From a virus (Duplodnaviria > Caudoviricetes): a stretch of DNA of 38,526 nt. Within the stretch, counting starts at the first letter, position 1; the number at the start of each line of letters is the position of its first letter. Below are positions 1 to 38,526 of the stretch, one piece after another. Position numbers and translations under genes: made by a program. The stretch covers positions 1-38,526 of IMG/VR virus record IMGVR_UViG_3300022930_000016; one strand, given 5' to 3'. Under the pieces are notes generated by a model. That model was not told where the DNA came from, searched no databases, and worked only from the letters and a program-made list of their open reading frames with translations.

Positions 1-127
1 GTAGGCAATTCCCCTGATTTAACTAATTGGTTAATCCTTGCCTTTGAAACGCCTTTTAATTTAGCATACTCGCTTTGAGTATAAAGGTCTTTTCTGATTT
101 CTTTTGCCATTTTACTTTATTAAGTTT
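1..127. repeat. Terminal direct repeat, identical to 38400-38526 (circular assembly overlap)
   Basis: Exact 127-nt match of the contig start and end; it includes most of an ORF that is complete only in the end copy. Confidence 0.95.
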
Positions 128-137
128 TTAAGTTTAA

Positions 138-168
138 TAAAAGCCCATTCTTTAAAACAGGCTTTTTG
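138..168 (-). terminator. Hairpin plus U-tract in the leader of the replication operon
   Basis: Minus strand AAAAGCCTGTT-TTAAAG-AATGGGCTTTT-ATT, with G-U pairs that form only on the minus strand. Confidence 0.5.
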
Positions 169-183
169 ATATTTATTTATAAG

Positions 184-191
184 CAAATATA
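184..191 (-). promoter_or_regulatory. Bacteroidota -7 promoter element for the HTH/HNH/replication operon
   Basis: TATATTTG matches TAnnTTTG, upstream of the HTH gene ATG at 110/38509. Confidence 0.6.
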
Positions 192-367
192 ATACTTTTT
201 ATTTAATCAGCCTAATTTTTACTAGACTTAATTATTTGTAAAGATAGGGGGTTTTGTTGGGTTGTGAAAATTATAGTATTCTATTTTTTGCAATATTAAA
301 ATATGTTTCCATGCTGTAATTCTAATTTCATAATCCTAAATTTCATGCCTATTGGCGTTAGTGGGTT

Positions 368-556
368 TTACTTCGGCATCATTCCGAATGTTTTGCTGTT
401 TTCTACAAACTGATTTAATATTTTCAATGCCATTTTTATATCTGCTGTTTTTCTGACATGGATAATAGCATCAATCAAATCATCTTCATCTTGTTCTGGA
501 TTAGGTTTGTTTAGTTTTTCTAATTCCTTGTTAAGTATCTTTATCGCTTCTTTCAT
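368..556 (-). CDS. Hypothetical protein (62 aa)
   Basis: ORF in a tightly packed minus-strand operon. Confidence 0.6.
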   Translation of the reverse strand: MKEAIKILNKELEKLNKPNPEQDEDDLIDAIIHVRKTADIKMALKILNQFVENSKTFGMMPK

Positions 557-562
557 CCCAAT

Positions 563-796
563 TTATTTTAAAGTTTCTTTGTTTGTTGTGTAGGTTGAGG
601 TGTAGTAAGTTTCTCCGTCTATACCTCCAGAATATAATCCGAAGTTAGTGGCATCAATAATTTGCTGTTCTTCGGTTTTTAAGTACGAAGTTGCAGTAAT
701 AATACATTCGTGTATAGCATCTTTTGCGATTCCTAATACTTCTGATTTTTTCATAGAGTTTAAATCCTCTAATAGTTCCGTTAAGGCTGTTTTCAT
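563..796 (-). CDS. Hypothetical protein (77 aa)
   Basis: ATG overlaps the upstream stop. Confidence 0.7.
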   Translation of the reverse strand: MKTALTELLEDLNSMKKSEVLGIAKDAIHECIITATSYLKTEEQQIIDATNFGLYSGGIDGETYYTSTYTTNKETLK

Positions 797-1032
797 AATT
801 TTAATTTAAGTTGGTTTTTGTGTTGGGTTAGAAGTGTTAATTGCTCTATAATATAATCAAATACTTCTTCTTCTTTTTCTGGATATTGTACAAATCCTCT
901 TGAGCTCATTACAGAAAATAATTCTTCATTAGTTTCTCCATCTCTGAATATATCTGTAAAATAATCATCTTGAATAGTAACTCCTGTCGCTTCAATTAGT
1001 TCGTTTATTTGATCTATTTTTTCTTGGTTCAT
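793..1032 (-). CDS. Acidic hypothetical protein (79 aa)
   Basis: ORF with an A-rich start context. Confidence 0.7.
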   Translation of the reverse strand: MNQEKIDQINELIEATGVTIQDDYFTDIFRDGETNEELFSVMSSRGFVQYPEKEEEVFDYIIEQLTLLTQHKNQLKLKL

Positions 1033-1049
1033 TTCCGTTTAGGTTTTAA

Positions 1050-1319
1050 TTATTTTTTTGATGGGTTAGTTTCGTTATAGACAATATTAGCTCTTGAAAT
1101 GGCATGACTAACAGCCTCTAATCTTGTATTGAATCCACAACGCATTGTTAGTTTTTTATGATATACGTATGAATCAAATTTTTGTTCGATTAAAGTCGAC
1201 TTGTGATAATGTATTAAACGCCCTTTAACTTGTATTAGATAGTTAACAGAATCAAAAAATTCTACATACAATGCGCTCATAAATAAATCGCTCAATGGCT
1301 CTGAGCCTAAATAATACAT
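1050..1319 (-). CDS. Hypothetical protein; frame is open ~20 codons upstream of the ATG
   Basis: ORF track; upstream in-frame ELTGKCKEDFDAW has no ATG. Confidence 0.55.
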   Translation of the reverse strand: MYYLGSEPLSDLFMSALYVEFFDSVNYLIQVKGRLIHYHKSTLIEQKFDSYVYHKKLTMRCGFNTRLEAVSHAISRANIVYNETNPSKK

Positions 1320-1363
1320 TTCTCTTTTTATCCATGCATCAAAATCCTCTTTACATTTTCCGG

Positions 1364-1489
1364 TTAATTCATGCGTATCCCTATCTCTTTAATAATTTTA
1401 CGTAACACTTCTCTATTTGTCGGTTCCGGCAACAATCGTTTTTTAAGTCGGGTGTTTTCTTCATCAAAAATGTCTTTAGTTATTTTCAT
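1364..1489 (-). CDS. Small hypothetical protein (41 aa, MKITKDIFDEEN...)
   Basis: Manual translation; ATGA overlap with the upstream stop. Confidence 0.5.
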   Translation of the reverse strand: MKITKDIFDEENTRLKKRLLPEPTNREVLRKIIKEIGIRMN

Positions 1490-1668
1490 GGTTTTGGTAA
1501 TTTATTAGTTTTACGCATTTTATTTGCGCATTCTTTAGAACATCTTTTCCTTCCGATATTGGTAACAAATAATTTTTCACAACATTCGCATTTTGTAATT
1601 ATGCTTTTGTCTTTTGAATATCTTGAAAGAAAATATGTTGAGTTAGGAGTTATCCATCCGTTTTTCAT
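1486..1668 (-). CDS. Small zinc-finger-like protein
   Basis: CECCEKLF...RCSKEC cysteine pattern. Confidence 0.55.
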   Translation of the reverse strand: MKNGWITPNSTYFLSRYSKDKSIITKCECCEKLFVTNIGRKRCSKECANKMRKTNKLPKP

Positions 1669-1687
1669 AATTCTATTTTTAGTGATT

Positions 1688-1870
1688 TTATTTATCTGTT
1701 GGTTTTACTCGCCACATGCCTACCTGATAATCCATTGGTATTCTTGCCCAATGTTCAGTAAAGTATCCAGACATTAATATCTTGTCATTTAAAGGAAAAT
1801 AAGAAGCTACTAAATAATTGCAGTCGTTTGATGTATTGTATTCTACTTTCTCAATCTGAAACTCTTTCAT
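1688..1870 (-). CDS. Hypothetical protein (60 aa)
   Basis: ORF with A-rich start context. Confidence 0.6.
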   Translation of the reverse strand: MKEFQIEKVEYNTSNDCNYLVASYFPLNDKILMSGYFTEHWARIPMDYQVGMWRVKPTDK

Positions 1871-1893
1871 AATATTTATTTTTAAGTGGTTAA

Positions 1894-2235
1894 TTAAATT
1901 ATTATTACGTCACTTGGACTAAATGTTTTAAATGTTATTTCTTTTTTTGATGTTAATTTTACGCCTACAAACTCACTTATAAATCGACCTCTTCCGTAAT
2001 TACTAAATCGTATTCTACAAAAGAATTTATGCCCGAATAAATCTTTATACCACCAATTAGAATAGGAGCAATCAATTATTTCTATTTCGCAATATTCAGC
2101 TTCTGACTTTCTATTACTAATGCATGGATGTTCAAAATATCCTGAATCTATTAACTGGACAAGTTCTGATTTGTTATAATTAGAAAACTCAACCTGCATA
2201 TCCTTTTCTATTCCTAAAGCTTTGTAGTTACTCAT
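1894..2235 (-). CDS. Hypothetical protein (113 aa)
   Basis: ORF in operon. Confidence 0.7.
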   Translation of the reverse strand: MSNYKALGIEKDMQVEFSNYNKSELVQLIDSGYFEHPCISNRKSEAEYCEIEIIDCSYSNWWYKDLFGHKFFCRIRFSNYGRGRFISEFVGVKLTSKKEITFKTFSPSDVIII

Positions 2236-2238
2236 TGA

Positions 2239-2517
2239 TTAATCTCCGTTATATGCGCCTATTCCGTAATCGTGTCCTGCTCCCGAGTTATTCACAACGA
2301 TTCTAACAGCCGAAATTACATTTTCTATAGTTTCACTAGTTGTTCCGTTTTTCGTAAATGCTACATGCTTAATTTTATTCCAAGATTCTGTGACAATTAC
2401 ACGAACTTCATTTTTGTAAGCTTTCCAAGATAATTTCAAAGCTTCAGAAAAATACATTCCGTTTATTTTTGTTAGGTTCCAAGCTGAGGTAAAAATTGTG
2501 GTTTTATTTGGTTTCAT
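2239..2517 (-). CDS. Hypothetical phage protein (92 aa; start reassigned to ATG 2517)
   Basis: MKPNKTTIFTSAW...FSEALKLSW; ATG overlaps the upstream small ORF. Confidence 0.65.
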   Translation of the reverse strand: MKPNKTTIFTSAWNLTKINGMYFSEALKLSWKAYKNEVRVIVTESWNKIKHVAFTKNGTTSETIENVISAVRIVVNNSGAGHDYGIGAYNGD

Positions 2518-2641
2518 TTTTTGATTCTTTTTTAAGTTCTTTTGTGTTTTGTAATTCAATGAATTGGTCAATTTTATCGAGTGCGTTTTTATGAACTTTT
2601 CGTGTTACCTGAATCATTGAAGGTCGTTTATGTCTTCCCAT
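2504..2641 (-). CDS. Small basic protein, RHH-like (45 aa, MGRHKRPSMIQVTRKV...)
   Basis: Manual translation; basic N-terminus, beta-strand pattern, then helix. Confidence 0.5.
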   Translation of the reverse strand: MGRHKRPSMIQVTRKVHKNALDKIDQFIELQNTKELKKESKNETK

Positions 2642-2642
2642 T

Positions 2643-2852
2643 TTATGTTGCTTTAATAAATTCTATTTTTTTAACCTTAATCGTACCTGATCTGTAAGAA
2701 TCTCCAAAAATAGTTGTTCCGAAAAAACCACCACTCTTTATATTCTTATTCCCCACAGTTGTTAATTTTCCATCTGTAAAAATTATAGTATCTCCGTTTT
2801 TGATAGTAGAGATATGAACCTCTACTATCTTCATGTTTTTAGGTAATTCCAT
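2643..2852 (-). CDS. Hypothetical protein (69 aa)
   Basis: ORF in operon. Confidence 0.65.
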   Translation of the reverse strand: MELPKNMKIVEVHISTIKNGDTIIFTDGKLTTVGNKNIKSGGFFGTTIFGDSYRSGTIKVKKIEFIKAT

Positions 2853-2853
2853 T

Positions 2854-3012
2854 TTAATAAATTGTTCTTATGTATTCAGCAATAGTATTAACTGATGTGT
2901 AGTTTTTAGAAGCTTCTTCGAAGTGCAACGAAACCATTTTAACGACTTCTTCTGAATTATTACCCCATTTTTCTAATTTTGCTATTACTTTGTTTCTTAA
3001 TGTAGTTGACAT
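2854..3012 (-). CDS. Small hypothetical protein (52 aa, MSTTLRNKVIAKLEKWG...)
   Basis: Manual translation; first ORF after a consensus promoter. Confidence 0.65.
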   Translation of the reverse strand: MSTTLRNKVIAKLEKWGNNSEEVVKMVSLHFEEASKNYTSVNTIAEYIRTIY

Positions 3013-3043
3013 GATGTTTTATTTTTTAGTTGTTATCTGAGTA

Positions 3044-3074
3044 CAAATATACGACTACTTTTGACATAAACAAA
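3044..3074 (-). promoter_or_regulatory. Consensus Bacteroidota housekeeping promoter (early)
   Basis: TTTG (3074-3071)-N19-TATATTTG (3051-3044). Confidence 0.8.
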
Positions 3075-3120
3075 TTATTTTATAATTATTTTCAAATTAT
3101 TTTATTTTCCGCATATCACT

Positions 3121-3146
3121 AAAAAAAGCCGAAGTGAATCGGCTTT
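3121..3146 (-). terminator. Intrinsic terminator
   Basis: AAAGCCGA...TCGGCTTT stem followed by a T-run on the minus strand. Confidence 0.8.
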
Positions 3147-3169
3147 GGGGATATTGGGTGTTTATAAGG

Positions 3170-3364
3170 TTATTTATCTTCAATGTCGAACCATCCTACT
3201 ACAGCGCCTAATCCGGTACATGCAGAAGCGGTATAAATTATTTCAGCTTTACCTATTGGCTACCAATTGCAACTTAATGCCTTATAAATACATCTTACTT
3301 CTCCAATTAATACGGCTAAAATTATAGCTCCGTAAATTACAATTAATGTCATTCCTGTTTTCAT
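3170..3364 (-). pseudogene. Small two-TM membrane protein gene interrupted by an in-frame TAG at 3262-3260
   Basis: MKTGMTLIVIYGAIILAVLIGEVRCIYKALSCNW*PIGKAEIIYTASACTGLGAVVGWFDIEDK*. Confidence 0.6.
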
Positions 3365-3376
3365 AATTATTTTTAT

Positions 3377-3559
3377 TTATTGATTATTAATTTTACTTTC
3401 AAACGTTTCGAATTGTTCTTCAGGCTCTTTATGATAATGATCATCAATCATTCTTTGTAAATAAACCTGATCATAATCTCGTTTGTACTCTATGGCTTTG
3501 TAATTATTCTCTACAAAGCCATTTTTAAGACGTTCCTTTTGTTCTGCGTTGTACTTCAT
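3377..3559 (-). CDS. Hypothetical protein (60 aa)
   Basis: ORF in operon. Confidence 0.5.
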   Translation of the reverse strand: MKYNAEQKERLKNGFVENNYKAIEYKRDYDQVYLQRMIDDHYHKEPEEQFETFESKINNQ

Positions 3560-3616
3560 CCGGCTCTACTGTTTCAGGGTCTATTACTTCGATGTTGTTG
3601 GGGTTGGTGGTCATGG

Positions 3617-3904
3617 CTAAAATGCGTTTGTTTTTGCTTCCACTTTCCATCCTTTGATAGTATTGAACCATTTATCAACACCGTTTGCATCTGTCCATTT
3701 TCTACCAGCTAAATTGATAAAAACTTTTGCTTCTTGACCAACTGACAACGAATCTAAAAGACTTGTTTTGTCTTGTTGAAACTCTATGTTTATTGATTGT
3801 GGGTAATTGCTTTCTTTCTCAGTTCCCAAAATAAGAGAACGTTTTTTAAAGGTTCCGTTTTCTTCGACTGTTCCAATGTGTTCAATAATTCCGTTTAATT
3901 CCAT
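3617..3904 (-). CDS. DUF3127-type OB-fold single-stranded DNA-binding protein
   Basis: FKKRSLIL...YPQSINIEF.QDK...INLAGRKW...WFNTIKGWKVE; lies next to the exonuclease. Confidence 0.85.
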   Translation of the reverse strand: MELNGIIEHIGTVEENGTFKKRSLILGTEKESNYPQSINIEFQQDKTSLLDSLSVGQEAKVFINLAGRKWTDANGVDKWFNTIKGWKVEAKTNAF

Positions 3905-3906
3905 GT

Positions 3907-4617
3907 TTAAAATTTTAATTGTTTAATTTTTTCTTCGATTCTAATTTCTAATTTATTTGCTCTTTCAATGGCAATTTTTGTCCACGCGTCAATTGTTCGC
4001 CAATCTGTAACCGTTTCAATTTTTGGCTTTATAGGTGTTCCTTTTGCTCCAATTACTTCAACTTCAACTTTCTTTTTCCACCCCATATCAACGACCGATT
4101 CACGTGTAAATTCCTCAATAAACGGCTTTATACTTTCAGGACGGTAAGCGATAAACCAAACTTTTTTAAATTTAGGATTAACGGTAAAATACTCAACAAT
4201 TTGCGGGATCTTTTCTTTTGGCGTTTTGTTCTCGACCAAAATAGCCGTGTGTTCTTTCCTGGACAAACATTTTGCTTCTGCTCCATATTCTTCACATTCC
4301 GAAATTCCATCAGGAGAAACGCCGAGTAATTTAGATTCTTCGCTTTGTAGCCATCCTGAATTATTAAATTGTATTCCGGTGTATTGTGAAATGTATTCAA
4401 GTGCTCGCGGTTCTAATTCCTTGCCACGTATCATTGCATCATTCATATAGCCTTCTTCCTCTTGGTCTTTGTATTCTTCTAGATGTTGAGAAAGCAAATC
4501 AATAAATAATGTTTCAGAATCAACAAACAGGCCTTTTGATAACGTACCACCTATTTTTCGCCATTTTATAGCGTACCACTCAGGGGTATTCTGTTCAATG
4601 TCTTTGTAGTTTATCAT
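3907..4617 (-). CDS. YqaJ-like (lambda exonuclease family) recombination nuclease
   Basis: IEQNTPEW...KIGGT, AMIRGKELEP.A, GVSPDG, EAKC motifs. Confidence 0.9.
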   Translation of the reverse strand: MINYKDIEQNTPEWYAIKWRKIGGTLSKGLFVDSETLFIDLLSQHLEEYKDQEEEGYMNDAMIRGKELEPRALEYISQYTGIQFNNSGWLQSEESKLLGVSPDGISECEEYGAEAKCLSRKEHTAILVENKTPKEKIPQIVEYFTVNPKFKKVWFIAYRPESIKPFIEEFTRESVVDMGWKKKVEVEVIGAKGTPIKPKIETVTDWRTIDAWTKIAIERANKLEIRIEEKIKQLKF

Positions 4618-5132
4618 TATTTAAGTTCGTTTTTAAGTTTGTCTTTTAAAGATAACGCTGTTGGTAAATTCTTTTCAGTCGCGGTTAATAGTTCCCAATT
4701 AGATTTTAATTCATCTAATGTTTTAGATTTGTTCAAAGTCGCCAACGCGTTTACATCTGATATTTGAGGCGCATAATACTTTTTGAATCTTGCTACATGT
4801 CCGTGTCTTTTATCGGCTAAAGCATAAAGCACAAGTGGTTTATTTAACCAATGTTCCATATACTCGCTTCCAAATTCTTTTTCGCAAAAATTAGCGTTTG
4901 TATTGTTCAAAATAACGGGCTTGTATAATGGTTTTCCGCTTGGATATTCTGAAAGCCAAAAACCTGTTCGAGTTAGTTTTTTTTGGCTATTCATGTCGAA
5001 AGTTTCTGAATCTTCAAACTTTGAAATAACGACATTCATTTCTTTTTTTAAGCCTTTTAGTTCGGCTTTTAAATCTTCTCCGCTAATGTATCGAGAATCA
5101 TTGTTTTTCTTCCAATGGGTTAATGTTTCCAT
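4617..5132 (-). CDS. Putative single-strand annealing or recombination partner protein (uncharacterised)
   Basis: Translationally coupled to the exonuclease, in the usual SSAP position; no Redbeta/Erf/Sak4 motif recognised. Confidence 0.5.
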   Translation of the reverse strand: METLTHWKKNNDSRYISGEDLKAELKGLKKEMNVVISKFEDSETFDMNSQKKLTRTGFWLSEYPSGKPLYKPVILNNTNANFCEKEFGSEYMEHWLNKPLVLYALADKRHGHVARFKKYYAPQISDVNALATLNKSKTLDELKSNWELLTATEKNLPTALSLKDKLKNELK

Positions 5133-5154
5133 AATTTTATTTCTATTTTAGGGT

Positions 5155-5316
5155 TTAAATTATTTTACTGAATGAATAGGTTGTTGAAAATAGTCCGTAG
5201 CTAACATTCTTTGGTTTCCATCCTTCGTCTTTCATGTATAACATTTTTTTTATATACTTAGGTGTTCTAAAGCACACGGAACGATTTGATATTCTTAAGG
5301 TTACTTCTATTTCCAT
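5155..5316 (-). CDS. Small hypothetical protein (53 aa)
   Basis: Manual translation; fills the operon gap. Confidence 0.45.
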   Translation of the reverse strand: MEIEVTLRISNRSVCFRTPKYIKKMLYMKDEGWKPKNVSYGLFSTTYSFSKII

Positions 5317-5318
5317 AA

Positions 5319-5504
5319 TTACTTTTTATTTAAAAGTTCTGAAAGCTTAACTAAATCGTTTCGTATTTCTTCGTATAACTCTATTGGAATTATAGCATAC
5401 CTACCCGCGTAAACTGTAAAATCTTTTTCCATTTCAAAAGTAAAGGTATTATCTTCAAAGTCAGAAGTTAGCGCCTCTCCGAATTGTACTTTTCTCATAA
5501 TCAT
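5319..5504 (-). CDS. Hypothetical protein
   Basis: ORF in operon. Confidence 0.6.
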   Translation of the reverse strand: MIMRKVQFGEALTSDFEDNTFTFEMEKDFTVYAGRYAIIPIELYEEIRNDLVKLSELLNKK

Positions 5505-5706
5505 ATTTATTTATCTGGTTAGTAATAATATTGTTTTTAAATACTTTTGCCTGTTGTTTGATTTCTTTGGCGTAGTGTGTTGTTGTTTGTATTGTTGTTA
5601 TTGCGCCATTTTTTGACACTATAATCGCTTTTAATAAGGCGCGTTTTGATCGCTTTGATTTCTTTCGGATTTGCGTTCCGTAGTGCTTGAATATTTCGGG
5701 GTTCAT
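5461..5706 (-). CDS. Basic hypothetical protein (81 aa)
   Basis: ORF in operon. Confidence 0.5.
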   Translation of the reverse strand: MNPEIFKHYGTQIRKKSKRSKRALLKAIIVSKNGAITTIQTTTHYAKEIKQQAKVFKNNIITNQINKYDYEKSTIRRGANF

Positions 5707-5708
5707 TA

Positions 5709-5945
5709 TTATTCTCCTGTTAATTTAAAATACGTTTCTTTATCTACTAATAATAAAACAGGTATTACTTTTTCTATCATTAATTCATTAATTGCGCCTA
5801 CATGTGCGCCCATAGTTATTTTTGAACCTGCTTTTACTGTATCTCCTGCAATAAAATTGCTACTTACTGAAACTAATTTTGTTCCGTTTTCAATGTCTGA
5901 AACATTCATTTCGTCTAATATTTGAAATAATCTTTTCTTTTCCAT
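5709..5945 (-). CDS. Hypothetical protein (78 aa)
   Basis: ORF in operon. Confidence 0.65.
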   Translation of the reverse strand: MEKKRLFQILDEMNVSDIENGTKLVSVSSNFIAGDTVKAGSKITMGAHVGAINELMIEKVIPVLLLVDKETYFKLTGE

Positions 5946-5952
5946 AAATATT

Positions 5953-6177
5953 TTAATTTAACTGACTAATATTCGATTCAACAGCTTTAATTATCGCATT
6001 TACATTCGGCATTTTAACCGAGTTGCTTTTATTCACGTAGTCGTTGAATTGGTATTTATGCACGTCCGATATGGTTTGCACTTGGATGAAGTTGTGATCG
6101 TTTCCGGAATATTTGTTTTCTAATTTGAAAACATTGAAATCCCGTTGGCTGTTGGTTATTACTGCAAAGTTTTTCAT
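5953..6177 (-). CDS. Hypothetical protein (74 aa)
   Basis: ORF in operon. Confidence 0.65.
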   Translation of the reverse strand: MKNFAVITNSQRDFNVFKLENKYSGNDHNFIQVQTISDVHKYQFNDYVNKSNSVKMPNVNAIIKAVESNISQLN

Positions 6178-6178
6178 G

Positions 6179-6355
6179 TTAGTAAACTTTTTTAATTTTT
6201 TTAAAATACAATTCGTCTATTTCTTCAATTCTTTCTCTTCGCTCCATGAAATACATTTCTTTTATTCCGGATGGAATTAACACATTCCCTACATGAACTT
6301 TTACAAATATTTTTTCAATAGGCAAATAACATATATAAGTTTCTTTTATTTCCAT
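6179..6355 (-). CDS. Small hypothetical protein (58 aa)
   Basis: Manual translation, MEIKETYICYLPIEK... Confidence 0.5.
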   Translation of the reverse strand: MEIKETYICYLPIEKIFVKVHVGNVLIPSGIKEMYFMERRERIEEIDELYFKKIKKVY

Positions 6356-6378
6356 AATATCACTTTGTTTTTTGGTTG

Positions 6379-6804
6379 TTAATTTTTTAGTTCTTTTTCA
6401 CGTGCTAAATGCGCATCGTATTCATCTACAAAATACCCTACACGTTTTCTTTTTGCATAAATATAAGCTAACCATTTTTTGTTTCTTTTATCCCAATAAA
6501 CACCATGATATTTACTTGTTTTATCTTTTCCGTAAACATTAAAAAGAACAGCGTTTTGTAGATGCTCTGCTATGTAGGCTCTTTCGATAATTTTCATATC
6601 GTTTTCTTCACACTCAACAATAATTTCTTTTATGTGAGCATCCCAACCATATTTTTCTACAGATTCTCTTAATAATTTATTACTACTACCTATTTTATGT
6701 TTAGTATATCTTTTATTAAGTGATTTAGTAGATCCGATATAAACACCGCCATTAGGACTGGTGATTTTATACACGCATACTATTAACGGAGTTCGCTTTC
6801 GCAT
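6379..6804 (-). CDS. GIY-YIG endonuclease with C-terminal AP2-like DNA-binding domain
   Basis: CVYKIT...VYIGST...R...ERAYI; SKYHGVYWDKRNKKWLAYI...VGYF.DE.DA..AR. Confidence 0.85.
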   Translation of the reverse strand: MRKRTPLIVCVYKITSPNGGVYIGSTKSLNKRYTKHKIGSSNKLLRESVEKYGWDAHIKEIIVECEENDMKIIERAYIAEHLQNAVLFNVYGKDKTSKYHGVYWDKRNKKWLAYIYAKRKRVGYFVDEYDAHLAREKELKN

Positions 6805-6926
6805 TCTTTTGCTTTATCGGTTAGTATTTTTTGAACCAATTCTTTGAAGGTGGTTTTTTCTTTCACGGCTTTAATCGCCAGAATCTCGATGACTTTTTCA
6901 TCTAAGTGAATTTGCTTTGCTTTCAT
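6783..6926 (-). CDS. Ribbon-helix-helix DNA-binding protein (47 aa)
   Basis: Manual translation MKAKQIHLDEKVIEILAIKAVKEKTTFKELVQKIL, an Arc/CopG-like pattern. Confidence 0.7.
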   Translation of the reverse strand: MKAKQIHLDEKVIEILAIKAVKEKTTFKELVQKILTDKAKECESELR

Positions 6927-6978
6927 ATCTTATATGTTTTATGTATTGCAAATATACAAGATATATTTAAGTACACAA
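6925..6978 (-). promoter_or_regulatory. Consensus promoter with a flanking inverted-repeat operator
   Basis: TTG (6978-6976)-N19-TATATTTG (6956-6949); inverted repeat ATATCTTATAT (6925-6935) / ATACAAGATAT (6954-6964). Confidence 0.75.
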
Positions 6979-7000
6979 TAGCAAAAGTGTTAAATTTTAT

Positions 7001-7036
7001 AAAAAAGTAAAACCGCTCCAATTAAGAAGCGGTTTT
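7001..7036 (-). terminator. Intrinsic terminator ending the late/lysis transcript
   Basis: AAAACCGCTTC-TTAATT-GGAGCGGTTTT-ACTTTTTT. Confidence 0.85.
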
Positions 7037-7116
7037 GATAATCTGTGCGGAAACCACCCCGCGATAAACTCTAAAAAATCGTAATTATGAAAGAAAAACA
7101 CCAAAAGTATTAATTC
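7003..7116 (-). ncRNA. Candidate ~110-nt small RNA
   Basis: TATCTTTA -7 element at 7128-7121, no ORF, small GC hairpin, terminator. Confidence 0.35.
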
Positions 7117-7129
7117 GTAGTAAAGATAA

Positions 7130-7687
7130 TTATAATTTCGGAACTAACGGCAGTTTTTTGTAAATACGGTAAAAAACGTAAATAATACCAATAGGAATTA
7201 AAAACCAAAGTAAATTAAACGGGCTGAACGCTTTTTTATCTATCTGTTTCGAAATGTTTTCTTTTTTTGATGCTGTTACTTCTTTTACGGCTTTTTGTTC
7301 TTTAGAAGTTTCTTTTTTCGATTCCTGCGTTTCTGTATTCGATGCTGTAATAGTATTATTCTTTTGCGTTGTTTTACGCACTATCTTTTTTGCGTTATTC
7401 AATACTACCTTTGTGCCGTCTTTTTCGATTACAAACGATTCTTTTGATGCGTCTTGCGGTGTGTATTCAGTTTCTTCAGTAACCGTTTCGTTTTTATCAT
7501 CAGTTTTTACCGTTGTAGCTGTTTTAACGTTGGTTTCTGACTGTTTTTCTGTCGTTGAATTGTCTGTTACGTTTTGCGTATTTTCTTCTTTTGATTTGTT
7601 TACTGTTGATTTACGAGCACCGCAGGAACACATAGCGAACAACATCACAAATATTAAGCATCCGTAAATTACTGATTTCTTTTTCAT
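7130..7687 (-). CDS. Unimolecular spanin-like lipoprotein
   Basis: N-terminal lipoprotein signal (..FAMCSC-G), Thr/Lys-rich periplasmic part, C-terminal TM; follows the endolysin. Confidence 0.75.
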   Translation of the reverse strand: MKKKSVIYGCLIFVMLFAMCSCGARKSTVNKSKEENTQNVTDNSTTEKQSETNVKTATTVKTDDKNETVTEETEYTPQDASKESFVIEKDGTKVVLNNAKKIVRKTTQKNNTITASNTETQESKKETSKEQKAVKEVTASKKENISKQIDKKAFSPFNLLWFLIPIGIIYVFYRIYKKLPLVPKL

Positions 7688-7866
7688 ACTCCTGTTTTAC
7701 CGTTGTTTGGATCTATCCATGGACTTTTTAATCCTGCGTAATATTGTAAATCGCAAGACCAAATCATTAACTTATTCCAAATATTATAATGGAATCCACA
7801 CTTAAATAAAGTGTCTCCTAACCATACCATAAAAAGCACGATAGGTAATAATATTGATTTTTTCAT
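7684..7866 (-). CDS. Small protein with hydrophobic N-terminus in the lysis cassette (60 aa)
   Basis: ATGA overlaps at both ends. Confidence 0.6.
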   Translation of the reverse strand: MKKSILLPIVLFMVWLGDTLFKCGFHYNIWNKLMIWSCDLQYYAGLKSPWIDPNNGKTGV

Positions 7867-7958
7867 ACTAATGTTCCTTTTTCAATTTTGTTTCCGTGAA
7901 CTACATCGCTGTATAACCCTTCTATTGTTCCTCCTGATATTACTATTTCGTTTTTCAT
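7863..7958 (-). CDS. Microprotein (31 aa)
   Basis: Manual translation MKNEIVISGG...; stop overlaps the next ATG. Confidence 0.4.
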   Translation of the reverse strand: MKNEIVISGGTIEGLYSDVVHGNKIEKGTLV

Positions 7959-7969
7959 ATTGCTTATTT

Positions 7970-8035
7970 TTAAAGTGGTCGATTTTGACCACTTATGATT
8001 TTAACTCGAAAGTAATCCTTAAAAGTTGGATTCAT
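7970..8035 (-). CDS. Microprotein (21 aa)
   Basis: ATGA overlap with the endolysin stop; MNPTFKDYFRVKIISGQNRPL. Confidence 0.35.
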   Translation of the reverse strand: MNPTFKDYFRVKIISGQNRPL

Positions 8036-8466
8036 AATTTAAAATATTGTGTTACTTCTGATTTTCTGCGTCCGATCAATTCTTTATTTTTAGTCCATAA
8101 CATAAATGCGTTTTTAATTGTGGGGTCAGTTGGATTTACATTTACTCGTCTTAAAACCGTGCTATTTGCGAACCCGTTGATCCCAATGTTATATGCTAAT
8201 GAAACCAATGCATTAAATTGATTCTGGGTTACTTTTGAAGTTACCAATTTATCAACTTTTGACGCAAAACTCATAGCTGTTAAATTAGCTAGTTTTTCAG
8301 CGTGCATTTTAGATAATGGCGCATCGGTCATTTTTACCTTAGTTCCGTCCAAATAATAAGTGTTACCCATTGCTATGGTAGGCACGCCCTGAGTATCTAA
8401 ATAAGGTTTTAATTTTAAACCCTCTCTTAAGTGTAATGCTTCAAATCCGTTTTCGTCTAGTTTCAT
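8032..8466 (-). CDS. Endolysin, GH24 lysozyme
   Basis: E-x8-D-x5-T triad (EGLKLKPYLDTQGVPT), QNQFNALVSLAYNIG, RRKSE. Confidence 0.95.
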   Translation of the reverse strand: MKLDENGFEALHLREGLKLKPYLDTQGVPTIAMGNTYYLDGTKVKMTDAPLSKMHAEKLANLTAMSFASKVDKLVTSKVTQNQFNALVSLAYNIGINGFANSTVLRRVNVNPTDPTIKNAFMLWTKNKELIGRRKSEVTQYFKL

Positions 8467-8789
8467 TTCTTTATATTTTCGTGGTTTACTTCCTTTAATT
8501 TACTCGTAAAATGTTCGTATGTATTGTTTTTATGATTTTCGTTTTGTTTGGCAATTACATCCTCTCTTAGTAAATCTCTCTCAATAGATGATTTCATTAT
8601 AAAGTGGTAAGTTCTGGCGCATAAGTAAATAAAACCCGCCATTGATAAAAGCAGTTTAATAAAGTTATCGATACTAGACATCGCCAAGTTTCCGGCCACA
8701 AGCGTTCCTGCTATATCTATAAATGAATATCCGCTTATACTTAAAAATATCCAATCTAAACCTAATAAGAAGCTTTTAATTTTGACCAT
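8463..8789 (-). CDS. Holin-like membrane protein
   Basis: Two hydrophobic segments and a charged C-terminus; overlaps the endolysin start. Confidence 0.55.
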   Translation of the reverse strand: MVKIKSFLLGLDWIFLSISGYSFIDIAGTLVAGNLAMSSIDNFIKLLLSMAGFIYLCARTYHFIMKSSIERDLLREDVIAKQNENHKNNTYEHFTSKLKEVNHENIKK

Positions 8790-9118
8790 AATCTGTAATA
8801 AATACCATAAGCTAAAATTAATTTAGCTATTATAAACCCCTCCATGTCGTATAAACCTAAATGAATTAAATCTAAAGCATTTAAAATGAATAAAAACAAT
8901 CCTATCTGAATTGTAATTATATCTCTTTTTATGAATGCCAAGAAATAAAACAATACACCAAATATAATGATATTTGCGTAATCTTCAATAACCATACATA
9001 CTTGTCTTTGGTGGTTCGAAAATAAATACCAAGAAACAGCCATATCTACATTGTAAAATATGGCTTTTATCTCTGATAAAGGAATTAACAGCAATAATAA
9101 AAAGTGTTTTAACTGCAT
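8762..9118 (-). CDS. Multi-pass membrane protein (~4 TM) in the lysis cassette
   Basis: Hydrophobicity pattern. Confidence 0.6.
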   Translation of the reverse strand: MQLKHFLLLLLIPLSEIKAIFYNVDMAVSWYLFSNHQRQVCMVIEDYANIIIFGVLFYFLAFIKRDIITIQIGLFLFILNALDLIHLGLYDMEGFIIAKLILAYGIYYRLWSKLKASY

Positions 9119-9119
9119 G

Positions 9120-9509
9120 TTATTTATCTTTTGGATCGGCGGGAGGGTTAGATCCTCCTGGTCCTTCTTCCGGTGGCGGTGGATCAGTGACCAACATTTG
9201 AGATTGTTGCTGTTTTACCAAAAACTTTTTAACGAACGCTAAGGCTATTTCGTTGTTTGTTGCTCCAATAAGCAATGCGCCCCATGCATTTGGCTCCAAT
9301 CCTAAAAGATCGTTAGAAAACCTAATAGATATAAATGTAATCAAAAAACCAGTAAGTAATTGAACTGAATTGACAGGAAAGCTTTTAAGATTGGTTAAAT
9401 GATTTCTTATTAATGTAGCTGTAACAGCTCCAATTACAGATAATACGAACCAAGCCAAGTAAGTAGGTATATCTGTTGTTCCTAAAAGCTCTAATAAAAA
9501 CTTTTCCAT
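9120..9509 (-). CDS. Holin-like 3-TM protein with a Pro/Gly-rich tail
   Basis: Three hydrophobic segments; C-terminal DPPPPEEGPGGSNPPADPKDK. Confidence 0.55.
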   Translation of the reverse strand: MEKFLLELLGTTDIPTYLAWFVLSVIGAVTATLIRNHLTNLKSFPVNSVQLLTGFLITFISIRFSNDLLGLEPNAWGALLIGATNNEIALAFVKKFLVKQQQSQMLVTDPPPPEEGPGGSNPPADPKDK

Positions 9510-9530
9510 ATTTATTTTTTATTTAATTTG

Positions 9531-12500
9531 TTAAGGGTAAACTTCGAATTTAATTGATGCCGATGTAGCTGACATTTCCGTTAAAACGCCCGCTACATTT
9601 GTAATTACTAAATTCATTGTATTAGCTGTCGGATTTGTAATATATGCATCGTATCCCGCAACATTTGTAGACAATGTGATGTTTCCCCAACTCTTACCCA
9701 TCTGGAAAGCACCTGATAATGTAGCGGTATAATCTCCTGTTGAATTTCTACTCCATATAACCGTACCTCCTAATGAGTTTTCTAATACTGTCGCTATAGG
9801 TGCGTTGGTGCTTGTTTGCGACAATAAAGCTGTATATACCTTATACGGTCTCACTCCTACTGTTGCTGTAGTAACAAAAGCCGTTGTCGCAATTTGCGTA
9901 GTATTAGTTCCTGCTGTTGCAGTTGGTGCGGTTGGCGTTCCTGTTAATGCCGGGCTTGCTATATCGGCTTTTAAATCTAACTGCGATTTAATTACAACGT
10001 GATTCGCAGTTACTCCGGCAATAGTAGATAAGTTACCAATAGGCAACGAAGCGTTTCCGTTTCTGGTTATTTCCATTAAAGCCGTACCGAATCTGGAAAA
10101 CCTAAACGCCGGCGTTGTAAGGGTTGAATAATCCACATTTGTTCCCTGCCTTACATTTAGCTCCATATCCGGCAGAGGATTTGTATTTGGTGTGCCTGAT
10201 ATAATCTTTAATCCTGTGGCATCTGCGGATTTGCTGAATATCGACGGAACTGTATTTGATGTGGCCGCATTTCCGTGCGCAATACTTCCGGCTATTAAAC
10301 TGTTTACATTCGCATTGTTACCGCTAGTGCCTGTAAAAATATCTAGTTTGCTTATAGGCGAAACTGTACCAATCCCTAAACGTTTATTCGTGTTATCCCA
10401 TATAAATCCGCTATCTCCAGTAACTGTACTTGCACTATTCCAAAAGGAAATATAACCGTTTGTTCCTGTTCCGGTAACAATATTGGCAGGTATCATCTTT
10501 ATAAAATCTTCATATCTGGACGTGTATCCTATCGTTTCAAAATTTACATAGTCTTTTAGTCCATTGTAACCATTGTTAATAGTTACTTTAGAATCTGATA
10601 TACCATTGTTTATCAACTCTTTTAAAGTGCTTTGGCTGTCAATCCTAAAAGAATAAAGCTCTGCTTCTTCGGTAAAAGTAGGCGTTCTGTTATGTGAACT
10701 TGCATCACATACAACTGAGAAAATCCCTGTTCCGGACTTTATTAAACTAGGATACCCGTAAAATCTGTAATCCGAAGCTTTTGGTCTAGGAATATTATGC
10801 TTTAAAGAATATGCTGTCTGAGAACTATAAACAGCTTCTGCTTTTTGAGTGTAAACCCTGAGCATGTCATACATTTGAGAGGGGCTGTCTGCATGGGTTA
10901 TTTTTCTTTCAGTGGTGACAACTATTAAATCGTCCGTAACACTATCATAAAGCATCCCTACCGGTGTACCAACTGAATAATTTAAATCACTCCATAAATT
11001 AGCAACTCCTTTGTAAGAGAAAGTAACACCGTCTGAAGAGTTATATTGATAAAAAGAAGGCTGTCCTGGGGTTGAATAATCGTTATTTCTGGCAATAAGG
11101 ATACTTTTACCTCCGGCAATATCTACTATTACGGGCTCTACTGCATTATTTGATATTGAATTTACTATTACTGAATTTGTAATAGATGTAAAGTTGTTTG
11201 TTGATTTGTAAAGTCTGAATTTATTTACTGCTGATTCTGTCAGATAAGATGCAAAATATACGTCAGAACCTCTTTTTAATAGTGTACCAAAAGGAACCTC
11301 GTTAGTTATGGCGACGTTATTTTCTATTATTGTATATGTGCCCCAAGTCGCACCGTTGTCACTACTTTTAACGTATCCAATATCTACATGTGTGCTAGTA
11401 TTCGCTTGATACCTCCTTAACACAACTACCACATCGTTATTCGGCAAAACCCCTAATACGTAATTTCTATCATCGTAAGCATCATTAAATATAGAAAATT
11501 CCGCACCCCACGAAACGCCTTCATCAGTGCTTATTTTTCCTGCCAAATATCCATCATTCCCAGTATGTAGAAAAGCCGTAGATTTTCTGTAAACCATTAA
11601 AATATTATTATTTGACAGCCTTGTAATATGCGGTTCGGAATTAGAAGATGTTTCCGGATCGTCTATTTCTTTGTACCCGTTAAAAAAACGACCTGTTAAT
11701 TCTTCGGCATCATATCCTGTAACAGCTTTTTTTAGGTTTGCTAAAGTTACTTTTTTAGGCAATCCAGAAGCCGAACCGTCAGAAATAGCAAAATTATCTA
11801 TATCTGTGATCGTTCCTTTATTTGGCAATGCAGATATTTGCGCGCCTAAATCACCGCTAAAATATCCTGCTACCACCCACCTGTTATTCACAGGCTCATA
11901 AGTCCAGGCCCATGTATCGTAAGTTTTAACACTTGGAGGAAAATAATCGACTACTCCTGACGCTCCAATGGTTAGATTAGATATATTAGAATCAAAAGCA
12001 ATATAAACGGTTTTTGCTTCTGTTACCGTTGGCAAATTTATTGTGTAGTTTGTTATTGGACTACCTGAAACATCTAAATAATCTTCTTCAGGAGTAATGT
12101 TTCTTGTGCCCCCATTTACAGCTGTTACATATCCCCAAGATATATCTGTATCTGTTTGTATTTCATTTATTAGATTTGATAAATCCTGAGCCGTGCCTGT
12201 ATAACCTCCTTTATCCAATTTTAAAGTCAAAGCGTCATAAACGGCATTTTCACTTGGCACAGTGGCTGTAAAACCGCTCCTAATAGTCTGCACGACCCCT
12301 GAGAACTCCACATCAATAGGTATTGCAACTGCTAAACTCCAATAAGTACCGTTTGACACTAATACATTTAATTCTTCAGTTGTAATTATATCTGCCCCTC
12401 CTCCAACATTTAAAAAAGTTCCTTTACCAACAAACATCCATTCTGTTGAATCTGTTACAGGTAATGTTTCTCCACTGTTAACAGTTGTAGGATTGAATGC

Positions 12501-12671
12501 TAAAGAAGATACCGTGCCGATATATGAAGATATTAAATCTGCAAGCCCTTGCACTGTACCCTGCCCCAATAATGTTGAAACCTCGTGAGGCAACAAGTCT
12601 GTTAAACTCCAAGGTTTAGGGACTAATTCACCTACTCTTACTGTTGTTATTTCTGCCGGATTTATTGCCAT
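9531..12671 (-). CDS. Tail fiber/spike with an Asp-box (BNR) sialidase-like beta-propeller
   Basis: Asp boxes STDEGVSW, SSDNGATW, SSDGVTF; fiber repeat SPALTGTPTAPTA..TNTTQIATTAFV; last gene of the tail module. Confidence 0.8.
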   Translation of the reverse strand: MAINPAEITTVRVGELVPKPWSLTDLLPHEVSTLLGQGTVQGLADLISSYIGTVSSLAFNPTTVNSGETLPVTDSTEWMFVGKGTFLNVGGGADIITTEELNVLVSNGTYWSLAVAIPIDVEFSGVVQTIRSGFTATVPSENAVYDALTLKLDKGGYTGTAQDLSNLINEIQTDTDISWGYVTAVNGGTRNITPEEDYLDVSGSPITNYTINLPTVTEAKTVYIAFDSNISNLTIGASGVVDYFPPSVKTYDTWAWTYEPVNNRWVVAGYFSGDLGAQISALPNKGTITDIDNFAISDGSASGLPKKVTLANLKKAVTGYDAEELTGRFFNGYKEIDDPETSSNSEPHITRLSNNNILMVYRKSTAFLHTGNDGYLAGKISTDEGVSWGAEFSIFNDAYDDRNYVLGVLPNNDVVVVLRRYQANTSTHVDIGYVKSSDNGATWGTYTIIENNVAITNEVPFGTLLKRGSDVYFASYLTESAVNKFRLYKSTNNFTSITNSVIVNSISNNAVEPVIVDIAGGKSILIARNNDYSTPGQPSFYQYNSSDGVTFSYKGVANLWSDLNYSVGTPVGMLYDSVTDDLIVVTTERKITHADSPSQMYDMLRVYTQKAEAVYSSQTAYSLKHNIPRPKASDYRFYGYPSLIKSGTGIFSVVCDASSHNRTPTFTEEAELYSFRIDSQSTLKELINNGISDSKVTINNGYNGLKDYVNFETIGYTSRYEDFIKMIPANIVTGTGTNGYISFWNSASTVTGDSGFIWDNTNKRLGIGTVSPISKLDIFTGTSGNNANVNSLIAGSIAHGNAATSNTVPSIFSKSADATGLKIISGTPNTNPLPDMELNVRQGTNVDYSTLTTPAFRFSRFGTALMEITRNGNASLPIGNLSTIAGVTANHVVIKSQLDLKADIASPALTGTPTAPTATAGTNTTQIATTAFVTTATVGVRPYKVYTALLSQTSTNAPIATVLENSLGGTVIWSRNSTGDYTATLSGAFQMGKSWGNITLSTNVAGYDAYITNPTANTMNLVITNVAGVLTEMSATSASIKFEVYP

Positions 12672-12673
12672 TT

Positions 12674-13261
12674 TTAAGGTAATTTCATTATAAATAATTG
12701 TACAAATGATTTTTGCATTATGCTTAAAGGAGCTTCTGTTGAAAGAGGATTTACAGAGTTTACATATGTGTGATTTCCTTCTGGCTGTAGATTTGTTGCC
12801 ATAACATACACGTGTGAACCTCCTGCATTATCCGACCCTGATACAGGTACTGTTAAATCCATTTTAGGAACATTATTTTTTGTTATAGCTTTTGTGTTCT
12901 CTCCAATCTGTTGGCGCATTGTGTCATACGGAATGTCTCCAAATCCTATAAATGTAGCACCTGAACAATTAAAACCTGTCCCGTTATTTCCGTTTATAAT
13001 TGCCCACCCATTCCACAATCCATCTGTTTTACCAAGTCCATCTTCATCGAAATTCTGAGTAACATATAAATTGGAAACATTTAATTGTTTTACTTCAAAA
13101 GGCTGATAATTTACGCTTGGCACTAACGGTAGTATTTCAGCAACTGTACCCCTGTACAAAACACCTCCTATTGAGTGCACTATTATGCTTTCGGCAGTGA
13201 TTGGAGCCACTGGCAGTTCTTCTGCATTAACTGTTGTTATTTGGTTTGGATCTATAGCCAT
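12674..13261 (-). CDS. Tail collar-like / short fiber protein
   Basis: GWAIINGNNGT collar-like motif; C-terminal IMQKSFVQLFIMKL. Confidence 0.65.
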   Translation of the reverse strand: MAIDPNQITTVNAEELPVAPITAESIIVHSIGGVLYRGTVAEILPLVPSVNYQPFEVKQLNVSNLYVTQNFDEDGLGKTDGLWNGWAIINGNNGTGFNCSGATFIGFGDIPYDTMRQQIGENTKAITKNNVPKMDLTVPVSGSDNAGGSHVYVMATNLQPEGNHTYVNSVNPLSTEAPLSIMQKSFVQLFIMKLP

Positions 13262-13767
13262 TATTGTACTTTTATTATTTCGTTTACATCTCCTGTGTTA
13301 AGCAGTATATTTGGGTCTCCATTATTTAAAACAACACCTCCTAAATCTTGCACTAATGGTTTTCCAAATCCTAATATAGTTCCTGAAAAACTCATAAATT
13401 CACCCACTGCTTCAGTAGAACTTAAATCAATTATTGTTCCTTTTCCGTAATCTACTATTGGGTATATTGTGCCTTGTATTTTCCAATCAAGCAGTATTTT
13501 TTGACGTTTTAACATCTTTATTCGATCGTAAGAAGCAATATTAAAAACACCTCCTGCAACTGTTGTATTTATCTGAAGTCCTGAAAAGGGGATTGAATAG
13601 CTTTGAACTAACGCTTTGTCTGTTTTCCATCCTTCATTTTCTCGGGTTGTAGTTTCTAGAGTTTCGGTGCTTTCTTCTATGCCGTTACTAGTTAAACAGC
13701 CTATAGGCATGTAAACGCCGTTTATCTTTATGAATAAAATCCTATCTTCTCCGTTTACGTAGTTCAT
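13261..13767 (-). CDS. Second tail tube-fold protein (distal tail component)
   Basis: PIGCLTSN..E mirrors PVACLTSN in the major tail protein. Confidence 0.7.
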   Translation of the reverse strand: MNYVNGEDRILFIKINGVYMPIGCLTSNGIEESTETLETTTRENEGWKTDKALVQSYSIPFSGLQINTTVAGGVFNIASYDRIKMLKRQKILLDWKIQGTIYPIVDYGKGTIIDLSSTEAVGEFMSFSGTILGFGKPLVQDLGGVVLNNGDPNILLNTGDVNEIIKVQ

Positions 13768-13771
13768 ACAT

Positions 13772-13779
13772 CAAAAATA
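13772..13779 (-). promoter_or_regulatory. -7 element 4 nt before ATG (leaderless candidate)
   Basis: TATTTTTG-N4-ATG. Confidence 0.55.
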
Positions 13780-13789
13780 CTAAAAATAA

Positions 13790-16153
13790 TTAACTTACAA
13801 TCGTAGGTTTAACAGTTTCGCCAAAGTCTTGTGTTTTTAAATAATTTATGTCGAATAATTCCGGAGCATAAAGCTCTAAGCTTTTCATAGAAGTTATATT
13901 AGTATAGGTGTCGTAACTGTAAGATATAGGCATAAACCTGCCTTGTATACTGTTTATTGACATAAGTATTAAATAACCCATATAACCATAAATATCACCT
14001 GAAAAAACTTTCATTGGCTTTTGAGCGATTCTAAGTTCGTCCTCTGCGGATATTCTCAATAACGGCTTAGCTTCCTCTGATCCGTCCTCTGGGAATTGTC
14101 TTCTATGCCATAATTTAGTTAACGTTTCTTGATCTTCTTCGTAAATAGCTCCAGTATACAGCTTATTTACATTGTCTCCCATAGAAACAGTTTTGTTTTC
14201 TTTTATAATAGAGCTAGGAGGTGTTGCCCTTGATGCAGTGTGAAATTCCCCTACTACATTGTTTCCTTGAAATGTATTCACTAGCTCAATAGTTTTTACC
14301 TCTACTAAAACAGCAGGTGGATTATCAACACCTGACATTGATCCTGAAGTAGTGTATCCTTTAGCAGGAACGAACATCGTTATCTTTATTTTGCCTGGTT
14401 TAGGTACTGGGGCGGACTGAATAGAAAATGTTCTGTCAAAAACATCGCTGACAAGCTCACCGTTGCTGTTAGGCATGTAGTCGGCATTTACTAAATACCC
14501 CATATTAGTATATAAAGATGTCCATGACCCATTTTGGAGCATTGACATATTATCGCCCCCGTCAGTTGGGTTTAGTGTTACTGAATATCTAATTCTAACA
14601 GGATAACCGTAAGATATAAAGTTTGTTTTAAATTCAAAAGTATAGTTTTCCGGAACCTCTTCTGTTTCTTCTGAAATTATCGCCTCGTTCTCGTCAAAAG
14701 TTTCGCCAGTATCCTGAACTATAGACATAAATGATATTCCGTTTTTAGATACAGGATCAATAACTAAATATCCTGAATTTTTGCCTTCAGTCCAATTCTG
14801 AACCGTCCATGAATCGTAAATCTTTGTTCCTGCTTCGTGTTTAAGTTTTCCGTTTTTCAAAAAGCTTTCTATAAATCCATATTTATAATTCAATCTGAAA
14901 GCAGATACTGCGCCCCTGATAGTTATTTGCTGATTAGCGTTTATGTGGTGCGGGTAAACATTATCTATATGACTTCCTAAAACTCGATTAAGATTCACCT
15001 GTCTAAGTCCTATGTAAGTGTTGTCTATTTCATATCTTTTAAAAAAAGGATAACTTTGAGTATAAAACTCAGAAGGGCGGTATATAAACCACTCACCGTC
15101 TTCTTGTGTTACTACTGCATTTATTGTTGTTAATAAATAAGTTAAAGCTTCGTGACAGCTCATTATCGTATTATCATCAGGCTTTACAAATCTTTCAGTG
15201 TTTAAATATGCTAATGTCAATACATCAGTTTCAACCCCTTCGTCCGTTATTCCGTAATAATATAGAGGTATATAGGTATTTATCTTTAGTTGTAGTCCTG
15301 TTTTTTTTAGGCAGTAATAAATAACATCCATCATGCTTATCTTTCCGCTGAAAGATGACCCGTTATCATTTACAAAAGATAAATTCTCTAAAAAACCAAG
15401 TCCGTCCGTGCATCTTACTGATATGTTCCAAATATCACTCGTAAACGATTCGAATATACCGTCAGGTATTAAGAAACCTTGAAATATTAACGCTTTATCA
15501 ATATACAGCCTGACTGTAAAGTCTGTTTCCGACTTCGAGTATAAGTCCTCAAACTTCAACATGTTATTCGCCTCCAGATCAAGCGTAAGTCCTGTTCCTC
15601 TTATAGGGTCTAGCATATTTTTTACCTCTCCTTTATCTATAGTGGCTCTACCCGTTATTTCAGTAGCCGATCCCGAAAAGTATTTTTCGTAAATTTCACA
15701 TCTAAAAAAGTTATTTGAAATGTTTGTGTATTCAAAAAAATACTTAGGAGCGGTTGTCGGTATTAGTCTATCATAAAAAGAAACAATAGATAAATTAGTG
15801 CTTATAGTATCTATATCAAATATTATTCTTTCGTTAGCGCTAAAAATAGCTTCCGTATTCCATATATCGACAAAAGTAACTCTGTATAAAATAGGAAACG
15901 AAGTGGATACGTAACCTTGATTTTCTAAAAAAGCTTTTAAATTAGTAGCTGATTGTTCCGCAGTAGCCCCAATTTTTACACGATGCATAGGATCTGCTGT
16001 TATTTCAGAATCATTGTTTGTAAATTCAAAATCAACAACAGTTAATCCATTTGTAAACACAATAGGCACTCCGGAAATACTTCCTGAATAAATTATACGG
16101 TCGCCTTCTTCGGCATTGTTTAAAAAGCTTATTCTTACGCCTTGATCTGTCAT
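13790..16153 (-). CDS. Tail tip/baseplate hub protein
   Basis: 787 aa, beta-rich, directly after the tape measure gene. Confidence 0.65.
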   Translation of the reverse strand: MTDQGVRISFLNNAEEGDRIIYSGSISGVPIVFTNGLTVVDFEFTNNDSEITADPMHRVKIGATAEQSATNLKAFLENQGYVSTSFPILYRVTFVDIWNTEAIFSANERIIFDIDTISTNLSIVSFYDRLIPTTAPKYFFEYTNISNNFFRCEIYEKYFSGSATEITGRATIDKGEVKNMLDPIRGTGLTLDLEANNMLKFEDLYSKSETDFTVRLYIDKALIFQGFLIPDGIFESFTSDIWNISVRCTDGLGFLENLSFVNDNGSSFSGKISMMDVIYYCLKKTGLQLKINTYIPLYYYGITDEGVETDVLTLAYLNTERFVKPDDNTIMSCHEALTYLLTTINAVVTQEDGEWFIYRPSEFYTQSYPFFKRYEIDNTYIGLRQVNLNRVLGSHIDNVYPHHINANQQITIRGAVSAFRLNYKYGFIESFLKNGKLKHEAGTKIYDSWTVQNWTEGKNSGYLVIDPVSKNGISFMSIVQDTGETFDENEAIISEETEEVPENYTFEFKTNFISYGYPVRIRYSVTLNPTDGGDNMSMLQNGSWTSLYTNMGYLVNADYMPNSNGELVSDVFDRTFSIQSAPVPKPGKIKITMFVPAKGYTTSGSMSGVDNPPAVLVEVKTIELVNTFQGNNVVGEFHTASRATPPSSIIKENKTVSMGDNVNKLYTGAIYEEDQETLTKLWHRRQFPEDGSEEAKPLLRISAEDELRIAQKPMKVFSGDIYGYMGYLILMSINSIQGRFMPISYSYDTYTNITSMKSLELYAPELFDINYLKTQDFGETVKPTIVS

Positions 16154-18018
16154 GATAAAGATAACGATCCCCCTAATCTGTTGTTTCTGTCTAAAGTATT
16201 ATTCAAAACTCCTAAAAGCGATGTTCCTGATATTTCAAAAACTACGGTTCCTCCGTTTGATGATGAACCACTAGAAAAGCTACTTGATGAAGCAGGAGAA
16301 CTATAAGATGCTCCAGTGCTTAATCCTCCGGAAGAACCTCCACTACTCATAGACCCCCCTAATCCTTTTACACTGCCTTTTACTGCACTCCCTAACGCGA
16401 CTAATGCGGCACCTGCCGCGATAGCCACATATGGATTAAGGGTTTTTAAAGAAGTTTGTATTGCTAGTATTCCTATACCGGTAGTTATTGCCATTTTTCC
16501 TAATTCTGAAAGAACTCCACCAAGTGTAGACAAAAGAGATCTTCCGACAGCGGTAATTACATTTCCTCCAGTAGTAAAAGCCTCTCCTAAAGCGTCAGCA
16601 AGACCCGATAACGTATCTACTATTCCGTTATTTATAATATCGCTCATGCTTTTATTAAACTTTTGGAGTACCTCTAAGGATTTCAAACTTGCTACATTAA
16701 AATAACTTGGAATATTTTTAAGGCTTGTGGATATAACGCCTTCTGCTCCCTCTACGTTTTTCGATATTTTAACCACCATGCCAGACAACGAAACCAATCC
16801 ATCAAGCCCGGTCTGAGTTATGGAAACATCCAACCCGTTAACCTGTGGAGTATCGTATGTTTTTTTAGAAGCTTTTTCTTTTTGAGTCTCTAATTTTATA
16901 AACCCGGCATAATTTTTCTCCAAGCTGTCAGTTAGCCTGTCTTGATCTTGTACATTTTTTTTCAATTCTCCTCCAAGACCCTGAAGCGTTTGAGAATATT
17001 TAAATGCGGCCAAAGCTGTTTTTTCCGCTTTAGTCAAACTATTTGCTCTCCCTTCAGTAAGTTCTTTTTCAAGATCAATTTCGCCTCTTAGTTGCTTATT
17101 TAAAATAACAGCCGCATCAAACGCTTCTTGCTTCGTTAATCTGTATTGTTTGAATTGAGAAGCAATAGCATTATTTATGTTGTTTTGTATTTTTTCTTCT
17201 TCCTCTGCAAGTTTTACGATCCTGTCTGTTAATGCCGTTGCTTTTGCTTTAGCTATTAAAGCCTGTGTAACGCCTCTTACTGCGTTTGCAACATTTCCAT
17301 TAAGTATTTGTTCTTGTGTTAGATTGCCAAAATAAGCAGGGTATTCATCTTGTAATTTTTTAACTGCTAATAACCTGTCACTCATAGATAGATTTATGTT
17401 TTTAGCCACTGAAACATAAGCCCCCAGAGAGGATATTTGAGCCTGTGAATTTTTAACAGTTTCAACAGATAATTCCTGCATAGCTCTACGTGCTTCGTCA
17501 AAATTACCGCTTAGCTTATTAAAAACATCACCCACTGTCAATCCCTTTTGACTCATATATGTAAGCCCTGAAGTAACTAAAGAAACAGCCAGAAGCAAGC
17601 CTCCTGTACCTAATAAAGATGAAGCTACAGCTTTAAACGCTTCTTTAGCACTTCCGGTTTCTTTAACCAAGTAACTAAATGATTCCGCTGTAGCGGTTAT
17701 ATTATTTCCAATACCCATTATACCAAACGGCGCATCTTGAGCAATACGTGAAAACTGCATAAGCGCATTGCTTCCATTCGCTACTTTAGGAGTTAAATCT
17801 TTTTGAAACGATGCTCCTGTATCCTTAGCTGTTTGTTTTAGGTCGTTAAGATATTTTTTAGCATCTTTTATCTGAGAGTTTATTTCTTTGGTATCTAAGC
17901 CTAATTTTATTTGAATAGCTTTTTCGTTCGCAAGTTGTTGAATATCTGATTCAACCTCGTCGAATTTCTTCTGCCATTCTTTTATGTCGGCTCCAATTCC
18001 TATTTCAAGATTTGCCAT
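16150..18018 (-). CDS. Tape measure protein
   Basis: Ala/Gly-rich helical protein, RIAQDAPFGIMGIGNNI, follows the tail chaperones. Confidence 0.85.
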   Translation of the reverse strand: MANLEIGIGADIKEWQKKFDEVESDIQQLANEKAIQIKLGLDTKEINSQIKDAKKYLNDLKQTAKDTGASFQKDLTPKVANGSNALMQFSRIAQDAPFGIMGIGNNITATAESFSYLVKETGSAKEAFKAVASSLLGTGGLLLAVSLVTSGLTYMSQKGLTVGDVFNKLSGNFDEARRAMQELSVETVKNSQAQISSLGAYVSVAKNINLSMSDRLLAVKKLQDEYPAYFGNLTQEQILNGNVANAVRGVTQALIAKAKATALTDRIVKLAEEEEKIQNNINNAIASQFKQYRLTKQEAFDAAVILNKQLRGEIDLEKELTEGRANSLTKAEKTALAAFKYSQTLQGLGGELKKNVQDQDRLTDSLEKNYAGFIKLETQKEKASKKTYDTPQVNGLDVSITQTGLDGLVSLSGMVVKISKNVEGAEGVISTSLKNIPSYFNVASLKSLEVLQKFNKSMSDIINNGIVDTLSGLADALGEAFTTGGNVITAVGRSLLSTLGGVLSELGKMAITTGIGILAIQTSLKTLNPYVAIAAGAALVALGSAVKGSVKGLGGSMSSGGSSGGLSTGASYSSPASSSSFSSGSSSNGGTVVFEISGTSLLGVLNNTLDRNNRLGGSLSLS

Positions 18019-18681
18019 AATTATTAGTTTGTTTTAAATATTCCTGCATAGCCTCTAAATATCTTTTTTTATGAGATTCTGATATTACATTTTGCTTTTT
18101 ATCTAAATCCAGACTCATAAACTGATTCATTGATTTTGGTAGTTTCTTAGGGTTTTGATGCGATCCGGTTAAAGCATACCACGCTAATATACGAACTTTT
18201 TCCCATTCTCTATCTTGTACTCTTTTCCATGCAAATAGGCGAATCTGAAACTCTGCAAATGACATGTCATAAACACGTTTCAATGTAGTAATTCCAAGTT
18301 CGCCTATTGCAAATGAAACAACGTCTTTTTGAAAATCTATTTTGTAGTTTTCTTCACTTTTTTTTTATCTTCTGGCTTAGGTACATCTTTTGATAATGAT
18401 TCTAAGAACGCTTTTGTGAAATCCTGAACAAACTGACCTAAAATGCCCCCGTTTTCATCTATCATGTCATTTATGTCGTACATATCAAATTCAACAGATT
18501 CTTTTTTTCTTTGAACCGAATAAAGTCGTGAATAATAAATAAGGTTTTGAAAAACAGATATGTTTCCTGACTCCATTTTATCTCCTATTTCAGCCAATTC
18601 AAGACCCGTGTTTTCAGTTAACAAAATCAAAAAACCAATACCAAAATGAAATTCCTTATCTAATAAAATTATCTTATTCAT
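18005..18681 (-). CDS. Tail assembly chaperone long form via -1 frameshift (~225 aa)
   Basis: A9 slippery run at 18366-18358; the -1 frame is open and continues into ORF 18005-18283. Confidence 0.75.
18337..18681 (-). CDS. Tail assembly chaperone (short form)
   Basis: Position between major tail and tape measure genes; Lys-rich end. Confidence 0.8.
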   Translation of the reverse strand: MNKIILLDKEFHFGIGFLILLTENTGLELAEIGDKMESGNISVFQNLIYYSRLYSVQRKKESVEFDMYDINDMIDENGGILGQFVQDFTKAFLESLSKDVPKPEDKKKVKKTTK

Positions 18682-18684
18682 AAA

Positions 18685-19134
18685 TTATACGCTTGGAGCT
18701 AATGGATCAGTTGTTGAAATACCGCCAGAACCATTAATAGTTAAAGAAAACGTTGCAAATTCATCACCTGCCGGAGCTTCTAACCCTAAAGAAGTTAAGA
18801 TTCCGTTTCCGTAATAGATTAATCCAGTAGTCCCTGAATCCATTTTCCAGTTTACTTTTACTTTAGATTGCTGAACTTCTAACAAATAATCGTGTGAAGC
18901 TTTTGTATCATCGCCACCAACAGAAGTAGTGTCGATTGCAATTGCGTCAGCTGTCAATGTATAAGAGAATGTTCCTGCTTGTGTTTCAGTAACTCCAGGA
19001 GCACATTTAGTTTGAGCTTCAATAACCCCTAACTCAGTATCTAAACTGTTAGATGTTAAACATGCAACAGGACGGTACAAAGCACCATCGTTAACGTAAA
19101 GAATAAGGCCTTCGCCTTTGATTTTATCGGCCAT
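18685..19134 (-). CDS. Major tail tube protein
   Basis: Tube-protein pattern (VACLTSNSL...YYGNGILTSL...ATFSLTINGSG) and synteny. Confidence 0.85.
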   Translation of the reverse strand: MADKIKGEGLILYVNDGALYRPVACLTSNSLDTELGVIEAQTKCAPGVTETQAGTFSYTLTADAIAIDTTSVGGDDTKASHDYLLEVQQSKVKVNWKMDSGTTGLIYYGNGILTSLGLEAPAGDEFATFSLTINGSGGISTTDPLAPSV

Positions 19135-19141
19135 GTTGTTT

Positions 19142-19570
19142 TTATTTTAATGTTAAATTTAATCTTAAGAATGATCTGTAAATATTATCAGTATCAGTAA
19201 CCGTTTCCAATGATGTTTCGTAAGTGATTTTTTGCGTAACATTTGTAAATCCTTGTATTGTTAATTTAGGATTTAAAACATCCATAACCGCCTGCTCAAT
19301 ATCATTTAATAACGCTCTGCTTCCCGTATTTCCTGCGCTTGAATAACGGGTGTAAATTTCAATTAATAAGGAAGCCTCCCATTCATATTCACATTTAGTA
19401 TTTTTCAATACATCTTTGTCTTGCGCAGTCATTAAAATGTATTCCGTTAAATTTGCATTACCTGTCAGGCGACTATCAAAAGTTTTAATAGTTTTCCCAT
19501 GAACCACAATATTGTTTGTAGCGTCATAAACAGCTTTTCTAATAAATTTATCAGGATTAACATTTACCAT
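19142..19570 (-). CDS. Tail terminator/completion protein
   Basis: Position immediately before the tail tube; size. Confidence 0.7.
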   Translation of the reverse strand: MVNVNPDKFIRKAVYDATNNIVVHGKTIKTFDSRLTGNANLTEYILMTAQDKDVLKNTKCEYEWEASLLIEIYTRYSSAGNTGSRALLNDIEQAVMDVLNPKLTIQGFTNVTQKITYETSLETVTDTDNIYRSFLRLNLTLK

Positions 19571-19574
19571 GTTG

Positions 19575-19582
19575 TAAAAGTA
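19575..19582 (-). promoter_or_regulatory. -7-like element 4 nt before ATG
   Basis: TACTTTTA-N4-ATG. Confidence 0.4.
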
Positions 19583-20098
19583 CTAAATTTTCTTATTCAA
19601 ACGCTTTAAAACGTTTTCTAAATTTTTTTTATAATCTTTTTTTCCTTTAACATATGCCGGATATAAAAAAGGTTGTGGATTTACTCCCGCTCCCAATATC
19701 TTGGCTAATATCACATAAGCAAACTTTTCATCTATTCCTTTTGATCTGCACCATACTTTTATCGACTCCAAACCTTGTTTGTAACTACCTTGTTTTTTAC
19801 CTTTAAAAGACTTTGCCATTTCTGCAAATTCAGCAGGAACTTTTACTTTTGCTCCCGTTCCAAATTCCATGTAAGCACCATAAAATTCATTAACTGTTAC
19901 CTTTCTATGTAATGGCTCTGGTTTGCTGTGAGAAATGCTCTGAGCTAATTTACCAAAATTCTTAGGCGCGTTCTTTTTAGCGTCTCCTTCAATCTGTACA
20001 GCAATGGCTTCAGTCTCAAGCTCTATCAGTTTTTCTGCTTGCTTTCCGAACTTCTGCAATTCATTAAGGGTCTTGGCAACACCTTTTATATTAGCCAT
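19583..20098 (-). CDS. HK97 gp10-like neck/tail-completion protein
   Basis: AKKNAP..FGKLAQSI, YGAYMEFGT, PQPFLYPA; start set at ATG 20098. Confidence 0.85.
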   Translation of the reverse strand: MANIKGVAKTLNELQKFGKQAEKLIELETEAIAVQIEGDAKKNAPKNFGKLAQSISHSKPEPLHRKVTVNEFYGAYMEFGTGAKVKVPAEFAEMAKSFKGKKQGSYKQGLESIKVWCRSKGIDEKFAYVILAKILGAGVNPQPFLYPAYVKGKKDYKKNLENVLKRLNKKI

Positions 20099-20414
20099 TA
20101 GCAATAATATTTAATTCCCTGAATAATTCATCATTGTAACGAATATCATTTACAACACGGTTAACTCCTTTGTATTCTATTGTTAAGTTGTCTATATTAT
20201 CAGGTGTTATTTTAGGCGTAGCACGAATATTAAACGACCAGTTATCTTTAATATCTGATTTGCCTATGCTATAATCACGATAAGCAGAATTCTGCTTTAA
20301 TTCAGCCCAAAATGAGCCTATTAAAACTTCTTCTACAGTATTACCACCATAACCATCAGGAATGTTAGTTGTACTGTAAATCTTAATTCTTTTATCGTAT
20401 TGTCTTGCTAGCAT
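20091..20414 (-). CDS. Head closure (head-tail joining) protein
   Basis: YDKRIKI...DGYGG...WAE, SPP1 gp16-like; start set at ATG 20414. Confidence 0.8.
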   Translation of the reverse strand: MLARQYDKRIKIYSTTNIPDGYGGNTVEEVLIGSFWAELKQNSAYRDYSIGKSDIKDNWSFNIRATPKITPDNIDNLTIEYKGVNRVVNDIRYNDELFRELNIIANG

Positions 20415-20620
20415 GGTAATTTTTCTATTTCCTCTTTTACTTTTTCGTACCAATCAATAATAGCAACACCAGATCTTCCAAAATCCTCTTTAATAGCTGT
20501 TATTATTAAATCAACTGATTCAGAAGCGCATGTTTTTGCACATCCAACATCGTGAATATAGCTATGTAGGTTTAAAAAAGTACCTACCATTTCATGTGCT
20601 TTCTCTCTAGGTGTTTCCAT
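20408..20620 (-). CDS. Small protein inserted in the neck module; paralog of 34264-34533
   Basis: Shared EKA.E...AK.CA...VD.I...Y.KVK.E pattern. Confidence 0.65.
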   Translation of the reverse strand: METPREKAHEMVGTFLNLHSYIHDVGCAKTCASESVDLIITAIKEDFGRSGVAIIDWYEKVKEEIEKLPC

Positions 20621-20623
20621 AAT

Positions 20624-21079
20624 TTATATAAATCTTTTTTCAACGTCCAAAGCTTCAGTTACACTAATCGGTATCATTTGACTATTAACTTGTTTCTCGC
20701 TTTCGTAGTACCAAATTTTAATCATCTGTAAAGCCGATTGAATAAAAATGTCTGGAACTTCTTCCGGAGTTTCATATCCTACATTTAAAGTAACCGTTTT
20801 GTTATCTGGATAAATAGTGTACATTGTGCGTGTTAAACTCCATGGTGCCGGATCTGTTGGAGCGACAACTGAGTTAATCGGATAATCATATACTTTTACC
20901 TGACAACTACCATTATAAACAATATCACGTGCATACATAAAATGCCTTGTTCTTTGTTCAACGTATCTTAATGACGCATTAATCATTGAAGTTATTTCCG
21001 TATCATCCTCTGTTAAATCAGGATCTATACGTAAATAGTTTTTAGCTCTTGCAAGTGGTATAACTGATATGTATGACAT
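20624..21079 (-). CDS. Head-tail connector (gp6/gp15-like adaptor)
   Basis: LARAKNYLRID...DD..I..MI.A...VE; VPDIFIQSALQMIKIWY. Confidence 0.9.
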   Translation of the reverse strand: MSYISVIPLARAKNYLRIDPDLTEDDTEITSMINASLRYVEQRTRHFMYARDIVYNGSCQVKVYDYPINSVVAPTDPAPWSLTRTMYTIYPDNKTVTLNVGYETPEEVPDIFIQSALQMIKIWYYESEKQVNSQMIPISVTEALDVEKRFI

Positions 21080-21318
21080 TATAAATCTTTATTTAGATTC
21101 TTAATATGTTTGTCGTGAGCTTCCGGAGTTGACACGCTTGAAACACCGTCTTTTCGTTGTTTAGGCAGTTTTTTACTTTTTGGTTCTTTATATTCTGTTT
21201 TGCTTACAGGTTTAACGCCAACGCCTACACGCAATAAATAACCGCCTCTTTGCTCTGTTACTTCAATAGTGTCTCCTGCCGTATGGTCTAAATGATCTTT
21301 TAATAATTTGATTTTCAT
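21079..21318 (-). CDS. Small head-module protein with ribosomal L9-N-like domain and basic tail
   Basis: MKIKLLKDH...GDTIEV..RG.YLLRVG resembles the L9 N-domain pattern. Confidence 0.65.
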   Translation of the reverse strand: MKIKLLKDHLDHTAGDTIEVTEQRGGYLLRVGVGVKPVSKTEYKEPKSKKLPKQRKDGVSSVSTPEAHDKHIKNLNKDL

Positions 21319-21338
21319 AACTATTAGTTTTATAGTTT

Positions 21339-21346
21339 CAAAGATA
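21339..21346 (-). promoter_or_regulatory. -7 element restarting minus-strand transcription after the moron
   Basis: TATCTTTG upstream of ATG 21318. Confidence 0.6.
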
Positions 21347-21358
21347 ATAAAAATATTG

Positions 21359-21390
21359 TTGCGTATTTAAAAAATGTTTTTGTATATTTG
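21359..21390 (+). promoter_or_regulatory. Plus-strand promoter of the moron
   Basis: TATATTTG at 21383-21390 with an upstream TTG. Confidence 0.7.
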
Positions 21391-21417
21391 TCATTCGCTA
21401 CAACTAAAAACATAAAT

Positions 21418-21460
21418 AAAACGTCATTCTTTGTAGCGAGGGGTGGCGTTTTTATTATTT
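21418..21460 (+). terminator. Leader terminator/attenuator hairpin
   Basis: 14-bp stem with 4 G-U pairs, loop TGTAGCG, followed by a U-rich tract. Confidence 0.6.
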
Positions 21461-21474
21461 AAATACATTATATT

Positions 21475-21816
21475 ATGAACAATTATGAAATTACGCACAA
21501 AGGAATTAAATATAAAGCAAAAGGGGAAAAACTAATGAAGACCATGATGTATTGGTGCTTTCAAAATGATATAGATTTAGATGAAGTAGAATCATGCGTT
21601 TTGGTAAAGACTACAAACAGATTTAGTAAGTTAAAAATAAAACATAGCTTTATATCTGATTTAGTTTTAGATTGTAAAAGAAGTTCAGGAGCTCCGTTTT
21701 CTACCATAACAGGGCATTCTTTAAGAATTGATTTTGTTTCTAAAAATAGCGGTGATGCAGACACCGAAATCAGCGACTTGTTTAGCAGGCTTTCTGAAAT
21801 GCAAGCTAATAAATAA
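21475..21816 (+). CDS. Moron protein of unknown function (113 aa)
   Basis: Own promoter and A-rich start context. Confidence 0.65.
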   Translation: MNNYEITHKGIKYKAKGEKLMKTMMYWCFQNDIDLDEVESCVLVKTTNRFSKLKIKHSFISDLVLDCKRSSGAPFSTITGHSLRIDFVSKNSGDADTEISDLFSRLSEMQANK

Positions 21817-21846
21817 ACAAAAAGCCTGTACTGATCTACAGGCTTT
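21817..21846 (-). terminator. Hairpin, probably terminating minus-strand (glycosyltransferase) transcripts
   Basis: AAAGCCTGTA-CTGATC-TACAGGCTTT, perfect 10-bp stem; T-run on the minus strand. Confidence 0.65.
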
Positions 21847-21860
21847 AAAAAAATCATATT

Positions 21861-22064
21861 ATGAAAACAAATGACTTTATAAATGCCAATATCGGTAAAA
21901 TGGTTAAAATATATGATGGTGCATTAGGGTTTTCTTATAAACACTTAATGTATCCGCCCAGTCCATTACTTCTAATTGGGTTATCAAAAAGAGGTTTAGC
22001 TCACGTTAAAGATGCTTTTCATAATGATTACTATATCAAACCAAGTGCTTTTCGCCTATGGTAG
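21861..22064 (+). CDS. Moron protein of unknown function (67 aa, SH3/KOW-like beta pattern)
   Basis: ORF with A-rich start; 3' end overlaps the GT 3' end convergently. Confidence 0.55.
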   Translation: MKTNDFINANIGKMVKIYDGALGFSYKHLMYPPSPLLLIGLSKRGLAHVKDAFHNDYYIKPSAFRLW

Positions 22065-23166
22065 GATTGTAGATAACAGCCAACCTTCTTTCAATAGCCG
22101 ATAAAGCACGTTCTTTTGGCAAATCTACAATTTCATCTATTTTGTATTTTTGTACGACTGCTGTAATCTTTACAGTCATTACATTTTCTTTATACCATTC
22201 TAAGCATGAATCAAAAAAGCTTATCCAATGTTCTTCTTTGCCTAATTCATCAAACTCAGGTACTTTTAAATCTCTGAGTAAAATATCATCAAACGGAATA
22301 TTATCCATTTCAAACGGTACAGTATAGCCGTTAACACCGTTCGTAATTTGCTCTTTTCCGGATGCAAAAGGCGTAATTATACAAGGGGTTTTAACTTGCA
22401 TTGCTTCGTAAACCGAGTATGCAAATCCCTCCGTATCTGATAACTGAACTAAATAATCAGCTTTGTTAATTTCTTTGTGGGGTTCGGTTGTGATTCCTTT
22501 GAAATGTATGTTAGGACAATTAACAAACTGTTTCATTAAAGTAATAGCGTATTGGCTCGATGTATCGCCCCAAACATTCCAAACGTAATCAATGCCTTTT
22601 GCGTCCAACTGCCTGGCTAATTGCTTCATACGATTAAATCCTTTTTCACCAGATAAACGAGAACACGTAATTAGCGTTAACACTTTGTTTTTAGGCTTTT
22701 TAGCGTACTTAATTGTATTGTCTAATAGATTATATATAATTGCCTCGCTTTTCAATTTAGTAACGTGTTCGAAGCCGATTTTAACCGTTTCACCAACGCA
22801 AACATGGTGCGTTACCAATCCGTTAGGTTTGTAATTAAATGCCCATCCGTCTATAATATGTCTATAGTCGGCATGAACCATTTGTATATAACATTTAGCT
22901 TTAATAGCATCAAATGCGCTCTTGCCCCATGCTGAGCTTGAAATAAATAAATCGAATGAATATGTTTGCTTAAAATTAACCTTTACAACCTCACAATATT
23001 CTTTCATTTCATCAACTAATGATTGGTTTGCAACATTATCATAAAGTAAAGTAACATTGTAGTAAACCGACATTCTTTTACAAAAGTTCTTTGTCATTGT
23101 CTCAACTCCGCCTAACAAATTCCAGTTACTTAAATAAATTCCGATAGTTTCTTTTCGTTTTTCCAT
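22036..23166 (-). CDS. GT-B fold glycosyltransferase (GT4-like) with C-terminal L9-N-like domain
   Basis: GGVET, SRLSGEKG, EGFAYSVYEAM (E-x7-E), PCIIT...NGVNG. Confidence 0.9.
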   Translation of the reverse strand: MEKRKETIGIYLSNWNLLGGVETMTKNFCKRMSVYYNVTLLYDNVANQSLVDEMKEYCEVVKVNFKQTYSFDLFISSSAWGKSAFDAIKAKCYIQMVHADYRHIIDGWAFNYKPNGLVTHHVCVGETVKIGFEHVTKLKSEAIIYNLLDNTIKYAKKPKNKVLTLITCSRLSGEKGFNRMKQLARQLDAKGIDYVWNVWGDTSSQYAITLMKQFVNCPNIHFKGITTEPHKEINKADYLVQLSDTEGFAYSVYEAMQVKTPCIITPFASGKEQITNGVNGYTVPFEMDNIPFDDILLRDLKVPEFDELGKEEHWISFFDSCLEWYKENVMTVKITAVVQKYKIDEIVDLPKERALSAIERRLAVIYNPTIGEKHLV

Positions 23167-23170
23167 AAAG

Positions 23171-23178
23171 TAAATTTA
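23171..23178 (-). promoter_or_regulatory. -7-like element 4 nt before the GT ATG
   Basis: TAAATTTA-N4-ATG, directly after the capsid terminator. Confidence 0.45.
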
Positions 23179-23180
23179 AT

Positions 23181-23211
23181 AAAAAACCTCCAATCTTTCG
23201 AAAGGAGGTTT
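23181..23211 (-). terminator. Terminator after the major capsid gene
   Basis: AAACCTCC...GGAGGTTTTTT on the minus strand. Confidence 0.8.
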
Positions 23212-23232
23212 AATTTTATAATTCAATTCCGA

Positions 23233-24462
23233 CTATACAGACGGCGTGGCAAGTGAACCTTTTACAATAGCATCATCATTGAAGATTACCAAAGTAATTC
23301 TTTCCTCGATTCTAAACATCACTTTGTTTTGTTTAGCCAATGTAGAATCTTCAAACATTCTTAATTCTGGATTCAAACGATTAACTAACAAAGTAGCAGT
23401 TCTATCGAAAGCTAAGAAGTTATCGGCTCCTAATTGAGTAGTAGTAGCGATATTTAATCCTGCAACTCTTAACCTTCCGTTTTCGAAAGCAACAGTTCCT
23501 GGAGGAAGATCATATTCTCCAGATCCTTCAGCTTTGTTCAATCCTATTTTAACACCGTCACGAACATTTAAAATAGCTGTGTTTCCTTGATAGAACTCGA
23601 AAGTATCTTCCGGGATCTGACCATATGCCGCATCTACAATTTTATCAACTGCGGCAGTAAAAGTTCCATCGTAAGCCGTTGCAACATCAATAAGCCCTTG
23701 TACAGGGTTTGAATCGGCAGTACCATTCAAAATGAAGTTGTTTTCTGCTACTTTAAGGCTGATTAGCATTTTAGATTGTAGGTAGCTTAATAACCAATCG
23801 ATATCATCTAGCATGTCACGGTCAACAATTACGTAACCCGCAATCCATTTAACATAAGCAGTTTGCGTAGTTAAATCAAAATCCATTTGTGGCTTGTTCC
23901 CAGAACCTACAACCCATGTAGACGCTCCACCTTCTCCACCGTTTTCTTTTGGATAAATTATTGAGCTTTTTGTTGTGTTACCTTGTGGCAAGTAATCCGA
24001 AAGCCAAACTCTATCATAAGGATTTACAATCAATGCGTTGCGCACGTCTTGAGTAAATGGTGTTGATCCAGGAAAGTTAGCAGCGATGCTCATGTCTCCA
24101 ACTGCTTTAAATTCCATTGCTAAATCAGGAGCGTTTTTCTTGAAGTTTTGGATAGCTTCTTTATTCTCCATGATAACGTCAGCCAAATACTCATTGAAAG
24201 TTTTAGTTTCAGTATTTTTGTCTCCATTAGCTTGTTTTAAACGAATGTCCAATTTATCCAAGTGATCCTGCATAGCAAGTGATTTCTTTTGGAAATCAGC
24301 TTTTACAGCTTCAATTTCGGCATCAATCTTTTCAGATTGTCCTTTATATTTAATCTCTACTTGTTCTATTGCGTTTTGCAAATCAACTTTCGATTTTTCT
24401 TCAAATTTTAACGTAAGGTCTGCTTTTAAACCTTCTAATTCCGTTTTGATATCTAATTCCAT
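23233..24462 (-). CDS. Major capsid protein, HK97 fold with N-terminal coiled-coil scaffold domain
   Basis: Coiled-coil N-terminus; KPQMDFD...IAGYVIVDRDMLDD; ILNGT; NKVMFRIEERI. Confidence 0.95.
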   Translation of the reverse strand: MELDIKTELEGLKADLTLKFEEKSKVDLQNAIEQVEIKYKGQSEKIDAEIEAVKADFQKKSLAMQDHLDKLDIRLKQANGDKNTETKTFNEYLADVIMENKEAIQNFKKNAPDLAMEFKAVGDMSIAANFPGSTPFTQDVRNALIVNPYDRVWLSDYLPQGNTTKSSIIYPKENGGEGGASTWVVGSGNKPQMDFDLTTQTAYVKWIAGYVIVDRDMLDDIDWLLSYLQSKMLISLKVAENNFILNGTADSNPVQGLIDVATAYDGTFTAAVDKIVDAAYGQIPEDTFEFYQGNTAILNVRDGVKIGLNKAEGSGEYDLPPGTVAFENGRLRVAGLNIATTTQLGADNFLAFDRTATLLVNRLNPELRMFEDSTLAKQNKVMFRIEERITLVIFNDDAIVKGSLATPSV

Positions 24463-24465
24463 TTT

Positions 24466-25128
24466 TTAATTTTTTAATGATTCTCTAAATGATTTTAATG
24501 CGTCGATAATCGGCTTATCATCTTGAGTGTCCTCTTTGAACGGCTCATTAGAAAGTGATTTTAATAATATTTCAATCTCTTTTAAACGAGTGTCCGAGTA
24601 ATTAAGATTGTATGATTTCTCAATTAAGGATAAAATACCGTAATGAGTTTTAATGCTTTTAATGTCTCTAACTGTAGCTAACGGATTAGCTGCCCAATTA
24701 GAAAGAAAAGAGTATTCGCCTAAGAAATATTCCTGAATAATTGATTTGTTCTTTAAATCACGCTTAACTGCTTTATATCCAATTGATAACTCTGCATTAA
24801 GTCCATTATCATGCATTAACTGAACGTCATTAAACATATCCCTTGCAGAATCTTTCTTCATATTGAATTTTGTAGTAGTCAATAATCCATAAGTGTCTTT
24901 GGTGTCAATCTCTAAAGGAATGCCAATCATTATAGTAGGATTGTGATCTTTTAAAACACGAATACGCTTAAAGTTTTCCGATACTGTTTTATCGAAAGAT
25001 CCCGGTGCCGAAATATCTCCAACATTGTCTTTATTGTTGTAAACATTTGCATAGGCAACAATAATCCCTTTTGCTTCGTCTAAATCTTTAAGATCGTAAC
25101 TTAATTGTTTAAAAGAATCTATTTCCAT
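24466..25128 (-). CDS. HK97-family prohead protease
   Basis: YANVYNNKD..GD...PGSF, LKDH, LSIGY, EYS...AANP. Confidence 0.95.
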   Translation of the reverse strand: MEIDSFKQLSYDLKDLDEAKGIIVAYANVYNNKDNVGDISAPGSFDKTVSENFKRIRVLKDHNPTIMIGIPLEIDTKDTYGLLTTTKFNMKKDSARDMFNDVQLMHDNGLNAELSIGYKAVKRDLKNKSIIQEYFLGEYSFLSNWAANPLATVRDIKSIKTHYGILSLIEKSYNLNYSDTRLKEIEILLKSLSNEPFKEDTQDDKPIIDALKSFRESLKN

Positions 25129-25907
25129 TACATATTAGTTTTTAATATTAAATTACCTTCAGCATCACGCCTCGGCTTGTAACTCAAAGTACATCTGCAA
25201 TTAATTACATCCGCAGGCTGTCCTTTTATATCGCCGGGATATTGTAAATAATCCGAACCTCCTAAATAAAACGGCTTTTCTAATTCCTGTACAACCCCAT
25301 CAATATAATAATGATCGAAAGGCGTTCGTCTTGTTCTATTATCCTGAACGCTAATCCAAACTTTATCAAGTAACAATTCGCTGTTCTGAGCTGTTTTAAA
25401 TGAGGCAAAATTACTCGCACTCGTTGTTTCAGTTCTTGCAATTCTTAAAGCCTGATATTTATAAAATGTTTGGCTCTTTGAAATTATAGAGTACAAGTCA
25501 TTTCGTAAATCGATTACAGTTTCGTTTTCTCCTAATCCATCTTTAATGCTTTTTATAACATCCTGAATCAAAGTATCTCTAACGCTTGTAATCTTTATAC
25601 CTCCTTCATTAGACAAAAATAGTAAAATTTCTTTTAACAAATAGTCATTGAATAAAGTATTTGCTTTTGTAACCTTTTCTAAGTCTTTATTTACTCTGTT
25701 TCCATAATCTATACCGATTGTATTGTATAGCTCTAAAAACATCTTAAACACGTCCTCTTTATGGATATTCAAATCGATTATAATCTCATAATTATTCAAA
25801 TTGGTGTTATCTACAGGAATTCTACTCAGAATCAATTTTATATGTTTCTGAACGATTCTATACGCTTTCTTTTCGTATCGTGGTTGTAGTTTGTTCCAAT
25901 TTGTCAT
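25128..25907 (-). CDS. MuF / SPP1 gp7-like minor head protein
   Basis: RIARTET, KVW...DNRTR...H, PGD...INCRC. Confidence 0.9.
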   Translation of the reverse strand: MTNWNKLQPRYEKKAYRIVQKHIKLILSRIPVDNTNLNNYEIIIDLNIHKEDVFKMFLELYNTIGIDYGNRVNKDLEKVTKANTLFNDYLLKEILLFLSNEGGIKITSVRDTLIQDVIKSIKDGLGENETVIDLRNDLYSIISKSQTFYKYQALRIARTETTSASNFASFKTAQNSELLLDKVWISVQDNRTRRTPFDHYYIDGVVQELEKPFYLGGSDYLQYPGDIKGQPADVINCRCTLSYKPRRDAEGNLILKTNM

Positions 25908-27304
25908 TAACTGTTAGCATTATTAATCATTTCCGCACTTACATCATCAATTCTTACTTTGCCTGCGTTAATCCAAACAACATCCATACCATCCTCTTCA
26001 ACTGTTTCGTATTTGAATGCAGTACGAACTTCATTAGGAGTTAATGGTATTTTATCCAACGCTTCAGACATTTGTTTCATGTCTGTTTGCATTTCTGGCA
26101 AAGCTGTCACATCCCATTCAATAACGCTATTTTCGTAACCCGGGAATAACGGAATAAAAGACTTATTCAAAGCATCTTGAAACAACACTAAATCGGGTTG
26201 AATATTTTCGGTAATCAATGTTTTCTTAGCTTCCATCGTTTCAGATGTACCGCCTAATTTAGAACCTCCATCATTGTTTAGTAACTCATCAGGATAATTC
26301 AAGACATTACATAACATTTTCTGATCCCAATTAAGATAATCGAAAGGCTTTAATTCGTCTGTAGTAAGTGAAATCCTTTGAAATCCAATCTCAGCAGATG
26401 AAGCTCCAATTTTGCCCAATCTTCCCGGATCTTTATCCATTTCGACTAAACGCTCTTTTAGCGAACTCGCTTGATCCGGTGTTAACGGTGTTCCTTTTCC
26501 GTATAAGAACCCATAAGCTCCTGCTGATTTAAGCATTTGAATATTAGTATCAATTGCGCTGTTTTGTGATTGTAAATTACGTAATCCGGCTCTTAAGCGA
26601 GATTGCCCATATAAATGAGATCCTGATCTATCGTAGTTAGGATTAACCGTTTTTACATGTATTACATCCTCTACAGGAAATTGAATAAACCAATCTCCAT
26701 CTATAAGCATGTAGTAATCAATTGGGTTTTCATCATACAACAAATTAGCATCTTTTTTAAGCACTATCTGTATCATGTGAGCCGGCAAAGCATAAGCCAA
26801 TTTAGGCACCCCTTTATTTAATCCGTCTTCGGGTTTTGGTGTGTATAGATAAAAGTTGCCGATTAAATCTAAATAAGTTTTATATAGTCCGAATATATCT
26901 GACCATGTTTGATTTGGATTAGGTTGTTCTAATGGAAAAGGCTTTTCTTTGTCTTTATAGGCTTTAGTTTCGAGTGCCAATTTGTCAATGTATTGTCTAA
27001 CAGAAATATTTCCTTTAGTTGCTAAATCCAACATTTTAAGCTTTGAGTAGCTTTGTTTATCTTCAACTTCCTTTATAGCATAAGGAACAGAAACAAGCTT
27101 TACAGTAGATTTGTTTATAATGGAAAATATAGTTGGATTCTGATTATAACCCTTATCGAGATACGTTTTATTCTTATGATCGTACTGAACGTAACCGATC
27201 CCAATCCATTCATAAAACGCCTGATTGTATGCATTACGTGTTTTTTTACCTCCCGTAAGATAGTCGTAACCTAATCTAAAACTGTTCATTAAACTATTTG
27301 CCAT
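25907..27304 (-). CDS. Portal protein (HK97 family)
   Basis: QPNPNQTW, GNFY, DVIH, YGQS, TPNEVR. Confidence 0.95.
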   Translation of the reverse strand: MANSLMNSFRLGYDYLTGGKKTRNAYNQAFYEWIGIGYVQYDHKNKTYLDKGYNQNPTIFSIINKSTVKLVSVPYAIKEVEDKQSYSKLKMLDLATKGNISVRQYIDKLALETKAYKDKEKPFPLEQPNPNQTWSDIFGLYKTYLDLIGNFYLYTPKPEDGLNKGVPKLAYALPAHMIQIVLKKDANLLYDENPIDYYMLIDGDWFIQFPVEDVIHVKTVNPNYDRSGSHLYGQSRLRAGLRNLQSQNSAIDTNIQMLKSAGAYGFLYGKGTPLTPDQASSLKERLVEMDKDPGRLGKIGASSAEIGFQRISLTTDELKPFDYLNWDQKMLCNVLNYPDELLNNDGGSKLGGTSETMEAKKTLITENIQPDLVLFQDALNKSFIPLFPGYENSVIEWDVTALPEMQTDMKQMSEALDKIPLTPNEVRTAFKYETVEEDGMDVVWINAGKVRIDDVSAEMINNANS

Positions 27305-27308
27305 ACAA

Positions 27309-27316
27309 CAAAGATA
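27309..27316 (-). promoter_or_regulatory. -7 element 4 nt before the portal ATG
   Basis: TATCTTTG-N4-ATG. Confidence 0.6.
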
Positions 27317-27328
27317 TATAAATTTTTA

Positions 27329-28846
27329 TTACATTATAAAAAAAGCAGGTTGCTTATCTAGATAGAATCTTTCATGTATCATAAACATATCCATTAAGTC
27401 AGGAGAATCCCCATTTAATTTAGCTTTCATTTCGTCTTTACCGTTAATTTGAAGCTTACCATCCATGTCGACCTTTTTACGTTTTATAGCTTTTCTTTCA
27501 TGCATAAAACGTTGTTTAACGGTCATTTTATCATCATACATAGTATTCGATACTTCTTCGCTTACTTTGTATTTTCCTGATTTTACTTTATCACCTGATC
27601 GGTAATAACATTGTGTTTTTAAATTAGGGTAATTTTCTTTTTGTCCAAAATCTTTGTCGCCTTGCTTTAGTTCCGGATTAGGAAAAGGACTTCCACCGTT
27701 ATTGAATGGAATTGATCCAACTATAAAACCATCAATAAAACTTCCAACTCCATCAGCATCATAGCAAATATTTTTGTTAGGCGTTTTTAATTCTTTCGCC
27801 ATATCAGTAATTACCTCAATAACTTCTTTGCCATTGTTTTTATCTAATATTTTTATCTTAACTAATTCACGTCCTCGCCAACCTCCAACGATAAACTTAT
27901 TAGATCCTTTCATTGCAATATCAGCAGTAATAAAAGTTTCTTCAGTATCTTCTAACTCATAAACATTATTAAACATTCCTCTAAACGATTCATATTCGTA
28001 AATGTCGTTATCAGATAAAACCATTTTCCAGTTACCGTGCAATAACGCTGCCTGAGTTGCTGAATCCTGTGCTAATAAATTCCCTAAATAAGCAGGATTT
28101 GTTTTAAGCAATTCTTTATTATCGTAAATACTTCCCGATATAAATGTTACAGATTTAACAAACTCATTAGGATCAATACCTGATTTATTTACAACATCTT
28201 CAAGTATATGCCAACCTTTTTGTATCGCTTCCTCTTTTGAATCTCCCCAAATATAATTATCCCCATCAACAATCAAATAACGTAATTTTCCATCTCTTTC
28301 AGGTATTGGCAAACCCGTTTCCGGATCAATCCACCATTCAATAAATTCAGCTACCCAACTATCAGGGTCAGGATTACATGTTGCTCTAACGTATGGATTA
28401 ACCCCGCATACAGAACGATTACGAGTAAGCAAATAGAAAAACATCTTCTTTGGAAAATGAGTAAGCTCGTCAAATTCAATTAAAGGAATTTGCGAGCCTT
28501 GCCAATCGTACATATTCTTATCGTATTCTAAATGCGAAAACTTAACCTTAGAAGCTCCAAAATCCCACTCTAAACTGCTTTCTCTTGGTTTTCCTCCTGC
28601 CTGATTATAAATAGTCATTGACGTGTCCCATAAAGCACCTTCTGCTTTGATTTGAGGTGTAGTTCTTCTAAAACAAACAACTCCAAAGCCCGGCACATCT
28701 TTATGTCTTAAGTTCTCTAAAAGCAACGAATAAGTTTTGCCAACTCCTGCAGCACCTCCCCCAATTGCGATATCTGCGGAACTGGATAAGAACGACATTT
28801 GATAACCGTCCTGTGGTCGTATTATAACTGCGTTATTTTCTATCAT
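27329..28846 (-). CDS. terL: Terminase large subunit
   Basis: Walker A GGAAGVGKT, Walker B IEFDELTHF, TCNP, nuclease ADIA/DADGVG/SPD; start set at ATG 28846. Confidence 0.95.
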   Translation of the reverse strand: MIENNAVIIRPQDGYQMSFLSSSADIAIGGGAAGVGKTYSLLLENLRHKDVPGFGVVCFRRTTPQIKAEGALWDTSMTIYNQAGGKPRESSLEWDFGASKVKFSHLEYDKNMYDWQGSQIPLIEFDELTHFPKKMFFYLLTRNRSVCGVNPYVRATCNPDPDSWVAEFIEWWIDPETGLPIPERDGKLRYLIVDGDNYIWGDSKEEAIQKGWHILEDVVNKSGIDPNEFVKSVTFISGSIYDNKELLKTNPAYLGNLLAQDSATQAALLHGNWKMVLSDNDIYEYESFRGMFNNVYELEDTEETFITADIAMKGSNKFIVGGWRGRELVKIKILDKNNGKEVIEVITDMAKELKTPNKNICYDADGVGSFIDGFIVGSIPFNNGGSPFPNPELKQGDKDFGQKENYPNLKTQCYYRSGDKVKSGKYKVSEEVSNTMYDDKMTVKQRFMHERKAIKRKKVDMDGKLQINGKDEMKAKLNGDSPDLMDMFMIHERFYLDKQPAFFIM

Positions 28847-29240
28847 TGTCAGGTAATTGGAATATTGTAACCTGTGGTAGTTTTTCGCCTCCGGAAGTAA
28901 CATCTACTTTATCTCCAAACATTTTAGGATAAAACTTAGAAGAAAGCCACTTACCTGTCTGTATCAATACGTTTCCGACTGACGGATCCATTTCTCCTGC
29001 CTTTAATTGATCTCTAATGTAATCAATCTCTTCCATCTCAGATTCGGCTTTATCCTGCATTGCATTTACATACAGGTTGCGTAATTCTTCATTATTACGT
29101 TTCCATCTACACCAAGTAGAAAAGTCTGGGTACTCTGATTTAGACTTTAATACTGTTTTAATATTAAAACCTTCTGCCACTTCTTCGCATATAGATTGGC
29201 ACATTTCGAAATTATATTCACTTGGTCTACCTGCTCCCAT
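28833..29240 (-). CDS. terS: Terminase small subunit
   Basis: GRPSEY...IC, P..STW.RW, KWLSSKFYPKMFGDK (Sf6-like). Confidence 0.9.
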   Translation of the reverse strand: MGAGRPSEYNFEMCQSICEEVAEGFNIKTVLKSKSEYPDFSTWCRWKRNNEELRNLYVNAMQDKAESEMEEIDYIRDQLKAGEMDPSVGNVLIQTGKWLSSKFYPKMFGDKVDVTSGGEKLPQVTIFQLPDNDRK

Positions 29241-29247
29241 AATGCCT

Positions 29248-29255
29248 CAAAATTA
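29248..29255 (-). promoter_or_regulatory. -7 element of the packaging operon
   Basis: TAATTTTG 7 nt before the terS ATG. Confidence 0.5.
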
Positions 29256-29289
29256 AACATTTCCAACGTAAAAAGCAAAAAACACGTGA

Positions 29290-29562
29290 CTAAACGTGTT
29301 TTGCTATAAAATACCCATATACACAAACTGCAATAAATATTCTTAAATGCAATGGATATATTTTTGTTAAGTACTCTTTTATTTCATCTGTAAGTAAAAA
29401 ACCATCTCGATCTTTCTTTAATTGCATCTCGACTAATCCTGTATTTTTAACCATCATAATCATCCCATAAATAGCCATTAATAAAATAATTGGCAAATTA
29501 GGTATTCCGATAATTATTCTAACTAATTTGTATTTTAAAAGCCCTGTATATTCTTCTTTCAT
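29290..29562 (-). CDS. Two-TM membrane protein
   Basis: Hydrophobic segments. Confidence 0.6.
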   Translation of the reverse strand: MKEEYTGLLKYKLVRIIIGIPNLPIILLMAIYGMIMMVKNTGLVEMQLKKDRDGFLLTDEIKEYLTKIYPLHLRIFIAVCVYGYFIAKHV

Positions 29563-29598
29563 AATCTACTTTATTTGTAATTCGTATTTAGGTTTTTG

Positions 29599-29817
29599 TT
29601 AGATAGATTCATTTAGGTTAAAATTCCATGTTTTTAATAGGTCATAATCTTCTTGGCTTAATGCGTTTTCAGATATAACTTTTTTAACTCCAAATATTCC
29701 CCTGTACCAATGTATCTGTTTTATTTCGTAACTCATTTTAGATAATGGAATAAATTTTTCTCCATCTATTTCAATAAGTTTTTGCAAATCGTTTATCGGT
29801 CTTTTTTCTGTCTCCAT
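29599..29817 (-). CDS. Hypothetical protein (72 aa)
   Basis: ORF in operon. Confidence 0.6.
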   Translation of the reverse strand: METEKRPINDLQKLIEIDGEKFIPLSKMSYEIKQIHWYRGIFGVKKVISENALSQEDYDLLKTWNFNLNESI

Positions 29818-29907
29818 CCCTAATAATTTACTTGGTTAAACTTAATTACGATAATTATACCTCCTATTGTTTCTTCTGTTCTATACATAACATTGTTTTT
29901 TACTTGG

Positions 29908-30168
29908 TTAAATTGTTGTTGCTTTTTGAATAAGTTCATCAATTTGTGTTCTGCATTCAGAAACGTTAATATCTTTATCTATCCAATCTCTTATATTAAT
30001 TAATTGGTCAAGCATTTCAGGAGCATAAGAAATAAGTAAGTTGTTTGCGTTATTTTCTTCATCTCTTGCTTTATTCCTTTCTGATTCGCAAATAAATTCG
30101 CCTCTTTCGTTTTGAACGCTTCCTAATACTCCTAATCTCCAAAATCCTTTTGTTCCTTTAAATTCCAT
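29908..30168 (-). CDS. Conserved phage hypothetical protein
   Basis: KGTKG.W...AN..LIS.APEML pattern common in phage early genes. Confidence 0.7.
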   Translation of the reverse strand: MEFKGTKGFWRLGVLGSVQNERGEFICESERNKARDEENNANNLLISYAPEMLDQLINIRDWIDKDINVSECRTQIDELIQKATTI

Positions 30169-30185
30169 AATTACAGTTTGTTTGA

Positions 30186-30644
30186 TTAATTTCCTATTTG
30201 TATTCCTGCCATTACTGAATTAACGTTATCGTAAGATCCAACAACCTGAATATTATCACTAACATAATAACCAAAACGTATTCCAACTGCTAAATATAAT
30301 TTTTGTTTCTCCTGAATACCGTTAATGCGTTGGTCTAAATATGCAGTTCCAAGTTTTCCGGTTATGGTAATTGAATCGAATGTACCGCCAACTTCTCCAA
30401 ACAAAGCCGGAACAACATCTGATTTTAGATCGTGAATTTTTTTATTCACATCGTTTTTGTTGGCTCGTTTTTCAACTGTTCCGGCATCTACTAAAGAAGC
30501 AGAAAAACCAAAGTTTAAAAATTCTTCGTTTTGGTATGTGTAACCAATTTCGATTGCTTTATATCCTGCTGATGCATGGATTTGTGATTGTGCATTTACG
30601 TTTAGGTAAATTAAAATTAATGCGAGTGTGGCTAATTTTTTCAT
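30186..30644 (-). CDS. Secreted outer-membrane beta-barrel-like protein
   Basis: Signal peptide ending NVNA-Q; alternating amphipathic beta strands. Confidence 0.6.
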   Translation of the reverse strand: MKKLATLALILIYLNVNAQSQIHASAGYKAIEIGYTYQNEEFLNFGFSASLVDAGTVEKRANKNDVNKKIHDLKSDVVPALFGEVGGTFDSITITGKLGTAYLDQRINGIQEKQKLYLAVGIRFGYYVSDNIQVVGSYDNVNSVMAGIQIGN

Positions 30645-30646
30645 AA

Positions 30647-30949
30647 TTATTTTGATTGATAGATTTTACATTGGTTTAACAAAAAACAGTGAGTACCTTT
30701 AATATCTCCGTTTCTTTTGAATTCAACAAGCCTTATATATTCATCACCTTTTAAAATGATTGCGTTGGTGAAATAAGACTTTCCGTTTACTACTACTTTG
30801 AAAATAGTGGTGTATTTAGCATCTGAAACCTCAATATTAATGCATGTTCTGGATTTTTCCTGAGCAGATGCACGGTTTATCATTGCAAATACGATTGTGA
30901 TAATCAATATCGCGCCAATAATTAACTTAATTTTGTCTGATTTTTTCAT
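30647..30949 (-). CDS. Secreted/membrane-anchored protein
   Basis: N-terminal hydrophobic helix with ASA-Q cleavage-like site; two Cys pairs possible. Confidence 0.6.
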   Translation of the reverse strand: MKKSDKIKLIIGAILIITIVFAMINRASAQEKSRTCINIEVSDAKYTTIFKVVVNGKSYFTNAIILKGDEYIRLVEFKRNGDIKGTHCFLLNQCKIYQSK

Positions 30950-31109
30950 GGTTTACTTTTTTTGGTTTTTAATTCTTTCAGCATTCTGGCTACAACATCA
31001 GCTTTTACCCATGCATATATTTGGCCGAAATCTTTTTCTGCAAATTCCCTGGCTTCTGATCTCGATACATCGTGCGATTTAATTTCAGTTACCACTTGCT
31101 GTAAAGTTT

Positions 31110-31544
31110 TCATAACGAAATAACGTATTTAGGCTGATTATTTTCCGTTTCGAATAGTTTGGTGTAATCCATTACGTTTGGAACGTTATCCAATTCGCAA
31201 AGATATTCTACTACTGCGCATAACCCTTTGAATTGGGTTTCTTTGTCTCCTTTTTTAAAATCTGTAGCTGTTAAAAAAATTATTTCTACTTTTTGTAATT
31301 CTTCTTTTGAATATCCAGATTCTTTTATTACTATTTCAGCAAGTTCTAATTCATAATCACATGGTTGTATGTAATTACCCCATTTTAGTGTCGATTGAAA
31401 AATAGGCAAGTTATCCCATGCGCTATCATTGTTGCAAATACTACCTACTGCGCAATGTTCGCAATTCATAGCGTCTAATTCTCCTGAATGATAAGCCGTA
31501 TAAAGCTTTGTAATCGCATTTTCTAATCTAATTGGTAGTTTCAT
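31110..31544 (-). CDS. CxxC protein of a Flavobacteriaceae-type conserved family (start set at ATG 31544)
   Basis: RLENAITKLY.A.H...CEHCAVG.I...GYS..EL..E..FL...GLCAVVE.LC.LD.V.NVMDY. Confidence 0.65.
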   Translation of the reverse strand: MKLPIRLENAITKLYTAYHSGELDAMNCEHCAVGSICNNDSAWDNLPIFQSTLKWGNYIQPCDYELELAEIVIKESGYSKEELQKVEIIFLTATDFKKGDKETQFKGLCAVVEYLCELDNVPNVMDYTKLFETENNQPKYVISL

Positions 31545-31562
31545 AATTTCTATTGGTTTTAA

Positions 31563-31589
31563 TGCCGGATATTTCACCGGCTTTTTTTT
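31563..31589 (+). terminator. Antisense-oriented terminator
   Basis: GCCGG-N8-CCGGC followed by T8 on the plus strand. Confidence 0.55.
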
Positions 31590-31592
31590 GGT

Positions 31593-31895
31593 TTATACTA
31601 CTTTGAAATGTGAATTTGTCAGGTAGTACGATTTATTTTTTCCTGAATCAGATACAATCGTAAATTTGTGATCTTCTACTACTCTTACGACTTCGTACTT
31701 TTTGCCTTTAGTCAAATGCTCAGTACTTGCTGAGTGAACAAAAATACATTCTACAAAATCACCTTCTTTTACTTCTTCAAGTAATTTACTCGTTTTTAAA
31801 TGTTCTGATTTTACAGACCCAATAACGGTTAAAATCTGTCTGTGATAAGCTAAGACAATTCTTTCCGCTTCGTCATATTCTTCTCTTGTAATCAT
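31593..31895 (-). CDS. Hypothetical protein with SH3-like C-terminal domain
   Basis: GDFVECI...LTKGKKYEV...F.I..D.G. Confidence 0.65.
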   Translation of the reverse strand: MITREEYDEAERIVLAYHRQILTVIGSVKSEHLKTSKLLEEVKEGDFVECIFVHSASTEHLTKGKKYEVVRVVEDHKFTIVSDSGKNKSYYLTNSHFKVV

Positions 31896-31899
31896 AATT

Positions 31900-32028
31900 T
31901 TATTTTTTAGGTTTTAAATTCATTTCGTGCTGTTGGTTTATTATCAAAGCTTGTTTTCTTATTTCGGCTATTGTTTCTTTGTATGCTCTTACGTTAAACT
32001 GCTTAGTGCCTTTTTTATTCCTTCCCAT
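31900..32028 (-). CDS. Small basic RHH-like protein (42 aa, MGRNKKGTKQFNVRAY...)
   Basis: Manual translation; QFNVR is an Arc-like strand. Confidence 0.55.
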   Translation of the reverse strand: MGRNKKGTKQFNVRAYKETIAEIRKQALIINQQHEMNLKPKK

Positions 32029-32030
32029 AT

Positions 32031-32237
32031 TTATTTGTTTTGTTTATTATATTCTTTTAAAAAAGCTAAAACGGCTTTACATTTTTTAGAATCTTTTTGA
32101 AATTCATCTGCCTGATTTAAATTATAATTTTTAGAACTAATAAATGCATTTGGATTTTCTAAATATCGCGGAATCATCATTGCTGAAAATTCCGCTTGTT
32201 TCATTCTTTTTTCTATGAACTTTTCTAAAGATTCCAT
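32031..32237 (-). CDS. Hypothetical protein (68 aa)
   Basis: ORF in operon. Confidence 0.65.
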   Translation of the reverse strand: MESLEKFIEKRMKQAEFSAMMIPRYLENPNAFISSKNYNLNQADEFQKDSKKCKAVLAFLKEYNKQNK

Positions 32238-32447
32238 TTAATCAAAAACATTAAATGCAGGATAAAATCTTCCGTCTCTTTCTTCAGTTTCTAATATGAC
32301 TAAATTAGATCCCCACCAATCACGTTTTAATGTTGAGAATTGACCTGCTAACTCTAAAGTTTCAAATCCGTTTTCTCCATTTCCGTGAGTATTTCTAAAA
32401 GCATTGAAAGCGTTTAATTTTGCGTTTGAATCGTTTACTTTGTACAT
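32238..32447 (-). CDS. Hypothetical protein (69 aa; start set at ATG 32447)
   Basis: First ORF after a consensus promoter. Confidence 0.65.
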   Translation of the reverse strand: MYKVNDSNAKLNAFNAFRNTHGNGENGFETLELAGQFSTLKRDWWGSNLVILETEERDGRFYPAFNVFD

Positions 32448-32478
32448 GATAAATATTTTTACTTGGTTAATTGTTTTA

Positions 32479-32519
32479 CAAATATACAATACTTTTTATT
32501 ATAAACAATACTTTTTATT
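32479..32519 (-). promoter_or_regulatory. Consensus early promoter with overlapping 14-bp direct repeats
   Basis: TTG (32508-32506)-N19-TATATTTG (32486-32479); CAATACTTTTTATT at 32487 and 32506. Confidence 0.8.
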
Positions 32520-32528
32520 TTTTTATTT

Positions 32529-32750
32529 TTATTTCCTCCTTTCAGCGTAAACCGTTTTGATTCCGTAGTACAGAAAATCCAATTCAGCCTGTACTTCTCG
32601 TGCTTCATCACGTTTACCAGATGCATATAATTTATTTTTCTTTGCCTCCAAGTCAGAAAAAGATTCATGCACTACTGTTGAAATTTCTAAATTACATTTT
32701 CTGCATCTGGTTTTCATTAACTCAGGATTACGGCATTTACAGTATTTCAT
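32529..32750 (-). CDS. Zinc-ribbon-like hypothetical protein
   Basis: CKC...CRKC. Confidence 0.55.
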   Translation of the reverse strand: MKYCKCRNPELMKTRCRKCNLEISTVVHESFSDLEAKKNKLYASGKRDEAREVQAELDFLYYGIKTVYAERRK

Positions 32751-32905
32751 TATCGAACATGTCTATCTGATTAACCGTTAACTTCTCCAATTATTCTAAA
32801 ACATCTTCTTTCTGGTCGATTTGTTTTTGAATGCCGTTTCTTTCGTATTTAAGCGCTTTTATTTCAAGGCGAAGCTCTTTTATTCTTTCTACTAAATTCA
32901 TCGCT

Positions 32906-33094
32906 CTAAAGTTGTTTAAATAGTTTAATTGAGGTTTTTTTAATGCCGATCGGAGTTTCGTTACCATTGTGAGCTACAAGTGTAAGTAACATGAACGCAT
33001 GTTTTGTTTGTAATTCATCGTAAATGTGTTGTACGCTTTCTTTTACCGTTAAGTTCTCGTAACTCTTAATTGTTGTTTTTACTGCTGTTTTCAT
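32906..33094 (-). CDS. Hypothetical protein (62 aa)
   Basis: ORF with A-rich start. Confidence 0.6.
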   Translation of the reverse strand: MKTAVKTTIKSYENLTVKESVQHIYDELQTKHAFMLLTLVAHNGNETPIGIKKTSIKLFKQL

Positions 33095-33329
33095 ATTTGT
33101 TATTTATTTAGGTTCTATTTTTTATTTAATGTTTCTAAAAATTTTAATGTCTGTTTTAAATACAATTCAGATATAAAGAAAGGATCTTCTTTATTTTCAA
33201 AATTAGCTGTATTAAATAAATACTCTTTGATCTTTTCTATGTTGTCAGTTGGAGATTCATATTCTCCAGATTCTTCAAATAATGTTTTCATCTTCCAATT
33301 CCGTTAATAGTTAATAGCTGTTTTAGGGG

Positions 33330-33584
33330 TTACTTTAGATTCATTATCATATCAACTGCATTGTTGATTCTTTCAATATCTCCTAGAGTAAAATCAACCG
33401 CACCGTGTTTAGCCATAAATCCGCTCAATGCCTGTGATAAAAAATATTCTCGTTTAGTTATGCCATAACAATGTTTTTTATCAATTATAGGCATTCCGGT
33501 AAAGTCTGCATCACTATAAGATATTTCAGTAGGGAATGCAGGTAAGTTTTCATTTTTCAATGCGAATGGTTTTTCAATCTTCAT
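33330..33584 (-). CDS. Conserved phage hypothetical protein
   Basis: PAFP...GITKREYF..QAL.G pattern. Confidence 0.7.
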   Translation of the reverse strand: MKIEKPFALKNENLPAFPTEISYSDADFTGMPIIDKKHCYGITKREYFLSQALSGFMAKHGAVDFTLGDIERINNAVDMIMNLK

Positions 33585-33620
33585 AATCTATTTTTTTAAT
33601 GTTATTTAAAATAAGGTTGG

Positions 33621-33887
33621 TTAGTCCGCAAAAGGTTCTGGTCTTTCAATAACCGAATAAGCGTCTAATTCTTGAACACCTCCCATACACGGAACTTTAT
33701 TGGCGTTCATAATTTTTCTAATTTTTTCATCGTTATGCTCAGCTAATGAATAGTTTTTACCTCCATAAGAATTATAAAAATAAATCTTAAATACTATTCC
33801 TTTTTTACACGCCCAATATTCGGTGTGATTTCTAAAGTGAATGTTTGAAGGCAAAACTTTTTCTGAGGTAATCGGTATCCATTTCAT
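33621..33887 (-). CDS. Hypothetical protein (MKWIP... DUF551-like start)
   Basis: ORF; motif resemblance only. Confidence 0.6.
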   Translation of the reverse strand: MKWIPITSEKVLPSNIHFRNHTEYWACKKGIVFKIYFYNSYGGKNYSLAEHNDEKIRKIMNANKVPCMGGVQELDAYSVIERPEPFAD

Positions 33888-33940
33888 AATTTCTCTATTT
33901 ATTTTTAGTTTTCAAATAAGGCTCAATTTTTGGGTAGGGG

Positions 33941-34267
33941 TTAATATATTTTGAATTTAATGTATTCTTTTGTTTTTGGTACAATTGTTTTAAACACATG
34001 CAATTCGTAAACATGCCTATCATCAATTTTATACTTTTTTACCAGGCAATCAATAAATGATTTGCAACAATTATCAATATCAGAGCCTTTAGAACTAAAT
34101 CCGAACTCAATCGCTAATTTAATATTTAACGGATCAGGATAATCGATTTGTTTAGGCAATAGAAACATCATTGATTTTATAAACGCATCGTATTTTTTGC
34201 TTCTGGTACGCATGCCGTTAAAAGCTTCATTAACAGATAACGGCTTAATGTTTATCGTGTGATTCAT
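33941..34267 (-). CDS. rusA: RusA-like Holliday junction resolvase
   Basis: PLSVN, DIDNCCKSFID, IDD motifs. Confidence 0.85.
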   Translation of the reverse strand: MNHTINIKPLSVNEAFNGMRTRSKKYDAFIKSMMFLLPKQIDYPDPLNIKLAIEFGFSSKGSDIDNCCKSFIDCLVKKYKIDDRHVYELHVFKTIVPKTKEYIKFKIY

Positions 34268-34533
34268 GTTTTATTAGTTTTTGGCAAGTCATATGAAATT
34301 ATATTGAAGTCTTTTTTTAATAATTCCATTTTAACTTTAGAATAAAAATCATAAACTCTAAATGAGGATGGTTCGTTTGATACATATCCTAAATCTAAAA
34401 TTTCATCAACCAAAATTAATGCGCATTTTTTTGCATGATTTACAAATAAAGAATATTTCCCTTGTAATCCTTCTTCGGGTATATTTGAATAATACTTGTC
34501 AAATAACTCTTTTGCTTTTTCTTCAGCTTTCAT
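34264..34533 (-). CDS. Hypothetical protein; paralog of 20408-20620
   Basis: EKAKEL...AKKCALILVDEI. Confidence 0.7.
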   Translation of the reverse strand: MKAEEKAKELFDKYYSNIPEEGLQGKYSLFVNHAKKCALILVDEILDLGYVSNEPSSFRVYDFYSKVKMELLKKDFNIISYDLPKTNKT

Positions 34534-34535
34534 AA

Positions 34536-35339
34536 TTAAAAAAGTGTTGGTTCGTGAATTATTCCTCTTATTCTTTTTTTACAAATTTCAACATATTCAG
34601 CAGAAATTTCACTACCTATAAAATTTCTTTTATTTATAATTGACATTTTAGCTACAGTTCCTGAACCCATGAACGGATCATAAACCAAATCATTTTCGTT
34701 GCTCCATGATAAAATATGATCTTCTGCTAATTTTTCAGGAAAAATTGACGGATGTTCAAAAGCCACTTTATCTTTAGAGGAATGTAAAAAACCAGTATTA
34801 TAATTCCATACATTCCCTTTTATTTTATCAGGCTTAATATTACCTCGCTCTTTATTGCTTCTTAGCTTTTTGTTTATTTCTTCATGCGATCCATATTTTT
34901 GACCAGTTCTATCAGAATCTTTTCCAAACCACTTACAAGGTATTTTTATAGGATTAAATGTTTTTGGCTTTCCTTTTGATAATATAAACATGTACTCAAA
35001 CTCTTGCTCATATCTATTATGATTCATTGTTAAACCTGTCTTATGGTAAATCATAGTATCATGTAAACTGAACCCTATTTCTTTAAAAAATAATGCTTGT
35101 TTAAAACTTGTTCCGCTTTCACTCCCTTTAATCGTTGAATCTCCTACAACCCAAACTAAAACACCTCCTTTTTTAATTGTTCTATACAACTCTTTTGCTA
35201 TGTTTTCAAAGTCAAAAGAATAACCTTTATATTCCCTTAAATTATCGTAAGGAGGAGATGTTAATACAAGATCTATATATTCATCATTCATCCAACCCAT
35301 TGTTTTTAAGCAATTTTCATTATATGTTTTGTTAATCAT
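34536..35339 (-). CDS. Orphan DNA methyltransferase, beta class N4-C/N6-A
   Basis: TSPPY catalytic motif before HPSIFP and DPFMGSGT. Confidence 0.95.
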   Translation of the reverse strand: MINKTYNENCLKTMGWMNDEYIDLVLTSPPYDNLREYKGYSFDFENIAKELYRTIKKGGVLVWVVGDSTIKGSESGTSFKQALFFKEIGFSLHDTMIYHKTGLTMNHNRYEQEFEYMFILSKGKPKTFNPIKIPCKWFGKDSDRTGQKYGSHEEINKKLRSNKERGNIKPDKIKGNVWNYNTGFLHSSKDKVAFEHPSIFPEKLAEDHILSWSNENDLVYDPFMGSGTVAKMSIINKRNFIGSEISAEYVEICKKRIRGIIHEPTLF

Positions 35340-35399
35340 AATTTCTAATTTAAATTTATAGTAAATAACTTTTTTCTTTTTTCGTATTCGATTTCAATT

Positions 35400-35609
35400 C
35401 TAAAAATCAGGTAACTCATAGTGACCAAATTTAATCCTAATTAATTTACCTTCATTTGTTAATATTGCTAAAGCATGCCTAACACGTTTCTTTGCGTTGT
35501 AATCGTATCTATGACCTACACACTCAATTGCTTCAGCGCAACTAATTTTTTTATCGTTTGATTTTGCGTAATTTAAAATCATTTCTTGACTTCCTAATAA
35601 TTTTGTCAT
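35400..35609 (-). CDS. Winged-helix DNA-binding protein
   Basis: VRHAL..L..EGKLIRIKFGHY wing motif. Confidence 0.7.
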   Translation of the reverse strand: MTKLLGSQEMILNYAKSNDKKISCAEAIECVGHRYDYNAKKRVRHALAILTNEGKLIRIKFGHYELPDF

Positions 35610-35620
35610 ATTTATGTTTT

Positions 35621-37120
35621 TTAAAAAGGTGGTTCTCCAAATGCATCACTTGCACTTACTTTTGGTAATTCAAATTCTATTTGTTCTTTTTCTGGTAATT
35701 TTGGTTTTGATTCATTTCTAAAATAACGCCCTGTTAAATCTTGCCCTAAATGTTCAACATCCATAAATCGCATATATTTTAATTCGCACCCTGTTCTACA
35801 ATATCCTGTTTCTCCATTACGATATTTAGCCACGTCAATTTCTGCTGTGTTTTCCGTTGGGCTTTGTTCGTCATCATCCCATTGCTCAATTTTATAATAC
35901 TCCGGTCTGTAAATAAATAAAACAATGTCTGCATCCTGCTCAATAGATCCGGAATCCCTAAGATCTGAAAGCAAAGGTCTTTTACTCGATCCTCTTTGCT
36001 CCACATTTCTTGAAAGCTGACTTAGTGCAATAACCGGAACATCTAAATCTTTTGCTAAGTTTTTAAGTGATGATGATATTTCTGAAACTTCATTTTCCTT
36101 ATTATTCATTTTTTTATTTTTAACTCGCATCAATTGCAGATAATCAACAACAATCATTTTAATTCCGTGTTCACGCTTTAATTTGTTCGCTTTAATCTTT
36201 AATTCAATAGGGCTGATTCCGCCTTTATCATCTATAAAAATAGGCAATGAAGCTAGTAAATCAGAACATTTTTTTAAATATAAAACTTCTTCATGTGATA
36301 AATTAAAGTTGTTTATTTTGGTTATATCTACTCCGGAAACAATACTTAACAACCTGCCTATAATTTGCTTTGTACTCATTTCAAGACTAAAAAAAGCTAC
36401 CGGAATTCCATTTAAACCGCATTCTAAAACCTCATTTAAAACGAAAGCTGTTTTTCCCATTCCTGGACGCGCTGCTAAAATAATCAAATCTGAATTTTGA
36501 TAACCGTTTAGCTTTTTGTTTAATTTAGTTAATGATGAAGGTATTCCTGTTTTTCCGGAACCTGAATTATTTAAAAATGCGTGTACGTTATCTTTAAAAC
36601 TTTCAACTTTTCCGACTGTAATTAAATCTGAAACTTCTCCATAATCTTTGTAAACTTTTTCCAATAATTCAAAAACATCTACATCTTCAGAATAAGAACT
36701 CTCAATTAATTCTGATGATGTCGCTATACATCTTCTTTGAACGTACTTCTGCAACAATATTCTTGAATGATAATCAATATGTGCTGATGAAGCAATTTTT
36801 TGAGTTAGTTGTATAAGATAAAAATCCCCTCCTGATAATTCTAATTTTCCTACCCTTTTAAGCTCGTTTGATATTGTTAACAGGTCAATAGGTTGGTTTT
36901 TATTATAAAGCTCTGAAATAGCCTCAAAAATGCTTTTATTTGAGTCTTTGTAAAACACATCACAAGATAATAATTCCATAGCTTCATGCAATCCTGTTTT
37001 GTCTATCATCATTGCGCCTAAAACAGCTTCTTCCAAATCAACTGCCTGAGGCGGCAATTTACCTTTATCCAAATTTATGATTCTGGTTTTTTCTACTTTA
37101 ACTGGTGTATAGTTTTGCAT
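35621..37120 (-). CDS. dnaB: Replicative DNA helicase
   Basis: PPQAVDLEEAVLG, ARPGMGKT, FSLEM, VDYLQLM, LSQLSR, LRDSGSIEQDAD, KYRNG. Confidence 0.97.
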   Translation of the reverse strand: MQNYTPVKVEKTRIINLDKGKLPPQAVDLEEAVLGAMMIDKTGLHEAMELLSCDVFYKDSNKSIFEAISELYNKNQPIDLLTISNELKRVGKLELSGGDFYLIQLTQKIASSAHIDYHSRILLQKYVQRRCIATSSELIESSYSEDVDVFELLEKVYKDYGEVSDLITVGKVESFKDNVHAFLNNSGSGKTGIPSSLTKLNKKLNGYQNSDLIILAARPGMGKTAFVLNEVLECGLNGIPVAFFSLEMSTKQIIGRLLSIVSGVDITKINNFNLSHEEVLYLKKCSDLLASLPIFIDDKGGISPIELKIKANKLKREHGIKMIVVDYLQLMRVKNKKMNNKENEVSEISSSLKNLAKDLDVPVIALSQLSRNVEQRGSSKRPLLSDLRDSGSIEQDADIVLFIYRPEYYKIEQWDDDEQSPTENTAEIDVAKYRNGETGYCRTGCELKYMRFMDVEHLGQDLTGRYFRNESKPKLPEKEQIEFELPKVSASDAFGEPPF

Positions 37121-37122
37121 AA

Positions 37123-37800
37123 TTAAAATTCGTTTCGGTTATCTTTTTTAGGTAATTTAATTGATTCTTTTTCCTGTTTATTAAGCCAGTAAACAAAATG
37201 CGTACAATATTCGGTTTTATTATTCTTAAATTGAAATTGTACGTTAATCATATCATTATACTTTTTTAAAAATTCTTTAACCTCGTTAGGCTTAAATTTT
37301 TTATCAGATTGCATAGAAGTGTTTTCAATCCATGATTCTGATATAATCAACTCATTAAAAATTAAATCATTTTTGTTTAATGGTTTTATAGTTTCTAAGT
37401 TAATGGTTAATGGTTTATCTATACTATCAATGCTTTCTCCTGTGCTTTCGTGTTGCTTTGATGCGTGCTTTTTAATTGCTTTGTCAAGTGCTTTATCAAG
37501 TGCTTTGTCAAAATTTACTAAAGCAACTATGTTAGCAGAATACTGGTTTTTGCTTCTTTCTATCATTTCAATAAATCCCCAATCAACTAAATCGTTAAGC
37601 GTTTTAATGTATGTATTGTATGATTTTATACCTATTGCATCCTTTACCATTTCGGTTGGGAATCCGAACTTCTTACGCCATCCTAAACGGTTGCAATGTT
37701 CAATAGCGAAAAAATAAACCGCCGAGTGATTAGGAGAAATCTTTTCAGGATTCTCAAAACACCAATCAAACCACATTCTAGAAAGTTCATATCCGTTCAT
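37123..37800 (-). CDS. Replication initiator (wHTH, lambda O-like organisation)
   Basis: N-terminal wHTH pattern, repeat-encoded linker, directly upstream of DnaB. Confidence 0.8.
   Translation of the reverse strand: MNGYELSRMWFDWCFENPEKISPNHSAVYFFAIEHCNRLGWRKKFGFPTEMVKDAIGIKSYNTYIKTLNDLVDWGFIEMIERSKNQYSANIVALVNFDKALDKALDKAIKKHASKQHESTGESIDSIDKPLTINLETIKPLNKNDLIFNELIISESWIENTSMQSDKKFKPNEVKEFLKKYNDMINVQFQFKNNKTEYCTHFVYWLNKQEKESIKLPKKDNRNEF
37378..37525. repeat. Putative replication origin: iterons plus AT-rich repeats
   Basis: TGCTTT at 37431, 37443, 37454, 37466, 37477, 37489, 37501; TAATGGTT at 37378, 37401, 37408. Confidence 0.75.
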
Positions 37801-38324
37801 AATTCCCTTATTTTATTCCAACATATTCCACAGAAATAAGTTAAAACCTCAGTCCTGTCATAAATTACACAGCAAGCTTTCTCCATTGAATCAGAAACTT
37901 CATTAACATCTAATTTAGATATAAAATTTTTAATTGATATTCTAAATTTATCAGTTACAGTATATCCTTCAAAAAAACTTTCAAAAACTTCAACAACCTG
38001 GTTTATTTCTAAATCAATAATTTCTTTTTGTTTCTTCAATAAATTTTGATATTGTTTATATTGTTTTTTAGCAAGAATCATTCTTTCCATTTTTGAAACT
38101 AATGTTTCTGGAATGCTTTCTAATTCAGTTCCGCCTTTCCCTCTGTTGCAATCAAAACACGCAGTAATTAAGTTGTCAATAGTATTATTTCCGCCTTTAC
38201 AAACAGGCACTATGTGATCACATTCTAATGGAACTTTAGGAGGTTTTCTCGAACAGTACTGACAAGTAAAATTGTCTCGTTTAAAAACATCAAATCTTTT
38301 TTTTACGCTTATTGATCTACTCAT
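37797..38324 (-). CDS. HNH endonuclease with C-terminal helical domain
   Basis: RDNFTCQYC...DHIVP...GG...NLITACFDCNRGK. Confidence 0.9.
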   Translation of the reverse strand: MSRSISVKKRFDVFKRDNFTCQYCSRKPPKVPLECDHIVPVCKGGNNTIDNLITACFDCNRGKGGTELESIPETLVSKMERMILAKKQYKQYQNLLKKQKEIIDLEINQVVEVFESFFEGYTVTDKFRISIKNFISKLDVNEVSDSMEKACCVIYDRTEVLTYFCGICWNKIREL

Positions 38325-38359
38325 AACTTTACTTTATTAAATTTTTACAGCCAAAAAAA

Positions 38360-38509
38360 TTACGATACCTTTATTAATATCCCACCATTTACAGTTACAG
38401 TAGGCAATTCCCCTGATTTAACTAATTGGTTAATCCTTGCCTTTGAAACGCCTTTTAATTTAGCATACTCGCTTTGAGTATAAAGGTCTTTTCTGATTTC
38501 TTTTGCCAT
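38360..38509 (-). CDS. Small HTH protein (49 aa, Xis/Cro-like)
   Basis: Manual translation MAKEIRKDLYTQSEYAKLKGVSKARINQLVKSGELPTVTVNGGILIKVS. Confidence 0.75.
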   Translation of the reverse strand: MAKEIRKDLYTQSEYAKLKGVSKARINQLVKSGELPTVTVNGGILIKVS

Positions 38510-38526
38510 TTTACTTTATTAAGTTT
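38400..38526. repeat. Terminal direct repeat, identical to 1-127
   Basis: Exact match. Confidence 0.95.

Follow-up and report, generated by a model that had tools for sequence, protein, structure and literature searches.

A candidate system for O-glycosylation of phage virion proteins at a penultimate serine

Why do two non-homologous virion proteins of one phage, the major capsid protein and the tail tube protein, end in almost the same residues, and is this ending related to the glycosyltransferase gene that lies directly behind the capsid gene? We addressed this question in a stretch of DNA of 38,526 nucleotides from an uncultured tailed phage, considered as a whole and called here the window, and in a large set of related phages. 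The answer that we propose, with a probability of about 0.8 and on the basis of sequence comparison, is that the phage-encoded enzyme O-glycosylates its virion proteins at the penultimate serine.

The glycosyltransferase and the shared ending

The features of the window concerned are the following:

22036..23166, minus strand: GT4-type glycosyltransferase of GT-B fold, 376 aa (Pfam, fold model, invariant motif residues)
23233..24462, minus strand: major capsid protein, 409 aa, HK97 fold, proposed acceptor (PF05065, E 1.5e-19; phrog_10, major head)
23233..23244, minus strand: capsid C-terminal tag P407-S408-V409-stop, S408 being the proposed O-glycosylation site (sequence)
18685..19134, minus strand: tail tube protein, 149 aa, proposed acceptor (phrog_1407, major tail protein, E 1.8e-28)
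18685..18696, minus strand: tube C-terminal tag P147-S148-V149-stop (sequence)

The original prediction had placed a GT4-like enzyme directly behind the capsid gene, and an intact GT4/GT-B glycosyltransferase is indeed found there. It matches PF00534 and PF13692 over their curated cut-offs (62.8 bits against 26.4 and 47.3 against 27, respectively; E 4e-17 for PF00534), and its predicted model (pLDDT 88.7) shows the two Rossmann domains of a GT-B fold, with SPS, BshA and PglH/PglA as best matches (Z 27-28 to SPS, BshA and 6eji; Foldseek E 5e-12), a fold that by itself does not tell whether the acceptor is a protein, a small molecule or a lipid. Residues G19-G20, H98, R170, K175, E246 and E254 are invariant in 23 aligned rows, down to 28% identity; we take them to be the Gly loop, the His, the Arg/Lys pyrophosphate pair (R170/K175) and the E-x7-E motif (E246/E254). 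A search of 401 genomes from the phylum of a Bacteroidota centre gave no match at E<=1e-40, so that the enzyme is not a housekeeping one there. The family is large, as 609 clusters (50% identity) match its profile at E<=1e-30, a tally made by profile score, and a repeat scan of viral contigs returned mostly the same matches as the first. Among cultured phages it is carried by Arawn, Idris and Closwp03 only, and the window has no close cultured phage, the best being Cellulophaga phages at 34%.

The capsid ends in GSLATPSV* (codons CTT GCC ACG CCG TCT GTA TAG) and the tube in DPLAPSV* (TTA GCT CCA AGC GTA TAA), the near-identical endings that had been claimed, and PSV closes no further ORF among the 56 of the minus strand. 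The codons of the two endings differ and the serine codon of the capsid tag alternates between TCN and AGY, which rules out DNA duplication as the origin of the likeness and argues, as had been suggested, for selection on the residue. The probability that one named pair matches in its last three residues is about 2e-4; over all 56 minus-strand ORFs about 0.36 such pairs are expected and 3 are observed, and the window by itself is therefore suggestive at most, the case being carried by the comparative data. From these it also emerges that the LA(T) of the motif first described, LA(T)PSV, lies outside the conserved signal: what is kept is P-S-V, invariant in capsids whose identity to the first row of the alignment is 22-29%, and more widely the penultimate serine. 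A second tube paralogue (13261-13767) ends in ...KVQ, without the tag. The general O-glycosylation of Bacteroidota acts on exported proteins at a D-S/T-hydrophobic sequon, and the Asp before Ser/Thr is missing here, Pro preceding Ser in both tags.

Co-occurrence of the ending and the enzyme across phages

Across phages the ending generalises to a penultimate serine, as PSV in Bacteroidota-type phages and as x-S-[A/T/G] in Bacillota-type ones. In Bacteroidota-like phages with HK97-type capsids (dereplicated at 95%), the capsid has it in 20 of 21 carriers of the enzyme versus 3/80 phages without it, and the tube in 13/14 versus 3/80. The second set, family B (phrog_422), is Bacillota-type with unrelated capsids, and there the counts are 28/28 and 4/21. 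Within family B the head closure protein (16/24 versus 1/22) and the tail terminator (13/23 versus 0/19) separate as well, while tubes separate poorly (20/23 versus 8/15) and portals do not (1/22 versus 6/23). In a third lineage, where records were at least 90% complete and capsid and tube-like proteins were identified by position, weak PHROG matches and ESM Atlas leads, both proteins end in PSV in all nine carriers, versus one of four capsids and none of four tubes without the enzyme. The background among unlabelled ORFs is 48/664. It should be noted that Fisher p-values on these counts ignore kinship, and that the absence of the enzyme from most short contigs was judged at its usual gene slot only.

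Kinship was taken into account with FastTree trees from which the last 12 residues had been left out. Independent pairs changed the same way in 5.0 of 6 cases and the opposite way in 0.0, and in 3.7 and 0.0 of 6 in the second comparison; pooled, this is about 9:0 (p 0.004; singly 0.06 and 0.125). Sister phages illustrate the change, ...GNVSI with the enzyme (L272) against ...GNVA without it (L192) and ...TSVSA (L349) against ...KPSGT (L350), and relatives lacking the enzyme whose capsids or tubes are 74-85% identical end otherwise. A search of genome contigs with the capsid added one prophage without the enzyme (L032). In a blind look-up of 12 carriers whose capsid or tube lay outside the fetched locus, nine yielded a new capsid-like or tube-like gene, and all nine had the penultimate serine. 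The tag also persists where the enzyme is encoded far from the capsid gene, before the terminase or, in Arawn, in the replication module.

Exceptions exist in both directions. Without the enzyme, a penultimate serine was found in L139 (100% complete, ...GSI), in L437 (98%, ...ESL), in L106 (88%, ...ASA; collapsed in the dereplicated count and restored for the tree, giving 4/81), in the capsid of the cultured TPDSL_ph2 (...KSA), in the tube of L102 (...VPSV, 38% complete) and in four family-B fragments. With the enzyme, it is missing from the L013 tube (...DPLA), from L077 and L095, where serine is third from the end (...SAG), from 3/23 family-B tubes and from L148, whose GT4 belongs to a different subfamily. 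L094 is only an apparent exception, because a group I intron splits its capsid gene and the last in-frame segment ends in ...ELSA*.

In several unrelated lineages, then, the penultimate serine comes and goes with the enzyme family, and therefore the enzyme likely sugar-coats the virion at that serine. The possibility raised against the original prediction, that PSV might be equally common without the enzyme, is not what the data show, since tag and enzyme are gained and lost together, both among close relatives and across unrelated capsid families. The predicted PSV-COOH sequon is supported by this co-occurrence and is better written X-Ser-X-COOH; the single-enzyme Bacteroidota system needs a wider frame, as Bacillota-type carriers refute a restriction to Bacteroidota, and GT2-GT4 fusions in some relatives indicate that the system is not always a one-domain one.

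Known systems and alternative readings

Virion O-glycosylation by phage enzymes has been described in mycobacteriophages, namely in Che8 (gp108-110), Corndog (gp38) and Myrna (Freeman et al. 2023, PMID 37329881, as relayed by PMC12363180, PMC13445384 and PMC10568470). As far as these accounts go, the Che8 system and the window have in common a phage-encoded glycosyltransferase, the capsid and tube as substrates (proposed here) and a serine at the C-terminal end. The parallel originally drawn with mycobacteriophages thus holds for the serine-bearing endings, while the enzyme and the acceptor position differ: the Che8 capsid and tube have a terminal serine (...TGS*, ...DGS*) and the window a penultimate one (...SV*), and three enzymes of GT25/GT2 type (gp110 GT25-like, gp108 GT2 plus methyltransferase) stand against one GT4/GT-B enzyme with a gpFI-like domain. 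The glycosylation site of the Che8 type is reportedly the C-terminal serine. Che8 gp108-110 gave no match to the profile of the window enzyme (A4) at E 10, and the Che8 system is mycobacterial whereas the hosts of the present family appear to be Bacteroidota and Bacillota. A precedent for the chemistry is offered by GtfA (4pqg, Z 25.6) and SdgB (7ec1, Z 22.6), GT4 protein O-GlcNAc transferases of GT-B fold that act on serines in the cytoplasm. These are enzymes of about 500 aa acting on internal serine-rich repeats of surface adhesins; the window enzyme is 16-17% identical to them, has about 320 aa plus the small domain and pairs with just one site, at the C-terminus.

The sugar would be attached to the penultimate serine itself. 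The ending might instead be a docking signal, X-Ser-X-COOH being bound while the sugar goes to a nearby upstream Ser/Thr or to the carboxyl group; we consider this unlikely. Tails are often Ser/Thr-rich upstream (...GSLAT, ...STTDP, ...SAPSM) and co-occurrence does not distinguish binding from acceptor use, but the hydroxyl-bearing serine is the one tail residue that stays constant from lineage to lineage, whereas the residues before it change freely and some tails lack a second hydroxyl in the vicinity (...IEQAEPSV).

It is very unlikely that a host carboxypeptidase clips the last residue and the new terminal serine is then glycosylated as in Che8. The Che8 endings and the small or aliphatic nature of the last residue (V, I, A, T, G, L) would agree with such clipping, yet no peptidase was noticed travelling with the enzyme, in an unsystematic look, and relatives that do end in serine carry other enzymes, of GT-A type, which suggests two different recognition modes.

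Equally, there is little to recommend the idea that the substrate of the enzyme is phage DNA or the host surface (serotype conversion, superinfection exclusion), the endings being inherited alongside, and we give it hardly any weight. The GT-B fold does include T4 AGT (1y6f; Z 20.6, rank 31, versus 27.8 for the top GT4) and transferases of LPS and teichoic acid, and the Arawn gene is part of the replication module, with a nucleoside 2-deoxyribosyltransferase-like gene three genes away. A modified-base pathway, however, was not found in the window: in line with the original reading, which saw no base-modification genes that would supply a DNA substrate, hydroxymethylase, TET and other base-supply genes are absent from its 57 ORF translations (Pfam scan); an N6/N4 DNA methylase is, however, present at 34536-35339. 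Moreover, hitch-hiking does not account for non-homologous proteins, encoded kilobases from each other, that share one ending in five or more capsid families and repeatedly lose it with the enzyme. The enzyme also bears a domain of head-assembly type. That the ending is a structural signal or one for a host protease, independent of the enzyme, as the few enzyme-less phages with a penultimate serine might suggest, is scarcely credible and already largely refuted by the contrasts, as close relatives lacking the enzyme end otherwise and their capsid rate is at or below the background (7%).

The small domain and a possible mechanism

Three further features, again on the minus strand, bear on how the enzyme could reach its substrates:

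23181..23211, minus strand: hairpin with U-run, terminator-like, between the capsid and glycosyltransferase genes (fold z -2.6)
22072..22182, minus strand: C-terminal domain of the glycosyltransferase, about residues 329-365, NTL9/GINS-B/gpFI-CTD fold (profiles, fold)
21079..21318, minus strand: small post-capsid protein, DUF7210/phrog_829-like, with the same small domain and a Lys-rich tail (profiles)

The terminator-like hairpin would lower expression of the glycosyltransferase relative to the capsid. Relatives have a hairpin and U-run at the same place with differing sequences; in the window it was not among the calls of the terminator scan, and the promoter scan was at chance level.

The C-terminal domain of lambda gpFI binds the capsid protein, and the gpFI gene likewise lies right after the capsid gene. 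The small domain of the window enzyme resembles it in fold (2lsm: Z 5.8, rmsd 1.3, 42/43 aligned), as it does ribosomal L9 and GINS, which share this fold and score equally or higher (6.1 and 6.8); 2lsm was not among the matches of a sequence-profile search of the PDB with the domain. Here, unlike in lambda, a glycosyltransferase is its fusion partner or is translationally coupled with it: among 132 distinct glycosyltransferase ORFs the domain is fused in 76 and an adjacent, mostly overlapping ORF in 24. In relatives without the enzyme (L004, L005, L015) the small gene stands at the capsid stop, and the enzyme is inserted there or fused to it. In L012, L073, L270, L272 and L273 it is fused to the enzyme, and a second, free-standing copy is missing ahead of the adaptor gene. 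From profiles and fold, the small post-capsid protein would be the origin of the domain, although pairwise BLAST between the two in the window was not significant (E 0.085), and it is probably a gpFI-like packaging chaperone. lambda gpFI assists the interaction of terminase-DNA with the procapsid (PMC4493119). The domain itself is likely a procapsid anchor; a complex prediction with the capsid protein scored 0.00, which counts neither for nor against it.

The glycosylation system could then work as follows. The enzyme would be made late and in smaller amounts, by transcription that runs past the capsid terminator, take a host nucleotide-sugar as donor, the phage making none, and be held on procapsids by its gpFI-like domain. 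It would read the serine, the following residue and the free carboxyl end, and transfer one sugar with retention (alpha), as the GT4 enzymes GtfA and SdgB do on serines; GT2-GT4 fusions may extend this first sugar. Other exposed virion proteins, the head closure, the tail terminator and sometimes the portal, may have acquired the tag secondarily. The sugar would probably serve to shield the virion surface against proteases, grazers, binding to decoys or vesicles or, in rumen phages, immunity.

A broader reading, for which we see about even odds, is that GT4 and gpFI-like procapsid anchor form a mobile two-part module that adds sugar to any X-Ser-X-COOH protein, so that Bacteroidota and Bacillota phages, on acquiring it, evolve tags of three residues, on capsid and tube and later on neck proteins. 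At least three such C-terminal codes, each tied to its own enzymes, would then exist for virion glycosylation, with penultimate Ser for this GT4, terminal Ser for GT25/GT2/GT6 cassettes and terminal Thr for TOD1/MUCI70-like enzymes.

The proposal can be tested directly, since the cultured Butyrivibrio phage Arawn (NC_048848) has both enzyme and tags: its gp42, also present in Idris and Closwp03, belongs to the same family (29% identity, profile E 2e-92), though it does not adjoin the capsid gene as in the window, and its capsid and tube end in ...ASV* and ...TSA*. Bo-Finn, on the same host (B. fibrisolvens DSM 3071), gave no match to the enzyme, and its two proteins end in ...AGN and ...ATP. 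The main text of the Arawn isolation paper (PMC7372960) does not contain "glycosyl", and no paper on this family or on a penultimate-serine phage sequon was found in a search whose coverage ended short of the texts and supplements of Freeman 2023, with its survey of glycosyltransferase-bearing phages, and Popovic 2012, which might mention relatives.

In the literature covered, chemically demonstrated virion glycosylation by phage enzymes is confined to a few mycobacteriophages. If our reading is true, it extends well beyond them: phages of two further phyla would use an independent family of enzymes that has a three-residue sequon of its own, and the virion proteins that are modified could be predicted from sequence. 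The finding also raises the question of what use a sugar coat is to phages that never meet antibodies. Enzyme and tag would also make a minimal one-enzyme, three-residue C-terminal tool for the site-specific glycosylation of proteins or therapeutic phages. Should the module reading hold as well, sugar-coated virions would be common in phages of freshwater, soil and rumen.

Gene setting and the shared C-terminal ending

The window is a complete virus record (38,526 bases, 32.8% G+C), and its minus strand bears a siphophage morphogenesis operon in the order terminase, portal, head morphogenesis, prohead protease, capsid, glycosyltransferase (GT), small protein, adaptor, head closure, neck, terminator, tail tube, chaperones, tape measure. 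The genes concerned here are:

23233-24462, minus strand, HK97-fold capsid
22036-23166, minus strand, GT
21079-21318, minus strand, small protein of 79 aa
18685-19134, minus strand, tail tube

Relatives suggest a host in the Bacteroidota: the capsid shares 50% identity with that of a prophage in a Sphingobacteriaceae MAG and 34% with those of Cellulophaga phages. Between the GT and the small gene (21319-22035) lie about 700 bases with small ORFs in opposite orientation and two terminator-like hairpins; this gap varies among relatives and is likely a moron slot. The window also contains:

13261-13767, minus strand, untagged second paralogue of the tail tube (168 aa, phrog_1407), encoded close to the tail tip genes
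9531-12671, minus strand, tail fibre/spike of 1046 aa carrying a sialidase-like BNR propeller as well as a tail-fibre motif
12674-13261, 195-aa protein sharing the N-terminus MAINP/MAIDP...ITTV with the fibre/spike
34536-35339, minus strand, N6/N4 DNA methylase
6379-6804 and 37797-38324, minus strand, GIY-YIG-AP2 and HNH endonucleases
30186-30644, minus strand, ORF of 152 aa that weakly matches an outer-membrane beta-barrel

Re-reading the window reproduced exactly the capsid and tube endings of the original prediction (...LATPSV and ...LAPSV) and their codons, as well as the uniqueness of PSV to this pair, none of the remaining ORFs among 56 ending in it. The chance of a shared ending is 2e-4 for the named pair; on an all-ORF basis 0.36 chance pairs are expected and 3 were observed, and therefore the shared ending in one genome, taken alone, is only suggestive.

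Co-occurrence of penultimate serine and GT

In close relatives carrying the GT (capsids 74-96% identical) the capsid ends in PSV or PSI, and so does the tube, with L013 as sole exception; the close GT-negative relatives L004, L005, L014 and L015 have other endings. The capsid-tag serine codon is TCT, TCA, TCG, AGC or AGT. Three separate capsid groups were then counted. In family A (HK97-type; 163 capsid rows, reduced to 102 by dereplication at 95%, with GT status for 101) penultimate serine occurs in 20/21 GT-positive versus 3/80 GT-negative capsids, the negative status being based mostly on the capsid-to-adaptor interval; the ending is thus not equally common in relatives lacking the GT, a comparison that the original prediction had proposed. 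Counting L106 (GT-negative, ...ASA), merged away by dereplication, gives 4/81. For tubes the figures are 13/14 versus 3/80. A whole-record GT search of 49 family A records (L175 outside the search) gave no match, and among whole-searched GT-negative records at least 90% complete with a visible capsid the serine is present in 1/20 (L139). The only GT-positive capsid without it, in L148, accompanies a different, long-branch GT4 plus a GT25. PSV stays invariant in capsids just 22-29% identical to the first row.

Family B (phrog_422 capsids, GT about 30% identical) comprised 97 rows, 63 representatives and 49 with status. Penultimate serine occurs in 28/28 GT-positive versus 4/21 GT-negative capsids, all four of the latter being fragments 10-28% complete. 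The corresponding values are 16/24 versus 1/22 for head closure, 13/23 versus 0/19 for terminator, 20/23 versus 8/15 for tube and 1/22 versus 6/23 for portal (background 48/664). Lineage C comprised 23 loci, and its count used the 13 records with a completeness of 90% or more. With capsid-like and tube-like identities assigned from position together with weak PHROG hits and leads from the Atlas, PSV is found on both proteins in 9/9 GT-positive records, and in GT-negative ones on 1/4 capsid-like and 0/4 tube-like proteins. In the L400/L418 lineage (G080-G083, G110, G114, G119, G124, G126) the genes are unusually arranged, running protease, capsid, tube-like, small Lys-rich, portal; the terminase and the tail genes lie elsewhere, and the portals often also end in PSI, PSV or PSL.

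To control for kinship, trees were built with FastTree after removing the last 12 residues. The family A tree (101/103 rows) gave 6 independent pairs, 5.0 in the same direction and 0.0 opposite (p 0.06), and the family B tree (49 rows) likewise gave 6, with 3.7 in agreement and 0.0 opposed (p 0.125); pooled and rounded they give 9:0 (p 0.004). In a blind test, missing parts were fetched for 12 GT-positive records whose capsid or tube fell outside the locus: 3/12 yielded nothing new, and 9/12 a new capsid- or tube-like gene, with penultimate serine in 9/9 (PSV in G080-G083 and G090; ISA; LSA and VSA; PSA; TSA in the others). The cultured Butyrivibrio phage Arawn, found through its GT alone, has a capsid ending in ...ASV and a tube in ...TSA. 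Three cultured phages with related capsids gave no GT match: two of them, Bo-Finn and B13, lack the serine, and the third, TPDSL_ph2, has it on the capsid.

Exceptions run both ways. Complete or nearly complete GT-negative phages with the serine are L139, L437, L106 and TPDSL_ph2; GT-positive cases without it are the L013 tube, three family B tubes, and L077 and L095, which carry GT2-GT4 fusions and whose capsids end in ...SAG, with serine third from the end. A further point against the favoured mechanism is the position of the Arawn GT, which lies in the replication module, close to a gene resembling a nucleoside 2-deoxyribosyltransferase. An ORF ending in ...CVA at the capsid position of GT-positive L094 was rejected as an exception, being interrupted by a group I intron within the gene (RF00028, 19727-19976, E 2e-19); past it the frame agrees by arithmetic, and the last in-frame segment ends in ...ELSA. 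Two-domain GT2-GT4 fusions of this family (about 550-590 aa) occur in L077 (9356-11029), L083, L086, L088, L090, L093, L095 and L096. Arawn also has an annotated reverse transcriptase behind its tail genes (L236:15859-17004).

The enzyme and its small domain

The GT4-like assignment made originally is borne out by a PF00534 match above cut-off and by a predicted GT-B structure (pLDDT 88.7) closest to GT4 enzymes (Z 27-28; GtfA 25.6, SdgB 22.6, T4 AGT 20.6), a modelled fold from which neither donor nor acceptor can be named. G19-G20, H98, R170, K175, E246 and E254 are invariant among homologues down to 28% identity. The GT tree intermixes capsid families, which is consistent with a mobile gene.

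Residues 329-365 form a distinct small domain that aligns to small proteins encoded after capsid genes; among 30 alignment members, 13 match DUF7210 and 8 match L9-N. Its fold is NTL9/GINS-B, which takes in the C-terminal domain of the lambda packaging chaperone gpFI (2lsm; Z 5.8, rmsd 1.3), L9 and GINS scoring level with 2lsm. In L012, L073, L270, L272 and L273 the adaptor gene directly follows the GT, whose tail is there the sole copy of the small protein. Of the distinct GT ORFs, 132 in all, 76 have the domain fused, 24 have it encoded in an adjacent, mostly overlapping ORF, and 32 gave no detection, some of these being misses visible in the GT alignment; the domain accompanies the GT even where the latter precedes terminase. 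The gpFI C-terminal domain binds capsid protein. The small domain may be a capsid anchor for the GT. PMC4493119 describes gpFI as helping terminase-DNA load onto procapsids.

Other candidate tag types and the proposed mechanism

Terminal-serine relatives examined carry other GT cassettes, methyltransferases among the cassette genes, next to the capsid:

L024, 6977-11818, GT11/GT6/GT4 cassette
L131, 11349-15777, GT2 cassette
L137 and L138, 11578-13691 and 11657-13973, GT11-GT7C cassette
L148, 5027-6578, GT25
L440, 7320-8561, GT2

At L153, L169 and L171, also with terminal serine, no GT was seen. TOD1/MUCI70-like glycosyltransferases were found in three phages whose capsids all end in threonine:

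L237 (Cellulophaga phage phi17:1), 8795-10018, 11953-13197 and 17387-17821
L136, 11367-12005
L149, 6471-7109

Phi17:1 (capsid ...SGT, tube ...VGT) offers a cultured candidate for a third tag type, terminal threonine with a TOD1/MUCI70-like enzyme. Because these loci were chosen once endings and gene gaps had been seen, the pairing of terminal serine or threonine with other cassettes is a lead and not a count. Literature searches returned no publication on this GT family or sequon; the supplements of Freeman 2023 and Popovic 2012 may bear on novelty.

We favour, at a probability of about 0.8, a mechanism in which the hairpin after the capsid gene would lower GT output, and the enzyme, assisted by its gpFI-like domain, would take one sugar from a nucleotide-sugar of the host and attach it to the penultimate serine of exposed capsid and tube C-termini. 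In the mycobacteriophage Che8 the serine of capsid and tube is instead the terminal residue, its enzymes give no match to the window GT profile, and its gp110 is GT25-like whereas the window enzyme is GT4/GT-B. The window system would therefore resemble mycobacteriophage virion glycosylation in its working, yet is not a member of it by enzyme or site.
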